Source: an uncultured virus (IMG/VR IMGVR_UViG_3300031998_000047) (lineage: Duplodnaviria > Heunggongvirae > Uroviricota > Caudoviricetes). Taken from it: 64,000 bases of DNA. The translations under genes and the position numbers were made by a program. Under the pieces are notes generated by a model. That model worked only from the letters and a program-made list of their open reading frames with translations. It was not told the origin of the DNA and made no database searches. Positions 1 through 64,000 of this stretch are shown here, one piece after another. Positions within the stretch are counted from its first letter, which is position 1, and each line of letters begins with the position of its first letter. The DNA is taken from IMG/VR virus record IMGVR_UViG_3300031998_000047; one strand, given 5' to 3'.

Positions 1-548
1 AGTGATGCTGTCTCCTCCGATTTCTTCTTCCGCATCAGAAGTGAACCCGTAAGCGTACTCACCGATTTTTTGAGTAAAAAAAAAGCGGATAAATCTATTG
101 ATTTTATTGCGCCCAGCACAATTGCCGACCATTGGTTTGCATCAAATGTGCTCTGCATGACCTTTGCCTTCATAACGCTTACATAGTAGTCGTTCTTTGT
201 GCGAACCTCATCCCAAGTAAGATTGTTCCCGTCGGGAGTGAAAAGGTGATTGCAAAGCATAACGGCCATGATTTCACACATAGCATCCAAATCGGTACAC
301 AAGGCAGTTATAACCTTTTGGTCGGTATCTAACGTTTCATCAGCCTTACGCATATCCAATACAAGGTTACAGATACGGTACAACGAATAATAGCGCATAC
401 CCTTTACCTTATACTCCTTATCACCAAGGCGTATCAAGGATGGCGTATCATTGATTATATCAACGATGTTTTTTTGGATGTCAATTGGAAAATCCTTTAT
501 CTCCTCTTGCTCCTGCGCTACCTGCTTGTTCTCGTTTTCCTTTGCCAT
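1..548 (-). CDS. Probable tail assembly chaperone (runs off the window), with a slippery T9 run at 76-84
   Basis: Open frame from ATG at 548 (MAKENENKQVAQEQ...), absent from the ORF track because there is no stop in the window. Directly downstream of the putative major tail gene; in-frame T-TTT-TTT-TTA. Confidence 0.6.
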   Translation of the reverse strand, partial: MAKENENKQVAQEQEEIKDFPIDIQKNIVDIINDTPSLIRLGDKEYKVKGMRYYSLYRICNLVLDMRKADETLDTDQKVITALCTDLDAMCEIMAVMLCNHLFTPDGNNLTWDEVRTKNDYYVSVMKAKVMQSTFDANQWSAIVLGAIKSIDLSAFFLLKKSVSTLTGSLLMRKKKSEETAS

Positions 549-599
549 AATATAACTTTTTCGTGAACATAGTTTATTTTGATTCTAACGGCATTTCGT

Positions 600-645
600 A
601 AAGCAAAGGGGCGCATCATCGGGGACACCCCAACAACGCACCCCT
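600..645 (-). terminator. GC-rich hairpin with T-rich tail after the major tail gene
   Basis: Minus strand AGGGGTGCGTTGTTGGG-loop-CCCGATGATGCGCCCCT followed by TTGCTTT. Confidence 0.6.
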
Positions 646-681
646 CACGTTCACGAAAACGTTAGAATTGCCATGCTTAGA

Positions 682-1200
682 CTACTCGGTGGGGGTGTCA
701 CCGATAATCTTATACATGTGGTCAACTTGGTTTGCGTCGGTGTAAACCAAAGCGGTAATGGTAACGCTGTAGTTCAGCGCACCATCGGCATCCTTCTTGA
801 GAGTACCAACGGTCAGACCCTTGTAGATAACAAGCGAACCAAAGCCGCGACCGAAGTCGAGCTTCCACTCCTGCTCTGAGGTGTGTGCGGATGCAGCACC
901 CTCGTAGGTTTCGGGGCTTGTGTTGGCAACACCAGCAGTATAAGTACCACCGAAGATGGCAGGCAGCTCCGACAAATCGTAGTTTGCCAACTCAAAGGTC
1001 ATGCGCACGGGATTACCTTGATAGAAGATGTCGAAAGGTGCGTCGTAGAACTCGGCCTCAATCTCGGTAGATTCGGGCTCGTCCTGCGCGATTGCCAGTC
1101 CTTTCAAAACACCCATGAACTTGGTATAAGCCACATTAGAGGCAGAACCAACAGCGCGATAGCCAAGGCCAATCGGCTTCAAAGTTGTCTTTTTTGCCAT
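682..1200 (-). CDS. Putative major tail (tube) protein
   Basis: 172 aa, beta-rich; position between neck genes and the chaperone-like gene. Confidence 0.55.
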   Translation of the reverse strand: MAKKTTLKPIGLGYRAVGSASNVAYTKFMGVLKGLAIAQDEPESTEIEAEFYDAPFDIFYQGNPVRMTFELANYDLSELPAIFGGTYTAGVANTSPETYEGAASAHTSEQEWKLDFGRGFGSLVIYKGLTVGTLKKDADGALNYSVTITALVYTDANQVDHMYKIIGDTPTE

Positions 1201-1229
1201 AATTTGTTTCCTTTCTTTATTTTAATTAG

Positions 1230-1676
1230 TTACGAATTACTTTGTTGGTCTATTACGACGACAAATGATTTTATGAAAGCATGGTACTGGTTTCCCTTTA
1301 CCGTATTCTCATCATCATCCATCGAGAGAACGCTATCCTTTAAGATGTAGTAGTCGCCCTCATCAACGCGCCCCGTGTGGGCTTTTATGGCCGCTGTAAT
1401 ACCCTTATCGTAGGCATCGTAAAGCGTCTTATTCACACGCCCGCGAGTCTTTTTGGATATGTAGGCCGTAACCGTGCAGCGAACCCAGCCGTAAGCGTCG
1501 CCGTCAAACTCGGAATCATCATTGATATTGCCGACATTGGTAACGATAAAACCGTCCTCGATGTCCGATTTCGTAGTTTCCGTAGGCAATGTCATTGGAT
1601 AGATGTTATTCGTGACACCTGCAAGAATCTCCGAAAGGAAATCATATATCGGTATGCGTGACGAATCCGTAATCAT
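1230..1676 (-). CDS. Putative tail terminator/completion protein
   Basis: 148 aa, acidic; synteny only. Confidence 0.4.
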   Translation of the reverse strand: MITDSSRIPIYDFLSEILAGVTNNIYPMTLPTETTKSDIEDGFIVTNVGNINDDSEFDGDAYGWVRCTVTAYISKKTRGRVNKTLYDAYDKGITAAIKAHTGRVDEGDYYILKDSVLSMDDDENTVKGNQYHAFIKSFVVVIDQQSNS

Positions 1677-1681
1677 CGTGC

Positions 1682-2200
1682 TTAATATTTAGGCGTATCA
1701 ATTTCAAGTGTTACTACACAAAGCGGACTAAGAGCTTTCTTGATGTGGTCGTACCGCTGCGAAAGAACATGGAACTTATAGAACTTGCCCTTAAAGGTGT
1801 AACCCTCTTCCATATATGCCCCGTAGGGTGCTGTGGCGGCAAAAACTATTTCCCAGCCTTTGTCTTGGTCGGGCTTGTAAGCCTTTGCAAAATCATTGGC
1901 CAATTGGCGACCTTTCACGGGAACGCTGATAGATGGGCTGTATTCATGCAGTAAGGAGTTTTTCCTCGCCTGCTTGCGTCCATAAGTGCCGTAGCCCTTG
2001 CGCTTTCCGTTAAAGTAAACACACCATACGTAGGAGTCGGATAAGTTGAAAGTCTCATTGTCAAAAGAAACATTCTCCACGATATTCACGATTTCCGTTT
2101 CAGCGTACTCTATAAGCCGCTTGGTCTGCTCATCGGCAACGCTATTAAATAAACGCTTACCCCAAAGCTTTCCATTGAACTTGAACCGTGTCTTTGCCAT
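1682..2200 (-). CDS. Putative neck protein (HK97 gp10-like)
   Basis: 172 aa; T.NL..S and APYGAYMEEG motifs resemble gp10-like neck proteins; synteny. Confidence 0.45.
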   Translation of the reverse strand: MAKTRFKFNGKLWGKRLFNSVADEQTKRLIEYAETEIVNIVENVSFDNETFNLSDSYVWCVYFNGKRKGYGTYGRKQARKNSLLHEYSPSISVPVKGRQLANDFAKAYKPDQDKGWEIVFAATAPYGAYMEEGYTFKGKFYKFHVLSQRYDHIKKALSPLCVVTLEIDTPKY

Positions 2201-2218
2201 ATCGTTACGTATTGTATG

Positions 2219-2560
2219 TTAGCTGTTCCATTCCTTGCGTGTCGCATAGATACTTACACCGCCCAATTGCGAAGGCTCTGCATCATCAACCACGAACGAT
2301 ACCTCTTGGCCGAACCGAACCAACGTTATCTCGTCACCCTTAATAGGAATGATATATTTGTTATCGCTACCCTTGATTAAAGGTATTGATATAACATGGC
2401 TGGCGGTCTGCAATGCGCGACCGTTATCATCGGTGCGAATCGTTTCATCCATGATACCGTTGTAGATTTCTACGGTGGTATCATCATCGTCGCCGTGTCC
2501 CGCAATAATGCGGTTTATCACGCCTTGGTAGGGGTATTCAAGAATCTCGTCGCGTACCAT
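2219..2560 (-). CDS. Putative head closure/head-tail joining protein
   Basis: 113 aa, beta-rich; synteny. Confidence 0.4.
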   Translation of the reverse strand: MVRDEILEYPYQGVINRIIAGHGDDDDTTVEIYNGIMDETIRTDDNGRALQTASHVISIPLIKGSDNKYIIPIKGDEITLVRFGQEVSFVVDDAEPSQLGGVSIYATRKEWNS

Positions 2561-2564
2561 AGTT

Positions 2565-2957
2565 TTACTGCGGTATGATTTGGTCTACGTCCTCAATTGG
2601 TATGAACTTAATTTTTTTGCGAGCGTTTTCAAGTATCTCTGCCCTCTCGTCGTCGTATTTTTTGTAAATCGCGATGGCGTACTTGATTTTTTCATCTTGG
2701 TAGAAATCCTGCTCAGAGCCAACGGTCTTTTGGAAACCGTTATGCGACTGCTGCAAAGACGCTGTATTAGAAGGGCTTAAAAGTATGGCCGTGAATATGA
2801 TGTCAGCAGTCATTAGCTCTTTCTGCTGTTCTGTAACACCATTGCCATAAGCATCTTCATTCGGGTCGCACCCTCTATCCAATGCTATCTTGACAAGATT
2901 CTTCTCGTCGAAACGAGTATATGTCGTTGATGCTTTAAGCCATTCTAATACCGTCAT
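2565..2957 (-). CDS. Putative head-tail connector/adaptor
   Basis: 130 aa, immediately downstream of the capsid gene. Confidence 0.45.
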   Translation of the reverse strand: MTVLEWLKASTTYTRFDEKNLVKIALDRGCDPNEDAYGNGVTEQQKELMTADIIFTAILLSPSNTASLQQSHNGFQKTVGSEQDFYQDEKIKYAIAIYKKYDDERAEILENARKKIKFIPIEDVDQIIPQ

Positions 2958-3012
2958 CTTTCTTGCAGTTTTTTAACCTTGATTATCGAATCTTGTTAGC
3001 CATCGCGATTTT

Positions 3013-4305
3013 TTAGTCTGCGGTTGCAATATCAACTACTACGTGATACAGCGACTCGTTCAGAACGGTTGCGTAACGACCGATAACGTCCGTGTGGTAA
3101 GACTTGAGCATACCGTTCGGCGTAATCTTGTTGATTACATACAAGAAGTTCTGAATCTTAGCCAGCGAGAATTGAATATTGCTATTCACCTCACCGCTAC
3201 GCATCAGCGCAACGTCGGCGGTCTCTGCGTGAACGAGTACACCTGCCATGCCGAGTGGACGCAGAACAACGGTATTGGACTTCCAACCGCTTACGTCGGT
3301 AACGGTGGTGAAATCCTGCACCTTGCTTTCCTGCTTAACGACACGGATAGGAGCAATCTTAGAGATGGTGCTGCGGCTGTAGGCCACCAGCTGCTCCCAA
3401 GTGATAACGTCGGTGTCGATGCCGCTTGCACCGCTGGTTACAACGATAACCTTGTCGGGCGCATACAGACGAATCCAACGATTAACCTCGGCCTTGAAAT
3501 AACTGTTGTTAATCAAGATAGAGGTAACGATGCTATACGGGATGTCCCACTCCATAGCGAAGTCCTCAGAAAGATTCTTGGCAGCCTTGAAGTCGTGCTC
3601 AATCTTTTGCATCTGCGAAGGAATATCGCAGTCGTTGGCAGACCAAACCTTAGTGCCAGCCTTCTTGAAGTTCTCGATAGGAATGTAGGACTGCTGCATT
3701 GTAGAAACGCCGCTGAATCCCTTTGTCGAGGTGATAGAGCCCGTAGTACCCTTGAACGCAATGGTATTGGTGTTAGAATAAGCACCACCATAGGAAAGGG
3801 TCTGTGCGGCCATGTAAGAGGCGCGGAAGTTGTGGGTCTTAACGAGGTCTGCCACACCCTTAACAAAACCCGTGATGAGGTTTTGGTCTTGAATGTTCAG
3901 CTCGCGCAGACGTGCCTGCAATTCCGTCTTAGACATAGAGGTTTCAAACAAGCCCTTACCATATTGGTAGATAGAGCCAGTCTTTTCCTCCCAGCCTTCG
4001 GTGTCGAGTTGGGCGGTCTCAGACAGAGGAGCCATTGCATCGGCCATAGGCACGACGCGGTTGACTTTCTGACGAACAGTCCAAGCGGGATTCTTCTTGG
4101 TGTCTTGCAGGTCAATTTTATACTCGTTACCCTCGACAGCGAAGTGCTCCTGCCAAAAGAAGGCGTTGGCCTCGATTTCGAGAGTGTTGTCAATCAGAGT
4201 TTGGAGGAAACCTACGTTAGTTCCATCCATGAATCCTTTCTGATAAAGCTTTTCAATAGCCTCATCGGGATTCCATTGGTATTTTAATGCGTTTGGCATA
4301 ATCAA
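3013..4305 (-). CDS. Major capsid protein
   Basis: About 430 aa, strongly biased codon usage, follows scaffold- and decoration-like genes. Confidence 0.7.
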   Translation of the reverse strand: MIMPNALKYQWNPDEAIEKLYQKGFMDGTNVGFLQTLIDNTLEIEANAFFWQEHFAVEGNEYKIDLQDTKKNPAWTVRQKVNRVVPMADAMAPLSETAQLDTEGWEEKTGSIYQYGKGLFETSMSKTELQARLRELNIQDQNLITGFVKGVADLVKTHNFRASYMAAQTLSYGGAYSNTNTIAFKGTTGSITSTKGFSGVSTMQQSYIPIENFKKAGTKVWSANDCDIPSQMQKIEHDFKAAKNLSEDFAMEWDIPYSIVTSILINNSYFKAEVNRWIRLYAPDKVIVVTSGASGIDTDVITWEQLVAYSRSTISKIAPIRVVKQESKVQDFTTVTDVSGWKSNTVVLRPLGMAGVLVHAETADVALMRSGEVNSNIQFSLAKIQNFLYVINKITPNGMLKSYHTDVIGRYATVLNESLYHVVVDIATAD

Positions 4306-4317
4306 ATCCTCCTTTCT

Positions 4318-5061
4318 TTAAATCCAGAAAATACCATCAATAAGAGACTTGTTCAATGCAAGCACGTACTTAGGCAGAGGCTGCATACGGGCAATGAAAG
4401 CCTGCTTGTTGTAGACGGTGGAAATAGAATAGTTGGCATTTTGGAAGCCATAACCCTCGGTGGGGAGCAGTTCCTCATCCATCTCGATAAAGGTGTTGGG
4501 CTTTGGTACAAGAACCTTTGCGGAAGCACTTGCGGCTGTGCCTTGTGCCTCTACCAACACATCGCCGACTTCGAGAGCACCGATAGCGGTATCAAGTGTT
4601 ACCTTGAAACGTGCATTGGCCTCATCGTATTCAACGGCGGTAATCTTACCCGACTGACCAGTGTAGTCTGCGAAAGACTCAGTAACGGTATCGGGGTCGC
4701 CACCCGAACCAGCCACAACGGTCATTGTTTTAACCTTAACGGCGTCGGGAGCTTTCATAATAACCATGCCGACCTCTGGAGCGTCAGAATATCCGTCGCC
4801 CTTTAAGTAGATTATGGTGTCGGAGGCTTGGGCGGTGGCGTTATTAGCCGCGAAAGAACGGAAAATAAGGCATCCACCTTGCATGTCGTACTGAACCAAC
4901 TGGGCTGCGTACAACTTGCCGAAACCCTTGTTAGGATTCAGAATAGTGCCACCGAGCAGTACGTTACCGCGTTGCTCGCCGTTACCATCCTTAACCCAAA
5001 CAAACTTACCGCCACGAACCTTACGGGAGGTCTCGAAGAAAAACGCTAAATTTGTTACCAT
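4318..5061 (-). CDS. Putative capsid decoration/auxiliary head protein
   Basis: 247 aa, Ala/Gly/Thr/Val-rich, between scaffold and capsid genes. Confidence 0.5.
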   Translation of the reverse strand: MVTNLAFFFETSRKVRGGKFVWVKDGNGEQRGNVLLGGTILNPNKGFGKLYAAQLVQYDMQGGCLIFRSFAANNATAQASDTIIYLKGDGYSDAPEVGMVIMKAPDAVKVKTMTVVAGSGGDPDTVTESFADYTGQSGKITAVEYDEANARFKVTLDTAIGALEVGDVLVEAQGTAASASAKVLVPKPNTFIEMDEELLPTEGYGFQNANYSISTVYNKQAFIARMQPLPKYVLALNKSLIDGIFWI

Positions 5062-5097
5062 GATGTTTCCTTTTTTAAGTTGTTTATAAAAATGATG

Positions 5098-5730
5098 TTA
5101 CCTAACCTTTACTTTCGGAAGTGAACCGATGATTTCTGCATCTTTCGTTTCATCGGTAGTAGGCTTCTGAGGTCGGATGTCGCCAAGTGAATCCTTGAAG
5201 ATGTCCTTGAACTTTGCTACCAGCCCTTCGGCCTGCTCCTTGTCTTCCTTATCCAGCTTAACGGCGTAATCGGAAGCGAACTTGTCGAATGACGCGTGTA
5301 AGTCTGAACGGATGCCCTCCTTTGCAATGCGCATGATGTTACCAAGCTTTTCTTGCTTGCTCTTCGCATCCTTGAAAGCTTTCAATTCGTCCAATTGGTC
5401 TTGCACCTCTTTTGGAATCTGCTGCTCAACAACGGTGGGCGGAGTTTTGATTTTCTTCTGCAACTCGGCGATTTGGGATTTGTAGCCGTTTTCTTTCGTC
5501 TCAAACTCCTTGGTTTTGTCCGTGATAATCGTGCTTGCGCCGCTAAAAGCGGAATTAAGCGCGAACTTCATGTCGCCAAGAGCTGTTTCATCATCTGCGG
5601 CAGCGTCGGGATAACGCTTTGCAAAATGTTCAGCAAACTTGTCTTTAAAACCATCGGTAAGGGTTGCAGCGGTGTAACTTTTCTCGTTACAATAGTCATT
5701 TACTTTCTGTAAAGCCTCTTCTTTTGTCAT
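5098..5730 (-). CDS. Putative capsid scaffolding protein
   Basis: 210 aa, charged coiled-coil character, first gene of the head operon. Confidence 0.55.
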   Translation of the reverse strand: MTKEEALQKVNDYCNEKSYTAATLTDGFKDKFAEHFAKRYPDAAADDETALGDMKFALNSAFSGASTIITDKTKEFETKENGYKSQIAELQKKIKTPPTVVEQQIPKEVQDQLDELKAFKDAKSKQEKLGNIMRIAKEGIRSDLHASFDKFASDYAVKLDKEDKEQAEGLVAKFKDIFKDSLGDIRPQKPTTDETKDAEIIGSLPKVKVR

Positions 5731-5774
5731 AGTTTTCTACTATTAAAAATTAAACAATTAGATTTGTTTGGGTG

Positions 5775-5782
5775 CAAATTTA
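5775..5782 (-). promoter_or_regulatory. Bacteroidetes -7 promoter element (TAAATTTG) for the head/tail operon
   Basis: Matches TAnnTTTG about 45 nt upstream of the scaffold ATG. Confidence 0.6.
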
Positions 5783-5891
5783 ATAAATAAGGTGAAAAGA
5801 CGAAAGATAAAATAAACACAAGAACGTGATAAAGCGTGTGAAAATCACGAACTTAATTTGATGCAAGTCAATTATACAGAAAAGTAATGTG

Positions 5892-5899
5892 TATCTTTG
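5892..5899 (+). promoter_or_regulatory. -7 promoter element (TATCTTTG) for the terminase-portal-lysis operon
   Basis: Matches TAnnTTTG in the divergent intergenic region. Confidence 0.6.
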
Positions 5900-5956
5900 C
5901 AACAAGAAATTTCTATTAGGTTTATAAACTTGTTGCATTTTTAATTACTTTTGCGT

Positions 5957-7732
5957 ATGGCACGTAAGCGTAACGATATTGTATTAGCACCGTTAGAGGA
6001 TGGCAACCAAAAGTTTGCTATCCGTTCTAATGCTGATGTCGTATGCTTTACGGGGGGTACTGGCGGCGGCAAATCCGTTGCATTGTACTATGCGCCTATC
6101 ATGCACCTTGCCACGAACGATAACGCTAAGATAGTATGCTTTATGCGTAATATCAGCGACTTTTGGGGCGCGGGAAAGGTAAATGATACGCTTAAAAAGA
6201 TGTATCCTCTTATCGACCGTACAACAAAGAAACAGCCTCACGACCCAATAGGCGAGATTATCCGTAACAATCAAGACATGGGTATGAAACTCTACAACGG
6301 CTCTGAGATTAAGTTTCAGCAGTTGGATAACGAGAACCCTATCGTTATAGATAAAATCGCAAAAGGCTTGCAGGCGAAAAAGCTCATTTTCGACGAGTGC
6401 AACAAATTCTTATGGCGCACAATATCCACATTCTTCCCGCGTTTGCGTAGCGACACAAGCGGAAAGGCGCAAGTATTTCTCGCACAGAATCCAGAAAGGG
6501 AGTGCTTTATGCGTAAGCTGTGCGGAAAAGGCGTACATGGTGGTGGGTGGATTAACGACGACGGTACGGTCGACAAGTCGATGGATGGCGTCGTTATGTT
6601 TTTCTTCATGCCGAACGGTGATTATGAAAAGGCCGTTTGGGGGCGCACAAAGAGCGAGGTCTACGAAAAGGCGAAAGATGCCATTGATGCGCTTTTGCTT
6701 GTAGACCCCGACATGTCCTACGAGGACTTTATCCTTTCGATGGTGTTTTTCACTTTCGATGTGCGCGATAACAAAAAGATGCTTTCGCGGAACAAAGGCT
6801 ATCGCGGATTGGCCGCAAATGCAGCTACGGCAGCATCCGCATACGCCGTTAATTGGAATTATTCATTAACGGATGAAGAGGAAAGTATTGAGGATTTGTC
6901 AAACGTAGAGTTATCAACAAACGATGTGGAGCGTATGTTCAGACCATTGGAAACGCCTGTTGGCTGCGAAGTGCTGAAACGGCGAATGACAATGGATATG
7001 GCTACAACGGGATTCGATAACTTGGTATTCAAGTATTGGGAGCTGTGGTCGCATTACGGTTGGGTGTGTAGGGATATTGAATATTCCACAAGCAACAAAA
7101 GCCGCGAGGCCGTAATCATGGCTATACAATTCCGTGACAAGCACAAGCTGCAAGAAAAGGAGATGATTATAGACGTGCAGGGATTCGGATTCCTAAAGGA
7201 TTGCTTCCCGCGTGCGATATTATTTAGCGGTGCAGGCTCGTCAAGCAATCGCGGTAAATCACAATTCAAGACGATGAAGGATGAGGCAGGCCACGTCGCT
7301 ATGGAGATGATTCAAAGCGGCCTTATCCACTATGAGCCGCGACTCGCCAATGCTCACTATAATCACAAGAACATGAAACGGTCTGGAGGCACTACGGTAA
7401 TGAAACACATGATATTTGAAAGCCGCGTGTTCCAATTCAGCAAAACGCCTAATGGCCGTTTAGAGATGCTGCCAAAGGATAAGATGAAGGCATTGCTAAA
7501 AGGCATGTCGCCAGACCTTATGGATAACATCATTCTCCTTTGCGGCGGCACAATCTACGACTGCTACCGAATGTTACGCGACGATGCTGGCATCATGCGA
7601 AAGAAAGCGCAGGCGAGCGATATGTTGGCCTTGCTTAACGTCAACGGCCAAGAGGAGGTTGATACAAGAATACACCGTGTAAGAAAGATACGGAACGCAA
7701 GCGAAATATTAAACATATTAAGTACAATATAA
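5957..7732 (+). CDS. terL: Terminase large subunit
   Basis: Walker A GGTGGGKS, Walker B LIFDE, AQNP coupling motif, nuclease-type MTMDMA...D and C-terminal SPDLMD; followed by the portal gene. Confidence 0.9.
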   Translation: MARKRNDIVLAPLEDGNQKFAIRSNADVVCFTGGTGGGKSVALYYAPIMHLATNDNAKIVCFMRNISDFWGAGKVNDTLKKMYPLIDRTTKKQPHDPIGEIIRNNQDMGMKLYNGSEIKFQQLDNENPIVIDKIAKGLQAKKLIFDECNKFLWRTISTFFPRLRSDTSGKAQVFLAQNPERECFMRKLCGKGVHGGGWINDDGTVDKSMDGVVMFFFMPNGDYEKAVWGRTKSEVYEKAKDAIDALLLVDPDMSYEDFILSMVFFTFDVRDNKKMLSRNKGYRGLAANAATAASAYAVNWNYSLTDEEESIEDLSNVELSTNDVERMFRPLETPVGCEVLKRRMTMDMATTGFDNLVFKYWELWSHYGWVCRDIEYSTSNKSREAVIMAIQFRDKHKLQEKEMIIDVQGFGFLKDCFPRAILFSGAGSSSNRGKSQFKTMKDEAGHVAMEMIQSGLIHYEPRLANAHYNHKNMKRSGGTTVMKHMIFESRVFQFSKTPNGRLEMLPKDKMKALLKGMSPDLMDNIILLCGGTIYDCYRMLRDDAGIMRKKAQASDMLALLNVNGQEEVDTRIHRVRKIRNASEILNILSTI

Positions 7733-7733
7733 G

Positions 7734-9248
7734 ATGATTAGATTACACGACATCAAATGGTTTCTGCGTGAACCAGAAAGGCTTACAAAGATGAAGCCTT
7801 TCACTCGCGGCGGTAAGATGAACGGACACGGCTACGAGAACTCGGACATCCAGATTAATTCCATGATTGATACGGGTTTCACGAATCTTACGCTAAAGCC
7901 CGTGTCGCAGGATTTGTATATCACGGAGTATCGTCCCGACCTGCATCATATAATTATGAATAGGTCAATACCGCATATCAAGGTCTCTATTGACGGATGC
8001 GAGCTGCCTTTGGGTATGCTTGACATGACACAAACGGCATCGTTCCAAAAGCTGATTCACTCGGCACATGTCCGCTCACTGACAGCCAATCCGCTACTCT
8101 TCAACCTCGGCAAAACCGACGCCAATAACGGGGGTATAGACCCGTTTGAGGAGGTTAAGGATGCTTGGGCTGACCGTGGTATGGACTGGTGGCTTTCGCA
8201 GGCTATCAATACATGTAAGCAGCTTGGTAATACTGGACTGCTTTTCAGTTTCGATAAATCAGAAAACAAGACCATCGTAACCACGTACAGCTACGAGGAC
8301 GGTTATCAGATTGTTCCTAACTACGATGAATACGGCTACGAAATCGCCCGTTCTATCGCCTACATGGTTGATAACAAGAAAATAATTGATACATACGACA
8401 ATACAAACCACTATCGCGTAATGCAAGGTGCTACGGGTTGGGAGATTACAATGGAAAAGCATGGCTTCAGCCGTTGTCCTTTGCTTATCAAGCGCGGTAA
8501 AGTGGCTTGGGAGTATGCTGAAAGCACTATCGAGATGTGGGAGCTTATGACAAACATCAACGATATTGCATTGAAGCGTTTCGGTACGTTCGCACTTGTA
8601 TTCACGGGCGATATGGATGCCGAGTCGTTCAAGCGCGATTCAAGCACCCTTATCATCAATCTTTCAAGTGACACAACCAACGGAAAGCAGGATGCAAAGG
8701 TGTTGGAGTTCCCAGAACCGCAGACTATGGACGGGTATCTTAAAACCCTTGAGGAAAAGATTTCACTATTCAGCTCTACATCGTTCATCACGCCAAAGGA
8801 TATTACAGCCACCAACAGCGGCGGCAACGGCATCGCATTGGCTATGTCTAACGACTATGCCCTTGCTACACAAAGCGCATTGGATTGGCGTAAATTCGTG
8901 AACGACATGGTATATCTGCATCAAGAGGGATTGGATTTGGAGAATGACGGCGTGGATAAATATTCCAAGCTGCATATTGGCGCAAAGATTGTTCCTTGGT
9001 CGCTGGAGACGAACAATACAAAGATTACGAACCTTTCTATGGAGGCCAAGTGGCTTTCAATGCAGACCGTGATTGAAAATTCTCCAGATGCAGCACCCGA
9101 TGAGGTCGACCGCATCATCAAGGAGCGTGGCGCACTTATTCCACTTGATACCAAAGCTATTGATAGCAATGCGCAAACGGCAAACAACATCAGCCGTAAC
9201 CGCAGCGATGAAATAGTCGACAACAATTCTAAAACGGGCATTTCTTAA
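7734..9248 (+). CDS. Portal protein (SPP1 gp6-like)
   Basis: 504 aa directly after terL; HGF..CP and SG..IAL motifs typical of this portal type. Confidence 0.75.
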   Translation: MIRLHDIKWFLREPERLTKMKPFTRGGKMNGHGYENSDIQINSMIDTGFTNLTLKPVSQDLYITEYRPDLHHIIMNRSIPHIKVSIDGCELPLGMLDMTQTASFQKLIHSAHVRSLTANPLLFNLGKTDANNGGIDPFEEVKDAWADRGMDWWLSQAINTCKQLGNTGLLFSFDKSENKTIVTTYSYEDGYQIVPNYDEYGYEIARSIAYMVDNKKIIDTYDNTNHYRVMQGATGWEITMEKHGFSRCPLLIKRGKVAWEYAESTIEMWELMTNINDIALKRFGTFALVFTGDMDAESFKRDSSTLIINLSSDTTNGKQDAKVLEFPEPQTMDGYLKTLEEKISLFSSTSFITPKDITATNSGGNGIALAMSNDYALATQSALDWRKFVNDMVYLHQEGLDLENDGVDKYSKLHIGAKIVPWSLETNNTKITNLSMEAKWLSMQTVIENSPDAAPDEVDRIIKERGALIPLDTKAIDSNAQTANNISRNRSDEIVDNNSKTGIS

Positions 9249-9268
9249 AAGAAAGGAGGTTTATCATT

Positions 9269-9781
9269 ATGGGAGAGTATGGATTTGGAGGAGAGATTTA
9301 CAGCCTTATCAACACGTTAATAACAATCGTCTTGGGTGGTGGATGGTTCTTGCATTGGAGGGCAAGCCGACGCAAGGCCAACGGTGAAGCAAAGCAAACT
9401 GAGGCACAAGCAAACAAGGAGGCACAAGAATACTACAACACCACGTTAGCGGACGTTAATCGGACGCTGAACGAGGTACGCGCAGAACGTGACCATTACA
9501 AAGACGAAAGAAACGAGTTGCGTAAGGAAAATCACGAAATGCGCACAAAATACATAGAAATAGAGGATAAGATGACAAAGATGGATATTAACTATAAGCG
9601 TGACATATCACGTTTAGGCCGTCGTATTGATGTCCTTTCCCCTTTCCTATGCGGTGTAGCGGGCTGTATGCACCGCAAAAAGGTTAGTCTCATGGAAAAC
9701 ATTGACGACGACAGCTTTGCAAAGACAGAAGAGCGCAAAACAGCGCACAAAAACAATATTGAACCAAGTAACGAAATATAA
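9269..9781 (+). CDS. Membrane-anchored coiled-coil protein, putative holin/lysis accessory
   Basis: N-terminal TM (INTLITIVLGGGWF) plus coiled coil; precedes the endolysin. Confidence 0.5.
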   Translation: MGEYGFGGEIYSLINTLITIVLGGGWFLHWRASRRKANGEAKQTEAQANKEAQEYYNTTLADVNRTLNEVRAERDHYKDERNELRKENHEMRTKYIEIEDKMTKMDINYKRDISRLGRRIDVLSPFLCGVAGCMHRKKVSLMENIDDDSFAKTEERKTAHKNNIEPSNEI

Positions 9782-9793
9782 AAAGTAATTATT

Positions 9794-10417
9794 ATGGCAG
9801 TAGTATTAACAAAAGGAAGTAGGGGCGAGCTTGTGAAACGCTTGCAGGCCGCTCTGAACTTGGTGCAGGACGGTATCTTCGGCGCAGTAACCGAGGAGGC
9901 AGTCAAGGCATTCCAAAAGGCGCATGGCCTCGTTCCAGACGGTATCGTTGGAGAAAAGACGTGGGCTATTATCGTTCCTAACGAATCATCTTTGCAGGTA
10001 TCACGGCGTACAATAAACCGCATCATTGTGCATTGCACGGCAACGCCCGAAGGCCGCGTAGAAACCGTAGAGTCCGTCCGTAGGATGCACAAGGCAAAGG
10101 GTTGGGCTGATATTGGCTATCACTATCTTATCGGCTTGAACGGCGAACGTTGGAACGGGCGCAACGTAAACCTTGTCGGGGCGCATTGCGAGGGCTACAA
10201 TGCAAATTCAATCGGTGTTTGCTATGTAGGCGGCTGCGATAAAAAGATGAAAGACAAGGACACGCGAACAGATAAACAAAAGGCGGCTTTGATTGCCTTG
10301 CTGAAGGATTTGCGCAAGCTCTATCCAAAGGCAAAGATTGTAAGCCACCGTGACCTTGATAGGAAAGGAAAGGCATGTCCTTCGTTTGATGCAACCAACG
10401 AATATAAAGATATTTAG
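9794..10417 (+). CDS. Endolysin: PG-binding domain plus N-acetylmuramoyl-L-alanine amidase (T7 lysozyme type)
   Basis: DGIFG...FQ...DGIVG PG-binding repeat; IIVHCTA, GYHY, GAH and HRD...KACP Zn-amidase motifs. Confidence 0.92.
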   Translation: MAVVLTKGSRGELVKRLQAALNLVQDGIFGAVTEEAVKAFQKAHGLVPDGIVGEKTWAIIVPNESSLQVSRRTINRIIVHCTATPEGRVETVESVRRMHKAKGWADIGYHYLIGLNGERWNGRNVNLVGAHCEGYNANSIGVCYVGGCDKKMKDKDTRTDKQKAALIALLKDLRKLYPKAKIVSHRDLDRKGKACPSFDATNEYKDI

Positions 10418-10419
10418 TT

Positions 10420-11025
10420 ATGGCAACACGCGAGGACAGAGAGTTCTATACCCGCATGTGGGAGCAGAACCAAATGCTTAACAATGGATGCGGTACACTG
10501 TTTTGTATCGCGTTAATCATTGGTGTCGTGCTGCTGTTTTCGTCTTGCGCCACAAAGAAACATATTGTTGAAAACGACTATCAGAAAACCGAGGTTAAAG
10601 TTGATTCGACAGATGTTCAAAGCGTAAAGGTGGATTCAACAGATACGGAGCATAAGACCGAGATAAAGGAAACCGAGAAAGTTGAAACCGAAACAAAGGT
10701 CGAGAAATCCGACTCCACCGTTATGACGGTTGATGCACAAGGCAATGTTATCAAGCAGGAAACGTGGCACAAAGAAAAGGAAACGGTTTCAAGAAACAGG
10801 GAATACGAAAAGTGTTTGAAAGATTCGATAGACCGAATAAAACTTGAAAGGGATTCGCTTTTGGTTTATGTTTCAAGGTGTGATTCCCTAAAAGAAAAAC
10901 TATCTCATAAGGAATACGTGACCGTGGAAAAGCAAAAAATTCCTAAATGGTGCTATGGTTCTTTGGTAATTTGTTTGTTATTTGTTATATTTGCAATCAC
11001 AAAGTTTGTTAGACGGCTATGGTAG
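10420..11025 (+). CDS. Lipoprotein with C-terminal TM, putative unimolecular spanin
   Basis: Hydrophobic signal with lipobox LFSSC, C-terminal TM segment, directly after the endolysin. Confidence 0.6.
   Translation: MATREDREFYTRMWEQNQMLNNGCGTLFCIALIIGVVLLFSSCATKKHIVENDYQKTEVKVDSTDVQSVKVDSTDTEHKTEIKETEKVETETKVEKSDSTVMTVDAQGNVIKQETWHKEKETVSRNREYEKCLKDSIDRIKLERDSLLVYVSRCDSLKEKLSHKEYVTVEKQKIPKWCYGSLVICLLFVIFAITKFVRRLW
10962..10993 (+). promoter_or_regulatory. -33/-7 promoter for the tail fibre gene, inside the 3' end of the spanin gene
   Basis: TTTG(10962)-20 nt-TATATTTG(10986), canonical spacing. Confidence 0.55.
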
Positions 11026-14000
11026 CAGGAAACGTGACATTCCCGATATACAACAGTGATGGTACATCATTTAACGGGCTTGAACTAAAGAAGTCTGTAT
11101 ATGAAAGTGTTGTAATGTCACTTGGTAACAAAATATCGGGCGATGTATATTATCCAAACAATACTCTTGTCGTTACGATGAAAGAGTACATCACCTATAA
11201 TGGTGTGAAATATGTACTTGTGAAACCACCGACGATAGTCCGTGAGGGTATGGTAAGCGACAACGGGGAATTAAAGGGTATGACAAAGTATTCCTTTACG
11301 TTCTACCACCCGATGTATATGCTGGGCAATTTCCCGTTTTGTGATGTCGCGGTAAGTTCAGACCAGCAAAGGTATCTTTCCGAGAATAAGACGTTCTTCT
11401 GGATAGGAAACCTTACCGACTTTGTAGCAAAACTCAACAAGAACCTTGAGGACACAGAGTGGTATTGTGTCATCAATGATAGCGTAAGCCAAGCGGATAG
11501 ACAGCGTTTAAGTGATGTGATTCCGTTTGACAAAAAAACCATTGCCGATGCGGTGAAAACTGGCTATGAGACTTGGGGTGTTCCTTACATCATAAGCGTC
11601 ATACCAAGCACAAACCCGCTATATCAGCAAGGAAAACGATTCATTATCCAATATGGACTGCCATCTACCGAGATACTTGTGGAGAATGCGCAGCATGAAC
11701 TTGTTCCGTTCGTATTCCATTTCGGCCAGGGTGTAGGATTGAAGAACAATTCCCGCACGCCCCGCAACAACAAGATTATAACACGTATCGCAGGCTATGG
11801 CAGCGAAAATAACATACAGTACGGCTATCCACAGATTCCTTATGAGGGAGGTGATTGTCAATATCCGTTGTACTACGGCATTGTAGGCGGTCAAAGGGTG
11901 CAGTTAATCAAGCATCCTTTCACCCGCACGCATCTTATGCCGTCAATATATAGGGAGACAGTCAACAAGAAGGTCAACCCTATGGCTACTGGCTATGACC
12001 CGACGATAGAACTGAAAGACTACTACGATGCCGACAACACATACGAGAACCCGATAAAGCCACTTGAGCCATCTTATGAGATACACGAGTTTGAAAAGAT
12101 AAAGCCCGAACTTGGGCAGAGGTTTATCGTTGGTGTATCTGCATATAGCGACAAGGACTTGGATTCTATAAGCCTTTCCTCTTTCATTTCGTTGCTGTCC
12201 GAATACTATACAGAATCGGAGTATCTGAAAGAAAAGGAAGAACTTGAAAAGATAATCAACACGATAGGCACGATGTCATCGAATAGCGGTAGTGTGAACA
12301 CAAGGGCATACTACTGCGATTGGTCTTTCACAAAAGACGAGAGATATGCCTACGTCAAGTTTAAGTCAAGTGCGCTCAACTTTGAATACACGGTGTTGGT
12401 GGTAAGCCCATCACAGGATGTCGAGTGGGACGACACGATGGATGATGATGGAAACTATGTACAAAGTTACTTTAGGATTACCATACCGCAACTCGCATTC
12501 GACCTATATGCAAGTGCAGCCGTCACGCAGGAGATGACCATCAATATGCGTAGCGGTGCTTGCTTGGGTTGCTCGTTCCCCGTAATGGTGGATTGGGATG
12601 ACTACAAGTTGAATTTCTACGATGCCGATGGCAACTTTTCACCAAACGGCTCTCAGCGCAACTACGACAAATATCCCGATAGCAGCCAAGGTCAGATAAC
12701 CTTGATTCTGAAAAAGGAGACATCCACGTTCGGCACATTGATGCCTAACATATACCAAAAACCGCATATTGGCGATGAGTTCGTAATCCTTGGAATATCA
12801 TTGCCTACATCATACATAACAAGCGCAGAGGCAAGGCTTGATGCGGAAATGAAACAGTATATGCGTGACAACAACGTGTACTACTATGACTATCCGCTGA
12901 AATTCGATGAACATTTCCTTACCACACACGCAGGCATTCTTGCACAGATGGATAACAATGTCATCGTAAGGTTTGACTATGCTGGCACGGAACACGCACT
13001 ATACATCAAGCAGGTTACAGTCAAGTATGAAAACAAGCCGTTGCCTACTTATGACATAACACTTACAGACAACATCGAGGTTGTGCTTAACCAGATTGGT
13101 CAGGTGATTGATGAGGTGCGTAGGTTACAGGACAATCTTGGTGGCGTTGAAGTTCAGCCGAGCAACAACTACTTGCGCAAGGACATAGATGATACCGCAT
13201 ACGGAATGATAAGACTTATCAAGGGCTTGCAGGTGGGCAATAGGTTCGTCACTGGCTTGCTTGGCGAGGGTGGTGTGTTCCGAAAGGAAGAAGATGGCAC
13301 TACATACCTTGAATGCGACAAGCTGTATGTCCGTATGAAAGCCTACTTTGATACCGTTGAGGTGCGCCACTATATGCACAGCGCAGGAAACAGGGTAGCA
13401 TCCAACGCAGGTATCAATTGTTCCCGTGTGGAATACATCGACTCCAATGGTGATGTAACACAGGATGCGACAGAGGCAACATTGTTCCGATGCTATTTCC
13501 GTGCCAACGATGATGGTCGTGAGGTTCGCAATGATTTTGTCATAGGCGACCTTGCTTTCTGCCGTGAGACAAATGTCAATACGGATAGTGCAGACCAACA
13601 TGGATATTGGCGTGCCGTTGTTGGTAGGAATGTCAATGGAGTGCTTACCGATGATGGCGAGGGTTGGATTGACCTTTCCGCAAGTGATTGTCAGGATGGT
13701 TCTGGAATACCTATTGCACAAGATGACATTGTACAGCTTGGAAACAAGACAGACACAACACGTCAAGGTGCGATAGTAGAGTTTGTGTCTGGTACTGATG
13801 CGCCGTCTTATCAAATCTATCAAGGCATCAATACGTATTCATTGAACGGCAAGAACTATATAGGATTGGGCTATTCGACGCAGACTGGCCGTGCATACCT
13901 GAACGTGTTCGGTGATGCTTTTATCGGCGACCCAGACGGTTCGACATACATCGAGTACAAGCAGGTCGGCCAAGGCGGTGTGCCTGAGATGAACATCAAG

Positions 14001-17000
14001 GCGAATGTAACGTTCGAGTCACCTATCACGCATTCTGACACGACATTGGTCGATTTCGCTAATTCAGTGGTAGGCGGCATGGAGTCGCTGCAAGACCAGA
14101 TAGACGGCTCGATAGAGACATGGTTCTACGACTATATGCCTGTTGAGGAAGATGAAGGTGCTCCAGCCAATACCACACCTCTTGTTACAAGGACTGTTAG
14201 CGGCCAGAAAGTGCCAGTCTATCCGTACTATGATTGGTTCATAGCCGATGGTGGCGACCCAACAACTACACCCGTAACACAGCCGACATCGACAACAGAA
14301 CGCTTGAAGCATCTTGGCGATACGTTCTATGACAACACTTCGGGTTATGCTTTCCGCTTCTCGAATACAGGCACGGCACAATCTCCTACTTTTGCATGGG
14401 TGGTGATACAGGACTCTGCCGTCATTAAGGCACTCGCTGATGCTGCAAAGGCACAGGACACAGCCGACCATAAGCGTAGGGCGTTTGTGCTTCCAATTAC
14501 TATAGGTAGCACAACATACAACTACCCTTATCCTCCTTACGATGTAGGTGATTTGTGGCTTAATGCAAAGTACCCATACAATTACGACGGAGCTACCGAT
14601 GTAGAAAACGACAAGTACAACAACGATGTCCTTCGTTGTATAACTCCACAAGGTGAAAATGGCTCTTTTAGTATTGACCATTGGGTTCTTGCATCAAAGT
14701 ACACCGACGATACAGAAGTGAAAAGAATCATCGACAGCTACGGTGGCATTCTTGGTGTCACAGCCGACTCGGAAGATGTCGGTGAGGCTCTTGGATTCCT
14801 CCGTGAAGTCCTCGGTGGTAGGACGAGCGTTGACGGCGGTCTTATTCTCTCTGAATTGATTGCTGTAAAGAACGGAAATCAGGTGATGAGTGGAATCAAC
14901 GGTAAGATTAAGGCTTCAACAGGCATTCTGACTCCTGCCGCATGGTACGGCGGTGAGATGGTGGACTACGAGAGGCTGTCAGATACAGAGATTGCGGATG
15001 GATGGAACGTTCACCATTGGGCGAGAGCATTATTCCGCTTCGACGGTTCTGGCTATGTGGCAGACGGAAATCTGGCATGGAATGGAGCTGGAGAGATTAC
15101 GAAGATTGCAGGACAGGACGTTGAGGTAGAAACTCTCTTAATCGGTGGAAACTCTGCTGCCACACAGAACTGGGTATCTCAAAACTTCGTCACCGTTGAG
15201 TTCTTTGAGCGTCTGTTTAGGGCTTATTTCGGCAATAATACTGTCTCGACAAATGCCCCTTCGTCTACGCAGATAGACAATATTGAGGCAAGATACTCAC
15301 TATGGACGAACGGCGACCTGTCATGTTTGGGTCACGGCAGCGGTGGAGGTGGCGGAAGCACAACAGCATTGTCAGACCTCGTTGATGTGCTTCTCACAAG
15401 TCCTACAAGCGGACAGGCACTCGTCTATAACGGCACTAAGTGGGTGAATCAGACTATCAGCGGAGGCGGTGGTGTTGACATGTCGGCTGTATGGTCGGCA
15501 CTTAACGCTGCAACGAGTGAGCAAATTAATGCATCGCACCTGACCAACGCACTGAGCGGCTATGTACAGACATCAGCCCTTACGAATTATTTGCCTATCG
15601 CGGGCGGCACTCTGAATGGTGAGGTCATCACGTCAAGTCCTATCACAATCAACGGCTACAACGGCAGAACGTTCGGCATCACGCCAACGTCGTCAGGTCA
15701 TCAGGGCGATAATGTGGACGTAGGTTGGAACTGGGTGGATAAGGACGGTGCTGGAGCGTTCTTCCGCAGCACGGATGCGAACAGCAACCCTGGCAGCTTC
15801 GGCTTTTATGCTCGTAATTCGGCAGGCACTACGAAGGAGTTTATCGGTAAGCCTGACGGAGCACTTACTTGGGGAAACGACAACATATTGCACACAGGCA
15901 ACTTCGCAACGGAGGTCGGTGCAAGTCTGTTTACGGCTCTAACATCGACAAACGCCACTAACCTCACGGTGACGATTGGCGGCACGACTAAGACGTTGAC
16001 GAACATCTATGCTCTGAGATTCAAAGGCGTACAGGTGAAGGAGGACGCGGTTAGCTATGGCGACCTGAATAGTCTCACGGGTACAAGCTACAGCGTCGTT
16101 ACGAACTACAATACGAATAACAGTTGGCAGCATGCCCCGACCATACAGACTGGTAATTATTGGGGTGGCGCAGTGGTAGTCAAAGGTCAAGATAGCAATC
16201 TCATGATGCAACTGTTTTGGAATGCCAAGCATAACGAGTCAACGACCCCGACAGGTAAGCTATGGTTCAGAGCAAGAACTTCTGGCGGTTGGGGAGATGA
16301 CTGGAAGGAGATAGCCTTTACAGACGGAAATGTCGCCACGGCCACAGCACTCGCCACGGCAAGGACGCTGTGGGGACAGAGTTTCGACGGAACAAGTAAT
16401 GTCAGCGGAAGCATGACAGGTGTAGGTGCGTTCACGCAGTCAGGAGCCATCAACATGCAAGGCTCTACGGCATCCTACTGCCAAGGCATACGTCTGCATC
16501 CCGCCAACGGTACATCATCCATCTTTTTCGGCTGTGATGCTGATTCTGGAATGTCGGCGGGTATGTTCGGTATCACTCACAACACAACGGGACTGAGAGT
16601 ACGAGGACAGGCATCCACGACAGCCACCTCTCTTGTAGACTATCTGACCGTTGCGTATGGCGGCAATGTGGGTATCGGCACATCATCGCCATCATATCTC
16701 TTACATGTCAACGGGCAGGCAGCGGCTCAGTCATTCCGCTCGACGGTTGAGACTGGTGTTGCCCCGATGGTGGTTGCATCCTCGACGCTCGTCACCAACC
16801 TCAATGCCGACCTGTTGGATGGTAAGCACTCGACTGACTTTGCAGCCGCATCGGATATGACAACCTTACAGGGTTACTTTGACGCAAGCGGAAATGCTCG
16901 TAATGCACTGAGACTAACAACTGTCAGCAAGACAGCTTGGGGACAGACGTATTGGACTGCCAACGGAGTGCCGACCAATATTAGCGGTGATATGTCCTCG

Positions 17001-17546
17001 GTTGGCAACATAGCACTCACCAACGGAGCGAGAATACATCATCCAGACGTTAGCGGGAACACACTATACATCGGCAATGCCTCCAACAGAGGATGGGTCA
17101 AAATAGCCGATATGTGCAGTCAGGACGGCGACAGCTATTGGAAGATTAAGAGCAACGGCGATGCGACATTCAGCAATGTCTACTCTAACGGAGTGCTTAC
17201 CTGTCTTACTGGAAGTTCCACTTCTGATGCTCGCAAGAAGATGATTGTAGGCCAAGTTGACTTGTCGGTTGAGAGTATTGCAAAAATGCCGACGGTAAAG
17301 TTCCTCTGGAAGCATATACCTGACAAGACCGTGCAAGTTGGTACGCTTGCTCAGTCATGGCAAAATGTATTGCCTGAAGCTGTCACAGAAAATGACGGAG
17401 TGCTCGGCTTCCAATATGGTGTTGCCGCTCTTCTGTCCGCAATAGTAACCGCTCGTAAGGTTGTAGACCACGAAAAGAGAATTGCGCAGTTGGAGAAGGA
17501 GAATGTGGAATTGAGAAATGAGTTGAACAAGATTAAAGCAGCATAA
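11019..17546 (+). CDS. Large tail tip/tail fibre protein with C-terminal intramolecular chaperone (peptidase S74-like)
   Basis: 2175 aa. N-terminal tail-hub-like region, Gly/Ser/Thr-rich fibre repeats (WGQ.F.G, GNVGIGT, TNLNADLLDG), C-terminal SDARKK...GTLAQ and coiled coil. Confidence 0.8.
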   Translation: MVAGNVTFPIYNSDGTSFNGLELKKSVYESVVMSLGNKISGDVYYPNNTLVVTMKEYITYNGVKYVLVKPPTIVREGMVSDNGELKGMTKYSFTFYHPMYMLGNFPFCDVAVSSDQQRYLSENKTFFWIGNLTDFVAKLNKNLEDTEWYCVINDSVSQADRQRLSDVIPFDKKTIADAVKTGYETWGVPYIISVIPSTNPLYQQGKRFIIQYGLPSTEILVENAQHELVPFVFHFGQGVGLKNNSRTPRNNKIITRIAGYGSENNIQYGYPQIPYEGGDCQYPLYYGIVGGQRVQLIKHPFTRTHLMPSIYRETVNKKVNPMATGYDPTIELKDYYDADNTYENPIKPLEPSYEIHEFEKIKPELGQRFIVGVSAYSDKDLDSISLSSFISLLSEYYTESEYLKEKEELEKIINTIGTMSSNSGSVNTRAYYCDWSFTKDERYAYVKFKSSALNFEYTVLVVSPSQDVEWDDTMDDDGNYVQSYFRITIPQLAFDLYASAAVTQEMTINMRSGACLGCSFPVMVDWDDYKLNFYDADGNFSPNGSQRNYDKYPDSSQGQITLILKKETSTFGTLMPNIYQKPHIGDEFVILGISLPTSYITSAEARLDAEMKQYMRDNNVYYYDYPLKFDEHFLTTHAGILAQMDNNVIVRFDYAGTEHALYIKQVTVKYENKPLPTYDITLTDNIEVVLNQIGQVIDEVRRLQDNLGGVEVQPSNNYLRKDIDDTAYGMIRLIKGLQVGNRFVTGLLGEGGVFRKEEDGTTYLECDKLYVRMKAYFDTVEVRHYMHSAGNRVASNAGINCSRVEYIDSNGDVTQDATEATLFRCYFRANDDGREVRNDFVIGDLAFCRETNVNTDSADQHGYWRAVVGRNVNGVLTDDGEGWIDLSASDCQDGSGIPIAQDDIVQLGNKTDTTRQGAIVEFVSGTDAPSYQIYQGINTYSLNGKNYIGLGYSTQTGRAYLNVFGDAFIGDPDGSTYIEYKQVGQGGVPEMNIKANVTFESPITHSDTTLVDFANSVVGGMESLQDQIDGSIETWFYDYMPVEEDEGAPANTTPLVTRTVSGQKVPVYPYYDWFIADGGDPTTTPVTQPTSTTERLKHLGDTFYDNTSGYAFRFSNTGTAQSPTFAWVVIQDSAVIKALADAAKAQDTADHKRRAFVLPITIGSTTYNYPYPPYDVGDLWLNAKYPYNYDGATDVENDKYNNDVLRCITPQGENGSFSIDHWVLASKYTDDTEVKRIIDSYGGILGVTADSEDVGEALGFLREVLGGRTSVDGGLILSELIAVKNGNQVMSGINGKIKASTGILTPAAWYGGEMVDYERLSDTEIADGWNVHHWARALFRFDGSGYVADGNLAWNGAGEITKIAGQDVEVETLLIGGNSAATQNWVSQNFVTVEFFERLFRAYFGNNTVSTNAPSSTQIDNIEARYSLWTNGDLSCLGHGSGGGGGSTTALSDLVDVLLTSPTSGQALVYNGTKWVNQTISGGGGVDMSAVWSALNAATSEQINASHLTNALSGYVQTSALTNYLPIAGGTLNGEVITSSPITINGYNGRTFGITPTSSGHQGDNVDVGWNWVDKDGAGAFFRSTDANSNPGSFGFYARNSAGTTKEFIGKPDGALTWGNDNILHTGNFATEVGASLFTALTSTNATNLTVTIGGTTKTLTNIYALRFKGVQVKEDAVSYGDLNSLTGTSYSVVTNYNTNNSWQHAPTIQTGNYWGGAVVVKGQDSNLMMQLFWNAKHNESTTPTGKLWFRARTSGGWGDDWKEIAFTDGNVATATALATARTLWGQSFDGTSNVSGSMTGVGAFTQSGAINMQGSTASYCQGIRLHPANGTSSIFFGCDADSGMSAGMFGITHNTTGLRVRGQASTTATSLVDYLTVAYGGNVGIGTSSPSYLLHVNGQAAAQSFRSTVETGVAPMVVASSTLVTNLNADLLDGKHSTDFAAASDMTTLQGYFDASGNARNALRLTTVSKTAWGQTYWTANGVPTNISGDMSSVGNIALTNGARIHHPDVSGNTLYIGNASNRGWVKIADMCSQDGDSYWKIKSNGDATFSNVYSNGVLTCLTGSSTSDARKKMIVGQVDLSVESIAKMPTVKFLWKHIPDKTVQVGTLAQSWQNVLPEAVTENDGVLGFQYGVAALLSAIVTARKVVDHEKRIAQLEKENVELRNELNKIKAA

Positions 17547-17548
17547 CA

Positions 17549-18775
17549 ATGGCACACAGTAACGATGGAGTGATTACCAGACCGATAACGGATTCCGACA
17601 TCAAGGCGGTGTTGGGTATATCGTCCAACAACCTCGCTGCGTGGTGTACGGCGGAGGAGGTGAACAAGTGGTCGAAGTGGAAGCCAATCGTCTTTAATAA
17701 GATGACACAGCTTACCGCTGCGAACTTTCGTGATGCTAACTACGGCATCGACCTCATTCCGTCGTGGGGACGTGCCGACTATATGTTCAACTTCCTCTTT
17801 GCATCGCAGGCAGACAGGCAAGCCCATACGAACTGGTGGCCTGACTGCGATGTGCAAAAGCAGGCGTTATCGTTAGAATATTGGATATGGCAACCGCCGA
17901 CGGGAGGGTCAACTTCGCCATACCGTATGACGGACTTTGAAAATTATTATCACGAAGCAGAAGCTCCTATTAAGCCTATAGAGGGCAACACAATTAAAAT
18001 CAGCCCAATGGGTATTATGCGCATCGTTTTCCCCCGTGGTGCGCAGACGAACAAGACACTGAAGCTCGACGACCTGACATGGCCTGGTTCGTCAAGCGTG
18101 TCTATTGGAAACATGTACTTCGGTATCTGCGCCAAGCGCACAAGCGGCACAGGAGCGAACCCATCCGTCTGCGCCCTCATGAAAAACGGTGATAGTTTTG
18201 TCATGATGAGAGAGGTCTTAGGTGGTGACTACATCGTTAATGTGCAACTGGCGGCCTCAAACACCAATTACGAGGGGACATGGAAGATTTTCCCAGTCAT
18301 TTGCAGGGAAACATTCAATCAGTCAGCCGCACCACCATCTGGTTCACAGCCGTGCCTATGCCCTCTCACCAACCACACAAAGGCTATCACAGTGAGCATC
18401 GAGTACGGACAGGTCGTGATTATCAACGCATTTGGCTACCGCGATATGTCAGACTACAAGAGCATCTATGTGAATGTTACTGTACGAAACCAGAACGCTA
18501 CGGAATGGCGGTGGCGGGTGACTGTTCAACTCTACAACTCTAGCGGACAGGCTGTATCGGGGTATGAGTCGGGAGGCGGCGGTTTATGCCCTGCCAATGG
18601 CACGGCATCAGATACAATAAGGTTTATCACCTCTGGCTCGGCACAGTTCAATCAGTTCCAGAACGGCTACTTCACAGCCGTCGCGGAACTACAGGACGGA
18701 TATGGCTATGTGTTTAAGAAGTCGTCCTCATGGGGGAAGACTCAGCTAACAGATGGATTAACACCAGAGATATAG
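17549..18775 (+). CDS. Putative tail fibre-associated/receptor-binding protein
   Basis: 408 aa; NKWSKWKP and SPYRMTDF motifs seen in Bacteroidetes phage tail genes; beta-rich C-terminus. Confidence 0.45.
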   Translation: MAHSNDGVITRPITDSDIKAVLGISSNNLAAWCTAEEVNKWSKWKPIVFNKMTQLTAANFRDANYGIDLIPSWGRADYMFNFLFASQADRQAHTNWWPDCDVQKQALSLEYWIWQPPTGGSTSPYRMTDFENYYHEAEAPIKPIEGNTIKISPMGIMRIVFPRGAQTNKTLKLDDLTWPGSSSVSIGNMYFGICAKRTSGTGANPSVCALMKNGDSFVMMREVLGGDYIVNVQLAASNTNYEGTWKIFPVICRETFNQSAAPPSGSQPCLCPLTNHTKAITVSIEYGQVVIINAFGYRDMSDYKSIYVNVTVRNQNATEWRWRVTVQLYNSSGQAVSGYESGGGGLCPANGTASDTIRFITSGSAQFNQFQNGYFTAVAELQDGYGYVFKKSSSWGKTQLTDGLTPEI

Positions 18776-18804
18776 TTTTTTGTCTAACTAAAATTTTAAA
18801 AATT

Positions 18805-19119
18805 ATGGCATACACAATGATTGGTTACAGCAACATTTTCAAAAACCCCAACGGTGATACCATCGTAGAGGGTCGGTTCGAGAAAGACGTGGATGGTGTC
18901 GTGGAGACGCTCACCAGAGTAGAGTTCGACGTATGGCTGGACAACGACGGCGAACATGGCAATTACATCGGCAAGGTGGTTGGTGTCCCACTACCTGACG
19001 GCTCAGACATGAGATACAACTTCCCCGATTGCACTCGGAGGCAGGCCAACCTCATCTGGAACCAGATTGACGAGATAGAGCCGCAATACTTCGTCGCACC
19101 ATCATCATCGGAGGACTAA
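18805..19119 (+). CDS. Hypothetical protein
   Basis: Likely start MAYTM after an AT-rich leader. Confidence 0.5.
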   Translation: MAYTMIGYSNIFKNPNGDTIVEGRFEKDVDGVVETLTRVEFDVWLDNDGEHGNYIGKVVGVPLPDGSDMRYNFPDCTRRQANLIWNQIDEIEPQYFVAPSSSED

Positions 19120-19122
19120 GAC

Positions 19123-19629
19123 ATGAAGCAGGCGATTACTACGCAGAAGGCTTCTTGGCTCTACAAGATTGTAGGGCAGGCCAATACGTCCAAGCTAACG
19201 GATAGTGAGAAGATTGCTCTCTGGAGATTGTCGCGAGTCATCCACCCAGTCGCAAGCAAGTACGACGAGGCGGTTGCTGATGCGACAAATAAGCTAAAAC
19301 CTCAAGACAAGGACTTTGACGAGATTCTGGGTAAGGCTCAGCAGTTGGAGGCAATGGTGCGAGGCGGCATTACCGACCAGACAAAGTACCCAATCGGCAT
19401 CGCTGAGTACGACAAGTGGATGAAGGAGGTCATGCTGCCTTACAACAACAATGTTATAGAGGCCGTCAAGCCGTATGCCGAGAGGAAGGTTTCGCTTGTG
19501 TACGACGGACTGACGGAAGAGGGCTTTGAGCATCTTTTCGCATCTAACGACTGGACGTTGGACTTCGCACAGAAGTTAAGCGAGTTTATTGTTGAACCGA
19601 CTAAAAAAGAGAAGAAAAACGAGAAATGA
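19123..19629 (+). CDS. Hypothetical protein (possible fibre chaperone)
   Basis: 168 aa, last gene before a terminator. Confidence 0.45.
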   Translation: MKQAITTQKASWLYKIVGQANTSKLTDSEKIALWRLSRVIHPVASKYDEAVADATNKLKPQDKDFDEILGKAQQLEAMVRGGITDQTKYPIGIAEYDKWMKEVMLPYNNNVIEAVKPYAERKVSLVYDGLTEEGFEHLFASNDWTLDFAQKLSEFIVEPTKKEKKNEK

Positions 19630-19674
19630 GAAGTTGATTAAGTAGACACGCATACGTATCATTTCACACCATCG

Positions 19675-19706
19675 GCAGGAGCGAAAAAAACGTTCCTGCT
19701 TTTTTT
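19675..19706 (+). terminator. Rho-independent terminator ending the tail operon
   Basis: GCAGGAGCG-A7-CGTTCCTGC followed by T7. Confidence 0.75.
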
Positions 19707-19771
19707 ATCTACGAATATCCGTGTAAACAAAAGGTGTTTCAAACATTTAAGCGGACTTATGTAAGTCCCGC

Positions 19772-19825
19772 TTTGCCTTTCTTTTCTTACAATGTAAATT
19801 TGCGCCGTGTAACGTTACAACACGG
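19772..19825 (+). promoter_or_regulatory. -33/-7 promoter with a perfect palindrome (TGTAACGTTACA) near the start site
   Basis: TTTG(19772)-19 nt-TAAATTTG(19795); palindrome at 19808-19819. Confidence 0.65.
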
Positions 19826-19870
19826 TTTGATTTAACAACAAGTTTAACAAAGTAAAGAAAGGAAAAAAAC

Positions 19871-20821
19871 ATGGCAGAAATTTATCAATTACCCGAGAAC
19901 GGAAACGGTAATAGCGGTTTTGGCAACATTCCGTTTTCAATCCCCATCGGTGGTTTTGGAATGGGTGGATTCGGCGGTTTCGGCGGCTACGGCATGAACG
20001 GGATTGCTGACTTGTTTGGACTGGCTATCATTGCTTCAATGTTCGGTTGGAACGGTGGCGGATTTGGCAATGGAGGCTTTGGCGGAGGAAACTCAGGCGC
20101 GGCTTTCTTGGCTAATCAGCTCTCGAACGATTCGGGTCGTGAACTTATTATGAACGCTATCACAAACCAAGGCGAGGCTTCACGTACCGCTATTCAGACA
20201 CTTAGCACTATGCTCGGCCAAGACTTCAACCTTGTCAATCAAGGCGTGCAGACGGTTCAGAACGCATTGCAGACATTGGCATTGCAGCAAGCCGTAAGCG
20301 TACCGCAAATCATCAATTCGATTCAAAGCGGCGACGCAAGCATTATAAGCACTTTCCAAAAGTGTTGCTGCGACCAACAGCTTGCGACTTGTCAGCAGAC
20401 AAACACCTTGCAGAACGCAATCAACGGCGTTGGCAACAAGGTAGACGCAAAGGCTGCTGCCGACCAATTGGCTATGTGTCAGCAGACATACGCACTGACA
20501 GACACGATGAACCGCAACTATCTTGCGCTTGACAACAAGCTCGACCAAATGGAGTCCAACCGCAAAGACCGCGAGATTACCGCTTTGACAGCCGAGGTTG
20601 CTACGTTGAAGTCGCAAAACTTCACTACGGGCGTCGTTCAGCAGGCCGTTGCACCTATTCTTGGTCAGCTTGCAGGCATCCAAAATGAGGTTGACGACAT
20701 TAAGAATAAGATACCAAATACCGTTCCAGTTCAGTACCCTAACTTGCAGGTAGTTAATTCTACTCCATATATGGGTGGTTTCTACGGAAATGGTTTTGGT
20801 GGCAACAACTTTGTATTCTAA
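19871..20821 (+). CDS. Gly-rich/coiled-coil protein with CCC motif, function unknown
   Basis: 316 aa; GGF-rich N-terminus, hydrophobic helix, KCCCDQQLATC, Gln-rich heptads. Confidence 0.7.
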   Translation: MAEIYQLPENGNGNSGFGNIPFSIPIGGFGMGGFGGFGGYGMNGIADLFGLAIIASMFGWNGGGFGNGGFGGGNSGAAFLANQLSNDSGRELIMNAITNQGEASRTAIQTLSTMLGQDFNLVNQGVQTVQNALQTLALQQAVSVPQIINSIQSGDASIISTFQKCCCDQQLATCQQTNTLQNAINGVGNKVDAKAAADQLAMCQQTYALTDTMNRNYLALDNKLDQMESNRKDREITALTAEVATLKSQNFTTGVVQQAVAPILGQLAGIQNEVDDIKNKIPNTVPVQYPNLQVVNSTPYMGGFYGNGFGGNNFVF

Positions 20822-20847
20822 CAATTAAGGCATAGGAGGTTTAACGT

Positions 20848-21183
20848 ATGGGTTGTAATGCAAACATAACAATCAATGCAGGTGGTCAGCCTTACATTGC
20901 GAACACACAAGTTACCGTAGGTACTGATTCTGTAAATGTTGCACTTGGTTGGAGACGTATTCAGCCAATCGGATATTTGACTATCCGTATGGAGAACGCT
21001 ATCCCTGCTGATACAACAACAACCTTGCCTATTACGCTTACACTTAACGGCGTAACAAGGCCGCTAACACTACCTAACGGAACTGCCGTAACGGTTGCGG
21101 ACGTGCTTGGAACTAACGTAATGCTTATCTTTAACGATAGGTTTAACGGCATATTGGCTCTTATGTCACGTACCGTAGTTTAA
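20848..21183 (+). CDS. Hypothetical beta-rich protein
   Basis: 111 aa in the same operon. Confidence 0.6.
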   Translation: MGCNANITINAGGQPYIANTQVTVGTDSVNVALGWRRIQPIGYLTIRMENAIPADTTTTLPITLTLNGVTRPLTLPNGTAVTVADVLGTNVMLIFNDRFNGILALMSRTVV

Positions 21184-21209
21184 TTAATAACTTATAAAAA
21201 CAAAACAAC

Positions 21210-21755
21210 ATGGATTTCAATAGTCTTGGGAGTGGTAATCCCTTCTATGTTTTAAGGCGCGGCGAAAAGCCCGTTTTGGAGGTTGGTGTGGTTAAGACAA
21301 AATCTCAGCCGCGTGCCAAGTTTCCGACGCAAACACCAAATGTTATGACTGGTATGCAGATGCAGCAGGTTATTGACATCGTGGCAACAATAAATGGCAA
21401 AGACGAAACATTTGCGGAGATTCCTATAAATGTCGAAATAGCAGCAAGAGGTAATGATACGTTCAGCGGTAGCCGCGAGGCAATGTTGCAAGCGGTTGAT
21501 GCGATGTTGCAGACATCAAAAAAAGCGATAGAGCAAGTGCCGTTTCACAAAAGCGTTATCTCGGAATCGGAAAAGATGCTTGAGGTGCTGAATCCGCAAT
21601 ATGCAGAAAATAAGCAAAACGCACGCGTCATTCAGTCTTTGCAGGAAAAGCAAAAGGCTCAAGATGCACAGCTTGCAGAACTAAAAGCGCAAAATTCCGA
21701 AATGCTTGCCATCCTACGCCAACTGAACGGTTCGGGAGGAAAGTCCCAAGGCTAA
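21210..21755 (+). CDS. Hypothetical protein with C-terminal coiled coil
   Basis: 181 aa in the same operon. Confidence 0.6.
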   Translation: MDFNSLGSGNPFYVLRRGEKPVLEVGVVKTKSQPRAKFPTQTPNVMTGMQMQQVIDIVATINGKDETFAEIPINVEIAARGNDTFSGSREAMLQAVDAMLQTSKKAIEQVPFHKSVISESEKMLEVLNPQYAENKQNARVIQSLQEKQKAQDAQLAELKAQNSEMLAILRQLNGSGGKSQG

Positions 21756-21782
21756 TGTTTTCCATTAAAAACAAATACGACT

Positions 21783-22016
21783 ATGGGATATATTTTTGTA
21801 GACAAGGAAAGTGAGGGCGGTGGAAAGATGCGTCAGCAAATGCGCCGTTCGATGCGTGGCGGCTACCGTCACGACGGCTATTCACCCATGATGCGTGGCG
21901 GCGACTACGAACAAGGCTACCGCATGGGCTACAAGCACGGTTGGGAGGATTCGGAGGATGACATGGACGAAATGGACATGCGTCGTGCCCGTGATTCGAA
22001 AGGCCGATACATCTAA
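21783..22016 (+). CDS. Small Arg/Gly/Met-rich protein
   Basis: 77 aa with MRGG repeats, ends RRARDSKGRYI. Confidence 0.55.
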   Translation: MGYIFVDKESEGGGKMRQQMRRSMRGGYRHDGYSPMMRGGDYEQGYRMGYKHGWEDSEDDMDEMDMRRARDSKGRYI

Positions 22017-22100
22017 AGAAAGGCGGGATTGGGTGGGTAAACTATCCAATCCTTGCCAATTCTTGCAACTTTTGAAAGAATTATCAAAAATCAACAAGTT

Positions 22101-22529
22101 ATGGCAAATACAATGATGAATTATTTAGTTCCCGAGGATATGCAGCAGTATCTTTCGTATTACGGCACGCATTTCAATAAGCTGCTTTGCGAGTTTGCCG
22201 TTAATAAGATGAAAAGGGAAGATAAGCAAACGGGCGTTATCAAACGTATAACACCGTTTACGATGGAGGAGTTAAAGGCTATGCTTGAAAAGTACAGCGT
22301 GAACATTGACACAAACGAGCAATACGACGCATTGTACTTGGCAAACATGGTTAAGGCCGACTATTGGGGCAGCAGTATCGAGGATGAAGAGCACATGGCT
22401 CGCTATATCGAAGATGTTATCTGCGACCCCGACGGTTATGAAGGGCTGGTATTTAACCGTTTCCTTGCCGATTGTGGCGGTAAGGGCATTGTTATCTTTT
22501 GGGAGAATATGATACACTCAGCATGGTAG
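22101..22529 (+). CDS. Hypothetical protein
   Basis: Likely start MANTMM; YG.HFN, YLANM.KAD and DPDGY motifs. Confidence 0.6.
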   Translation: MANTMMNYLVPEDMQQYLSYYGTHFNKLLCEFAVNKMKREDKQTGVIKRITPFTMEELKAMLEKYSVNIDTNEQYDALYLANMVKADYWGSSIEDEEHMARYIEDVICDPDGYEGLVFNRFLADCGGKGIVIFWENMIHSAW

Positions 22530-22535
22530 GGCTTT

Positions 22536-22922
22536 ATGATTGAAACGAAATACATAGATGTCGACGGTCGCTGGGGTATCATCGTGAACTGCGGATATGA
22601 TATTACCGATTACGACGACCTTTGGGCTATAATGCGCAGCTTTGGCATGTCGGATAGGAACGCAGGCAGGGCTTTGAAGATTCTATCGAACTACAATACG
22701 GGTATGGCCGTATCTAACGCAGATATACGCATGTCGGCCATATTCGTAAGCAAAGCCACATCGCCAAGCGAGTTTTGGTCTACGCTAATCCATGAAATAA
22801 AGCACGTAGCCGACGCGATTATCGAGTACTACGGTGTTGATTGGGATGGCGAGGATGCGGCATATCTTACTGGTTACATAACCAAATGTGCGGTAGAGGA
22901 GATAGGCGAGCCGTGCAGATAA
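22536..22922 (+). CDS. HExxH metallopeptidase-like protein
   Basis: IHEIKH followed by GEDAAY. Confidence 0.5.
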   Translation: MIETKYIDVDGRWGIIVNCGYDITDYDDLWAIMRSFGMSDRNAGRALKILSNYNTGMAVSNADIRMSAIFVSKATSPSEFWSTLIHEIKHVADAIIEYYGVDWDGEDAAYLTGYITKCAVEEIGEPCR

Positions 22923-23007
22923 TGTTTTTTGGGCGTTTTAAGCGCGTTTTTCATCGCAGGTCGGTAAAGTGTATCAAAACGAAAAGAAAAGCCGTTAGCG
23001 GGTAAAT

Positions 23008-23040
23008 AACCGTGGTTATACAAAAAATATAACCACGGTT
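23008..23040. terminator. Perfect 13-bp inverted repeat where the plus and minus arms converge; probable bidirectional terminator
   Basis: AACCGTGGTTATA-CAAAAAA-TATAACCACGGTT. Confidence 0.65.
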
Positions 23041-23131
23041 TGTATTAGTTTTTGTATTTCCACATAAATTCGATTTACCTTACCTCGTTGTCGTTAAGTT
23101 TTGTTTTCATAACGCTTTCTTCATTTTTTTA

Positions 23132-23534
23132 TTATACATTTTCGTAACCGTCTTTTTCCAAAGCCCACCTTGTTAGGTGTTCCAGCAGATATGTAAAGCT
23201 TTCGTTGTTGCCATCGTAAGAATATTCTACATGGCAAAAGTTAAGCACATGGAATGTTGCATGTAGCAATTCATGTGCCAATACAGCGTATTCTTTGGGG
23301 CTGTGCGGATATTTCGGAATAAGGACAACACCTTGCCCGTCTTGGTTGTTATAGTTGAAAGATGCCCATACCGACATTATCTTCATCAAGTTTTTCAACC
23401 ATTTCCGCAAAGCCTTTATCAGTTCCATCCGTGTATTCCCTCTTAACCCAAGCCTTAAACTCCTTTAGCGAGCCAATGAATATTGAAATGCCACGTTTAT
23501 AGATGTCGCATGGAATGTATTTTACCTTTGCCAT
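23132..23534 (-). pseudogene. HExxH protein gene split by an apparent 1-nt frameshift
   Basis: Removing one G at 23365-23367 joins ORFs 23349-23534 and 23132-23428 (...DNVGM/ASFNYNN...AHELLH...NESFTY). Confidence 0.55.
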
Positions 23535-23552
23535 GTTTCGCTATTTTACATT

Positions 23553-24182
23553 TTACAATGTTGCTATATCGGGATAGAAACGACGCTCATCCTCCGACCA
23601 TTGGTACACTTGGCCGCAATGCTGGCATTTGCAATGAATACCAGCATGTGCCTCGAACTCATGGCCGCACTTGGTACACAAGGCGTTAAACGGGTCGTGA
23701 ATCTGTATGAAATGCTTTTGGAAGCTGTCGCCCGAATCCAATGCGCCCTGCTCATACATCATCTTGATAAGCGATATAACGTCCTTTACGCTTGCGTCGT
23801 CAAGACTACCGCTATCGCCAACACGGTTATGCAGGAGGTTTGCGAGCAACTGTTGGATGTCAGCACCGCTGAACTTATAGTCTTCGAGCGTGCTGGCCTT
23901 GGCTTGAATGTCGCTTTGGTAGGCATCTTCAAGGTAGTCTTTAAGATGCACGCACTCTTGCTGTTGGAGCATAACCTCCGCAGGCTTGGTGAACTTTGCA
24001 ATATATTCCTGCTCATCCTCCGTGCCTATTTCACGGGCAAAGTTGGCTGCGTCGTAGACCATAGCATACGCCGTAGCAGCATCCTCGCCCAATACGACCT
24101 GCGCCACGAAAAGATACTGCTTTGCATCAAAGCTGATACCCCTTGTAAAAAGAACGTTCTTTGTATCTAAGTATGATAGCAT
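23553..24182 (-). CDS. Zn-ribbon protein, possibly terminase small subunit-like
   Basis: C-terminal CTKCG...CQHCG; N-terminal helical ATAYAMVY segment. Confidence 0.4.
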   Translation of the reverse strand: MLSYLDTKNVLFTRGISFDAKQYLFVAQVVLGEDAATAYAMVYDAANFAREIGTEDEQEYIAKFTKPAEVMLQQQECVHLKDYLEDAYQSDIQAKASTLEDYKFSGADIQQLLANLLHNRVGDSGSLDDASVKDVISLIKMMYEQGALDSGDSFQKHFIQIHDPFNALCTKCGHEFEAHAGIHCKCQHCGQVYQWSEDERRFYPDIATL

Positions 24183-24186
24183 AGTG

Positions 24187-24600
24187 TTAATTCATTATGA
24201 TTTCACGGAATACGTATTTATCATAGCCAGCATCCCTATTCATCTGCCGAACCTTGAGCTTTACAAGCTTTCTACGCAAAGGATAGTCGCGAACCTGCTC
24301 CGTAATCTTGGATTTTATCTCCTCGATAACGTATTTCTGCGACTTTACCTCGAAATAATAGAAATCACAATGATACTTTACGGGATGCTCGTCAAAAACC
24401 TCTTTCAGAACATCTTTTGTTTTTTTGTGTTCTATCTCGATGCGCGTTTGCTTTGGTAATAGTTCAAACTCCTTTTGCAGCGTTAGGTCGCGGATAATTC
24501 CTTTCTTTTCCATGTTGGAAAGCAGGATATAACGGTCACGCTCTTTCGTTGAATCGAACGTGAAACCGCCATATCTTACTTTCTTGTTGAAATACTTCAT
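24187..24600 (-). CDS. DUF1064-like PD-(D/E)XK nuclease
   Basis: KYFNKK...FDS.KE..RY, Q.EFEL, Y.CDF.Y and IEEIK motifs. Confidence 0.7.
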   Translation of the reverse strand: MKYFNKKVRYGGFTFDSTKERDRYILLSNMEKKGIIRDLTLQKEFELLPKQTRIEIEHKKTKDVLKEVFDEHPVKYHCDFYYFEVKSQKYVIEEIKSKITEQVRDYPLRRKLVKLKVRQMNRDAGYDKYVFREIIMN

Positions 24601-24605
24601 ACGGC

Positions 24606-25016
24606 CTATCCGATGGTATCTACAAAGCTGGTACGTGTAACACCGTCGAGGCGCATGTTGTAGCCCTGCATCAGCCATTCGTTCATAAAGCTGTGTGCCT
24701 TATCGAATGATGATGCGTACAAGGCCATCTTGTAAACAAGCTCCTTTTCCTCGCCATCTTCGTCAATCTGAACATCAACGACGTGCGCAATGAAGATTTT
24801 CTCCTCATCGGTGGAACGGCTGTTAAGAATCTCCTTGATTTTGGAACGCTTAACGGCCACGACATCAAGGTCTGTATGTCCTTCACATTCCTCAAATGTC
24901 TGCTCCTCGGCATCGCCGTGATTGGCAGCATCCATAACGATGAACTTTTGTTTTCTTACTTTATCGTTGCCGTTCATATCGACCTCGACAAATTGTACAG
25001 TGCTCTCGTAAATCAT
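24606..25016 (-). CDS. DUF4494-like protein
   Basis: Two-fold repeated KFIV.DA..H.DAE / MALYASSF.KA pattern. Confidence 0.55.
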   Translation of the reverse strand: MIYESTVQFVEVDMNGNDKVRKQKFIVMDAANHGDAEEQTFEECEGHTDLDVVAVKRSKIKEILNSRSTDEEKIFIAHVVDVQIDEDGEEKELVYKMALYASSFDKAHSFMNEWLMQGYNMRLDGVTRTSFVDTIG

Positions 25017-25028
25017 AACTTAAAAATT

Positions 25029-25520
25029 TTATTGTTTATCGGGTTTTATTTCTACCTTTACGCCTTTCGGTTGTGTAACATATATAGTGACCGTTTCCTG
25101 CGGCAGATACGCCTGCTTGATTGAATCCCGCAGTTTGATGATATGCTTGATGATAGTCCAGCGTTTAACCCAAATGGGCTCTTGGGCTACCAATAATGCC
25201 ATCTTGTTTATGCTTTGCCCTATACCGTTAGGCGTGAACTTACAGCCGCTTTTGGCTGTTGTACGCATGGCAATCTTATCGTATGTTTCATTCGTCATGT
25301 AACGGATGGCATACCAATACAGCCAACGCGCCTGCGCCAAATAAGCAACAGATGAATTAGTCAGCATTTCGGCACAATCCACGTTACACAGCGATGCAAC
25401 AATATCGGCCATGTAATCCTCGATGCGGCTTTCATGCTGGCGCAACAAATCGCAAGCTTTCTCGATGTTTTCGGTCTCGAGTCGCTGCCAATCGTTCTTT
25501 ATCTTGTCGTCGTTTTTCAT
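25029..25520 (-). CDS. Possible HTH protein resembling the DnaA C-terminal domain
   Basis: AR.L.WY..R..T.ETY.KIA helix pattern. Confidence 0.35.
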   Translation of the reverse strand: MKNDDKIKNDWQRLETENIEKACDLLRQHESRIEDYMADIVASLCNVDCAEMLTNSSVAYLAQARWLYWYAIRYMTNETYDKIAMRTTAKSGCKFTPNGIGQSINKMALLVAQEPIWVKRWTIIKHIIKLRDSIKQAYLPQETVTIYVTQPKGVKVEIKPDKQ

Positions 25521-25942
25521 GCCTTGCGCTTTTTTTCGTTGATACTTAGCAAAAGTGTTTGTTCGGATAATGGCAGTCGCTCCACGAAAAGATTAAGGCG
25601 GTGCTTTTCCTTGCCTAATATCTTATCCCAAACGCCCTCAATCTTGAACTTGAACCGCATAAACATGAAATCGCCAGCAAAGGCCACCACACCGTCGGGG
25701 TTAATCTGTTTCTTCATGTATATCTGCAATGCAGGCTTGCGCTCCCTTGTGCTGTAGCTTTGCGTTTCGTGATTGTACTGCATGATTGGCTTGCGCTTGA
25801 TGAAACAGAAAATATTGCCATCCTTTTTGAAGAACTGCGCCTCTATTGGCGAAAGGTCGATACCTTCGACAGTCAATTGGCCGCTGTACCCACCTTGCGC
25901 CACCCTTTCGATATGTCCGTTTATGTAGTCGCCGTAATCCAT
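25517..25942 (-). CDS. Hypothetical protein
   Basis: 141 aa, coupled to the next gene. Confidence 0.55.
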   Translation of the reverse strand: MDYGDYINGHIERVAQGGYSGQLTVEGIDLSPIEAQFFKKDGNIFCFIKRKPIMQYNHETQSYSTRERKPALQIYMKKQINPDGVVAFAGDFMFMRFKFKIEGVWDKILGKEKHRLNLFVERLPLSEQTLLLSINEKKRKA

Positions 25943-26197
25943 AGGGCTTATTTGTTAGAAACAAACAAATCCTTGCTTTGCGTAGACATGTATGTCGGCT
26001 GTAACGGATTGTTGAACGTTGCAACGCATAGCCACACCCTGCGGGTGAAAAGCAGGCGCAACGCCTCCCAAAGAGAAAGTTTCCAACACGAAACAACCTC
26101 ACCGTCGTCAAATCTTAACGCTGGCAGTTCCTCTAAGCTTTCTTGGCCTTTACCGTACACGGTGTTTGCCTCCTTGAATTTAATCGGTTTCATATTT

Positions 26198-26602
26198 CTA
26201 ATATTCAAAAGTTTTTTCTTTAACCTCCCATCCTTGGCACGATTCCAACACACGTTGCAGATAACGGCCTTTGCCCGAATTGGGCGCAGTTTTCGTCATA
26301 TCATCCTTTACATAAGACTCAAGCTCTTGCAACATTTCGGCTATCGTAAGGTGGCCGCTGTTATCGTATGCTTTCTCCCAATCCGTGTTTTCGGTATTGG
26401 CGTATTCACGCCCGTCCTCATCATCGTATTCGGGTGCATAGTCGTTTGTCGTTACCGTAACGGCCTTGCTTATAACGAACTCGACGTCAATATCGAAGTC
26501 GCGTTCGGGAATTATCGGCTCGTTAAAAGGAGCATTGTCCCACTCGCTCTGCGACATGGGTGGATAATTGCTATTTGGACTTAAACTTTCATTATAACTC
26601 AT
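26198..26602 (-). CDS. Hypothetical acidic protein
   Basis: 134 aa; NYPP...DNAPFNE motif. Confidence 0.55.
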   Translation of the reverse strand: MSYNESLSPNSNYPPMSQSEWDNAPFNEPIIPERDFDIDVEFVISKAVTVTTNDYAPEYDDEDGREYANTENTDWEKAYDNSGHLTIAEMLQELESYVKDDMTKTAPNSGKGRYLQRVLESCQGWEVKEKTFEY

Positions 26603-26669
26603 TTTCGCTTTTTGATTTATGCTTTCCTTTTTTACACTTATTAAATTATGTTAAGTGTGGGTAATTACT

Positions 26670-27824
26670 TTATTTGTCTTGAATAAGCATCGGCATTGCA
26701 AGCGCAAGATACGAGGTGTTATCCTTTTGCGTAGCTGGCATGAATACGCCTGCACGCATGGAATCCTTTAAGTAGACCTTTACGGAATCATCATCAATGC
26801 TTTGCAGAACGGCCATAATCACGCTGCCCTTGAATCCAATCTGTAGGTCGGGACTGGCATAGTCGCAGGAAATGTTTTCGCTTGCGGTACGGCTGAAATC
26901 GTAGTCCTCCGCGCTAATCTCCATGTTACCCATCGTAAACTTAAAGCTTATAAGCTCGCTTGATGCGTTACTCATCGGCAGCACACGTTTCATGGCGGCA
27001 AGGAAAGCTGCCTTATCAATAGTGGTAACGATGGTGTTTTCCCTTGGGATGACGCTTTCATAGTTAGGATAACGGCCTTCGATAAGGCTGGTGTTCAATG
27101 TAAAGCAATCGGCAATTGCGAATGTGGCACATCTGTCGTTAAAGGTGATGCTTACGTCGCCGCCGAACTGATTAAGCAGATTACGAAGCAATCCAGCTGG
27201 TTTCTTTGGCAAAGTGAACCCGCAAACCTCCACGTTATCGCCTTCGGGAATGATAGACAAATCCTTGAACTTTGCGAGCTTGTAACCGTCGCTTGCAACG
27301 GCTACCATACCATCGGCAAAGAACTCAAGGCGTATGCCATTCATTACGGGGCGTAATTCATCGTTAGCGGTGGCGTAATCGGGCTTATTTACTGCGTAAA
27401 GCAGCTTATCAGCGTCGATAACCTTGCTTTTTGAATCGCTGGCGTCCATATTGGGCTTTGGATATTCCGTAGCATCCTCGTAGGCCATCGTAAAACGTCC
27501 ATTACCGTAATCACATTCTACGGTGTGATGCTCGGCATCCAATGTCATACAAACCTGCTTTCCTTTCAGATTGCATAATGCCTTGTAGAAGTCAACAGCA
27601 GCGATGCAGATTTCAAAGCTATCATCAAAGCTAAGATGTGGTGCTTCGATGGTGAGCCATGTTTCCGAATCGCTGGCTGTGAACGTAAGCCCCCTTTGGG
27701 CTTCCATGTCTGTTTTGATTAAAATGTCGCCAAGGATAGGCAGGGGATTTTTTGAATTAACTACGCCTACAACTTGCGATAAGCGGGGCAGCCATTCATC
27801 CGTGTTGAACCTAATTTTACTCAT
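26670..27824 (-). CDS. dnaN: DNA polymerase III beta sliding clamp
   Basis: 384 aa; PILGDIL, ASDSE, DELRPVMNG, VASDGYKLA, LIEGRYPNYESVIP and C-terminal AMPM motifs. Confidence 0.93.
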   Translation of the reverse strand: MSKIRFNTDEWLPRLSQVVGVVNSKNPLPILGDILIKTDMEAQRGLTFTASDSETWLTIEAPHLSFDDSFEICIAAVDFYKALCNLKGKQVCMTLDAEHHTVECDYGNGRFTMAYEDATEYPKPNMDASDSKSKVIDADKLLYAVNKPDYATANDELRPVMNGIRLEFFADGMVAVASDGYKLAKFKDLSIIPEGDNVEVCGFTLPKKPAGLLRNLLNQFGGDVSITFNDRCATFAIADCFTLNTSLIEGRYPNYESVIPRENTIVTTIDKAAFLAAMKRVLPMSNASSELISFKFTMGNMEISAEDYDFSRTASENISCDYASPDLQIGFKGSVIMAVLQSIDDDSVKVYLKDSMRAGVFMPATQKDNTSYLALAMPMLIQDK

Positions 27825-27860
27825 CTTTCTTATGATTAAAAAATAAATGTTTCAAATGTG

Positions 27861-27934
27861 TGCGCCTTGACAGACTCGAACTGCCGACCCACGGATTAAA
27901 AATCCGTTGCTCTAACCAACTGGGCTAAAAGCGC
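27861..27934 (-). tRNA. tRNA-Lys(UUU)
   Basis: Cloverleaf; anticodon arm ACGGA-TTTTTAA-TCCGT; TTCGA T loop; CCA not encoded. Confidence 0.9.
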
Positions 27935-27937
27935 AAG

Positions 27938-28032
27938 TGACCGCCACCTTAACCGTTCCATAAAGGTCTATGGAGTCGAACCATAGAACGTGGCATTTAC
28001 CTAATCTCGGTCAACGAGCCGACTCGAACGGC
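27938..28032 (-). ncRNA. Unclassified tRNA-like RNA with two T-loop hairpins
   Basis: GCCG-TTCGAGT-CGGC and CTATGG-TTCGACT-CCATAG; closing stem TGACCG/CGGTCA; no anticodon arm. Confidence 0.45.
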
Positions 28033-28037
28033 ATTCG

Positions 28038-28350
28038 TGGAGGTAAAGGGAGTCGAACCCTTGTCTTGCCAACTTATCATAGAAACTTGTTACGTGCGTC
28101 GGGGCTGACCAGCTTTTATAACTTGGACGAGCGTTCCACCACCAAGTTTGTCGTCTAACTTGGAAATCCACATTTGCCGTGACCTTTATGTTCCTTCGCA
28201 AGTCACCCGCGAGGTGCTTATGCGGCGATGCGCATTGTAGCACGGGGAGTCATATTGACAACCTTAGCATTTATTGTTTTTACCATTTCAAAGCATGATT
28301 GCTTGCACGATTTCTTACCATCAATTGACAATCAAAACCAAAATACCCCC
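28038..28350 (-). ncRNA. ssrA: tmRNA
   Basis: 5' GGGGGTA pairs with 3' TACCTCC-A (G3-U70). T arm AAGGG-TTCGACT-CCCTT preceded by GAC. ATAAAT-GCT resume context; tag ORF 28268-28218 = AKVVNMTPRATMRIAA*. Confidence 0.92.
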
Positions 28351-28356
28351 GTATCA

Positions 28357-28433
28357 TGGTGGAGAATGTGAGACTCGAACTCACGACCCTCTGCTTGCAA
28401 AGCAGATGCTCTAACCAACTGAGCTAAAACCCC
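28357..28433 (-). tRNA. tRNA-Ala(UGC)
   Basis: TCTGC-TTTGCAA-GCAGA; G3-U70; CCA encoded; two U-U mismatches in the acceptor stem. Confidence 0.85.
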
Positions 28434-28455
28434 AAAACAAAAAAGAACACTTTCG

Positions 28456-28526
28456 TTACCCCAATAGGACTCGAACCTATTCAAACAGAACCAAAATCTG
28501 TTGTGCTACCATTACACCATAGGGCA
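28456..28526 (-). tRNA. tRNA-Gln(UUG)
   Basis: ACAGA-TTTTGGT-TCTGT; U1-A72. Confidence 0.88.
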
Positions 28527-28533
28527 ATTTTAG

Positions 28534-28661
28534 TCGCGAAAGAAGGAATTGAACCTCCACCAGAAATGTACTCGACAAATCCACCTTGCTTATTCCCCGC
28601 GTTCTTATTCACATAACCTCCCGTACCATCTACGGGCGTGCTACCGTTACACCATTTCGCG
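28534..28661 (-). ncRNA. Atypical tRNA-like RNA with a ~60-nt variable region and non-canonical anticodon loop
   Basis: Acceptor CGCGAAA/TTTCGCG; D arm GTGT-AACGGTA-GCAC; CCCGT-AGATGGT-ACGGG; T arm GGAGG-TTCAATT-CCTTC. Confidence 0.65.
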
Positions 28662-28666
28662 TTTTG

Positions 28667-28754
28667 CGGCGAGTAAAGGGCTCGAACCTTTGCGCCATTT
28701 TACTGACCTAAGACGTTAGCAATGTCTCCCCTTCACCAACTTGGGTAACTCGCC
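28667..28754 (-). tRNA. tRNA-Ser(GCU)
   Basis: AGACA-TTGCTAA-CGTCT, long variable arm, G73. Confidence 0.85.
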
Positions 28755-28764
28755 GTGTGCTTAG

Positions 28765-28856
28765 AGGAGGAAGTGGGACTCAAACCCACACACCGCTTTT
28801 ACACGATTACTGGTAGTTTTCAAGACTACTGCCTTATCAATTAGGCTTATTTCTCC
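28765..28856 (-). tRNA. tRNA-Ser(UGA), divergent
   Basis: GTAGT-CTTGAAA-ACTAC, long variable arm; T loop TTTGAGT and D loop lacking GG are atypical. Confidence 0.7.
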
Positions 28857-28862
28857 AATTTG

Positions 28863-28944
28863 TTGCGGTAGCAGGAGTCGAACCCGCAATTTTCGGGATA
28901 TGAGCCCGACGTGGTTTATAAATATCCAATTCCACTATACCGCG
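28863..28944 (-). tRNA. Initiator tRNA-fMet(CAU) with enlarged D loop
   Basis: C1:A72 mismatch; GGG/CCC anticodon stem; loop CTCATAT; D loop AATTGGATATTTATAAA. Confidence 0.8.
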
Positions 28945-29149
28945 ATGTTTGATAAAAGAGCCTATTCCGTTATCTCAACGTTTCGGCACTCAGAATAGAA
29001 TAATATGAAAAATAAAAAATAATATGAAATTTACTTTGTTCAACATTTAATGTGGTTAAAAAGCCTACTACTTTCACAAGCCTTGGCCTTTGTACGTATT
29101 AATTTTATTTATAGGCATTTATCCAAAAAGAATAATTTATCATCGTGTG

Positions 29150-29212
29150 CAAAGGTAATACTTTCTTTTGGATATACAAAGGAAAACAAAATCTTTAACA
29201 CTTATTTAACAC
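29150..29212 (-). promoter_or_regulatory. Promoter of the tRNA/tmRNA operon with upstream GTGTTAAA direct repeat
   Basis: TTTG(29180-29177)-19 nt-TACCTTTG(29157-29150); GTGTTAAA-N3-GTGTTAAA at 29212-29194. Confidence 0.7.
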
Positions 29213-29220
29213 ATATAAGG

Positions 29221-30120
29221 CTAAATATCAAGCGCAAGTGTTTGCTCTTGTGCCATTTTGCGCTGATAATACCTGCTTTCCTGCATGGCAAACATATCGG
29301 GTTGGATATAATTCTGCATGGCATCGCGGGCATCCACATAGAAACGCTTTGAAATCTCGAGGCCGTATGCCTTACGCCCAAGGTTGGCTGCTGCAATCAA
29401 TGTGCTGCCGCTGCCTGCGCACGGGTCTATAACGACATCATCGGGGTCTGTGAAAAGCTCTACCAATCGCTGTAAAAGCGGAATCGGTTTTTGCGTTTCG
29501 TGAATACGCGGCATACCCAAGTCGCGCTGCCAGTCCATGCAGTTGAAAACCATTGTTCCGTTATTGTTGAACTTTGGCAGCTTATCACGGTAAAGGACGA
29601 GGCCGTACTCGCAATTTCCTACAATCTTCATGTTTGCCTTCAAGACCTGCGCCGAATAATTTTTACGGAAAACCAAATTGATATAGTGATTGAATCCGTA
29701 ACGCTTACCAAGCTCTATAAGATAGAACTGCTGCATGAACTCGCAGAACACAATCATGCAAGGCGCACTTGTCTTTGTGCGGTCGTTTTCGTCGGCCTTT
29801 CCTTTTTGTTCGGGCTTTAGCATCTGCGCGGCAAAGTGCATGAACTCCGCAGGCTTGAAATTCTCGTCTGTCACAAAGAAAGTTTCGCCAGCCTTGTCGC
29901 TTTCGCCGTTCTTGTTATCACCGTCAATATACCAACTGGGATTACTGCCGTAAGCCTTGTCGCCCAACGAATACGGAATATCCGTTAAAATAAGTTGGGC
30001 TTTCGGTAATCCGAGCTTCTTAAAATCTTGGAATGAACTATTGAACAATCCCACGCGGTTGTTAAGCATCCTAAATTCGGGGTTATCCACTACGGTAACA
30101 TCACGTTTGTCGAGTTTCAT
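29221..30120 (-). CDS. Orphan DNA N6-adenine/N4-cytosine methyltransferase (beta class)
   Basis: TDIPY (motif IV variant) precedes HETQKP and DPCAGSGST (motif I); likely start MKLDKR. Confidence 0.85.
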   Translation of the reverse strand: MKLDKRDVTVVDNPEFRMLNNRVGLFNSSFQDFKKLGLPKAQLILTDIPYSLGDKAYGSNPSWYIDGDNKNGESDKAGETFFVTDENFKPAEFMHFAAQMLKPEQKGKADENDRTKTSAPCMIVFCEFMQQFYLIELGKRYGFNHYINLVFRKNYSAQVLKANMKIVGNCEYGLVLYRDKLPKFNNNGTMVFNCMDWQRDLGMPRIHETQKPIPLLQRLVELFTDPDDVVIDPCAGSGSTLIAAANLGRKAYGLEISKRFYVDARDAMQNYIQPDMFAMQESRYYQRKMAQEQTLALDI

Positions 30121-30526
30121 AATCTTTCTTATTATGTATGAGTAAATAAATTCCTTTGAAAGCAAGAAAGCCGCTTGTAATATTGTTCAATATGGCAAAC
30201 AACAATGCGGCCTCCTCGCTTATTTCTGTAGCAGCAAAATAACTTCTTTCGTAAAGATTAATGCAAAGGTAGATTATTGCAAGCTTATTCCAATAGCACG
30301 TTTTGATGGCTACTGATATTGTAAGCATCACGACCAAAGAAAGTAAATCGTATTCAAAGTATTCTGCAACAAAGAAAGATATAGGCGTTTCTATGAAAGA
30401 AATATCACCGTAAACAATGATATTGCCGTATAGTGATTCTGTGTAGCTGATACAAACGATAAAGCAAAGAACAAATGGCAGTATCTTTCCTATTCGGATA
30501 AGCAACCGCCTGAATGAATTTATCAT
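30101..30526 (-). CDS. Multi-pass membrane protein
   Basis: About four hydrophobic segments. Confidence 0.5.
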   Translation of the reverse strand: MINSFRRLLIRIGKILPFVLCFIVCISYTESLYGNIIVYGDISFIETPISFFVAEYFEYDLLSLVVMLTISVAIKTCYWNKLAIIYLCINLYERSYFAATEISEEAALLFAILNNITSGFLAFKGIYLLIHNKKDYETRQT

Positions 30527-30669
30527 TTTCTCCTTGCTTTTACCCTAAACACGACTCCGTTGGTACGTGGTATTTGCGTAGGCATGGTATATGAGGCGGC
30601 TTTCGAGGCTTTTGGGCGCAATTTTGCCGTTTCCTTGATAACTACCTTGCGTTTCTTTGGTGCAGCCAT
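30523..30669 (-). CDS. Small basic peptide (48 aa)
   Basis: MAAPKKRKVVIKETAKLRPKASK...KARRK; its stop overlaps the next ATG (ATGA). Confidence 0.45.
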   Translation of the reverse strand: MAAPKKRKVVIKETAKLRPKASKAASYTMPTQIPRTNGVVFRVKARRK

Positions 30670-30676
30670 ACCGCAT

Positions 30677-30847
30677 CTATTTTATCGGGTATTTTACGAG
30701 TATGCCTTTGTATTGTCCGCGCTTAAACTCCTGCGTTTCCCACATGCCAGCCTTAATCTGATTATAGACCGTCTGCGATGTAACGCCAAGTTTCTTTGCC
30801 ACATCGGACACACTTAGCATTTCGTATTGTTCGTTAGTTTGCGTCAT
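30677..30847 (-). CDS. Excisionase/MerR-like HTH protein
   Basis: LSVSDVAKKLGVTSQTVYNQIKAG. Confidence 0.7.
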   Translation of the reverse strand: MTQTNEQYEMLSVSDVAKKLGVTSQTVYNQIKAGMWETQEFKRGQYKGILVKYPIK

Positions 30848-30851
30848 GGCT

Positions 30852-31511
30852 TTACTCCTCCATAGCTTTTTCAGACTGATGCGCCGCTGCCGCCTCAATG
30901 TTTTCCTGCATCATCTCCTCGTCGGTTTTCTTCTTGAAGATTGTGCGCTTATCCATACCCTCGGTGTAAGCCTTAACCTCCTGCATAACAGCTTCGATGA
31001 AGTCAAGGTTAGTCATATCGTTAATCTTCTCCGACATGATAACCTTGTTACGGGCAATATTGTGGAGGTAGGACTCGTAAACGAGGAACGACTCTGCCTC
31101 TGATTCTCCGATGCCGTACAGCGGATGAAAAATGTTATTGAACCAAAGGTCGATGTACCAAGCGACTTGAAATTCCTTTTGGTCTTCCTTTTCCTTGAGG
31201 ATTCCAAGCAGCTTGCCGTAGGAACGGGTAATGTTACCCTTTGCATCCTTGATGGTGCAGTCGTTGGCGAGCGCAATCTCAATGAAACGCTTTGTGTAAA
31301 GATACGGGCGCGAAACGCCTTGTGCCGTAAAGTTCGTGAACACATGCTTATGGAATCCCGTAGAGATAACGGCGAAATCCGATGTTACCTCAAGGCGTAA
31401 GCCCTTATCATCGAAATACACACCCATGTAGTCCTTGTCTTTCGGTACAAGCACAAGCGCATTGCGCATACGGCGTTCGAGGTCGCCTTTTGTTACTGAA
31501 TTGTTTCCCAT
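30852..31511 (-). CDS. Hypothetical protein
   Basis: 219 aa, phage-like codon usage. Confidence 0.6.
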   Translation of the reverse strand: MGNNSVTKGDLERRMRNALVLVPKDKDYMGVYFDDKGLRLEVTSDFAVISTGFHKHVFTNFTAQGVSRPYLYTKRFIEIALANDCTIKDAKGNITRSYGKLLGILKEKEDQKEFQVAWYIDLWFNNIFHPLYGIGESEAESFLVYESYLHNIARNKVIMSEKINDMTNLDFIEAVMQEVKAYTEGMDKRTIFKKKTDEEMMQENIEAAAAHQSEKAMEE

Positions 31512-31678
31512 ACTAAAAAATGTTTCTTTTTTCTTCTATGTTTTTTATTCTTGATTCTATCTGTTGAATTGCGTTAGGTAAGGACGCGGTCTGGTAATCC
31601 TCGGCCACGTCCTTTAGTATAGCAAGCTGGGATTTAAGTTTGTGGTATTCGTAATCAGAACTTACCCGTTACCAGCCC

Positions 31679-32392
31679 TTACTCACCGTTACCGTTCTCA
31701 TCATCACCGCCAGCGGCAGGCTCTTGTGTGTCGCCGCCTTGCTCATCCTGCGTGTCCTCGGTTTTGTCTTCGGGCGCATCCGTGTTAGCTGGCTCTTGGT
31801 GTTCGGTTTCTGTTTCGGTTTCAGCGTTAGCGTCATCTTGTGCTCCAGCAGGTGCATCATCAACGCCAGCAGCCTTGCGCTGTTCCATGTAGATAACAAG
31901 CAGGCGGTTGAGTATGGTTTCGTGCTTCTTGGGAACTTGGCCGCGAATACCGTTTTTCTGATTGTATGCGGCAATAAAGGCGATAGCCTCCTCGTCGTTG
32001 GTGATGTTATCGAAATAGTATGGGTTATCGGGCAAATCAATATTCGCCTTAGTACCATCGTTCTCGATTTCAGCGGCCTCGTTAGCAAGTTCCGCAGCCT
32101 TTTTCTTTGACTCTTCGTCAAGGTCTGCATCCTCTACATTGGTTTCCATGTAATCGGGAACGACAAACACCTTTTCGATGCCATAGAAAGGCTCTTGGCC
32201 GAACACCTTGGTAATGCTGGGCTCTTTCTCCTTTTTGGGATTAAAGCGGGCAACGGCGTAGGCGGTTTCATTAAACGCGAGCTTGATGATAGCAACGCCT
32301 TTGTCAAATGCGCTTTTGCCATCCCATTCTTTCTTGGGCAAAGACGGAAGGTTAAGATATGCGCAAACCTCTTTTTCAAACTTGATATTCAT
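31679..32392 (-). CDS. Hypothetical protein with acidic disordered tail
   Basis: 237 aa; preceded by a TATCTTTG promoter element at 32433-32426. Confidence 0.6.
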   Translation of the reverse strand: MNIKFEKEVCAYLNLPSLPKKEWDGKSAFDKGVAIIKLAFNETAYAVARFNPKKEKEPSITKVFGQEPFYGIEKVFVVPDYMETNVEDADLDEESKKKAAELANEAAEIENDGTKANIDLPDNPYYFDNITNDEEAIAFIAAYNQKNGIRGQVPKKHETILNRLLVIYMEQRKAAGVDDAPAGAQDDANAETETETEHQEPANTDAPEDKTEDTQDEQGGDTQEPAAGGDDENGNGE

Positions 32393-32721
32393 ATTGTAAC
32401 GTTTTTAATGAATTAAACAACGGTGCAAAGATACGAACAAATTTTAAATATTCCAAGTTTACGAATATAAATTAACGTTTTTTTTACTTTATACCCAAGT
32501 GTTCTTTGAATATCTTGATACGTTCCAAGCCATCTTTTGTAGGATTACCCTCTTTGTCGCAAGGGACAAATATTTGATTACGTTCGTTTATCTTTATCCA
32601 CCGCCAGCCTTTTCTTTTGGCTTTTGATTCCATACGTTTTGCACGTTCCAACGCTATACGGTCTTTTTCGGTCACTACGCCTTTTTCGTGAACCCAATTT
32701 GTTAGTGGTGCTGCCATAATG

Positions 32722-33477
32722 TTACTTTGTTACTTTTGTTAAACGTCCAACGGTTTCATTTGCCTTGTAAGCCTTGTATGGGGTGATTTCTGTTTTGCGC
32801 TCCATATAATCGCGCACCATACTTGCGGTATAGATATTTGTTGTATCATCAGCCGACAAACGCTTTGCAACCATCATAGCGGATGCCTTATCCATGTTAT
32901 CCTCGACGGTAGTCTGCTTGTGCTCCAAAACATCGTACTTTGTAACACACCATGTTTCATCCGATTCGCCAACCGTTTCTCCGTCAAGTACCGTCTTTCT
33001 GAAAGTGTACTGCTTATCGTCAACATCCATGCGTATAGCAACATCAAGGCCGTTATCATCAACCCTTTGTTTGTCGCCAAGTTCCCATTGGTACGGCAGT
33101 TGCGCCCATTCCATAATACGGCGATAAAGCACCTCCGTTTCTTCATTCACCTCCCTGCCTGCACCACCATGTGCATAGTAGTCAGTCCAAAAGTTGATGA
33201 ATTTTGTAAACGCTTTCTCAAAATTATTCATTTCGCGGTTTATCTCGTTTTTGCGCCCGCCAAATTCAGATAGCAGGTAGTCTACACCGCCATAGATGCG
33301 ATATGCGGCCATAATGCTTGCATGTGATGCGCAAAGCAGATTGGATATGCGTGTAAAGAAACCCAACTCCTTTGCCTTTTCAAAGTCGAGGCCGCGCACG
33401 CCTGCTGTGCGTAGTTTTTTCTGAATATCGTCCGATACGACAGAAGCCTCGCTAAGTTCAATTATTCCTTGCTCCAT
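32722..33477 (-). CDS. Hypothetical protein
   Basis: 251 aa. Confidence 0.55.
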   Translation of the reverse strand: MEQGIIELSEASVVSDDIQKKLRTAGVRGLDFEKAKELGFFTRISNLLCASHASIMAAYRIYGGVDYLLSEFGGRKNEINREMNNFEKAFTKFINFWTDYYAHGGAGREVNEETEVLYRRIMEWAQLPYQWELGDKQRVDDNGLDVAIRMDVDDKQYTFRKTVLDGETVGESDETWCVTKYDVLEHKQTTVEDNMDKASAMMVAKRLSADDTTNIYTASMVRDYMERKTEITPYKAYKANETVGRLTKVTK

Positions 33478-33731
33478 TTTTCTATTTTCTTGTATAGTTT
33501 AACTAAACGTTTCCAAATCGCTTTAAGTGTAAGTTCAACACATACGTAATAGATGATTACGATGGCGCATACAACATTTGCGGCTGGCATAAACACCCAT
33601 TCTCCTGTATAGCTGCCCTTCTTGAAAGGATTATCCTTATTATGCAAAAAAGCAAATGCAACGCACACGATAGTCGGCAGCAGATAGCCAACCAAATAGA
33701 TAAGTGTTAAATTCTTAATCTGTTCCATATA

Positions 33732-34379
33732 TTACAAGTTTTCGTAAAGCAATGTTAGATGATTCTTTTTCACGTCTGGCATTTTATCAAAGAACTCGCC
33801 AAGTTCGGCAAAGAATCCTTTGCTAAACTGCTGGAGGTTAAACGGCCTGCAAATAAGGTGAACACCAGATTTCGTTGGCATCGAATATATGACGTTTTTC
33901 GGATAATGTGAATCCATTTTGTCTATATAACCCCACAACGCATAAAGTGCGTTACCATTTTCCATATTGTCAATATCAACAACCCACAAATTGTTTTCGC
34001 GGCACGAATACTTTCCAGAGCATGATTCAAAGATATTGTAGAATTTCTTGTAATCATGTGCTGCGATTCGCCTTGCGGACTCGGCCAGCGTATCTAAGGC
34101 AACCTGCGACATAAGTTTGTAATTGACGGAGCAATAAGCACGCAAATGCAATAATTCGCAGATGTTCTTGATTTCTTCTTTGTAGCGTTCAAGGTCGCGC
34201 CAAGAATAGATGTAGTAGTTTCTGAAATGATAATTGGCAGCAGGCATATCTGGATTATCCTTACCGCGCCGCATAAGTTCGATAACATAATACTTGTCAA
34301 GATTACCTTTCTCGTTTGTTTCTGGCAATCCACCGTTTATGTTAATCAGTTCTTTGTAGTTGTCGAAATTGTCTGTCAT
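33732..34379 (-). CDS. Archaeo-eukaryotic primase-like (AEP fold) protein
   Basis: WVVDID (hhhDhD) and TKSGVHLI (sxH) motifs. Confidence 0.5.
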   Translation of the reverse strand: MTDNFDNYKELININGGLPETNEKGNLDKYYVIELMRRGKDNPDMPAANYHFRNYYIYSWRDLERYKEEIKNICELLHLRAYCSVNYKLMSQVALDTLAESARRIAAHDYKKFYNIFESCSGKYSCRENNLWVVDIDNMENGNALYALWGYIDKMDSHYPKNVIYSMPTKSGVHLICRPFNLQQFSKGFFAELGEFFDKMPDVKKNHLTLLYENL

Positions 34380-34381
34380 AG

Positions 34382-34885
34382 TTATAACTTTTTTATTATA
34401 TCAATACTACGGATTCCATTGTAACCGATAAGCCGTGAATAAGGATAGTTCTTAACTTTCGCATATTCTGGCTGCGGGTCAAACACCACGTTAAAGTTAA
34501 TGTCACAAAGCACGCTATGCAAATGGTCAATCGGGTGTTCATTCGGATTGGTGTACTTGGGCGAATAAACCGAAGCCATAAACAAGCCATTTATACCCAT
34601 GTCTGGTGTAATTGCTTTGAATGTGCTTGGGATATGCGCACCTTTGTTTTTGAACACGTTAGCCGTTGGATTTTCAAGAAACATAACCTTGGGATTCCAA
34701 AGTTCAAACCCAGTTAGGTCATAGCCGTGTTCTTCGAACGTCTTTTGCGCCTCTATATACCATTGGTCGCCTAAGTCAACATAGTTAGGCACATCGTCGT
34801 AATCAAGCCCTAAAAGCGTACAAATTGCACACTTGAAACAATCCCCGTGTCTTGGGTCATCAATTCTTTGATATACTTTTTTCAT
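34382..34885 (-). CDS. Papain-like/peptidase C39-like hypothetical protein
   Basis: Q....GDC..CA...LL, H.V and VFDP motifs. Confidence 0.35.
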   Translation of the reverse strand: MKKVYQRIDDPRHGDCFKCAICTLLGLDYDDVPNYVDLGDQWYIEAQKTFEEHGYDLTGFELWNPKVMFLENPTANVFKNKGAHIPSTFKAITPDMGINGLFMASVYSPKYTNPNEHPIDHLHSVLCDINFNVVFDPQPEYAKVKNYPYSRLIGYNGIRSIDIIKKL

Positions 34886-35159
34886 AATTCAATCTATTAT
34901 TAATCCTTCTTCATCAATATACGTATCTAACGCTTCTTCGCAATAGTTACCCTCGCAACTACCTATACGCGGCTTGTCAACCTCGTTGTTAGTCCAAGGG
35001 CAATACGGACACAAGTCCTCACAAAGACGGTTTTTTAACTCTTCTCTTGTCATAATACAAACTTTAGTGTTTCTTCTTTTTCGTCAGTTCCAAATCTTTC
35101 TCTGCCTTACTCATAGTTCTATTTTCTTTACTTTTGTATTCAAAAAAATGTAGAATTTG

Positions 35160-38100
35160 CTACCGCTCATTAACAGCACCGCCATATACAACCTTCATCT
35201 TTGGCTTTCTACGCGGTTTGTCAACGAACTTGTAATGCACCCAGTAATCTTCGTCCTCATACCAATCTTGGTCGAATGGTACGAGGTGAAACATTTCGCC
35301 CTCGAAGTCCACACCGATAAGCATACACTCTACGTCATGGTCTGGGTGCTTCGTATGCCATATCATCGTTTCTGAGTGGCGATAGTGGTAGTTGGCGAAT
35401 TGATTCTGGGTCATTTTGTCAGTCCTCCTTAATTACGATTACTTTAACTTTAGAACCTATAAGATAGTTACATGCTGGTAATCTAAAAGAAAACAACGCA
35501 GCACCTTGGAATCCAAAGCAGTCAGCATCTACCGCCTTTGCCATCATCTGCTCTTCCCGCCACTGAGCACCAGCCTTGAAAAAACTTACAAATTCTCTAT
35601 GCAATGCCAATTCTTGTGGCATAAGCGGTTTGTTTTTGTCATAATATGCCCAAGCTGCCTCGTCCAACTCCTCACTTACAGGCTCTTTCCAATTCTTTCC
35701 AATTCTTACAAGATTGGAAAGATTATACAAGTCTTCAAGATAGCACCATCGTGTTATGTCTGAAATTGAAATGCGGTCTCTTTTGTCTTTATACACTTCT
35801 GCGACACAACCACCATCAACAGATTTCTGTTCTATCTTATATCCTGTTGGATGTGGATATACTTTCGTAACAAACGCTTTCTCTTTCTTGTTGTAAAGAA
35901 CTGGTTCGTAGTGCAGGTAATGACCAACGGATTCCGCGCAACCATAAAAAATAAGACAATGGCTAATGTCGTCAGGCTCTTCACTTGCGTCATGCCAAAT
36001 GCTTACAGGCTCTTCTTGTGCTTCTTTCACCCATTTTATAGGTTCATCATTCCTAAAACTAATGATGTCCTTTTTAGTGTCATTATTTCCAAATAATATT
36101 TGGTTTTGGCTAATAACACCAAAGCAAACTTGCGCATCGCCGCCTTCTCGTTTAAATAGTTCTGCTAATTCATTATACGTCATACTCATTACGCCATTCT
36201 CCTTTCTTTAACTCTTTTAATTTGTTTTCACCCCAGATACCGACAAATATAGTACTTACTATTACTATAAAGTTGCTACAAAATGCCAAAGCACACAGAG
36301 TATCAAACGTTTCTTTTGATACAATTGAATGTAATATGCAAAGTGTCACTGTTGTTATTGATGCCATTGCGATTACATATATCCATGCTACATTTTTATA
36401 AAACCATTTTTTCATGCTTATTCTCCTTTCTGTGCTTTAAGTTGTTCTAATACCCAAGATAATGCTTTAATTTGGCCTACATTCATGCCATGATTAAAAG
36501 AATGTTTGCCTTCTCTTACATACTTGACGTTCTCAGCACCAAGTAGTACAAGTTTCTCGGCTATCTGCTTTGCAAGGTCTGTCTTGTACTGACTCTTTGT
36601 ATAGTCAATAACATCTTGTAGTTCCATATTTCTATTCTCCTTTCTTTACTTGATTCCTTACCCATTCCATTTCTTTGGTGAGGTCGATGTGGTAGTCCTG
36701 CTCAACCCTCTTTAGGTTGATAATGATTTCCTCTGCCATACCTCTGTCTGCTGCGGTAATAGGATTGTTTACAGAAAGACCAAGTTCAAAGAAATGTTTG
36801 GCAGTACGTCTTAAACTTAGTTTGTGACCTATTTTTGCTTTTTCAAAATTAGCGTCTATAAACTGAGATATTTCTTTCCCCAAATCCACCTCTTTCACTT
36901 CAAGGGTGTTGATGATGTCAAGTATGGCTATACGTTCGCTATCTTGTCCTTCTTCCCATTCGTCATAATGCTTATCTCTAATTACTGGCAGTAAGCGTTT
37001 TCTAATCTCAGCTACTAAAGCGTCTTTGTCAATGTATTGTGCCATAATCAATCTAATAAAAACATTATTTCTTTCTTAAACTTTTCGATAAATTCAGTCT
37101 GAGTAATTATACCAAGTGCTGGAATAGACTCTACATGATGTGCTGATGGTGTTTCTACCTCAGATACAGTTTGCAAATTGTCTGACATCCAATTTGCAAC
37201 CGCCTCGATAAAGGCATCTGTGCGGGTGTATTCAATGTCATCATCCGTTATAGGATGGTTTTCTCTTATATCACCGTATGGTGCATAATACAATTTCCCT
37301 GGTGCTTCGTTTGATTTCATAACTTTATAATGCTTTTAGTTCTTCCAATTCATCTTTAAAATAAAACCACGGATTGCAATGAGAAATATCCTCATGATAA
37401 AATGATTTTGCTTTTCTCTTTGCTCTTCTCCACGCTTTATTGTATCTGTGTTGCCATAACCAGTGAAAATATTTCTTTTTGATTTTGTTCATAATGCTTT
37501 AAGTTGTTCATATAAAGTATAAAGAGGGTCTAACCCATCCAAATCAAAATGTTCATCGCAGGCATACTTTAGACATTTAAGTTGTATTTCTGTAGGCTTC
37601 CACCTGTTCTGAGGACGCAGGGATTTGAGCCAATTAATTGTATCCGTAATGTCGATACAATCAGAACTAAAAGTAGTATGTCCATGTATATCTCTCTTGG
37701 CTGATAATCCTCTGATAAGTCCATGAACAAATATTTCATCCTCTTCACTCCAAGCAGGCTTCTCATTCTTTAACTGTTTGCGGGCTATCGAAAAAAGCAA
37801 TTCAGCCGACTTTTTTATTCTTTCTTCTGACACAAGATTCCTGTCAGGGAGTCCATCATTTAGCATAGTACCAAGAGCATTTATAAACTCTTCGCTTACT
37901 TGCTCTTCTTGCACCTCTTCACTCCAAGAAGATTTCTGCTCACCTTGCTTTTCAAGCCAAGCAATAAATTTATCTCTATCGGGAATAGATTCAGTACAAA
38001 ATTGTATATGTTTAAGTATTGCTTTCCTTATCCTCTCATCCTCTGACTCTGCAAGTTCGGGGAAAGCATTCTTTAAATCTTCAAGTCGGACAATAATATG

Positions 38101-39023
38101 TCCTTGTCTTTTTGCATTGTCGAGAAGTCCTTGCATCTTGCTAAGAAAATCCTCAAACTTTTCTTTGTAGTCCATACTAAAGTCTATGAAAATATTGAAA
38201 TTCTAAAATTCTACCAAATAACACTATATGAAAATAAAACATATCTACCGAATTGAACCATTTAAACTGGTTTCTTATCTCGACATCCTTATACCAATTT
38301 ATCTGCATTTTTCTACCTATGATGAGGGCTTTTCTACCTGATAGGTATTCTTCAATATGCCACCATCTTTTATCTGCTCTTGCTTTCCCGTTCATAATTC
38401 CACCTCCTCTCCAAAATTTTCTAATGCTTTTTGAAGGGAGATTTCACCGAAACATCCACTCTTCCATTTATTGACAAAGTTATAGATGTTCCACGCATAG
38501 TCTTCGTCAAGCACACCAAATGGATTATAGTCAGACCACTTTGAGCCTGCTATAAAGCCATCATACAAGTCATTGTAACTGCCTCCTAAGTCGCCTTTTT
38601 TGGCAAACTCTACGGCTGCTTTCTCTCTATCACCTCTTTTCCTTTTCATAATCACAGCATTTTAAGTTCGTGTAGCTTTAATATCATTTCGTAGCAAGCA
38701 TCAATAGGATTGTCTGCATAGATTTCGTTGTATTGGTTCCAGCAACAGTAATTTAGTGCATTGATAGGTTTAGGAGTACTTATATTAGTTCCTTTTGGTA
38801 AAATACCAAGCAATGCTGCAAGACTCCAACAGGCGATTCTATCATAAGTATGACTATATGCTGAATTATCTACTTCGGAATCATCTTTTATAAATGGTAC
38901 AACCCCTACCAAGGTGCCAGTTTCCTTTATTGTTAGATACTCCATATCCGCACTTTCATGTGGCAGTATCTTACTCAAAGTCTTACTCTGAGAAAGGTCG
39001 GTGTGACTTTTTATTGTTACCAT
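35160..39023 (-). other. Array of small accessory ORFs sharing short modules
   Basis: ORFs at 35160, 35419, 36173, 36418, 36632, 37048, 37489, 38177, 38392 and 38652; recurrent EPVS, WSEE and YID.D.L.AEI motifs. Confidence 0.6.
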
Positions 39024-39291
39024 AGTTTTTCGTTTTTATTCTTTATTACTTGATAAATCAATTACAAGTGTTCTTTGTCCGTTGTCGCCACAAGGATAGC
39101 CTCGTTGCTTTAACCGTTCTTCTTGTACCTCAAACATCAAGTCAAAGACCCTTTTTTGCTCTTTAAGAAATTGTTTTTCTTGTTTATTTGTCATAATATT
39201 CCTAAATAATATAGTGCAACTATAACTTTAAGTATTATAGCAATAACAAAAAGTGTTTCAAGAACAATCCATATCACAAAACCATTAAAGA

Positions 39292-39708
39292 TTATTTTTC
39301 ATTTTCTTCTTTCTGTTTTGTTTTCTGATAATTCTGTTTCTTAGTATTACCTACGATGATAATAGTATCACCGCCAAGAGCCTGCTCTATCTTGTAAAGC
39401 TCATAACCGATGCTGTCGCGCTGTGCCTCCGCCGTTTTAGCCTTCACGCTGAAACGAATGTAATTGAACATAAGTACAACCGAAAGGATAACGCAAAGTG
39501 CAGCAAGCGAGTGAACGGGATATTTCACCACAAACGCCCTGAAAGCCATGAAAGCGTTATACAAGAGCGTTGCGACACCTGCAAAGATGGCGTACAGAAT
39601 AGAAATAAAGCCCTTTGCAAAGCCTACAACGGCTTTTTCCATGTAAGCCCGCCAACTATTCCAGTCCGCGAACAGAAAACGCTTAGAATCGTTATTTTCC
39701 ATTTCCAT
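39292..39708 (-). CDS. Membrane protein
   Basis: Two hydrophobic segments. Confidence 0.5.
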   Translation of the reverse strand: MEMENNDSKRFLFADWNSWRAYMEKAVVGFAKGFISILYAIFAGVATLLYNAFMAFRAFVVKYPVHSLAALCVILSVVLMFNYIRFSVKAKTAEAQRDSIGYELYKIEQALGGDTIIIVGNTKKQNYQKTKQKEENEK

Positions 39709-39925
39709 TATGAATTTAGATTTTTGAATACTCCTCTGTTCCTTACGAATTGCAGGATATTAACCTTGAAATAGTCAATACCGCCATATCGGAAAGCAAT
39801 AGCCGTATCTTTGTGGAACAGATGTACAAATTTTGCATCAATAAGCACGGTGTGCTTGGGGAACTTTAAGTCCCGCTCAAGCCCACTATGCGAATGTAAT
39901 ATATCCAATCCGTGACTCATAACAC

Positions 39926-40795
39926 TTATTTGCTTTTGTTACCGTTAGCATTACCGTCACCTTGGTCGGTCACGTCCTCGGCATTATCGAAACCATCGAA
40001 TTTTTCGGCAACGGCTTGCGCTTTCGCCATATCGACCTCGTCATCATTATCAACGTAATCATACTTGTTACGTTCATACATAACGCTTTGGTCGGCTTGC
40101 ATGGCATCCTTTAGTTCAACGGACAAAGGAGCATTCTTTGAAATGTTCAACTTTGTAACCGTCTTTAATGCCATCATGTCGAAATCGGTAGTCCATTTGG
40201 ATGCGTTACGGATATAGTCTTTCTTTGACGCATACGTTTGCGAATAACGCTTTGCATGTGCCTCAACCTCAGCTTTAGACATATAGAATACCGATTCGTA
40301 GCCGTTAAGCAATCGGAAATGTGACACGTAGCCGACAATAGGTAACTTTGCACGTTCCTCGTCGTTTTCCACGAACTTGAACTTCAATTCACCCGAAAGA
40401 CGGTCACGGCCAAGCAACTCGCCTTCGCGGATTTCCGTTGCATTGATTGACTTGAACATTCCGCTGCGGAGTGCCAACTGTACAAAGCCGCGCCAGCCGA
40501 TTTGGAATTGTGCAACCGTGATACCTTTTTTGTTGTCGTTATACGGGATGATATAGGCCATACCGATTGAATTGTCAAGCGGCATGTTCAACGCCGTTGC
40601 TTTCATGGCCGCAAACATCAACGTGTAAGGCTCGCAAGCCTGCAAGTTTGCATTGTTGGCCACAAGTGCAACCAAGTTGTTCACGAAAGACATCTTACGG
40701 TCGCCTAACACGTCGGCAAGATACTTTTGTGTAGATGGGCTGTTTATTGTCTGGTTGAACAATTTTAAGCCCGTAACTTTCTTTTCTTCTGCCAT
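39926..40795 (-). CDS. recT: RecT-family ssDNA annealing recombinase
   Basis: AYIIPY, AQFQIGWRGFVQLALRSG and W..DFD.MALKTV motifs. Confidence 0.9.
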   Translation of the reverse strand: MAEEKKVTGLKLFNQTINSPSTQKYLADVLGDRKMSFVNNLVALVANNANLQACEPYTLMFAAMKATALNMPLDNSIGMAYIIPYNDNKKGITVAQFQIGWRGFVQLALRSGMFKSINATEIREGELLGRDRLSGELKFKFVENDEERAKLPIVGYVSHFRLLNGYESVFYMSKAEVEAHAKRYSQTYASKKDYIRNASKWTTDFDMMALKTVTKLNISKNAPLSVELKDAMQADQSVMYERNKYDYVDNDDEVDMAKAQAVAEKFDGFDNAEDVTDQGDGNANGNKSK

Positions 40796-41146
40796 AATTA
40801 ACTTTCTTTTAATAGGTTTTACTTCTTACGCTGCTTGGCAAGTTGCTTGCGCTTACGCTTTGCCTGCCGTGCTTTGTTACTACCGATATACGCCATACCG
40901 AATCCGTCTGGATTGCCGTGCATATACCCGTTCATACCACCGATGTACTTTGCCATAATAATAATATTTTAAGTTGTTAAATGTTAATCTTCCAATGGAT
41001 GCTCACCGCCTTCAAGCCAATCAAGGCACGCTTTGATACCTTGCTCGTAAGTCATTCCAAAATACTTGCTTTCTCCAGATTCCTCGGATTCAACGCATTG
41101 GTTGTAAAGGTCTGAAATCTCTTTTTCGCTACGAACCACGTCCATG

Positions 41147-42151
41147 CTACTTGTCCTCCTTTACTTTAATGTTTACATAGCCAGCACGCTTTGTTACCTT
41201 GGTGTACTGCGCAAGCACTTTCTTTGCCTTACGCGGATGTGTTTTCTGCATATCATCCATGTATTTCTTACCGTCGAAAGACTTGCTTTCCGTTGGGTCT
41301 ACACGGGTAATGGCAAACATATCGTTCTTGATGGACTTGATGTCCTTTTCCACCATGAAATCATAGAGGCGTTTCTTGAACTCATCGACCTTGTTTTCGC
41401 GGTCTTTGATTTCCTGCAACACTACCGCAATATCCTCAAACTGAGTCTTTACGGCTGCTGGCAGCAGATTGGCATCCACCTCATCGCCTTCGTAGAACTC
41501 AACGAACGTAGAAAGGAAATCGTTTACAAGCTGCATGGATTTCTTGATGTCGAAATATGCGGCAGACGTAAAGCGAACCTCCTTAACGGTAAGGCGTGAC
41601 GGGTCAAGCTCCAGCGCATCGTTGGCCAATGCCTCTTCGAGGTCTAAGCCGTCTGTGTTGTAGTGAACCAAGTTAAGCTTAACCTGCCATCCATCACCAA
41701 GCTTATCCGCAATCTCCTTTCCAAGAAGATAATGAACGAAAAGCTGTGCCTTGTAGGTTTGCCGTGTTTCCTCAATAGAGTACTTAGTGGTCTTAACCTC
41801 GTAGATGAACAGAATCTTTCTTGCATCATCCTGCAATACAAGGTCGGGGTGAGAAATCAGCTTAACGTTGGCATACGAATACTTTTCGGACACCCATTTC
41901 GGGTTAGATTGATAACGTGGGTCGTTGGCGGCGAGGTGCTTGTAGATAAGCATTTCCATTTCGTCGCCAGCCTTGATAGCTGCGGTACGCGGAATCTCCT
42001 CCTGCGGAATCAAGCCCTTGCATATTGCCAAACGCTTGTGTGCTGATTTTGGAACATAGCCAAGCGCACAAATCTGCGCCAGCATCTTGCCATCGGAACT
42101 ACCCAAGCAACCTACACGGGTGTTGGCAATTTCGTTTTTGTAATCTTCCAT
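41147..42151 (-). CDS. YqaJ/lambda-exonuclease-like nuclease, partner of RecT
   Basis: R...LGSSD, G..ME, SHPD, YEVKT and Y..QL motifs. Confidence 0.75.
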   Translation of the reverse strand: MEDYKNEIANTRVGCLGSSDGKMLAQICALGYVPKSAHKRLAICKGLIPQEEIPRTAAIKAGDEMEMLIYKHLAANDPRYQSNPKWVSEKYSYANVKLISHPDLVLQDDARKILFIYEVKTTKYSIEETRQTYKAQLFVHYLLGKEIADKLGDGWQVKLNLVHYNTDGLDLEEALANDALELDPSRLTVKEVRFTSAAYFDIKKSMQLVNDFLSTFVEFYEGDEVDANLLPAAVKTQFEDIAVVLQEIKDRENKVDEFKKRLYDFMVEKDIKSIKNDMFAITRVDPTESKSFDGKKYMDDMQKTHPRKAKKVLAQYTKVTKRAGYVNIKVKEDK

Positions 42152-42164
42152 AAAAATAAAAATT

Positions 42165-42767
42165 TTAATCGTTTATATCAACCTTATAATTCATTAATGC
42201 GTCATATACTTTCTTAGTTATTTTACCTTGATTATAATATAATTTGGCAACGTCTTTTACGTGTTTCTCTTTTGCTTTTTTATAAGAAACGAAAGCAGAA
42301 TATTCGTCATCAAAACGTCCCAAAACAATTAATTTACCATTTATGCGTACCTGCGCAATATACCTAACAATAGATGACTTGGTTATTTTTTTTGTTACAC
42401 CAATTAAGCAATCACCCCTACACGCTTTTCTGTTTATTATCAACGTATTTATTTCGTTAGGTACGAAACAACAAGTTTCTGGTGAGTATATTTTGTTACC
42501 TTTAACGAGAATATCTTTATCTAAACAATAATTGTCTTTATATCCGTTTTGCGGGTCATCAAACCATTTTTTAAAGTTGCTAAACGTAAGCCATTCTTGA
42601 CACACACAACATTCCGAATAGCAATTATCGTTTCTATTGTTGTTGTGTGTGTTGTAATAGCAACGTCTAATCATTTTAACCCAATGAATATAAGACCTTT
42701 CCAAACTTATATTCAAAGTATCAATATCGTTTATAGCAACACCGCAAATAATCTTATGAGAACCCAT
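42165..42767 (-). CDS. HNH-type homing endonuclease with AP2-like C-terminus
   Basis: W..M..RC, VC.EW..F.NF..W, LDKD...NK.YSPETC and YIAQV......LGRF motifs; AT-rich. Confidence 0.7.
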   Translation of the reverse strand: MGSHKIICGVAINDIDTLNISLERSYIHWVKMIRRCYYNTHNNNRNDNCYSECCVCQEWLTFSNFKKWFDDPQNGYKDNYCLDKDILVKGNKIYSPETCCFVPNEINTLIINRKACRGDCLIGVTKKITKSSIVRYIAQVRINGKLIVLGRFDDEYSAFVSYKKAKEKHVKDVAKLYYNQGKITKKVYDALMNYKVDIND

Positions 42768-42787
42768 GATATTTATATATTTATTGT

Positions 42788-43105
42788 TTAGAGTTGAACT
42801 TCCGAAATACCCTCGAAAAGCACATCAAGGCCGCAGGCGGTAGCCACATGCAGCTCGGTTAAGCAGCCAGCCGAACGATTCCAGTCCTGCATAAGGAAAA
42901 TGGCGTCTGCCTGCAAGAGCATGATAATATCACGCTTCATGTGCTGAGATGTTGGTGCGCTTACATCAAGCCCGTTTTTCATCGGGTTTAGAATCTGATA
43001 GCCCAATTTCGACAGCTTTGTTTCCATTTCTTGAAACGTCTGCTGGCGTTCGTGAATGTCGTAGCCGCTGATAGGTGCGGACAAATATATGCATTTTTTT
43101 CTCAT
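42788..43105 (-). CDS. DUF4406 (nucleoside deoxyribosyltransferase-like) protein
   Basis: IYLSAPISG, NP, DAIFLM.DW..SAGC..E motifs. Confidence 0.75.
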   Translation of the reverse strand: MRKKCIYLSAPISGYDIHERQQTFQEMETKLSKLGYQILNPMKNGLDVSAPTSQHMKRDIIMLLQADAIFLMQDWNRSAGCLTELHVATACGLDVLFEGISEVQL

Positions 43106-43109
43106 ATTT

Positions 43110-43667
43110 TTATTTAAATTTAAAGATATAACCCTTTACAGACTTGTACTTTGGTTTATTATAGCAACAATCAGCAATGTGCGACGAATTTGCATTTATT
43201 GCACGACCAGCCTCTTTTATGCTACGAAACTCTTGCACAAATATACCATCTTTTGTAAACATAAGAACAGGCTTTCTTGTTCTCATTTTATTTATCTGTT
43301 TTTCCCTTCTTGTTCCGTAATTTATATTTTCTTTACACGTAACCCATTCCAGATTATCAAACCTATTATTTGTTTTATCTTCGTCTTTGTGGTTAATTTG
43401 CAAACCTTTTTTATAGCCGTTAACAAAACTAATACCAACCAAACGATGAATATATTTTTGTTTATATATACCGTCTTTAACCAATATTACTTTAAGATAA
43501 CCTCTACCAGCCATTTGTGGCTTAAAAATTCTTTCTTTATGAAAATGGCCGTTCGTATCATATCTGGCGATAGATTTTACACGTCCAAGATTGGATATTT
43601 GGTATATGCCAAAATAACCATCAATATCTTTCCATATTTCATTTGTTGTCGTGTTCATTCCCGTCAT
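43110..43667 (-). CDS. NUMOD4-HNH homing endonuclease
   Basis: EIWKDI.GY.G.YQISNLGRVKS, HRLV, INHKDEDK.NN..DNLEW and a NUMOD1-like tail. Confidence 0.88.
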   Translation of the reverse strand: MTGMNTTTNEIWKDIDGYFGIYQISNLGRVKSIARYDTNGHFHKERIFKPQMAGRGYLKVILVKDGIYKQKYIHRLVGISFVNGYKKGLQINHKDEDKTNNRFDNLEWVTCKENINYGTRREKQINKMRTRKPVLMFTKDGIFVQEFRSIKEAGRAINANSSHIADCCYNKPKYKSVKGYIFKFK

Positions 43668-44034
43668 TTTTAGTTTTTTTCTTATTTGATTTCGTTTGAA
43701 TAATGCCAATATCACGAACGATAACGGTTAGCTGAATGTATTCAATGCCCTTGTATTCGGATTTATGGCTGCTTAATCGGCCAAGGATGGATGCACGCAT
43801 ACCACGATGCACATCAATGCGGCGTAGGTAGTCGAGCAGTTTCTTGTCATATACGAATATGCGCACGTAGGTTTGCGCCCTTGTGCGCTCCGTATCATCA
43901 GCCAGCTCCTTTAGGTAGGAGTTGATAGCAAGGGAAAATGTTGCCATTTCCTTTGCATCGCTTGTCCTGCCAAACTTGAAATCATCACCAATCAAGCCTT
44001 CAAGCAATACTATGTTTTTATCCAATTTTGCCAT
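43639..44034 (-). CDS. ssb: Single-stranded DNA-binding protein
   Basis: N.V.L.G.IG.D, ATFSLA and G.....GRL motifs; TATCTTTG promoter element at 44059-44052. Confidence 0.7.
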   Translation of the reverse strand: MAKLDKNIVLLEGLIGDDFKFGRTSDAKEMATFSLAINSYLKELADDTERTRAQTYVRIFVYDKKLLDYLRRIDVHRGMRASILGRLSSHKSEYKGIEYIQLTVIVRDIGIIQTKSNKKKTKNDGNEHDNK

Positions 44035-44393
44035 TTTCGTGAAATTTGATGCAAAGATACAAATAATTTGGCATATATAAAAGCATTGTTACGTTTATTT
44101 AAGTTAATTATTGTTTACAAGTTCCTGCGCCCATTTTGATAGGTGTGTTTTCTTGTACCAATTGATAGCCATGCGGTGAAAATGTGCGACGCATAGCCCT
44201 TTATTGTCTATATACCGTTCGGGGTGTGCGCTGAAACGCTCGGCGTGCTCCAGCACCTTTTGGCGGGATGCCGTGAAATCGAAAGTTTCTCCGTTTTCGT
44301 CGACGAAATGTGCCTTAAAGCAGTTATCATCGGCGCAGGCGAACTCCATACATTTCACGTTGTAGTCAATCGTAAAAATTAATTCTTCCTTAG

Positions 44394-44753
44394 TCATAGT
44401 GTTTTCGTCATTGTGTACTCGTCTTTTCCGATATACGTAATCTGAAATCCCAAAGAGGAATACCAAGCTACAAGCCAGTCTTTATTTTTATCGACGTTAA
44501 GCTCGGCAAATGCTTTACCATACTTGCGTGCAACTGCCAAGGCGTTCTTGATAAGCTCCGTTCCTATACCCTGCCTGCGGTTAAGCACAAACACGGATAG
44601 GTCGCAGATATAAGCGGTAACGGGGTAATCATCCTCCAGCTTGACGCAGATAGTGCCGATACCTTGTTTGTGGATAATATCTACCGTCTTACCCCAATGC
44701 CATTCGTTAGTGTGGCAAAGGTAATTGTTACAAACTTCGTCCATATCAATCAT
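44394..44753 (-). CDS. GNAT acetyltransferase
   Basis: RRQGIGTEL acetyl-CoA motif; WYSSLGF. Confidence 0.8.
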   Translation of the reverse strand: MIDMDEVCNNYLCHTNEWHWGKTVDIIHKQGIGTICVKLEDDYPVTAYICDLSVFVLNRRQGIGTELIKNALAVARKYGKAFAELNVDKNKDWLVAWYSSLGFQITYIGKDEYTMTKTL

Positions 44754-44933
44754 CTTTCATGTTCACCAAACAGAAGATTGCAACTACAATCCAAAAGATG
44801 CCACGCATCGGGTCTTCGTGGAAGTAATGGCGGAAGCCGTTGATAACGCCACAGAAAAGTCCTACAGCCGACCAAACGGTATCGTTGGTTAATGCTGCCA
44901 ATACCTTTTTCCAAATGTTTTTTGAAATCTTAA

Positions 44934-45371
44934 TCATACGTTTTCTTTGTTTTTGTTGTTAATGTATTCGTTTATTGCCTGCTGGCATAAAGAGTCACAA
45001 AGCTCATTGTAAAAGTTCCCGTTGTGGGATTTTACCCAAGAATACGTTACCGAAAGGCCACGCGACTCAATGATGTTATCATAGAGTGTAAGCAAATCCG
45101 TATTCTTGTATCGTATGCAGCGTTTACTGCAAGCATCAAGCGCATATTTTGAGTCGCTTATGACGGTACAGCTATCGGCATCTTCGGGCAAAGCATACAC
45201 GGCACTTATGATGGCTTTCAGCTCCGCACGCCCGCTGGTTTCGCCCTTTACGGTCTGATGCAGGCGGCGTACCTCCCTTTTGGGTACTGCTTGTATCATA
45301 ACGTATGCAATGGAACTGCGCTCATGTTCGGGGAAATATGCCCCGTCTGTATAAATTAAATAATGAGCCAT
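44934..45371 (-). CDS. rnhA: Ribonuclease HI (paralog 2)
   Basis: YTDG, RAELKAI, SDSKY and WVKSH.G..YNE.CD catalytic motifs. Confidence 0.85.
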   Translation of the reverse strand: MAHYLIYTDGAYFPEHERSSIAYVMIQAVPKREVRRLHQTVKGETSGRAELKAIISAVYALPEDADSCTVISDSKYALDACSKRCIRYKNTDLLTLYDNIIESRGLSVTYSWVKSHNGNFYNELCDSLCQQAINEYINNKNKENV

Positions 45372-45392
45372 AAAAGGTTTCAGTTCGTAGAT

Positions 45393-45830
45393 TTACTTTT
45401 TCTTGTATTTCGCAAATTCTGCGTTCAAGTCCATGCCAGCAACCTCGCTACACATCTTGTCGCACATTTCGTTGTATTGGTTGCCATCGTGACCACGTAC
45501 CCATTCGTATAAAACATTTAATCGTCGCTCTTTGATAATCTTGTCGTAGATAGGAAATAGGTCGGTATTTGACTTGCGCTGCCATTTGCCACTAAGAGTA
45601 TAAAGCGCATATTGCGAATCGGAAATAATTTGAACGTCGGTAGCATCCGTAGGTAGATGATGCACGCCAGCAATAATAGCTTTAAGTTCTGCGCGATTGT
45701 TCGTTTCTTTCTCGATTTTCCAAGCGTTTTTCTTGATAACGTTTTCCTTATCGTCAAGCATCACGTACGCAAACGCACCTATATCTTTCAACTGTGAATA
45801 ACCGCCATCCGTATAAATAGTGTACCTCAT
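45393..45830 (-). CDS. rnhA: Ribonuclease HI (paralog 1)
   Basis: YTDG, TNNRAELKAI, SDSQY and WVRGH.GN.YNE.CD motifs. Confidence 0.9.
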   Translation of the reverse strand: MRYTIYTDGGYSQLKDIGAFAYVMLDDKENVIKKNAWKIEKETNNRAELKAIIAGVHHLPTDATDVQIISDSQYALYTLSGKWQRKSNTDLFPIYDKIIKERRLNVLYEWVRGHDGNQYNEMCDKMCSEVAGMDLNAEFAKYKKK

Positions 45831-45934
45831 AATAATTAATTAATTTATCGTACTTTCTTTACTATAATATTCTATAATTATTATATTTAACAAACATAGT
45901 TTTGATTTTTGAACCTTGATTTTTCACAAAATCC

Positions 45935-46378
45935 CCAAAAGCGCGTGTCACCGCACTCTGGTTATTCTGTGATTTAACGTAGTCCGTCATCCGTCCCCCG
46001 TCAATCCCACACAAGTTTCTATGTAAGTGAACTTGCTTTGTTTCATTCCGTCCTTACCAACGTTGCCCCCAAGCGAACCAAACAACCATTTCCAAGTTGC
46101 AACCCCTACTTGCCACCCACAGGTTTCTCTTTTGGTGGTATTTAACCCAACGCCAAGCGTGTCTACCAATACAATTCCTCTTTCGGTTTCTAATGGACGT
46201 ACAAACGTCGGGCGAGTGATAAAGGAAAGCCCTACACCTACAAAATGCGGAAATCCCTATCAAGCAGTGACGGTGCAAGATAGGGATAATTCCTTTGTAT
46301 AGTGTAGAGCTATTCGTGAATCTCAAATTACTATCTACCGAAAAGTCCGTGTTCAAGCCCGTCACACTTGTTTCACGG
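45935..46378 (-). ncRNA. Putative structured ncRNA/leader with kissing loops, upstream of the RNase H pair
   Basis: Own promoter element (TATCTTTG 46388-46381); two hairpins with complementary loops GTGACGG/CCGTCAC; G-rich 3' half; no credible ORF. Confidence 0.55.
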
Positions 46379-46439
46379 TGCAAAGATAAGAAAAACTTTT
46401 TATATTCCAATAATCCGTTAAGATTATTTAAGAAAAAAC

Positions 46440-47840
46440 CTACAGATTATACGCCTCGATGGTGTTTATGAGCGCGTTCTTATCTTCCTCAAGTAGTTTC
46501 ATGAGGTCGAAAATCTTTTCGCTGAACCCTGCAAGGCAGAACACATCTTTCTCTGGTACTTGCAGTGTGCCATAGCCAGCAAGGTCTATTGAGTACATCT
46601 TGCAATCAGGGTTGTACTTCTGCTTGTATGCGTTGTACGCTGCTGACTGAGACTTCACCCAGTAGTCGTTCTGCATCCAAGCCTGCATATCTGACAAAAG
46701 GATAACACGGTCATATTTCCTATTTGCCGTTTCAAAGATAGAAATAAAGTTTGTGCCACCACCCGAAAACCTCAGATTATCCTTGATAGTCATAAGACTA
46801 TCGTCAGTATTTACGATTTGATATGTAGAGTTGTGTGAAAACTTAATCAAGTCGCAGTCGTTTGACTTCAACAAGACGGCAGCGAACAACGCTGCAATGT
46901 CAGATACGCCATACATAGAGCCTGACACGTCAAGGGCTATAAGCGTCTTACCGCCAAGCTTGGGTACGTTGTCGCAGGCAATCTCGCAGGCACGGCTTAT
47001 TGCCGACATAGCCTTTGAATCAATCGTTGACAGTTCCTTGTATGCAGTGGCAAAGCGGAACGGAAGAACGAGCGACTTGTGTATTGCCTTTTCATTCAGC
47101 AGTGCATCCAAGGCAAGGTCTTTCAGCTCGTCGTCCTGTAGGTTCGCGATGTTGCGTATGTTGCGAAGCAGTGCAAAATATCCCAACTTGTTCTCGGAGA
47201 TAAGTTTGCGCCATGCGCTTTTCTTCTTTTCCACGTCATTGCCTGCCGCAGACAACTCTACCTCCCAAGTGTCAAATGCTTTAAGGTTGCCGTTGACCAA
47301 CTTTTCAATAGCACCGTTGTTCTTCTCTGTCTGCGTCGGGTGCACCAAGTTCACGACATCCACAAGTTTTACCTTGTTGCCATCGCCTCTGTACTTAGAC
47401 AATTGGTAGTCAGTGAAAGTACCTAACGCTTCTGCAAAACCCTTCTTCATGGCATTAGAAACCTTCTCGTTGCGTGACAGGTGACAAGCGATGATTTCCG
47501 TCATGTCATCAGGTCTGTAAACGACCTTCGCAAAGAAATCCTTTGCCCACGTCTCACCACCGATGTACTTCGCAAGCACTGAAGCCGCATAGTGTGTGAT
47601 TGTGCGCATACCAAACTCCCTGCGTGCATAGCATACAGCCTTGGCGCAGAACAGCTTGTCGCAGTCCTTGACAAGTTCATCAAGTTTTTTGAATGTGTCG
47701 TCTGCACTACGGTATGTCTTGTCGTCTCCGAATGAAGTCAGCAGCATAGACACCAACTGTAGTTCCTTACTCTCTTTGTAAGCCTTACCACCTGCAAGGT
47801 TGGTAACACCAGTTTCCTTTTTCTCGTTGAATCGTGACAT
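46440..47840 (-). CDS. rsr: Ro60/TROVE-domain RNA-binding protein (Rsr-like) with vWA domain
   Basis: N-terminal N.AGG.AY; YAR...MR, KY, TWE.ELS, ALLRNIRN and LPFRF motifs; MIDAS DVSGSM, GGT, SDMQ, GFSE. True start probably MSRFN at 47840. Confidence 0.9.
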   Translation of the reverse strand: MSRFNEKKETGVTNLAGGKAYKESKELQLVSMLLTSFGDDKTYRSADDTFKKLDELVKDCDKLFCAKAVCYARREFGMRTITHYAASVLAKYIGGETWAKDFFAKVVYRPDDMTEIIACHLSRNEKVSNAMKKGFAEALGTFTDYQLSKYRGDGNKVKLVDVVNLVHPTQTEKNNGAIEKLVNGNLKAFDTWEVELSAAGNDVEKKKSAWRKLISENKLGYFALLRNIRNIANLQDDELKDLALDALLNEKAIHKSLVLPFRFATAYKELSTIDSKAMSAISRACEIACDNVPKLGGKTLIALDVSGSMYGVSDIAALFAAVLLKSNDCDLIKFSHNSTYQIVNTDDSLMTIKDNLRFSGGGTNFISIFETANRKYDRVILLSDMQAWMQNDYWVKSQSAAYNAYKQKYNPDCKMYSIDLAGYGTLQVPEKDVFCLAGFSEKIFDLMKLLEEDKNALINTIEAYNL

Positions 47841-47865
47841 AATTCTCTTGTTTTTTGTGAACGTA

Positions 47866-47907
47866 TATAAAAAAAGAAAGAGGGGAAACTTCGTAAAGCA
47901 TCCCCTC
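47866..47907 (-). terminator. Intrinsic terminator/attenuator between the Y RNAs and the Ro60 gene
   Basis: GAGGGGA-14 nt-TCCCCTC followed by TTTCTTTTTTT. Confidence 0.65.
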
Positions 47908-47915
47908 ATGTAGTT

Positions 47916-48061
47916 TATCCGAGATAGTTTGACAAGGAGCATTTTGCGTTGCTCTACCAACTGAGCTACTCCCTGATGTTTTCTGTTTGTCAGGGAGGGC
48001 AGGCTCGAACTACCGACACACGGCTCCCAAAGCGAAGTAACCCTGTCTGTCGCTACGGATA
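47916..48061 (-). ncRNA. yrlA: YrlA-type Y RNA with a permuted tRNA-like domain
   Basis: Terminal stem TATCCG/CGGATA. Order: T arm (GGTAG-TTCGAGC-CTGCC), closed acceptor hairpin (CTCCCTGA/TCAGGGAG), D arm (GCTC-AGTTGGTA-GAGC). Adjacent to the Ro60 gene. Confidence 0.85.
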
Positions 48062-48068
48062 TATATCA

Positions 48069-48143
48069 TTGAGGGAAAAACGAAAACAGTCAGTAATTAG
48101 CATTGTTTATAATAGATGAAGTAACTGTTTTCTCGCCACTCAA
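48069..48143 (-). ncRNA. Second Y-RNA-like gene (short, no tRNA domain)
   Basis: TTGAG/CTCAA terminal stem; TGG-CGA-GAAAACAGT stem then TACTTC, as in the YrlA; TGCT motif. Confidence 0.65.
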
Positions 48144-48162
48144 ACATTTTTTCAAAGAACGA

Positions 48163-48238
48163 AAAGCGAAGATAATTACCAACGGCATAGCGGGTCAATT
48201 TAGCAGATTGATGCAACCGTAAGCATCGCTATCGCTTT
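48163..48238 (-). ncRNA. Third Y-RNA-like gene (short)
   Basis: AAAGCGA/TCGCTTT terminal stem; TAG-CGA-stem-TTGCATC; TGCT and 3' ATCT as in the YrlA. Confidence 0.6.
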
Positions 48239-48245
48239 GTATATG

Positions 48246-48308
48246 CAAAGGTAGTTATAATATTTGAACCTGCAATGGGTTTTTTCAACTTTAACACAAC
48301 TTTAACAC
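48246..48308 (-). promoter_or_regulatory. Promoter of the Y RNA-Ro60 cassette with upstream GTGTTAAA direct repeat
   Basis: TACCTTTG at 48253-48246; GTGTTAAA-N3-GTGTTAAA at 48308-48290. Confidence 0.7.
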
Positions 48309-48417
48309 TTTGTCCTCATGTTTGGAGCTACAACCTGTGTCCGAGCAGTCGCTTTTATCGTTGTTCGGCATACACAGATGGCCTCCAATTGTGCATCCGT
48401 AAGTACATACGCCATAT

Positions 48418-48621
48418 TCAGCCAACACTAATGATTTCCAAGGAATACTGCTCGCAGTCGAACTTTTCGCCGACCTCGTGGTGGTTGCACCAGCGGATAG
48501 CATCGTTCATTTCATTAACACTTTTAGTCAGCTTGTAAACATGCTGTCCCAAGCTGCCGACAAGAATCTCGAGTGAAGTACCCGTGTTCTTATCCGTAAA
48601 CTTAATCATTTTCTTTGCCAT
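48418..48621 (-). CDS. Hypothetical protein
   Basis: 67 aa with an AT-rich leader. Confidence 0.5.
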   Translation of the reverse strand: MAKKMIKFTDKNTGTSLEILVGSLGQHVYKLTKSVNEMNDAIRWCNHHEVGEKFDCEQYSLEIISVG

Positions 48622-48677
48622 AGTTCCTAAATTTTTTATTGTTAAACTTTAAACCTTTACTTTTTGTCTTATTGATT

Positions 48678-49649
48678 TTAATGTTCAATACTAAGCAAAG
48701 CATTACCACATGTAATACGGTCTTCGTCTTCTTCCTTTGATGGAATAAACACGATGACTTCCCAACCCTCTTCAAGTAACGGCTGCTCAAATTGACGATA
48801 CACATCATACTTGTAATAACCATCGGGAGTATTGATGCCATTAGCATTGGCCTCGTTTGTTTCGTGTATTGGCGTAATCTTTACAATGAACTTATCCTTA
48901 TCGAACAGTCGGCTCAGTTCCTTGGGGTCAAGAATTGTTTTGTCAGTTACGGGAAAGTTTAATGTGTACTTTCGACCTATGGGCATAGGGAGCGAACGAC
49001 AGATATATGAAATACATTCTAATGACAAAGAACGACCTCTAAAAAGTTCATCACGCTGTTTCTCGTCCGTTGAATTTATAGATAGTTGCAAGCCAGCTTC
49101 TCCGTCATACTCTTCGTTTTTGATATGGCAAAACCTTTTCAGTATCTTACTTAGTTTTTCAATACCAAGGCTCTTTGGCATCATAGTCGTAAACACTGGA
49201 TGAATAACATCTGCTCTCATATTTGCATCAACAATGTCACGCAAGTCGTAAGAAAGGAAATCTAACACATTGTCGGCATTCAAAGATGGCTCGCCCATTC
49301 GCGCAAGGTGTAAATTGAAACGCTCAGTGTATTTGCATCCGCTGAACTTAATAGCGTTTACAACCTCTTCTGAAAGTTCTTCTCTTGAAACATTCCCGCC
49401 AAACTTAACCTTCGGGCAGTCACAGAACATACAATTCATCGGGCAACCTTTTTGCGTTGAAATAGTAACAACCATTTTGTCTTTAAGGTCAACTTTGTGG
49501 TGTGCTACTTGGTTGATTTCCTTCTTAAATCCAAGAAAATCTGCCTTGATGTTGTTCTCTTTGCCGTAGTCGCCTACATACAAATACTCCATTTTCTTAT
49601 CCGTGTCGCAAAATATTGCGCCAGTTCTTGTTTTAAATTCTTTAATCAT
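48678..49649 (-). CDS. RlmN/Cfr-like radical SAM enzyme
   Basis: STQKGCPMNCMFC (CxxxCxxC), MGEP, LQLSIN, R..L and C-terminal ITCG motifs. Confidence 0.8.
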   Translation of the reverse strand: MIKEFKTRTGAIFCDTDKKMEYLYVGDYGKENNIKADFLGFKKEINQVAHHKVDLKDKMVVTISTQKGCPMNCMFCDCPKVKFGGNVSREELSEEVVNAIKFSGCKYTERFNLHLARMGEPSLNADNVLDFLSYDLRDIVDANMRADVIHPVFTTMMPKSLGIEKLSKILKRFCHIKNEEYDGEAGLQLSINSTDEKQRDELFRGRSLSLECISYICRSLPMPIGRKYTLNFPVTDKTILDPKELSRLFDKDKFIVKITPIHETNEANANGINTPDGYYKYDVYRQFEQPLLEEGWEVIVFIPSKEEDEDRITCGNALLSIEH

Positions 49650-49777
49650 AATCTTTATATTTGTTTAATTAACTATTCATAATATTTTGTTTTAATTGTT
49701 TTCAAGCCCATAGAAAGCGTTTTGCTGCATAGGTGGGTAATTATCCCACAATATACGCAAAATGCCGTTAGAAAGCC

Positions 49778-50020
49778 TCAGATACGGTCGGCCTCATCAA
49801 TCCAATAATCAGCCACGAATTTCCCGCTTTCGGTCTTGACCTTTTGCGAGTTGATTTTGTAACCCTGCTTTTTCAAGTCAAAGATTACGGCTGAAAGACG
49901 GAGGCTACCGAACTTGTTAAGAGCCTCAAGTGGTGTAATGTGGTTGCCAGCCATAAGATAGTTGGCGATTTGCGCCCTCTGCGTGTTGGCAGATTCTGGA
50001 TTCCAATTGGGTTGTGCCAT
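49778..50020 (-). CDS. Winged-helix protein (HTH_39-like)
   Basis: ITPLEAL..FGSLRLSAVIFDLK..GY.I motif. Confidence 0.7.
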   Translation of the reverse strand: MAQPNWNPESANTQRAQIANYLMAGNHITPLEALNKFGSLRLSAVIFDLKKQGYKINSQKVKTESGKFVADYWIDEADRI

Positions 50021-50026
50021 AGCTTT

Positions 50027-50986
50027 TTAATTTTGATTGTTGTTATTGTTGTTTACATAAACTTGATAGGCCACATGGTCTGCGGTCTTCTCAATTTCCT
50101 TAATGTTCACGATGTGATAGTCGGTGTTCAGATTCAAGAGTACAAACAGTCGTGATACAAGCTCAATGCTGTTTATTACTGAATTGCCGTTACCGCCGCT
50201 GGTGTTACCGTCGAGCATCGGCACGCCGTTGACATCATTCAAGAAAAGGACGACATCACCATCCTTGTTACGCATGAGGGCTGCATATTCGTAGCCGCCA
50301 CGCTCACGGAACTCTTTGGATAGTGGCATGTTGAACGTTATAGTGCTTCTCTTGTTTCGGCGGTTGATACTAATTTCGTCCTTTTTCAGTTGGCGTCGGG
50401 GTGTAATGTCGACGAACATAAAATCGTCCAAAACGCCGCCACCGTCGGACATCGCATCCGCTTTCCTTGATGCTTCTTTCTCGGCAGAAAAGTCGCGGTT
50501 AAGGATTTCGTCCTTTGTGCTTTCGCGAAGATATTCCTCGGATAGCTTCGTAGGCGTGGCAGTAGGCTCTTTGTCCTCTTCGCCGATAAGCTTCAAGTTA
50601 ATACCCAAGCGGATAGCCGCCGTTAATCGGCTTTCCAGCTTCCAATGCTTTGCCGCATCCCAATTCGTGCGCAGGATTTTTGACATGCCTTGCAGCTTGT
50701 ACCATTCATCAGATGTGTAGTTGTTTTCGTTGGTTGCAAGAAACTCCATCCAAAACAGCTGCATCTGAGTCCAATAGTCATAGCCATAGTTCATGTTGGC
50801 TACCCAATAGAACGCCTTGGTGCATACTTCCGTTTCGGGAACTTTGAAGAGGAACTCCTCGACGCTAATCGGGTTAGCCTTGAGGTGATACCTGCGGTAC
50901 AGATTGATGTAAATCGTTACCATACCCTTGCCTTCAATAAAGTGCTTGAAAAGCGCAACTTGAAAAGGTGTCATAAATTTCTGCAC
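50027..50986 (-). CDS. Hypothetical protein
   Basis: About 315 aa. Confidence 0.55.
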   Translation of the reverse strand: MQKFMTPFQVALFKHFIEGKGMVTIYINLYRRYHLKANPISVEEFLFKVPETEVCTKAFYWVANMNYGYDYWTQMQLFWMEFLATNENNYTSDEWYKLQGMSKILRTNWDAAKHWKLESRLTAAIRLGINLKLIGEEDKEPTATPTKLSEEYLRESTKDEILNRDFSAEKEASRKADAMSDGGGVLDDFMFVDITPRRQLKKDEISINRRNKRSTITFNMPLSKEFRERGGYEYAALMRNKDGDVVLFLNDVNGVPMLDGNTSGGNGNSVINSIELVSRLFVLLNLNTDYHIVNIKEIEKTADHVAYQVYVNNNNNNQN

Positions 50987-51049
50987 TTTTACGTGTCGTG
51001 CTAACTTCTAATAAAACATGTTTTGTTTATAATAAAGTGATAAAAGCGT

Positions 51050-51496
51050 TTAGCCGTAGATTTCCTCGCCGAACAAAATCCATTGCACAAGCGATTCTGC
51101 CTGTGATTGGTCAAAGTCACTATCCTCGTTCATAAGATTACATACGTACTTAGCAGGCCAATCACCGTAATTCATAGCCTTTTCAAGTCCGCGTTTGATG
51201 TCGGCAAGCGTAACGGTGTAGTCCATTGTTTCTGCGCTCTTATCCCACGCATAAGGCAACGTACCATAGTGGTCTTCCTCATCCTCGGCGTTCATGTCGT
51301 AAAGTGTAATCGAAAAGCCGTGCAAAAGAATCTTTGCAGCCTTGTCTTCGATACAGTCATCTTCCGATGGCTCGCTATTTTGGTACTCGGTTTTGTTGTA
51401 CGTTATCCCAAGCCAAGACGAGCCATAGAGTGCCGTGCTTAACAAATTAACCAAATCCTCGTTGTTAATGTCGCTAATTGTGGTCTTTGTTTTCAT
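51050..51496 (-). CDS. Hypothetical acidic protein
   Basis: Ends Q.ILFGEEIYG. Confidence 0.55.
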   Translation of the reverse strand: MKTKTTISDINNEDLVNLLSTALYGSSWLGITYNKTEYQNSEPSEDDCIEDKAAKILLHGFSITLYDMNAEDEEDHYGTLPYAWDKSAETMDYTVTLADIKRGLEKAMNYGDWPAKYVCNLMNEDSDFDQSQAESLVQWILFGEEIYG

Positions 51497-51521
51497 TTTG
51501 TTTTATTGATTAAGTTAAATA

Positions 51522-52151
51522 TTACCAAAAATAACTACTACGTCTTTCACGTTCACGCATAGCACGTAAATGGTCGCGCATCCAGCTGTTCATCCAGCCG
51601 TCCTTCGGTTTTCGGCATTTCCAACGCTGGTGCAACTTTGCCATATCAACGAGATTGTCAGTTGAAATTGTTGGCCAAATGTCGAAATAAATGGTGTCGT
51701 ACATTTCGCCTTTCTTTGGCTTGTATTCAAGAATATCCTCACAACGTATTTCAAGCGGCAAATCTTTATACCTGTCGCCTACCAAGTCTATAACGTCTTG
51801 ATACTTTTCATAAACCACAATACTTGTAACGATACCCTTTTCGCATTTGTCGCGTAGGTTTTCAAGAATAAGTCCGATACCAAGTCCTGCAATCATTACG
51901 CGGCCTTTTGCGTTTTTTACAAATTCCGTGTTTGTACGCTTTTCCATATCCGTGTCTGACATCATCAGTTGACCGTCAACAATAAGTTTGACGTATTCGC
52001 ATTTATTCACACGCATAAACCAAGGCTCGCGATTAAACAACGCGCCAAGGTTTGCCATCTTTGCATGTTCTTCGTCAATCGAAAAACGCACTACCGTTGC
52101 CACACCCTTTGTTTCTTCCTTGTGTGGATAATGGTTTATAACTCCGTTCAT
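51522..52151 (-). CDS. Class I SAM-dependent methyltransferase (spermidine-synthase-like fold)
   Basis: MMSDT..E, VMIAGLGIG, VYEK..DVI and YD.IYFDIW motifs. Confidence 0.75.
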   Translation of the reverse strand: MNGVINHYPHKEETKGVATVVRFSIDEEHAKMANLGALFNREPWFMRVNKCEYVKLIVDGQLMMSDTDMEKRTNTEFVKNAKGRVMIAGLGIGLILENLRDKCEKGIVTSIVVYEKYQDVIDLVGDRYKDLPLEIRCEDILEYKPKKGEMYDTIYFDIWPTISTDNLVDMAKLHQRWKCRKPKDGWMNSWMRDHLRAMRERERRSSYFW

Positions 52152-52386
52152 GTTTATTTTGTTTTTAGTTTGTTTACGTTTTCAATAAGCCTTTCTTTTA
52201 ACTCGTCATAACGAGCACTATCCCAATAGATGTCTGACCACAACGGCCATCTCGTATTACCAAGCATTAAAGCGGTTTCATGGATAAGGCAAGACAAACC
52301 GCATTTGTCCTCTGCTTTACCTTTGTACCTTACACGCGGCTTTGAAAAATCCAATGCCGCAATATCAATACCTTTTGCCATAGTTG

Positions 52387-53202
52387 TTACTCGTTATTAG
52401 TTGATGAATATTTTTCTGCAGACTTTCGCAGGTTTCCGATATACGAAGCCAACTTGACTTGCATCTGTCGGCTTTCAATATCCGAAAAATCCCATTTAAC
52501 AAATAGTGTCTGGTCGAGTTCTTTGTAGTCTTTCATCATCAAAAGAACCTTTTGCCTTATACCGTCCTTTGTCGTTATGTCATCCCACAACCACTCGTTT
52601 ACTTCTCCTTGTGTAGCATCAGGAAAGATGTTACGCAAAACCTTCAAAAACATTTGTATATCTCTCGATTCAAAGTGCCGTCTGTTCTTTGTTGCTCCTC
52701 TTTGCATATTTTCCTTGTTAAGTTGTTCCTTTGTCTTTGATTCGTAAGCGTCACGCCATGCGTCCGATGCGCCACCAGTAACCTCGCCGCGCTCTTTCTT
52801 TGCGGCCAATGCCTTGCGTGTGCGGTCACTTGTCAACTCACGCTCATATTGCGCCACCGATGCAAACACGCCAAGAAGTAACGTGTTGATTTGCGGCATG
52901 TCGCAAAAGTGTATCTCTATCCCCGTGTTCACCACACGAAAACAGAACTCAACGTCACGCGCCAAGCGGTCAAGTTTTGCAATAACCAAGGCGCAGCAGT
53001 TACGCTTGCAGTATTCGATAGCCTCGGCCAGCCCTTTGCGGTCACGGTGAGTACCGCTTTCCACGTCTTTGAACTCGCCCACTTTTACGCCGTCATTCGA
53101 CTTGATAAAATCCTCACAAATCTTGCGCTGACTTTCCAAGCCCAAACCGCTTGCGCCCTGCTTTGCCGTTGACACACGGATATAAATTGCATAGTCTTTC
53201 AT
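52387..53202 (-). CDS. Serine recombinase (resolvase/invertase family)
   Basis: YIRVST..Q, DVESG, AKLDRLAR and E...TS.RT..AL motifs; start MKDY at 53202. Confidence 0.9.
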   Translation of the reverse strand: MKDYAIYIRVSTAKQGASGLGLESQRKICEDFIKSNDGVKVGEFKDVESGTHRDRKGLAEAIEYCKRNCCALVIAKLDRLARDVEFCFRVVNTGIEIHFCDMPQINTLLLGVFASVAQYERELTSDRTRKALAAKKERGEVTGGASDAWRDAYESKTKEQLNKENMQRGATKNRRHFESRDIQMFLKVLRNIFPDATQGEVNEWLWDDITTKDGIRQKVLLMMKDYKELDQTLFVKWDFSDIESRQMQVKLASYIGNLRKSAEKYSSTNNE

Positions 53203-53206
53203 AACC

Positions 53207-56200
53207 TTACACGTCTTTAGATTCACGATAATAAATAATAATATGGCTACATTTGCGCCGTACCTTGATACGTACCTCTGTCGAGCCCGTGCAGTCATAT
53301 TCACAATGGGCATAGTCACAAGAGTAGTCGCCTTTAAATTCAAGTGCTCTCCACCATGTGCGTTTTGTGTACTTTACAATACACTTACCCTCTAATATAT
53401 CCCAATAAAGCGCGTCCTCATCTGTAATCCTAAACTTGAACCCGCCACGCACGAAGTCATAAACCTGCTTGCGTCTTTGTTTCTTATACTTTTTCATTTT
53501 GATTTACCCTCTTGAAAATCCCTTTGCTTATAAATCTTATCTAACGTCTCGCCAAGATTAACACTCGCCTTATGGCTTTCTTTGTCGCCAGTAATGCGGT
53601 AAGCCTCTTCACATGTATGCTTTTGCACCTCCATTGCCGCCGTGATTCTTATTAAATCATCGCGGGTAATGTGTAGCGTATAAGCCATTTTTGCTGCCAT
53701 AGTTATTCCTCCTCGTCTTTAATGATTTCGATACATTCCTCCGTAAGCCCGTCAATTTCGTTATAAACCTCTACTGGCGCATTGAGTGTAAATACGCGGT
53801 CATCAAACCAACCTTGCTCCCATTTCGTAATGTAAGCCGAATAAGCCAAAGTGAAGGCCAAGATGTTACAGCCTATCACGTTTACTCTAAATGTCTTCAT
53901 AAACAATTCACTTTTAAGTTAAACTTCTTTTTCTTGTGGCGGTAGCCGTTTCCTCCACGGCTACAAAGGTTTTATTTATACCGCCTAACCACCCGCCAAG
54001 CCCGTAGGCAGGAATCAACAACAACACAAGACGAGATATGCCCGCCCCGATTAATTGTTAGTTTTCGTTCTTGTCGCTGTGGGTTTCATCGGCCATTTTC
54101 TTCACGCCAGCAACCAGCTTGGCATAAAGGATATTCAGCCGCATGACCTCCTCAACATCTTTCATGTCCTCGACACTTTCAGACAGAATCTTTGCCGCAA
54201 AACCTACAGACGCTGTGATACGCTGCATATCATCCTGCGTCAATGCTACACCAAAAACCATAGTTTTTGAAATTTAAATTGTTAATAACTTGATTTACTT
54301 ACCGCCGATTTTGAATATCGAACCACTCAAAATCATTCCCAAGACTCCTAAAAAGATAAGAAACTCCATACGATATAAAGATTTAAATTTGGGTTAATAA
54401 CTGAAGAATTTCATTTAGTTGGTCATTCTCCTGCATAAGACCGTTGCGGGCTGCGTTATTCGTTATCATGTCTAACGCCTCACGATTGACCTTGATTTTC
54501 TTGAGTACGCTTTCGCCTACCAAATCAAGCTGCTGTTTGTTTAGTTTCAGATATTCCATAGCTGTTACTTATTAAAGTAGTTCAATACATCACTCCACGA
54601 ACCATTAACTACGGGGGTATCAAATCCTACGTTACGGTCGTATATTTCCCAATGAGCATTTCTGCATCCGTGACTGCCTTTTTCAAGATGTTGGCAGCAG
54701 AACAGAACATCGCCGCTTTCCATGTCACAGATTGAGAATTGGTCGTACAATTTACCCACCGTCGGGCAATTGTTCTTAAAGAATACATACGTCTTGTCTG
54801 CATCAAAACGCCTGCTATCCTTGATTGCCACCACATTGCGGCCAAGACGCTGCGTCTTTTCGGCCAAAGATGAATCCTTGCAGAACCAGTCATACCATCC
54901 TGCCTCAATCTGAACGTTTCTAAAAGGACGGTCGAAGTCGCCATTGAGAAAACGTTCAACAAACTTTGTGATAGTCATATTTTCCATATCAAGCCCTTTC
55001 TATTTTTCAATTGTTTCATACTCGACGATTTCCTTACACTTGTTGCAATAGCACTCTTCCTCGTCTTCTTCCACGACCTTGTTGTTCTTGGGATTTACCC
55101 ACGCATGTACGAGAATATCGTCAGAACCGCACACGCTGCAAATATACTTTTTCATAATTAAGCACGTTTTATTAATTATATATATTAATTATTATATACG
55201 CGTCACCCGCGCACGTTAAAGATTATTTGCGCTCTTACATTCATTATAGAACGACAGACAGGCTTGTTTATAAGTATATCCGTAGACCTTAACCCTGTCT
55301 TCAACATCAATGTTTTTTATTCGGTCGTATGCCAACGAGTTGTGCGAGGTGCAAGAATATAACTTGCCTCTATACTCGATGGTTATTTTATACGTTCCGT
55401 ACCCCTTCCACTGGATAGTTATACGGTCTATAAATTCCTGTATAGTCATTTCACAAACAATTAAAGTAAGACAATATCTTCAGATTACTCATCCAAAAAG
55501 ACTTCCATATATCGGGGAACACATCGCCCGAAACATAAAGCATAGCCGCCCACAGCAGGCCAGCCATAGAATACCAGCCCCCGCCACAGATAAGAAGCAC
55601 AGCCACCGTCAATGCAGCCGTACAAACCAAATAGATAAACACTAACTTTGCCATCTTGATGCCCTCCTTGATACTGATTTGTTGATACTCTTTATTTTCT
55701 TGCACTCCATGATGTATGTTTTGCGACACGCACCAATCATAAAGAAGATGAATGTTTGTGCATTTGAATTTGCGCACGAAACGCTTCACAATATTCATGT
55801 CAATTGTCACGTACCCGTACTCGTTGTTAAAGTCGGATAGTATCTTTTCGTAATCGTATTTTTTAGCCATAATAATAAATCTTTTTAGTTCTACCTTATA
55901 AAGTGGCCACCAACGTAAACGGATAACGTCAGCGGCCACGTAAACAAATTTAATAAAAGGGATTTAATAAATATCTACAGTCATTTGTTTGTAGGGATAA
56001 CCGTCTGTAACTTTGTTTAATGTTTCGGCAATGGAAAACCAAAACTTTTGCAACTTGTCGGCCAAGTCTTTCTCGTCTTTCCACGCTTGCCTTCTAAACC
56101 ATTTGCCACCCACAAACTGATGAGCCTTTTTTATTGAACACATAGCAAGATAACTCGTCTGCTGGTCGTGCCTTGTTAGGTATATATGACCACAACGAAA

Positions 56201-57111
56201 GACCTCCACGGAATGCTCGCGGAGGTTTATCTTGAAATCTACAAAGACGGAATTATCTGAAATATGGTGAGGCCAGTCCGTCTTGTCTAAAGCGTCAAGG
56301 CGCACAAATTGCATCTCGGGGCAAAACGTACCAAAGTCTCCCAAGATATTGCACCCGTTCAAATCCGTATTAAGCAAGGCCGAAACGATTGCAAGATACG
56401 CGGCTTTGAAATGTACGCAGTCTCTTTCGTGCTTGTTCAAGTCCTCACGGCTATTAAAAACCTCGGTTAATACCGTGCTGTGTTTTTTCTCAAAAGTTTC
56501 CATAATTACGCCTTTTTAATTGTTTCTATAATGTCATTTATTACGGCCAAGTCTGTTGCTGACTGGTAGCCGCCTGAGTAAGAGATATGCGAGCAAATAA
56601 ATCGCTTTATCGGCAAATCAAGTTCTCGCACAATGTGGCCGCGTCTTGTCGGCTTGTAAGTTTCGCGCTCACTGCTGTCCATTTTGCGGGTAGAATTTAC
56701 AAAATACTTTTCAAGCATTTCCTCGCCGTCAATCTTTAGCCCTATTTCGTAATTATTGCCACCGTGCAACCATTCAACACGCAAAAGGGTAAAAGATGAA
56801 CGAAAGCCACGCTCAGCCCTTACGTGATACAATCCGCGCACAGTGCCACGTGGATTTGTTGCGCTTGCGTCCAGTGGTTGTTCCGTGTCCGCGTCAAAGG
56901 CACACAACAAACACGCGGCCTCATGTGGTGTAATGTGGTCAACACTTAAACCGTACTGACCCTCACCCCTTGCGATAATCCGCAAACCGTCACCGCGTAA
57001 CATATCCAACACCTGAAAATGAATACCGAAACGCTCCTCCATTTCGTTTTCAACCTTGGCCATTTCCAACTTCTTTGCAAAATCAGCCTTCATTTTTTCT
57101 AAATCCTTCAT
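53207..57111 (-). other. Cluster of small early hypothetical ORFs
   Basis: ORFs at 53207, 53494, 53703, 54058, 54565, 55216, 55451, 55964 and 56506, tightly packed on the same strand. Confidence 0.6.
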
Positions 57112-57244
57112 AATTAAACCCTTTCTTTATTTGTTCGTTAAACTTAAACATCATTTATTTGTCTTTGTGGGTGCAAAGGTCTCGCTCCTTTGTGCCGTGC
57201 CTTGAAACACGTCCGCACCCTAAACACGGAAAAGGGAGGCCATG

Positions 57245-58057
57245 TTATTTGCCTCCCAATATCATCTCCACAATACCATTCACATCTTTGCTCCTCATTG
57301 TGTAATAAGATAGCGTTCTGGCATTGCGTACACCACAAGCCTTCAAAAGGCCGTCAGCACATCTATACGCGTGTCCGTAACTATTCACAAATGCCTTGTG
57401 AACACATGGCAATATTTCCGTAAATCTAAACGAATGGCGGCGTAACATTGCAGGATTTGTCAACGGATAAGCGGCCTTCAAAACGTCGAGGTGCTGTCCG
57501 CTTGACTTGATACGCAAGAGCCAACCTATAATCTGGCCTGACTTTTCGCTTATGTCGCAGACGTAGAGGTTGATGCGTACGCCATTTGCCTCGCACCTCA
57601 TGATGGCCGTCAACATCTTAATGGCCACGTCTTCCATATCCTTTGCACCGACTGAACCACTTACGCTGACATTATAGACAAGGTTGAGAACCTTTTGTTT
57701 TTGCCGTATCATTCGGGCGTTTACCATTGTAGTAGGCACACCTGCAATATAATTGGGTACATGTGGCATGACTCCCGTAACATCGCAGAATAATTTGCGG
57801 CGATTTGCGTCAAGCTTCAACATTTTGCGCTCCTTTGCAACGCCTCCCTTTTCTATCTTGCTGGCGTTCTTTTCGTCACCATTCAACAACAAGTCCTCGG
57901 CCTCTTGATATGTCTTTGTGCCGTAAAAATCGCTGTCGTATGATGTTTCACGCTTGCTTTCCTCGCGGCCTACAAAGTTAGGCTGCGTCTGTCCTTTGTC
58001 AACGTATGAATGAAAAGCGGACAAAGACTCGAATTTTTTATATATTTCCCGTGCCAT
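57245..58057 (-). CDS. vWA-like partner protein (CobT-like)
   Basis: G..P.VP..IAG.P..M motif; degenerate MIDAS NVSVSG; follows the AAA+ gene. Confidence 0.55.
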   Translation of the reverse strand: MAREIYKKFESLSAFHSYVDKGQTQPNFVGREESKRETSYDSDFYGTKTYQEAEDLLLNGDEKNASKIEKGGVAKERKMLKLDANRRKLFCDVTGVMPHVPNYIAGVPTTMVNARMIRQKQKVLNLVYNVSVSGSVGAKDMEDVAIKMLTAIMRCEANGVRINLYVCDISEKSGQIIGWLLRIKSSGQHLDVLKAAYPLTNPAMLRRHSFRFTEILPCVHKAFVNSYGHAYRCADGLLKACGVRNARTLSYYTMRSKDVNGIVEMILGGK

Positions 58058-58178
58058 AATATTAAACGTGTTTTAATTGTCTTTTATTCGTTGTTCTCGT
58101 GCCGTCTGTCGGCGTTAATTGTGGCCTGTGGTATTGTGTATCCGTGCCACAATTGAAACGCCTTGAAACGTCTTTTAT

Positions 58179-59582
58179 TTAAGCCTCCTCGAACAGGCTG
58201 GCCATTGCCTTCGCCCACTTGTTACTCTTGTTTTCGAGGTAGTTGTAAAGTATGCGTATTTCGTCAAGTTCCAACTCTTTGAAAATACCTCCAATAATCA
58301 AGTCCTTCAAGCCCCATGCCTCTTGCATGTCTTTGTCGGCCAAAGTTTGGATGCTGCGGTATGATACGCAAAGGGTAATCTGCGCTGCCGTCTTTGCATG
58401 ACGGAGGTCACGGCAGAAATTAGCGATTGAAACGTCATCACCTGCAAGCATGTCCTCGATTTCCTTTGTGTAATCTACATTAGTAAAGAAAAAGCGGTTT
58501 TTCGTGCTTGCGTCCTGAACGCTGCGAGCCGTGTACTCGATGTCTGCGCCTGTCATCTTTGTGTTACCAGCGGCGATAACACGGAAGTCGGGATGAGCCT
58601 CCACGTTGCCTACAACGGGGAAATCAAAACGGCGGTTAGCGATAGCGGTATTTAATACCACAAGAGCTTCGGGCTGTGATGCGTCTATCTCATCCAAAAA
58701 GAACAGACCGCCATTAGTGAAGGCCTTAAAGAATGGTGTCGGTACGAAATTGCCGCCCGCGTCACCATAGCCCTTCATCTCGTGGGCAAACAATACCTGC
58801 TGCGACTCGTAAAAGTCAAGCCCTAAAGCTTCGGCCACTTGTTTTGCCGTGTGCGATTTGCCCGTACCCGCGTCACCATACATATAAAGCGGGTAGCCCT
58901 TTGTAATAGTGGTACAAATGGCCTTAAACTTTGCCGTAACTTTGCCCGTCACCGTGTGCGATTCGTTGTTAATCGTTATTGTGCCATAGTTTGCAACCGT
59001 TGGCTTCACGTCTTTCATCATGTCGGCGCAAATACGTTTAACGTCTTTTTCGTCAACGGTTGAAGGTTGAATCTTTGCGACTTTACAAACGGCCTCAAAT
59101 ATATCCGCGCCCATTGTGCCGTACTTTGCAAGCATCTCGGCCTTCATGCCGTCAATACTTGCACCGTCCTCCGAATTGCCAACGGAGGCCTTCATGCCAC
59201 GCTTTTTCTTTGGCTTTTCAACGGGCTCCTCGGTTGCAACCTCCGCAACGATTTCGGCCTCCTCTACAACGGGCTCCTCAACGGCCAAAGGTGCAACGAT
59301 TTCGGCGGCATTGTCTTCAACAACCGTTTCAACGTCAACGGCGGGAATGACGGGCTTAGTGCCACGCTTTTTTGACCCGTCTTTAACGTACCAATCGCCA
59401 ACGGTTGCAAAGATAGAAGACCCGTCCTCATCCTTTGCCTCCTCTTGAATCATGTGCGCATACTTTGCCATGAAACGCTCGCCACGTTTGCCGTCGCTTT
59501 GTACTTTGCCATCGGCGTTAATGAAAAGGTCAAACACGCTAATTTCTTCGTTTGTTGACTTGTTTACAAAAATAGTTTTCAT
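58179..59582 (-). CDS. MoxR/CobS-like AAA+ ATPase
   Basis: GDAGTGKS, FFLDEID, HPDFRVIAAGNT, D.ST.NRF and VSYR motifs. Confidence 0.85.
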   Translation of the reverse strand: MKTIFVNKSTNEEISVFDLFINADGKVQSDGKRGERFMAKYAHMIQEEAKDEDGSSIFATVGDWYVKDGSKKRGTKPVIPAVDVETVVEDNAAEIVAPLAVEEPVVEEAEIVAEVATEEPVEKPKKKRGMKASVGNSEDGASIDGMKAEMLAKYGTMGADIFEAVCKVAKIQPSTVDEKDVKRICADMMKDVKPTVANYGTITINNESHTVTGKVTAKFKAICTTITKGYPLYMYGDAGTGKSHTAKQVAEALGLDFYESQQVLFAHEMKGYGDAGGNFVPTPFFKAFTNGGLFFLDEIDASQPEALVVLNTAIANRRFDFPVVGNVEAHPDFRVIAAGNTKMTGADIEYTARSVQDASTKNRFFFTNVDYTKEIEDMLAGDDVSIANFCRDLRHAKTAAQITLCVSYRSIQTLADKDMQEAWGLKDLIIGGIFKELELDEIRILYNYLENKSNKWAKAMASLFEEA

Positions 59583-62003
59583 ATAAAATCTCCTATAAAT
59601 TAATACGTTAATAAATAAAATGAACTATATTTGAAGGCTGCAAAAGTTCGGTTTTTCATTTTGCCCTATTAGTTGTCAATTTCCTGCGGGTGCAATTAAT
59701 CTTCCTATTTGCAAGTATTTATATATGTGCAAAATAAATTCTGTTCCCAGTGCTAAATACCCTGCACAAAAATACAAAATAGTGAGTTATTTGCTGTTTG
59801 CAATTCATTGAAACATCATGCAATTAACAGCCCTTTGTTTAAAATATCAATGTTACTTTTTAATCCCCTAACTATTCTTTTTAATTCCTTATTAGGTGAG
59901 AGGGTCAAAACTTTGCACGCTAACAAGTAAATGCAAGTTTTCGGGATAATGTGCTCGTCCTATTTCCCTTTGTAGTCTTCGGGCTATCAACTTACTGCGT
60001 ATATAGTGCCCAAACTTGCAAAGATAGGTCGAGGCTTTTTCCTCGCCCCCAAACGCCCCCTGCCCGCTATGTGGCTCTCGCCTGCCGTTCTAACGTTTTG
60101 GTATTGCAAAGGTACGAATAATTTTGTATATACCAAAGAAAAACATGAAAATTTATTTTGCCCGTAACTTGTTGATTTTCAAGTAGTTAAGACAATTTGT
60201 AATAATAAATACATCGAATATTGGTTTTTTGCCCTTCGATTTTTGTTAAATAGATTTAATGAAAGTAATAATACTAAACAAAAAAGTCTTAAATTCATAA
60301 AAATGAAATCTTTGTAAATGCTTATAAATCAATAACTTAAATATAAATCATATACTTTTATAAATGTAATTAAGCGTTAAATTCATAACAAAATAGGTAT
60401 TAAAGTACATAAAATATAAATGTAAATATTATTTATTTTAGGCTTTTCCTGCGCTATCTTTGCAGGAGGTTTTATATATGCGTACATATTATATATATAA
60501 ATATAGCGTTTAAAGCCATTTTAAAGCCCTGCCGACCTTTTGCCATTTTGTCCGCATGATAAATGATAAATACACATTTTCCGACCGCTGGTTGCAACCA
60601 TATAAAACAAAGATATATTTTTATATCCATTTTGCACCCCAAAATAATAGTGTAATATATACACTTATAACACCATATTTATAAAAAGGTGCGTTTAAAA
60701 CGTAACTTATTAAAAATCAAGCAGTTAAATATTTATTAACAATAAGGAATATTTACAGATAATTATATACTAAAATCTTGCAAATGCCTTTATATAAAGG
60801 ACTTTTAGTACATATATAGACCTATTTTATTTATGTACTTTTTCAAGACAAAAGACCCCAATTTTCCCGCTGTCGCGTTTTCATGCCCTTTGTGGGTACT
60901 TATACCAGCCCCAAATTTTTAAGCGATTTGTGTACGCGCACACAAGCCTTTTATTATTTAGACTTTTATAAAATATTGCCCTAATTGCGTGAAACACCCA
61001 TAAATAAAGGACATTCAAATATTATACGTTTCTTAACATAATATACTAACAAATGTTAGAGCCATTTATATATAAGGTTTTCCAACGTTTTAAGTGTATA
61101 TGTTACAATATTAATTTTTATGTGCTTTTCTATTTGTGTACGCACACAATTCAAAATAATCGTGAAACATTTTGCACCCTATATTTATAGCCCTTATTTC
61201 ATAGTGTATTATTTACACTTATTCTTTGTAACTGCCAGTATCATTTAATTATTAATTGTATTTAGTACACTTATTATCTTTTCTTTTTCTTTTTATTTCT
61301 TTTTCTATTCTTATTTATTATATTATATTATTATATAGATTTATATATTTATTTTCTTTTTTATTTTAATGCTTTTCTTTTAGCTTATAAAAGCCTATAT
61401 TTACACAGAATATATAATTATATTATTTCCCGTTTTCCTGCCCTTTGTAGCCCTTAATATAATATACTTTATATATAATATATATAGTTACCTAATAACT
61501 AAAAAACAACCTTATAACAGCCTATTTTCAAGACTGAAAATATATGTATCTTTGCAGCCCAAAATTTATTTTTTTATTCCTTTGTTTGCGTATCTTTGCG
61601 TGGATTATTTAGTTGTACCGTCGTATAATATAAGCGGGTGCAAAGTTATAAATTAAAAACGAACGTTACAAATACATAACACGTTGGTTTTCAGCGAGTT
61701 ACGGGGATTTATAGGGGGTGGGGGGTATTTCGCGCCAAAAATCGGTGTGGTGCGTATAATCCGTTTTTAAAAAAAAGAAATTTTTGAAAAAAGAAAAATT
61801 TTCGCGTGCGTGCGTATGCAGGTATATTCCTATATATAGTATATACTTATTTATATAAGGTATCTTATATATATAAAGAAACCTTTATAATAGTTAATCT
61901 TTTGTTAAAGTTACCTTATTATTAGGTATATCTAAAATAAAGTGTGTATATTTGCACCCGAATTTATTTATTAGTTTAATATTATAATAAAAGAAAGTTA
62001 TTT
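59583..62003. other. 2.4 kb AT-rich non-coding divergent control region (possible origin/genome end)
   Basis: No ORFs. TAnnTTTG boxes at 60019, 60107 and 61641 (minus) and 61547, 61591 and 61947 (plus). Four 25-bp IHF-like quasi-palindromes; G tract near 61714-61725. Confidence 0.6.
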
Positions 62004-62312
62004 ATGGCAAATGTGGTTACAAAGTTGGATGACGAGGTTCGTTGGGGTGCTATGTTGGGTGTTATGCAAGGTGATTTGGATAAGACTCGTAGCATGTTGA
62101 ATCTTGTTATCAATCAAGTTGACGATGCTATGCAACGTCGTGTTAAGGAACTTGCTGACATGGGTATTACTGAACCAGCTGGCGATGGTATTTTCAATCG
62201 TTGTTTTCAACTTCACAACATGTTAGGTGGCATATATGCGGTTATGCGTGGTGCTGACGGTATTATGTCGGGTGTGATAGTTGAAATGCTTCGTGATATT
62301 GATGACAAGTAG
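62004..62312 (+). CDS. Hypothetical protein
   Basis: First gene after the promoter element at 61947. Confidence 0.55.
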   Translation: MANVVTKLDDEVRWGAMLGVMQGDLDKTRSMLNLVINQVDDAMQRRVKELADMGITEPAGDGIFNRCFQLHNMLGGIYAVMRGADGIMSGVIVEMLRDIDDK

Positions 62313-62389
62313 TATATGGCAAGCGTGTATTTTGAGGTTTAACGCGATGATATAGAATTGCATGAATTGAACGAAATTATTAAGGAACT

Positions 62390-62818
62390 ATGAAGTATAT
62401 TGACGCAGATAAACTGATTGCCGAGATAAACAAAAGGTTGATGGACGTAAACCTTGAAAAGTTGCACAACATGGGGTCGCACAGGGTTTGGGCTTATAAT
62501 GATGTCAAGTCCATCATCGACAAGATGAAGCAGGAAGAGCCGACACCTCCTGACATCGAAGAGGAAAGTCAGAAGAAAGGCTGGCTTGACTACGGACTGA
62601 CGATGAGTGAGATTGGATTGCACCGCTACAATGCGATACACCGCATCAAGGAGCACAAGGAGCAGTTTAACCCGCTGGCCGTCCCCGACCTCTATCATGT
62701 CGAGGAATACTATAAGGCCGTAGGTGCGGAGATAACTTGTTGCTGTCTGCAGGCATACGGCAAGGATTTTATCTTCACGCAGGACGAAGTAAAGGAAATC
62801 ATCGAAAATGAGGGTTGA
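62390..62818 (+). CDS. Hypothetical protein (YID.D.L.AEI family)
   Basis: N-terminus resembles ORF 36632-37051. Confidence 0.55.
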   Translation: MKYIDADKLIAEINKRLMDVNLEKLHNMGSHRVWAYNDVKSIIDKMKQEEPTPPDIEEESQKKGWLDYGLTMSEIGLHRYNAIHRIKEHKEQFNPLAVPDLYHVEEYYKAVGAEITCCCLQAYGKDFIFTQDEVKEIIENEG

Positions 62819-62821
62819 CGT

Positions 62822-63238
62822 ATGAAAAAGCAAGTTATTTTCCTTGGTGCGTCATTATTGCGCGAAAAGATAGCCATCTCGTCTGAACATATTCCAGAGC
62901 TTTGCTTAGACGTTCAAACGTTCAACGAAAAGAACGCCTACGCCACTCCGCGTTTCACGCGCCCTTGTGACATGAGTATTTCTTTGGATATAAAGGCCGA
63001 CGTGATGAAAGATGATATTTCAAATATTCTTGGTATGAGCCCGATTTTCGATGTCAAGGTAACGGATTTGCGCGGAAACGAGCTTGTTATCCCAAACGCA
63101 AAGATTTCTGCACGTTTGAGCGTTGCTGGGCGCATACCGCGAAAGCTTAAAAAGCAGCTCAAAAAGAAACATGGTGTCTATTGGAAACAGCACCATCCAA
63201 ACGTGGAAAGGTTTTATTCAATTTCAAATAAAGATTAA
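62822..63238 (+). CDS. Hypothetical protein
   Basis: 138 aa; RIPRKLKK basic motif. Confidence 0.5.
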   Translation: MKKQVIFLGASLLREKIAISSEHIPELCLDVQTFNEKNAYATPRFTRPCDMSISLDIKADVMKDDISNILGMSPIFDVKVTDLRGNELVIPNAKISARLSVAGRIPRKLKKQLKKKHGVYWKQHHPNVERFYSISNKD

Positions 63239-63243
63239 CAATT

Positions 63244-63813
63244 ATGATTTCAAAAGAGAAAGTACAAGAATTGATTAAGCGTGCCTACAGCATTGCGGCC
63301 ACACACGGCTTTCATGAGGTAGACCGCAGTAATGCGCATTTTATGATGCTCGTCGTTTCGGAAATCGGCGAGATGGTCGAGGCCGACAGAAAGAATATGC
63401 GTGCCAATCCCAAAGGTTTTGAAAAGTGTGTTGGTCTTACGTATAACGACCGTTTCAAGAACTACGTCAAGGACACGCTGGAGGATGAATTGGCCGACGT
63501 CGTTATCCGTATATGTGATTTCTTGGGAACACGGCATATAGAGCCGCTTATCCTCGAGGAAACATCTACAAGCGATGATTGGGCTAACCTTTGGGGTAAG
63601 GCCTCTATCAACGAGCAATGCTACGGATTGACGAAGATTATAACCCGTATTGACGAAGAGACGTCGGCAGACGATATTTCCCGTCTTCTTGGTGCTTCTC
63701 TTGCATGGTGCTTTGATTTCGCCGATTTCCACAAATTCGACCTGCTTTGGCATGTGGAGCAGAAGATGCTATACAACGAGACCCGTTCAATTCGTCACGG
63801 CAAGAACTATTAA
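63244..63813 (+). CDS. MazG-like nucleotide pyrophosphohydrolase
   Basis: SEIGEMVEA.RK, EDELADVVIRICD and C-terminal KM.YN.TR motifs. Confidence 0.75.
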   Translation: MISKEKVQELIKRAYSIAATHGFHEVDRSNAHFMMLVVSEIGEMVEADRKNMRANPKGFEKCVGLTYNDRFKNYVKDTLEDELADVVIRICDFLGTRHIEPLILEETSTSDDWANLWGKASINEQCYGLTKIITRIDEETSADDISRLLGASLAWCFDFADFHKFDLLWHVEQKMLYNETRSIRHGKNY

Positions 63814-64000
63814 ACGTTGTTTATCATGGCAAAGTTCGTAAGAATCAAGGTCGGCGAGGAGAATCTGCCGTGTCTTTTCGATTTGGAGGCGATAGAATGC
63901 ATCGACCTGCGAAACAAGAGCGTTTATACCGTAGGTACAAACCAACCATATCATATTTGCGACCAATCATCATGGGATAAAATAATACTATATGCGAACG

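Follow-up and report, generated by a model that had tools for sequence, protein, structure and literature searches.

The spacer ahead of two RNase HI genes in an uncultured caudoviricete virus (IMG/VR record IMGVR_UViG_3300031998_000047) encodes a structured RNA that belongs to phages of rumen and gut Bacteroidales and was previously uncatalogued. The DNA analysed is a stretch of 64,000 nucleotides (the window), and the RNA is read from its minus strand. Two hairpins near the 5′ end present apical loops that are complementary to each other, and relatives of the element have exchanged the letters of both loops while keeping the match. The 14 sequence variants, which are the window and 13 phage or metagenome contigs, contain 12 different loop pairs, or codes, all of them complementary, and this agreement between the loops is far above chance.

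Promoter, hairpins and loop pairing

The sequence-only reading of the window had placed a promoter at 46388-46381, and comparison with relatives confirmed it on the minus strand. The −7 box at these positions, TATCTTTG, lies 19 nt downstream of a −33-like TTG (46410-46408) and fits TAnnTTTG, which we take to be the Bacteroidetes-type (host-type) promoter consensus. TAnnTTTG is conserved in 13/13 variants scored and, by reading, also in L072, and the 5′ end of the transcript is almost invariant. A word spanning promoter and start has a single strong match within the window, the promoter itself (46381-46410); a scan with sigma-70 and terminator consensus sequences flagged nothing useful. The resemblance of part of hairpin 2 to a second promoter was rejected as limited to the window and not found in relatives, and it arises because the window's loop happens to mirror the transcript start.

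Hairpin 1 (46378-46347) is formed by an outer stem (46378-46374 with 46351-46347) and an inner stem (46370-46366 with 46358-46354) around a 7-nt loop, GTGACGG (46365-46359). A linker (46346-46312) leads to hairpin 2 (46311-46228), a long stem-loop of ~84 nt whose 7-nt apical loop, CCGTCAC (46273-46267), is the exact complement of the first. The two loops are 92 nt apart on the same strand and within one transcript. The linker is variable in sequence but conserved in length, at 25-38 nt in the ten variants measured, and its length is not significantly correlated with that of the hairpin-2 arms (rho = 0.50, p = 0.12, with one row of the comparison faulty).

The inner stem of hairpin 1 is paired in 45/45 alignment cells, with U-A to U-G changes, and the upper stem of hairpin 2 in 96%, with three pairs changed on both sides; stem G-U pairs that alternate with A-U or G-C fix the RNA strand as the minus strand. 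The GC-rich base stem of hairpin 2 and the U-rich tract behind it are conserved in all variants. The loop pairing was scored in an alignment of the nine variants with 7-nt loops (A3; L012, L120, L114, L116 and L072 were left out). Here 63/63 cells of the seven kissing pairs are Watson–Crick and none is G-U, six of the seven pairs have changed on both sides, and the structure as a whole is 98.1% paired compared with 32-46% when the partner is slid. Outside this alignment, the complementary loop letters number nine in L012, eight in L120, seven in both L114 and L116 and, by reading, six in L072, and only 7/156 non-self loop combinations reach seven or more. L114, L116 and L120 had been found through hairpin 2 alone, and the matching hairpin-1 loop was present in all three. 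The kissing-loop RNA first noticed in the window is thus real by covariation, the loop complementarity being conserved in all 14 variants. The 609-nt spacer also folds more stably (−175 kcal/mol) than 20 shuffles of it (−143 kcal/mol; z = −6.3).

The loop helix had also been proposed to extend to 12 letters through its flanks (CAAGU plus loop against loop plus RCUUG), melting both stems. The longer duplex could form in 13 of the 14 variants, the exception by reading being L114, but the CAAGU and RCUUG letters hardly vary and covariation is therefore unable to support it. Covariation is likewise blind to whether the loops kiss within one molecule or between two, and the linker permits either; by rough geometry, 25-38 nt should suffice for a kiss within a single molecule.

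Between the two closest pairs of relatives, the loop code has changed more rapidly than the module around it. L013 and L043 differ at 10/14 loop letters and at 24/154 letters elsewhere (p = 2e-5), with the differences clustering between the two loops, and L030 and L068 differ at 4/14 and 11/154, respectively (p = 0.02). There is no such enrichment between L011 and L013 (4/14 versus 35/147, p = 0.45) or in the remaining close pairs compared. Variants with different codes occur in the same metagenome (L003 and L004; L030 and L043), and the orientation of the loops is identical in all 14 variants.

Family members, 3′ domain and neighbouring genes

With Rfam 15 at gathering scores, the whole window yielded only a tmRNA and tRNAs and nothing in the RNA. 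Relaxed searches of 45700-46600 (up to E = 10) and of the loci of ten relatives (up to E = 1) gave one chance match each, the former to CRISPR-DR, and within the RNA there was no match to RNAI, pRNA, ROOL, GOLLD, mepA/guanidine-IV, Y_RNA or YrlA. The 609-nt spacer has no blastn match among 50,697 GenBank phage records, a pattern scan of 185,579 species genomes returned 0 matches, and a 20-nt word from the 3′ domain retrieved two contigs already known and no others. Among cultured phages, the nearest by terminase is Bacteroides phage C3_41T2LP (53.6% identity), in which model R1 finds nothing convincing (best E 0.45), and the RNA is undescribed in the literature searched, which covered papers apart from their supplements. 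Each genome has a single copy of the RNA, with one strong match in the window and one in each of the genomes G002-G006. Twelve of the 78 loci from the metagenome scan are members; the other 66 have neither the promoter nor hairpin 2 and resemble coding matches, and five of ten loci in a second set are chance coding matches. L010 shares the promoter and first 20 letters but not hairpin 2 and was set aside; it has a 7-letter complementarity of its own to a small terminator hairpin, which could be chance. A protein-coding role for the spacer was rejected, its ORFs (118, 60 and 50 aa) not being conserved in relatives and the alignment containing many 1-2-nt indels.

Directly after hairpin 2 lies a terminator-like, U-rich tract (46228-46219, minus strand) that is kept in all variants including L011. 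It is followed in the window by a 3′ domain designated type A (46219-46005), which comprises the G-rich tract and helices P2-P7 and is closed by UCAC (46219-46216 with 46008-46005), and then by a nested terminal hairpin, P8/P9 (45969-45924). The multi-helix region as a whole (46219-45924) covaries: 30 of its 57 pairs, in nine helices, have changed on both sides, and 89.4% are paired versus 37-41% with the partner slid. The domain is ~300 nt long in most variants, giving an RNA of about 450-550 nt, and exists in at least four unrelated versions; L011 is without it, and an ORF starts there ~25 nt after the U-rich tract. The G-rich, C-poor tract pointed out in the sequence-only reading is present (G 31%, C 17%, skew 0.28), with a strength peculiar to the window, the skew being 0.16-0.23 in relatives that share its domain type and 0.07-0.12 where the type differs. 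Also borne out were the hairpin at the 3′ end (45969-45924) and an AT-rich run at 45930-45831 (22-26% GC). The AT-rich spacer (45923-45831, minus strand) holds a block conserved in four of six type-A variants, with TAnnTTTG motifs of the two strands overlapping (45898-45891 minus, 45897-45904 plus). A consensus scan recognised no terminator between the RNA and the RNase H gene.

Two genes of 145 aa follow on the minus strand, at 45830-45393 and 45371-44934. Both match Pfam RNase_H (PF00075; E 5.9e-23 and 8.3e-19), are 45% identical to each other and retain the catalytic D, E, D and D columns in alignments to 1hrh and between the paralogs, in keeping with the earlier view that both RNase HI paralogs are intact. 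RNase H comes first downstream in 5/11 variants checked; a nuclease is first in 7/11 (the five RNases H and two DUF559/PvuRts1I-like proteins) and first or second in 9/11. The RNase H-like gene of L114 is, by eye, without three catalytic residues. The next gene of types B and C comes soon after the RNA, and reading showed no promoter motif. The RNA lies within a replication and recombination gene block (SSB, RecE/RecT-like, clamp), and Pfam and PHROG scans found a 308-aa serine recombinase (52387-53313) and recognised no repressor.

On the other side, a gene with TROVE and vWA_Ro60 domains lies immediately upstream, and the RNA starts 52 nt past its stop codon. A YrlA-like element (48022-47945; 30.4 bits, E 2e-4, below the gathering score of 69) flanks the opposite side of the Ro60 gene. 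The RNA is kept in L003, where Ro60 and YrlA are absent from the locus, and in the X3 contig, whose sequence departs from the window a short way upstream of the promoter; conversely, one relative reached through Ro60 (L001/G001) has no RNA downstream of that gene. The Ro60/Y-RNA genes are thus a separate inserted module that is absent from relatives.

Candidate functions

We propose, with somewhat less than even confidence, that the RNA is a promoter-coupled leader whose kissing loop acts on the terminator-like hairpin 2. It would be the leader of the downstream early operon, headed here by the two RNase H genes. The kiss would clamp hairpin 1 onto the tip of hairpin 2, and this clamp would set the share of transcripts that stop at the U tract versus those that enter the 3′ domain and the nuclease and replication genes. 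The kiss may turn into a longer duplex through the CAAGU and RCUUG flanks, and the 7-letter code itself would be free to vary. The conservation of TAnnTTTG, the persistence of the U-rich tract after hairpin 2 even in L011, the absence of a terminator-like site before RNase H, the closeness of the next gene in types B and C, and the frequency of nucleases in first or second place all point in this direction. A weak hint of read-through comes from the RNA library X22, whose sole contig on the 3.6-kb stretch spans 46013-46290 and crosses the U tract; however, it may be DNA carry-over, contigs cannot reveal transcript ends, and the read comparison used contigs only, which makes uncovered parts uninformative. 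The suggestion of an RNA switch ahead of RNase H also stays in play.

A two-hairpin leader with kissing loops is described for the guanidine-IV riboswitch (mepA motif), in which the kiss is proposed to release the terminator and govern read-through (PMC11611296). Unlike that riboswitch, the phage RNA has no Rfam match, its loops are hypervariable (12 codes in 14 variants) where those of guanidine-IV contain conserved ligand-binding letters, and hairpin 2 is itself terminator-like and precedes a 300-nt structured domain. Moreover, several features sit poorly with a leader. Hairpin 2 greatly exceeds the usual length of intrinsic terminators and was not flagged by the consensus scan, and a kiss at its tip has no obvious effect on the closing of its base. 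The UCAC that immediately follows the U tract finds its partner 210 nt further on, in the helix closing the 3′ domain, and therefore the U tract may be an internal linker of one large RNA and not a stop signal; a simple attenuator leaves a covarying 300-nt domain behind the terminator unexplained. The link to nucleases may be synteny within one phage lineage, and the enrichment of loop changes does not extend to the other close pairs (L011/L013, p = 0.45).

A helix that starts just after the U tract and joins the 5′ module to the 3′ domain would suit a stand-alone, ornate structural RNA of the ROOL, GOLLD or phi29 pRNA kind, which we consider possible but on balance unlikely. The loop helix would then be a tertiary contact or an intermolecular one, between hairpin 1 of one molecule and hairpin 2 of another, that builds dimers, rings or chains, and in the intermolecular form lineage-specific codes would prevent mixed assemblies among co-infecting relatives. 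A length of 450-550 nt with many covarying helices, single-copy occurrence in rumen phages, absence from Rfam, loops free of wobble pairs and their fast change in two close pairs are all consistent with this idea. ROOL is itself of rumen origin. The kissing loops of ROOL and GOLLD, which are phage-encoded and highly structured, were first read from covariation as tertiary contacts and proved to join separate molecules (PMC12286853), and pRNA is described as multimerising through kissing between identical molecules (PMC4201828). However, none of these models matches the phage RNA, its 3′ domain is exchangeable and has been replaced or, in L011, lost while the 5′ module stayed, no terminator is seen at its 3′ end, and it is apparently co-transcribed with genes and lies 17 kb away from the tRNA island. 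The conserved linker, in addition, appears long enough for an intramolecular kiss.

It is rather doubtful, but conceivable, that the loop pair is an RNA address code by which molecules of a phage lineage know only their own kind, a self/non-self device that would work through head-to-tail, RNA-only assembly, as in ROOL, GOLLD or pRNA, or through action of leader-derived RNAs on the nascent transcripts of co-infecting genomes. The two loops would have to mutate together, and under such a scheme a loop mutation might be copied between the arms of the long inverted repeat by template switching.

A trans-acting specificity RNA is a less probable proposition. Short transcripts ending at the U tract would accumulate and kiss nascent transcripts from their own genome or from a co-infecting one, kissing would shut off or time the early operon, and different codes would make relatives mutually blind. 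Precedents are plasmid copy-control RNAs, seqA/seqC of the P4 CI RNA and the c4 RNA of P1 and P7, in which matched letters set specificity. The hypervariable yet always matched codes, the enrichment of loop changes in the two closest pairs, with a segment of L013/L043 that looks as if cassette-swapped, and a strong promoter and terminator-like hairpin 2 ahead of replication and recombination genes would all be expected of such a regulator. The co-occurrence of different codes in one metagenome would be too, but is expected anyway with 12 codes among 14 variants. Nothing points to lysogeny (the scan of 185,579 species genomes gave 0 matches, an absence that does not prove a lytic lifestyle), the scans recognised one serine recombinase and no repressor, and a cis partner in the same molecule should usually win. 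In the P4 CI RNA, short complementary segments of one untranslated early leader are described as controlling premature termination before the replication genes (PMC4825925); here, in contrast, two hairpins 92 nt apart pair through their loops.

The sequence-only reading had favoured an R-loop/RNase H-primed origin of the ColE1 type. In ColE1, replication is primed by a folded, G-rich, R-loop-forming RNA, with RNase H cleaving the persistent hybrid and the origin at the RNA 3′ end. Control is by loop kissing with a counter-transcript (RNA I) made from the opposite strand of the 5′ hairpins of the pre-primer, and the loops thus reside on two RNAs and are complementary as copies of the same DNA. 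By analogy, RNase H would cut an R-loop of the phage RNA to prime replication and the kiss would serve copy control. The phage element does resemble RNA II in being a folded RNA of ~500 nt with 7-nt kissing loops at the 5′ end and, in the window, a G-rich 3′ part, followed by AT-rich DNA and two RNase H genes within a replication and recombination block. The proposal nevertheless gains nothing from the comparative data and is very improbable. Both loops are on one transcript, with no sense/antisense pair and no antisense gene found, and they vary by the two-sided, compensatory changes that complementarity on a single strand needs. A motif search found no plus-strand TAnnTTTG in the 5′ module (46216-46388), the sole one in the spacer (45897-45904) being at its far 3′ end. 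The RNase H link is inconstant (next gene in only 5/11 variants), and three catalytic residues are missing, by eye, from the RNase H-like gene of L114; the G skew falls to 0.07-0.23 in relatives, where the domain with the G-rich tract can be swapped or missing, and Rfam gave no RNAI-type match. Furthermore, genes for an initiator-like protein and for a DnaB-type helicase or primase-helicase occur outside the window in G003, a collinear relative that aligns with it in megablast pieces of 82-96% identity. In the window itself, the cumulative GC skew reaches its minimum at 59.6-62.0 kb, a 2.4-kb region that also holds the most AT-rich DNA free of ORFs, and there is no skew inflection at 46 kb. 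Nothing shows the RNA to be a replication origin.

Still more improbable is that the RNA is a client or partner of the Ro60 protein encoded upstream, as a second Y-like RNA. Its start only 52 nt after the Ro60 stop codon and the YrlA-like element on the other flank suggested the idea, but the relatives go most of the way to refuting it: L003 and the X3 contig have the RNA without Ro60 and YrlA at this place, L001/G001 has Ro60 without the RNA, and the RNA itself matches neither YrlA nor Y_RNA. Least credible of all is a DNA-level inverted repeat, acting as an invertible segment or as a site for a protein or recombinase, with no RNA-RNA pairing, since the strictly Watson–Crick complementarity (0 G-U in 63 cells), the lengthening of the repeat by CAAGT and ACTTG flanks and the serine recombinase gene (52387-53313) are outweighed by the placement of the repeats exactly in the loops of hairpins whose G-U stems exist on the minus strand only, by the same orientation in 14/14 variants with no inversion joint in the contigs compared, and by the need for a protein to co-evolve with 12 codes.

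Significance

The analysis removes an unsupported origin annotation from this locus and shows its Ro60/Y-RNA neighbours to be a separate insertion. Covariation on this scale (12 codes in 14 variants, without exception) has proven a tertiary or quaternary contact in very few phage RNAs. The element is also compact and has its own host-type promoter, and swapping and re-matching its loops offers an experimental handle. If the RNA is an attenuator, it would show how phages of the Bacteroidales, whose gene control is poorly known, dose their genes for nucleases and replication. Should the code act between molecules, it would represent a new natural self-assembling RNA or an RNA-based form of kin recognition, and would provide programmable, orthogonal kissing pairs already tested by evolution.

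A kissing-loop RNA with a variable loop code

The RNA lies on the minus strand of the window in a 609-nt spacer (46439-45831) between the Ro60 gene and the first of two RNase H genes (45830-45393 and 45371-44934). A sequence-only reading had described here a promoter, two hairpins with matching loops, a G-rich tract, a 3' hairpin, an AT-rich stretch and the RNase H pair, and all are present where it placed them. The spacer has a predicted folding energy of -175 kcal/mol compared with -143 kcal/mol in shuffled sequences (z = -6.3, 20 shuffles). The 5' module consists of the promoter (46388-46381) and an almost invariant transcript start, hairpin 1 (46378-46347; outer stem of 4-7 bp, inner stem of 5 bp and loop), a linker of 25-38 nt and variable sequence, hairpin 2 (46311-46228; arms of 28-42 nt and loop) and a U-rich tract (46228-46219). 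The loops, GTGACGG (46365-46359) and CCGTCAC (46273-46267), are complementary.

Relatives were gathered by three kinds of search. RNase H proteins led to loci L002, L003 and L004, and a promoter-plus-start word to members at 5 of 6 viral and 12 of 78 metagenome loci, the other 66 metagenome loci being set aside as unrelated to the RNA and mostly coding matches. Two patterns derived from hairpin 2 alone contributed L114, L116 and L120. Once duplicates were merged, 14 variants were obtained: the window (=L042), L002/L008, L003/L009, L004/L011, L012, L013, L030, L043, L055, L068, L072, L114, L116 and L120. A model of the RNA, R1, gave one strong match each in the window and in whole records G002-G006, all rated complete (80-85 kb for those with terminal repeats, ~84 kb for those classed as linear, and 46 kb for one), and no copy in G001, the sole relative found through Ro60.

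Loop complementarity is kept in the relatives, with 12 different codes among the 14 variants. An independent test is provided by the three members that were found with no constraint on hairpin 1, and the predicted hairpin-1 complement is present in 3/3. In the stems flanking the loops G-U alternates with A-U or G-C, which shows that selection acts on the RNA and on the minus strand. The kissing loop is thus real, and the original observation is both confirmed and strengthened. Loop differences are enriched in the two closest pairs of variants (10/14 versus 24/154 elsewhere, p = 2e-5, and 4/14 versus 11/154, p = 0.02) and show no enrichment in the other pairs compared. Because wobble pairs are wholly absent from the kissing helix and the loops have inverted-repeat flanks (CAAGT and ACTTG), loop changes may be copied between the arms by template switching.

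A 58-kb viral contig (L010:1440-1640, plus strand) has the promoter and first 20 transcript letters in common with the RNA and lacks hairpin 2. It carries a 7-letter word complementary to one arm and the loop of a small terminator hairpin preceding an ORF, and may be a minimal relative or a chance resemblance.

Exchangeable 3' domains and downstream genes

The 3' domain of the window (type A, 46219-45924) is common to six variants (window, L008, L009, L012, L068 and L072), and that of L114 is similar by eye. It has 57 predicted pairs in nine helices, 30 pairs being changed on both sides, and pairing is 89.4% compared with 37-41% when slid. Its closing helix starts with UCAC directly 3' of the U tract. 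Unrelated 3' domains occur in L030/L043, L013, L055/L116-like variants and L120, and L011 has none, its ORF beginning ~25 nt after the U tract. Hence it is the 5' module that stays constant, whereas the 3' domain can be exchanged. The 3' part in the window is G-rich (G 31%, C 17%), with a G skew of 0.28 compared with 0.16-0.23 in the remaining type-A variants and 0.07-0.12 where the domain is of another type, a size that is ordinary for structured RNA. A block of ~25 nt at 45890-45918 (minus strand), conserved in four of the six type-A variants, contains overlapping TAnnTTTG motifs (45898-45891 minus, 45897-45904 plus) and may serve as a promoter, either for RNase H or in the antisense direction, or as a protein site.

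Of 11 variants checked, five have RNase H as the first gene downstream, and L030 has it as the second. The place of RNase H is taken by DUF559/PvuRts1I-like endonuclease genes in L043 (1102-1821) and L072 (1701-2243), and in L011 by a wHTH-like gene followed by such an endonuclease (1663-2898); these look like inserted selfish nuclease genes. The downstream genes of L012 and L013 matched no Pfam family. In L114 (1101-1431, plus strand) the RNase H-like gene has, by eye, G, Y and P at the first three catalytic positions D, E and D, and may encode an inactive paralog.

Proposed function

A consensus scan recognised no terminator separating the RNA from the next gene, which in several variants follows closely; the simplest reading is therefore that the RNA serves as the leader of the downstream operon. 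Hairpin 2, with a GC-rich base followed by the U-rich tract, is kept even where the 3' domain is missing, and together they look like an attenuator. From this position and resemblance we tentatively favour a cis-acting leader, in which kissing of the hairpin-2 tip by hairpin 1 would tune stopping versus read-through; the guanidine-IV riboswitch, in which a kissing loop is proposed to act on a terminator, is a precedent (PMC11611296). However, hairpin 2 is unusually long for a terminator, a strand of a 3'-domain helix starts immediately after the U tract, an RNA-library contig from run X22 (284 nt, 46013-46290; possibly DNA) crosses that tract, and a leader leaves the large structured domain behind the supposed terminator without explanation.

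By analogy, the loop pair may instead be a specificity code, acting between molecules in an assembly or between leader-derived RNAs and nascent transcripts. Fast, always-matched loop change is what a code would show. Covarying kissing loops of ROOL/GOLLD proved intermolecular (PMC12286853), pRNA loops kiss between molecules (PMC4201828), and P4 immunity offers a parallel for leader-derived RNA acting on nascent transcripts (PMC4825925).

The sequence-only reading had offered an RNA switch, which stands as a possibility, and a ColE1-like R-loop/RNase H origin, which is unsupported. ColE1 control depends on an antisense RNA, whereas in this case a single transcript carries both loops, and no promoter motif on the opposite strand was found in the 5' module; RNase H follows inconstantly and the skew is weaker in relatives. 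The cumulative GC-skew minimum of the window is at ~61-62 kb, with no inflection at 46 kb, but skew follows gene direction and the minimum is weak evidence against 46 kb. It falls in an ORF-free region (59583-62003; 2.4 kb, 25-30% GC) between divergent gene blocks, where TAnnTTTG motifs and short repeats are numerous. This region may serve in early control and, as a candidate origin, is to be preferred to 46 kb. Record G003 is collinear with the window (megablast pieces 82-96% identical) and has a further 18 kb beyond it. There it encodes a DnaB-type helicase or primase-helicase of 714 aa (Pfam DnaB_C 1e-8; phrog_239 2e-34) and an adjoining protein of 208 aa with weak similarity to replication initiators (phrog_270 5e-8); the two genes (L110:12179-14957, minus strand) are likely the replication module of this phage lineage. 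A role as Ro60 partner is rejected, since L003 lacks YrlA and Ro60 at the locus and a contig from run X3 diverges upstream of the promoter.

Genome setting and novelty

PHROG scans identify the window as phage, with structural and lysis genes at 5.9-23 kb (plus) and a DNA-metabolism block from 59.6 to 23 kb (minus) that includes a serine recombinase, methyltransferases, RecE/RecT-like genes, a sliding clamp and a resolvase. On the minus strand at 27860-28944 (27.9-28.9 kb), Rfam detected a tmRNA carried by the phage (66.8 bits) and six tRNA genes, versus five tRNAs (Lys, Ala, Gln, Ser, Ser) by ARAGORN. Among cultured phages, the nearest in terminase sequence is Bacteroides phage C3_41T2LP (53.6% identity; its host is Bacteroides uniformis), which fits the Bacteroidetes-type promoter consensus TAnnTTTG. 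In G003, the leader of an HNH/NUMOD gene (L110:15500-15610, minus) has the promoter motif TAACTTTG and, after it, an outer stem with a U run that resembles a terminator. Inside that stem is a hairpin, and the 9 letters of its loop are complementary to a site lying ~20 nt ahead of the start codon; this is a further predicted loop-pairing leader in the same lineage.

Genes around the RNA are all on the minus strand: a radical-SAM gene (49649-48678), a small ORF (48621-48418), a non-coding stretch bearing a YrlA-like Y RNA (48022-47945; 30.4 bits, E 2e-4, below the Rfam gathering score of 69), the Ro60 gene (ORF 47960-46440, probable start 47840; TROVE E 1e-15 plus vWA_Ro60) and, after the RNase H pair, a small membrane ORF, a GNAT gene and an SSB gene. 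The Y RNA is equipped with a promoter motif of its own, TACCTTTG (48253-48246), and with a strong hairpin and U-run terminator (about 47905-47870). L003, ~95% identical in flanking genes, carries 800 bp in place of the window's 2,556 bp, and the X3 DNA contig matches 45297-46371 (53 mismatches, 6 gaps) before diverging just upstream of the promoter; the Ro60/Y-RNA unit (46440-48253) is therefore an inserted module.

Neither the RNA of the window nor the loci of ten relatives belong to any Rfam family. The RNA was not found by blastn in 50,697 GenBank phage records or by pattern scan in 185,579 species genomes, and no description of it was found in the literature searched. It is a new family, although the class of mechanism, kissing between loops of a phage leader or ornate RNA, is already known; what is new is the self-addressed, hypervariable code and the modular build.
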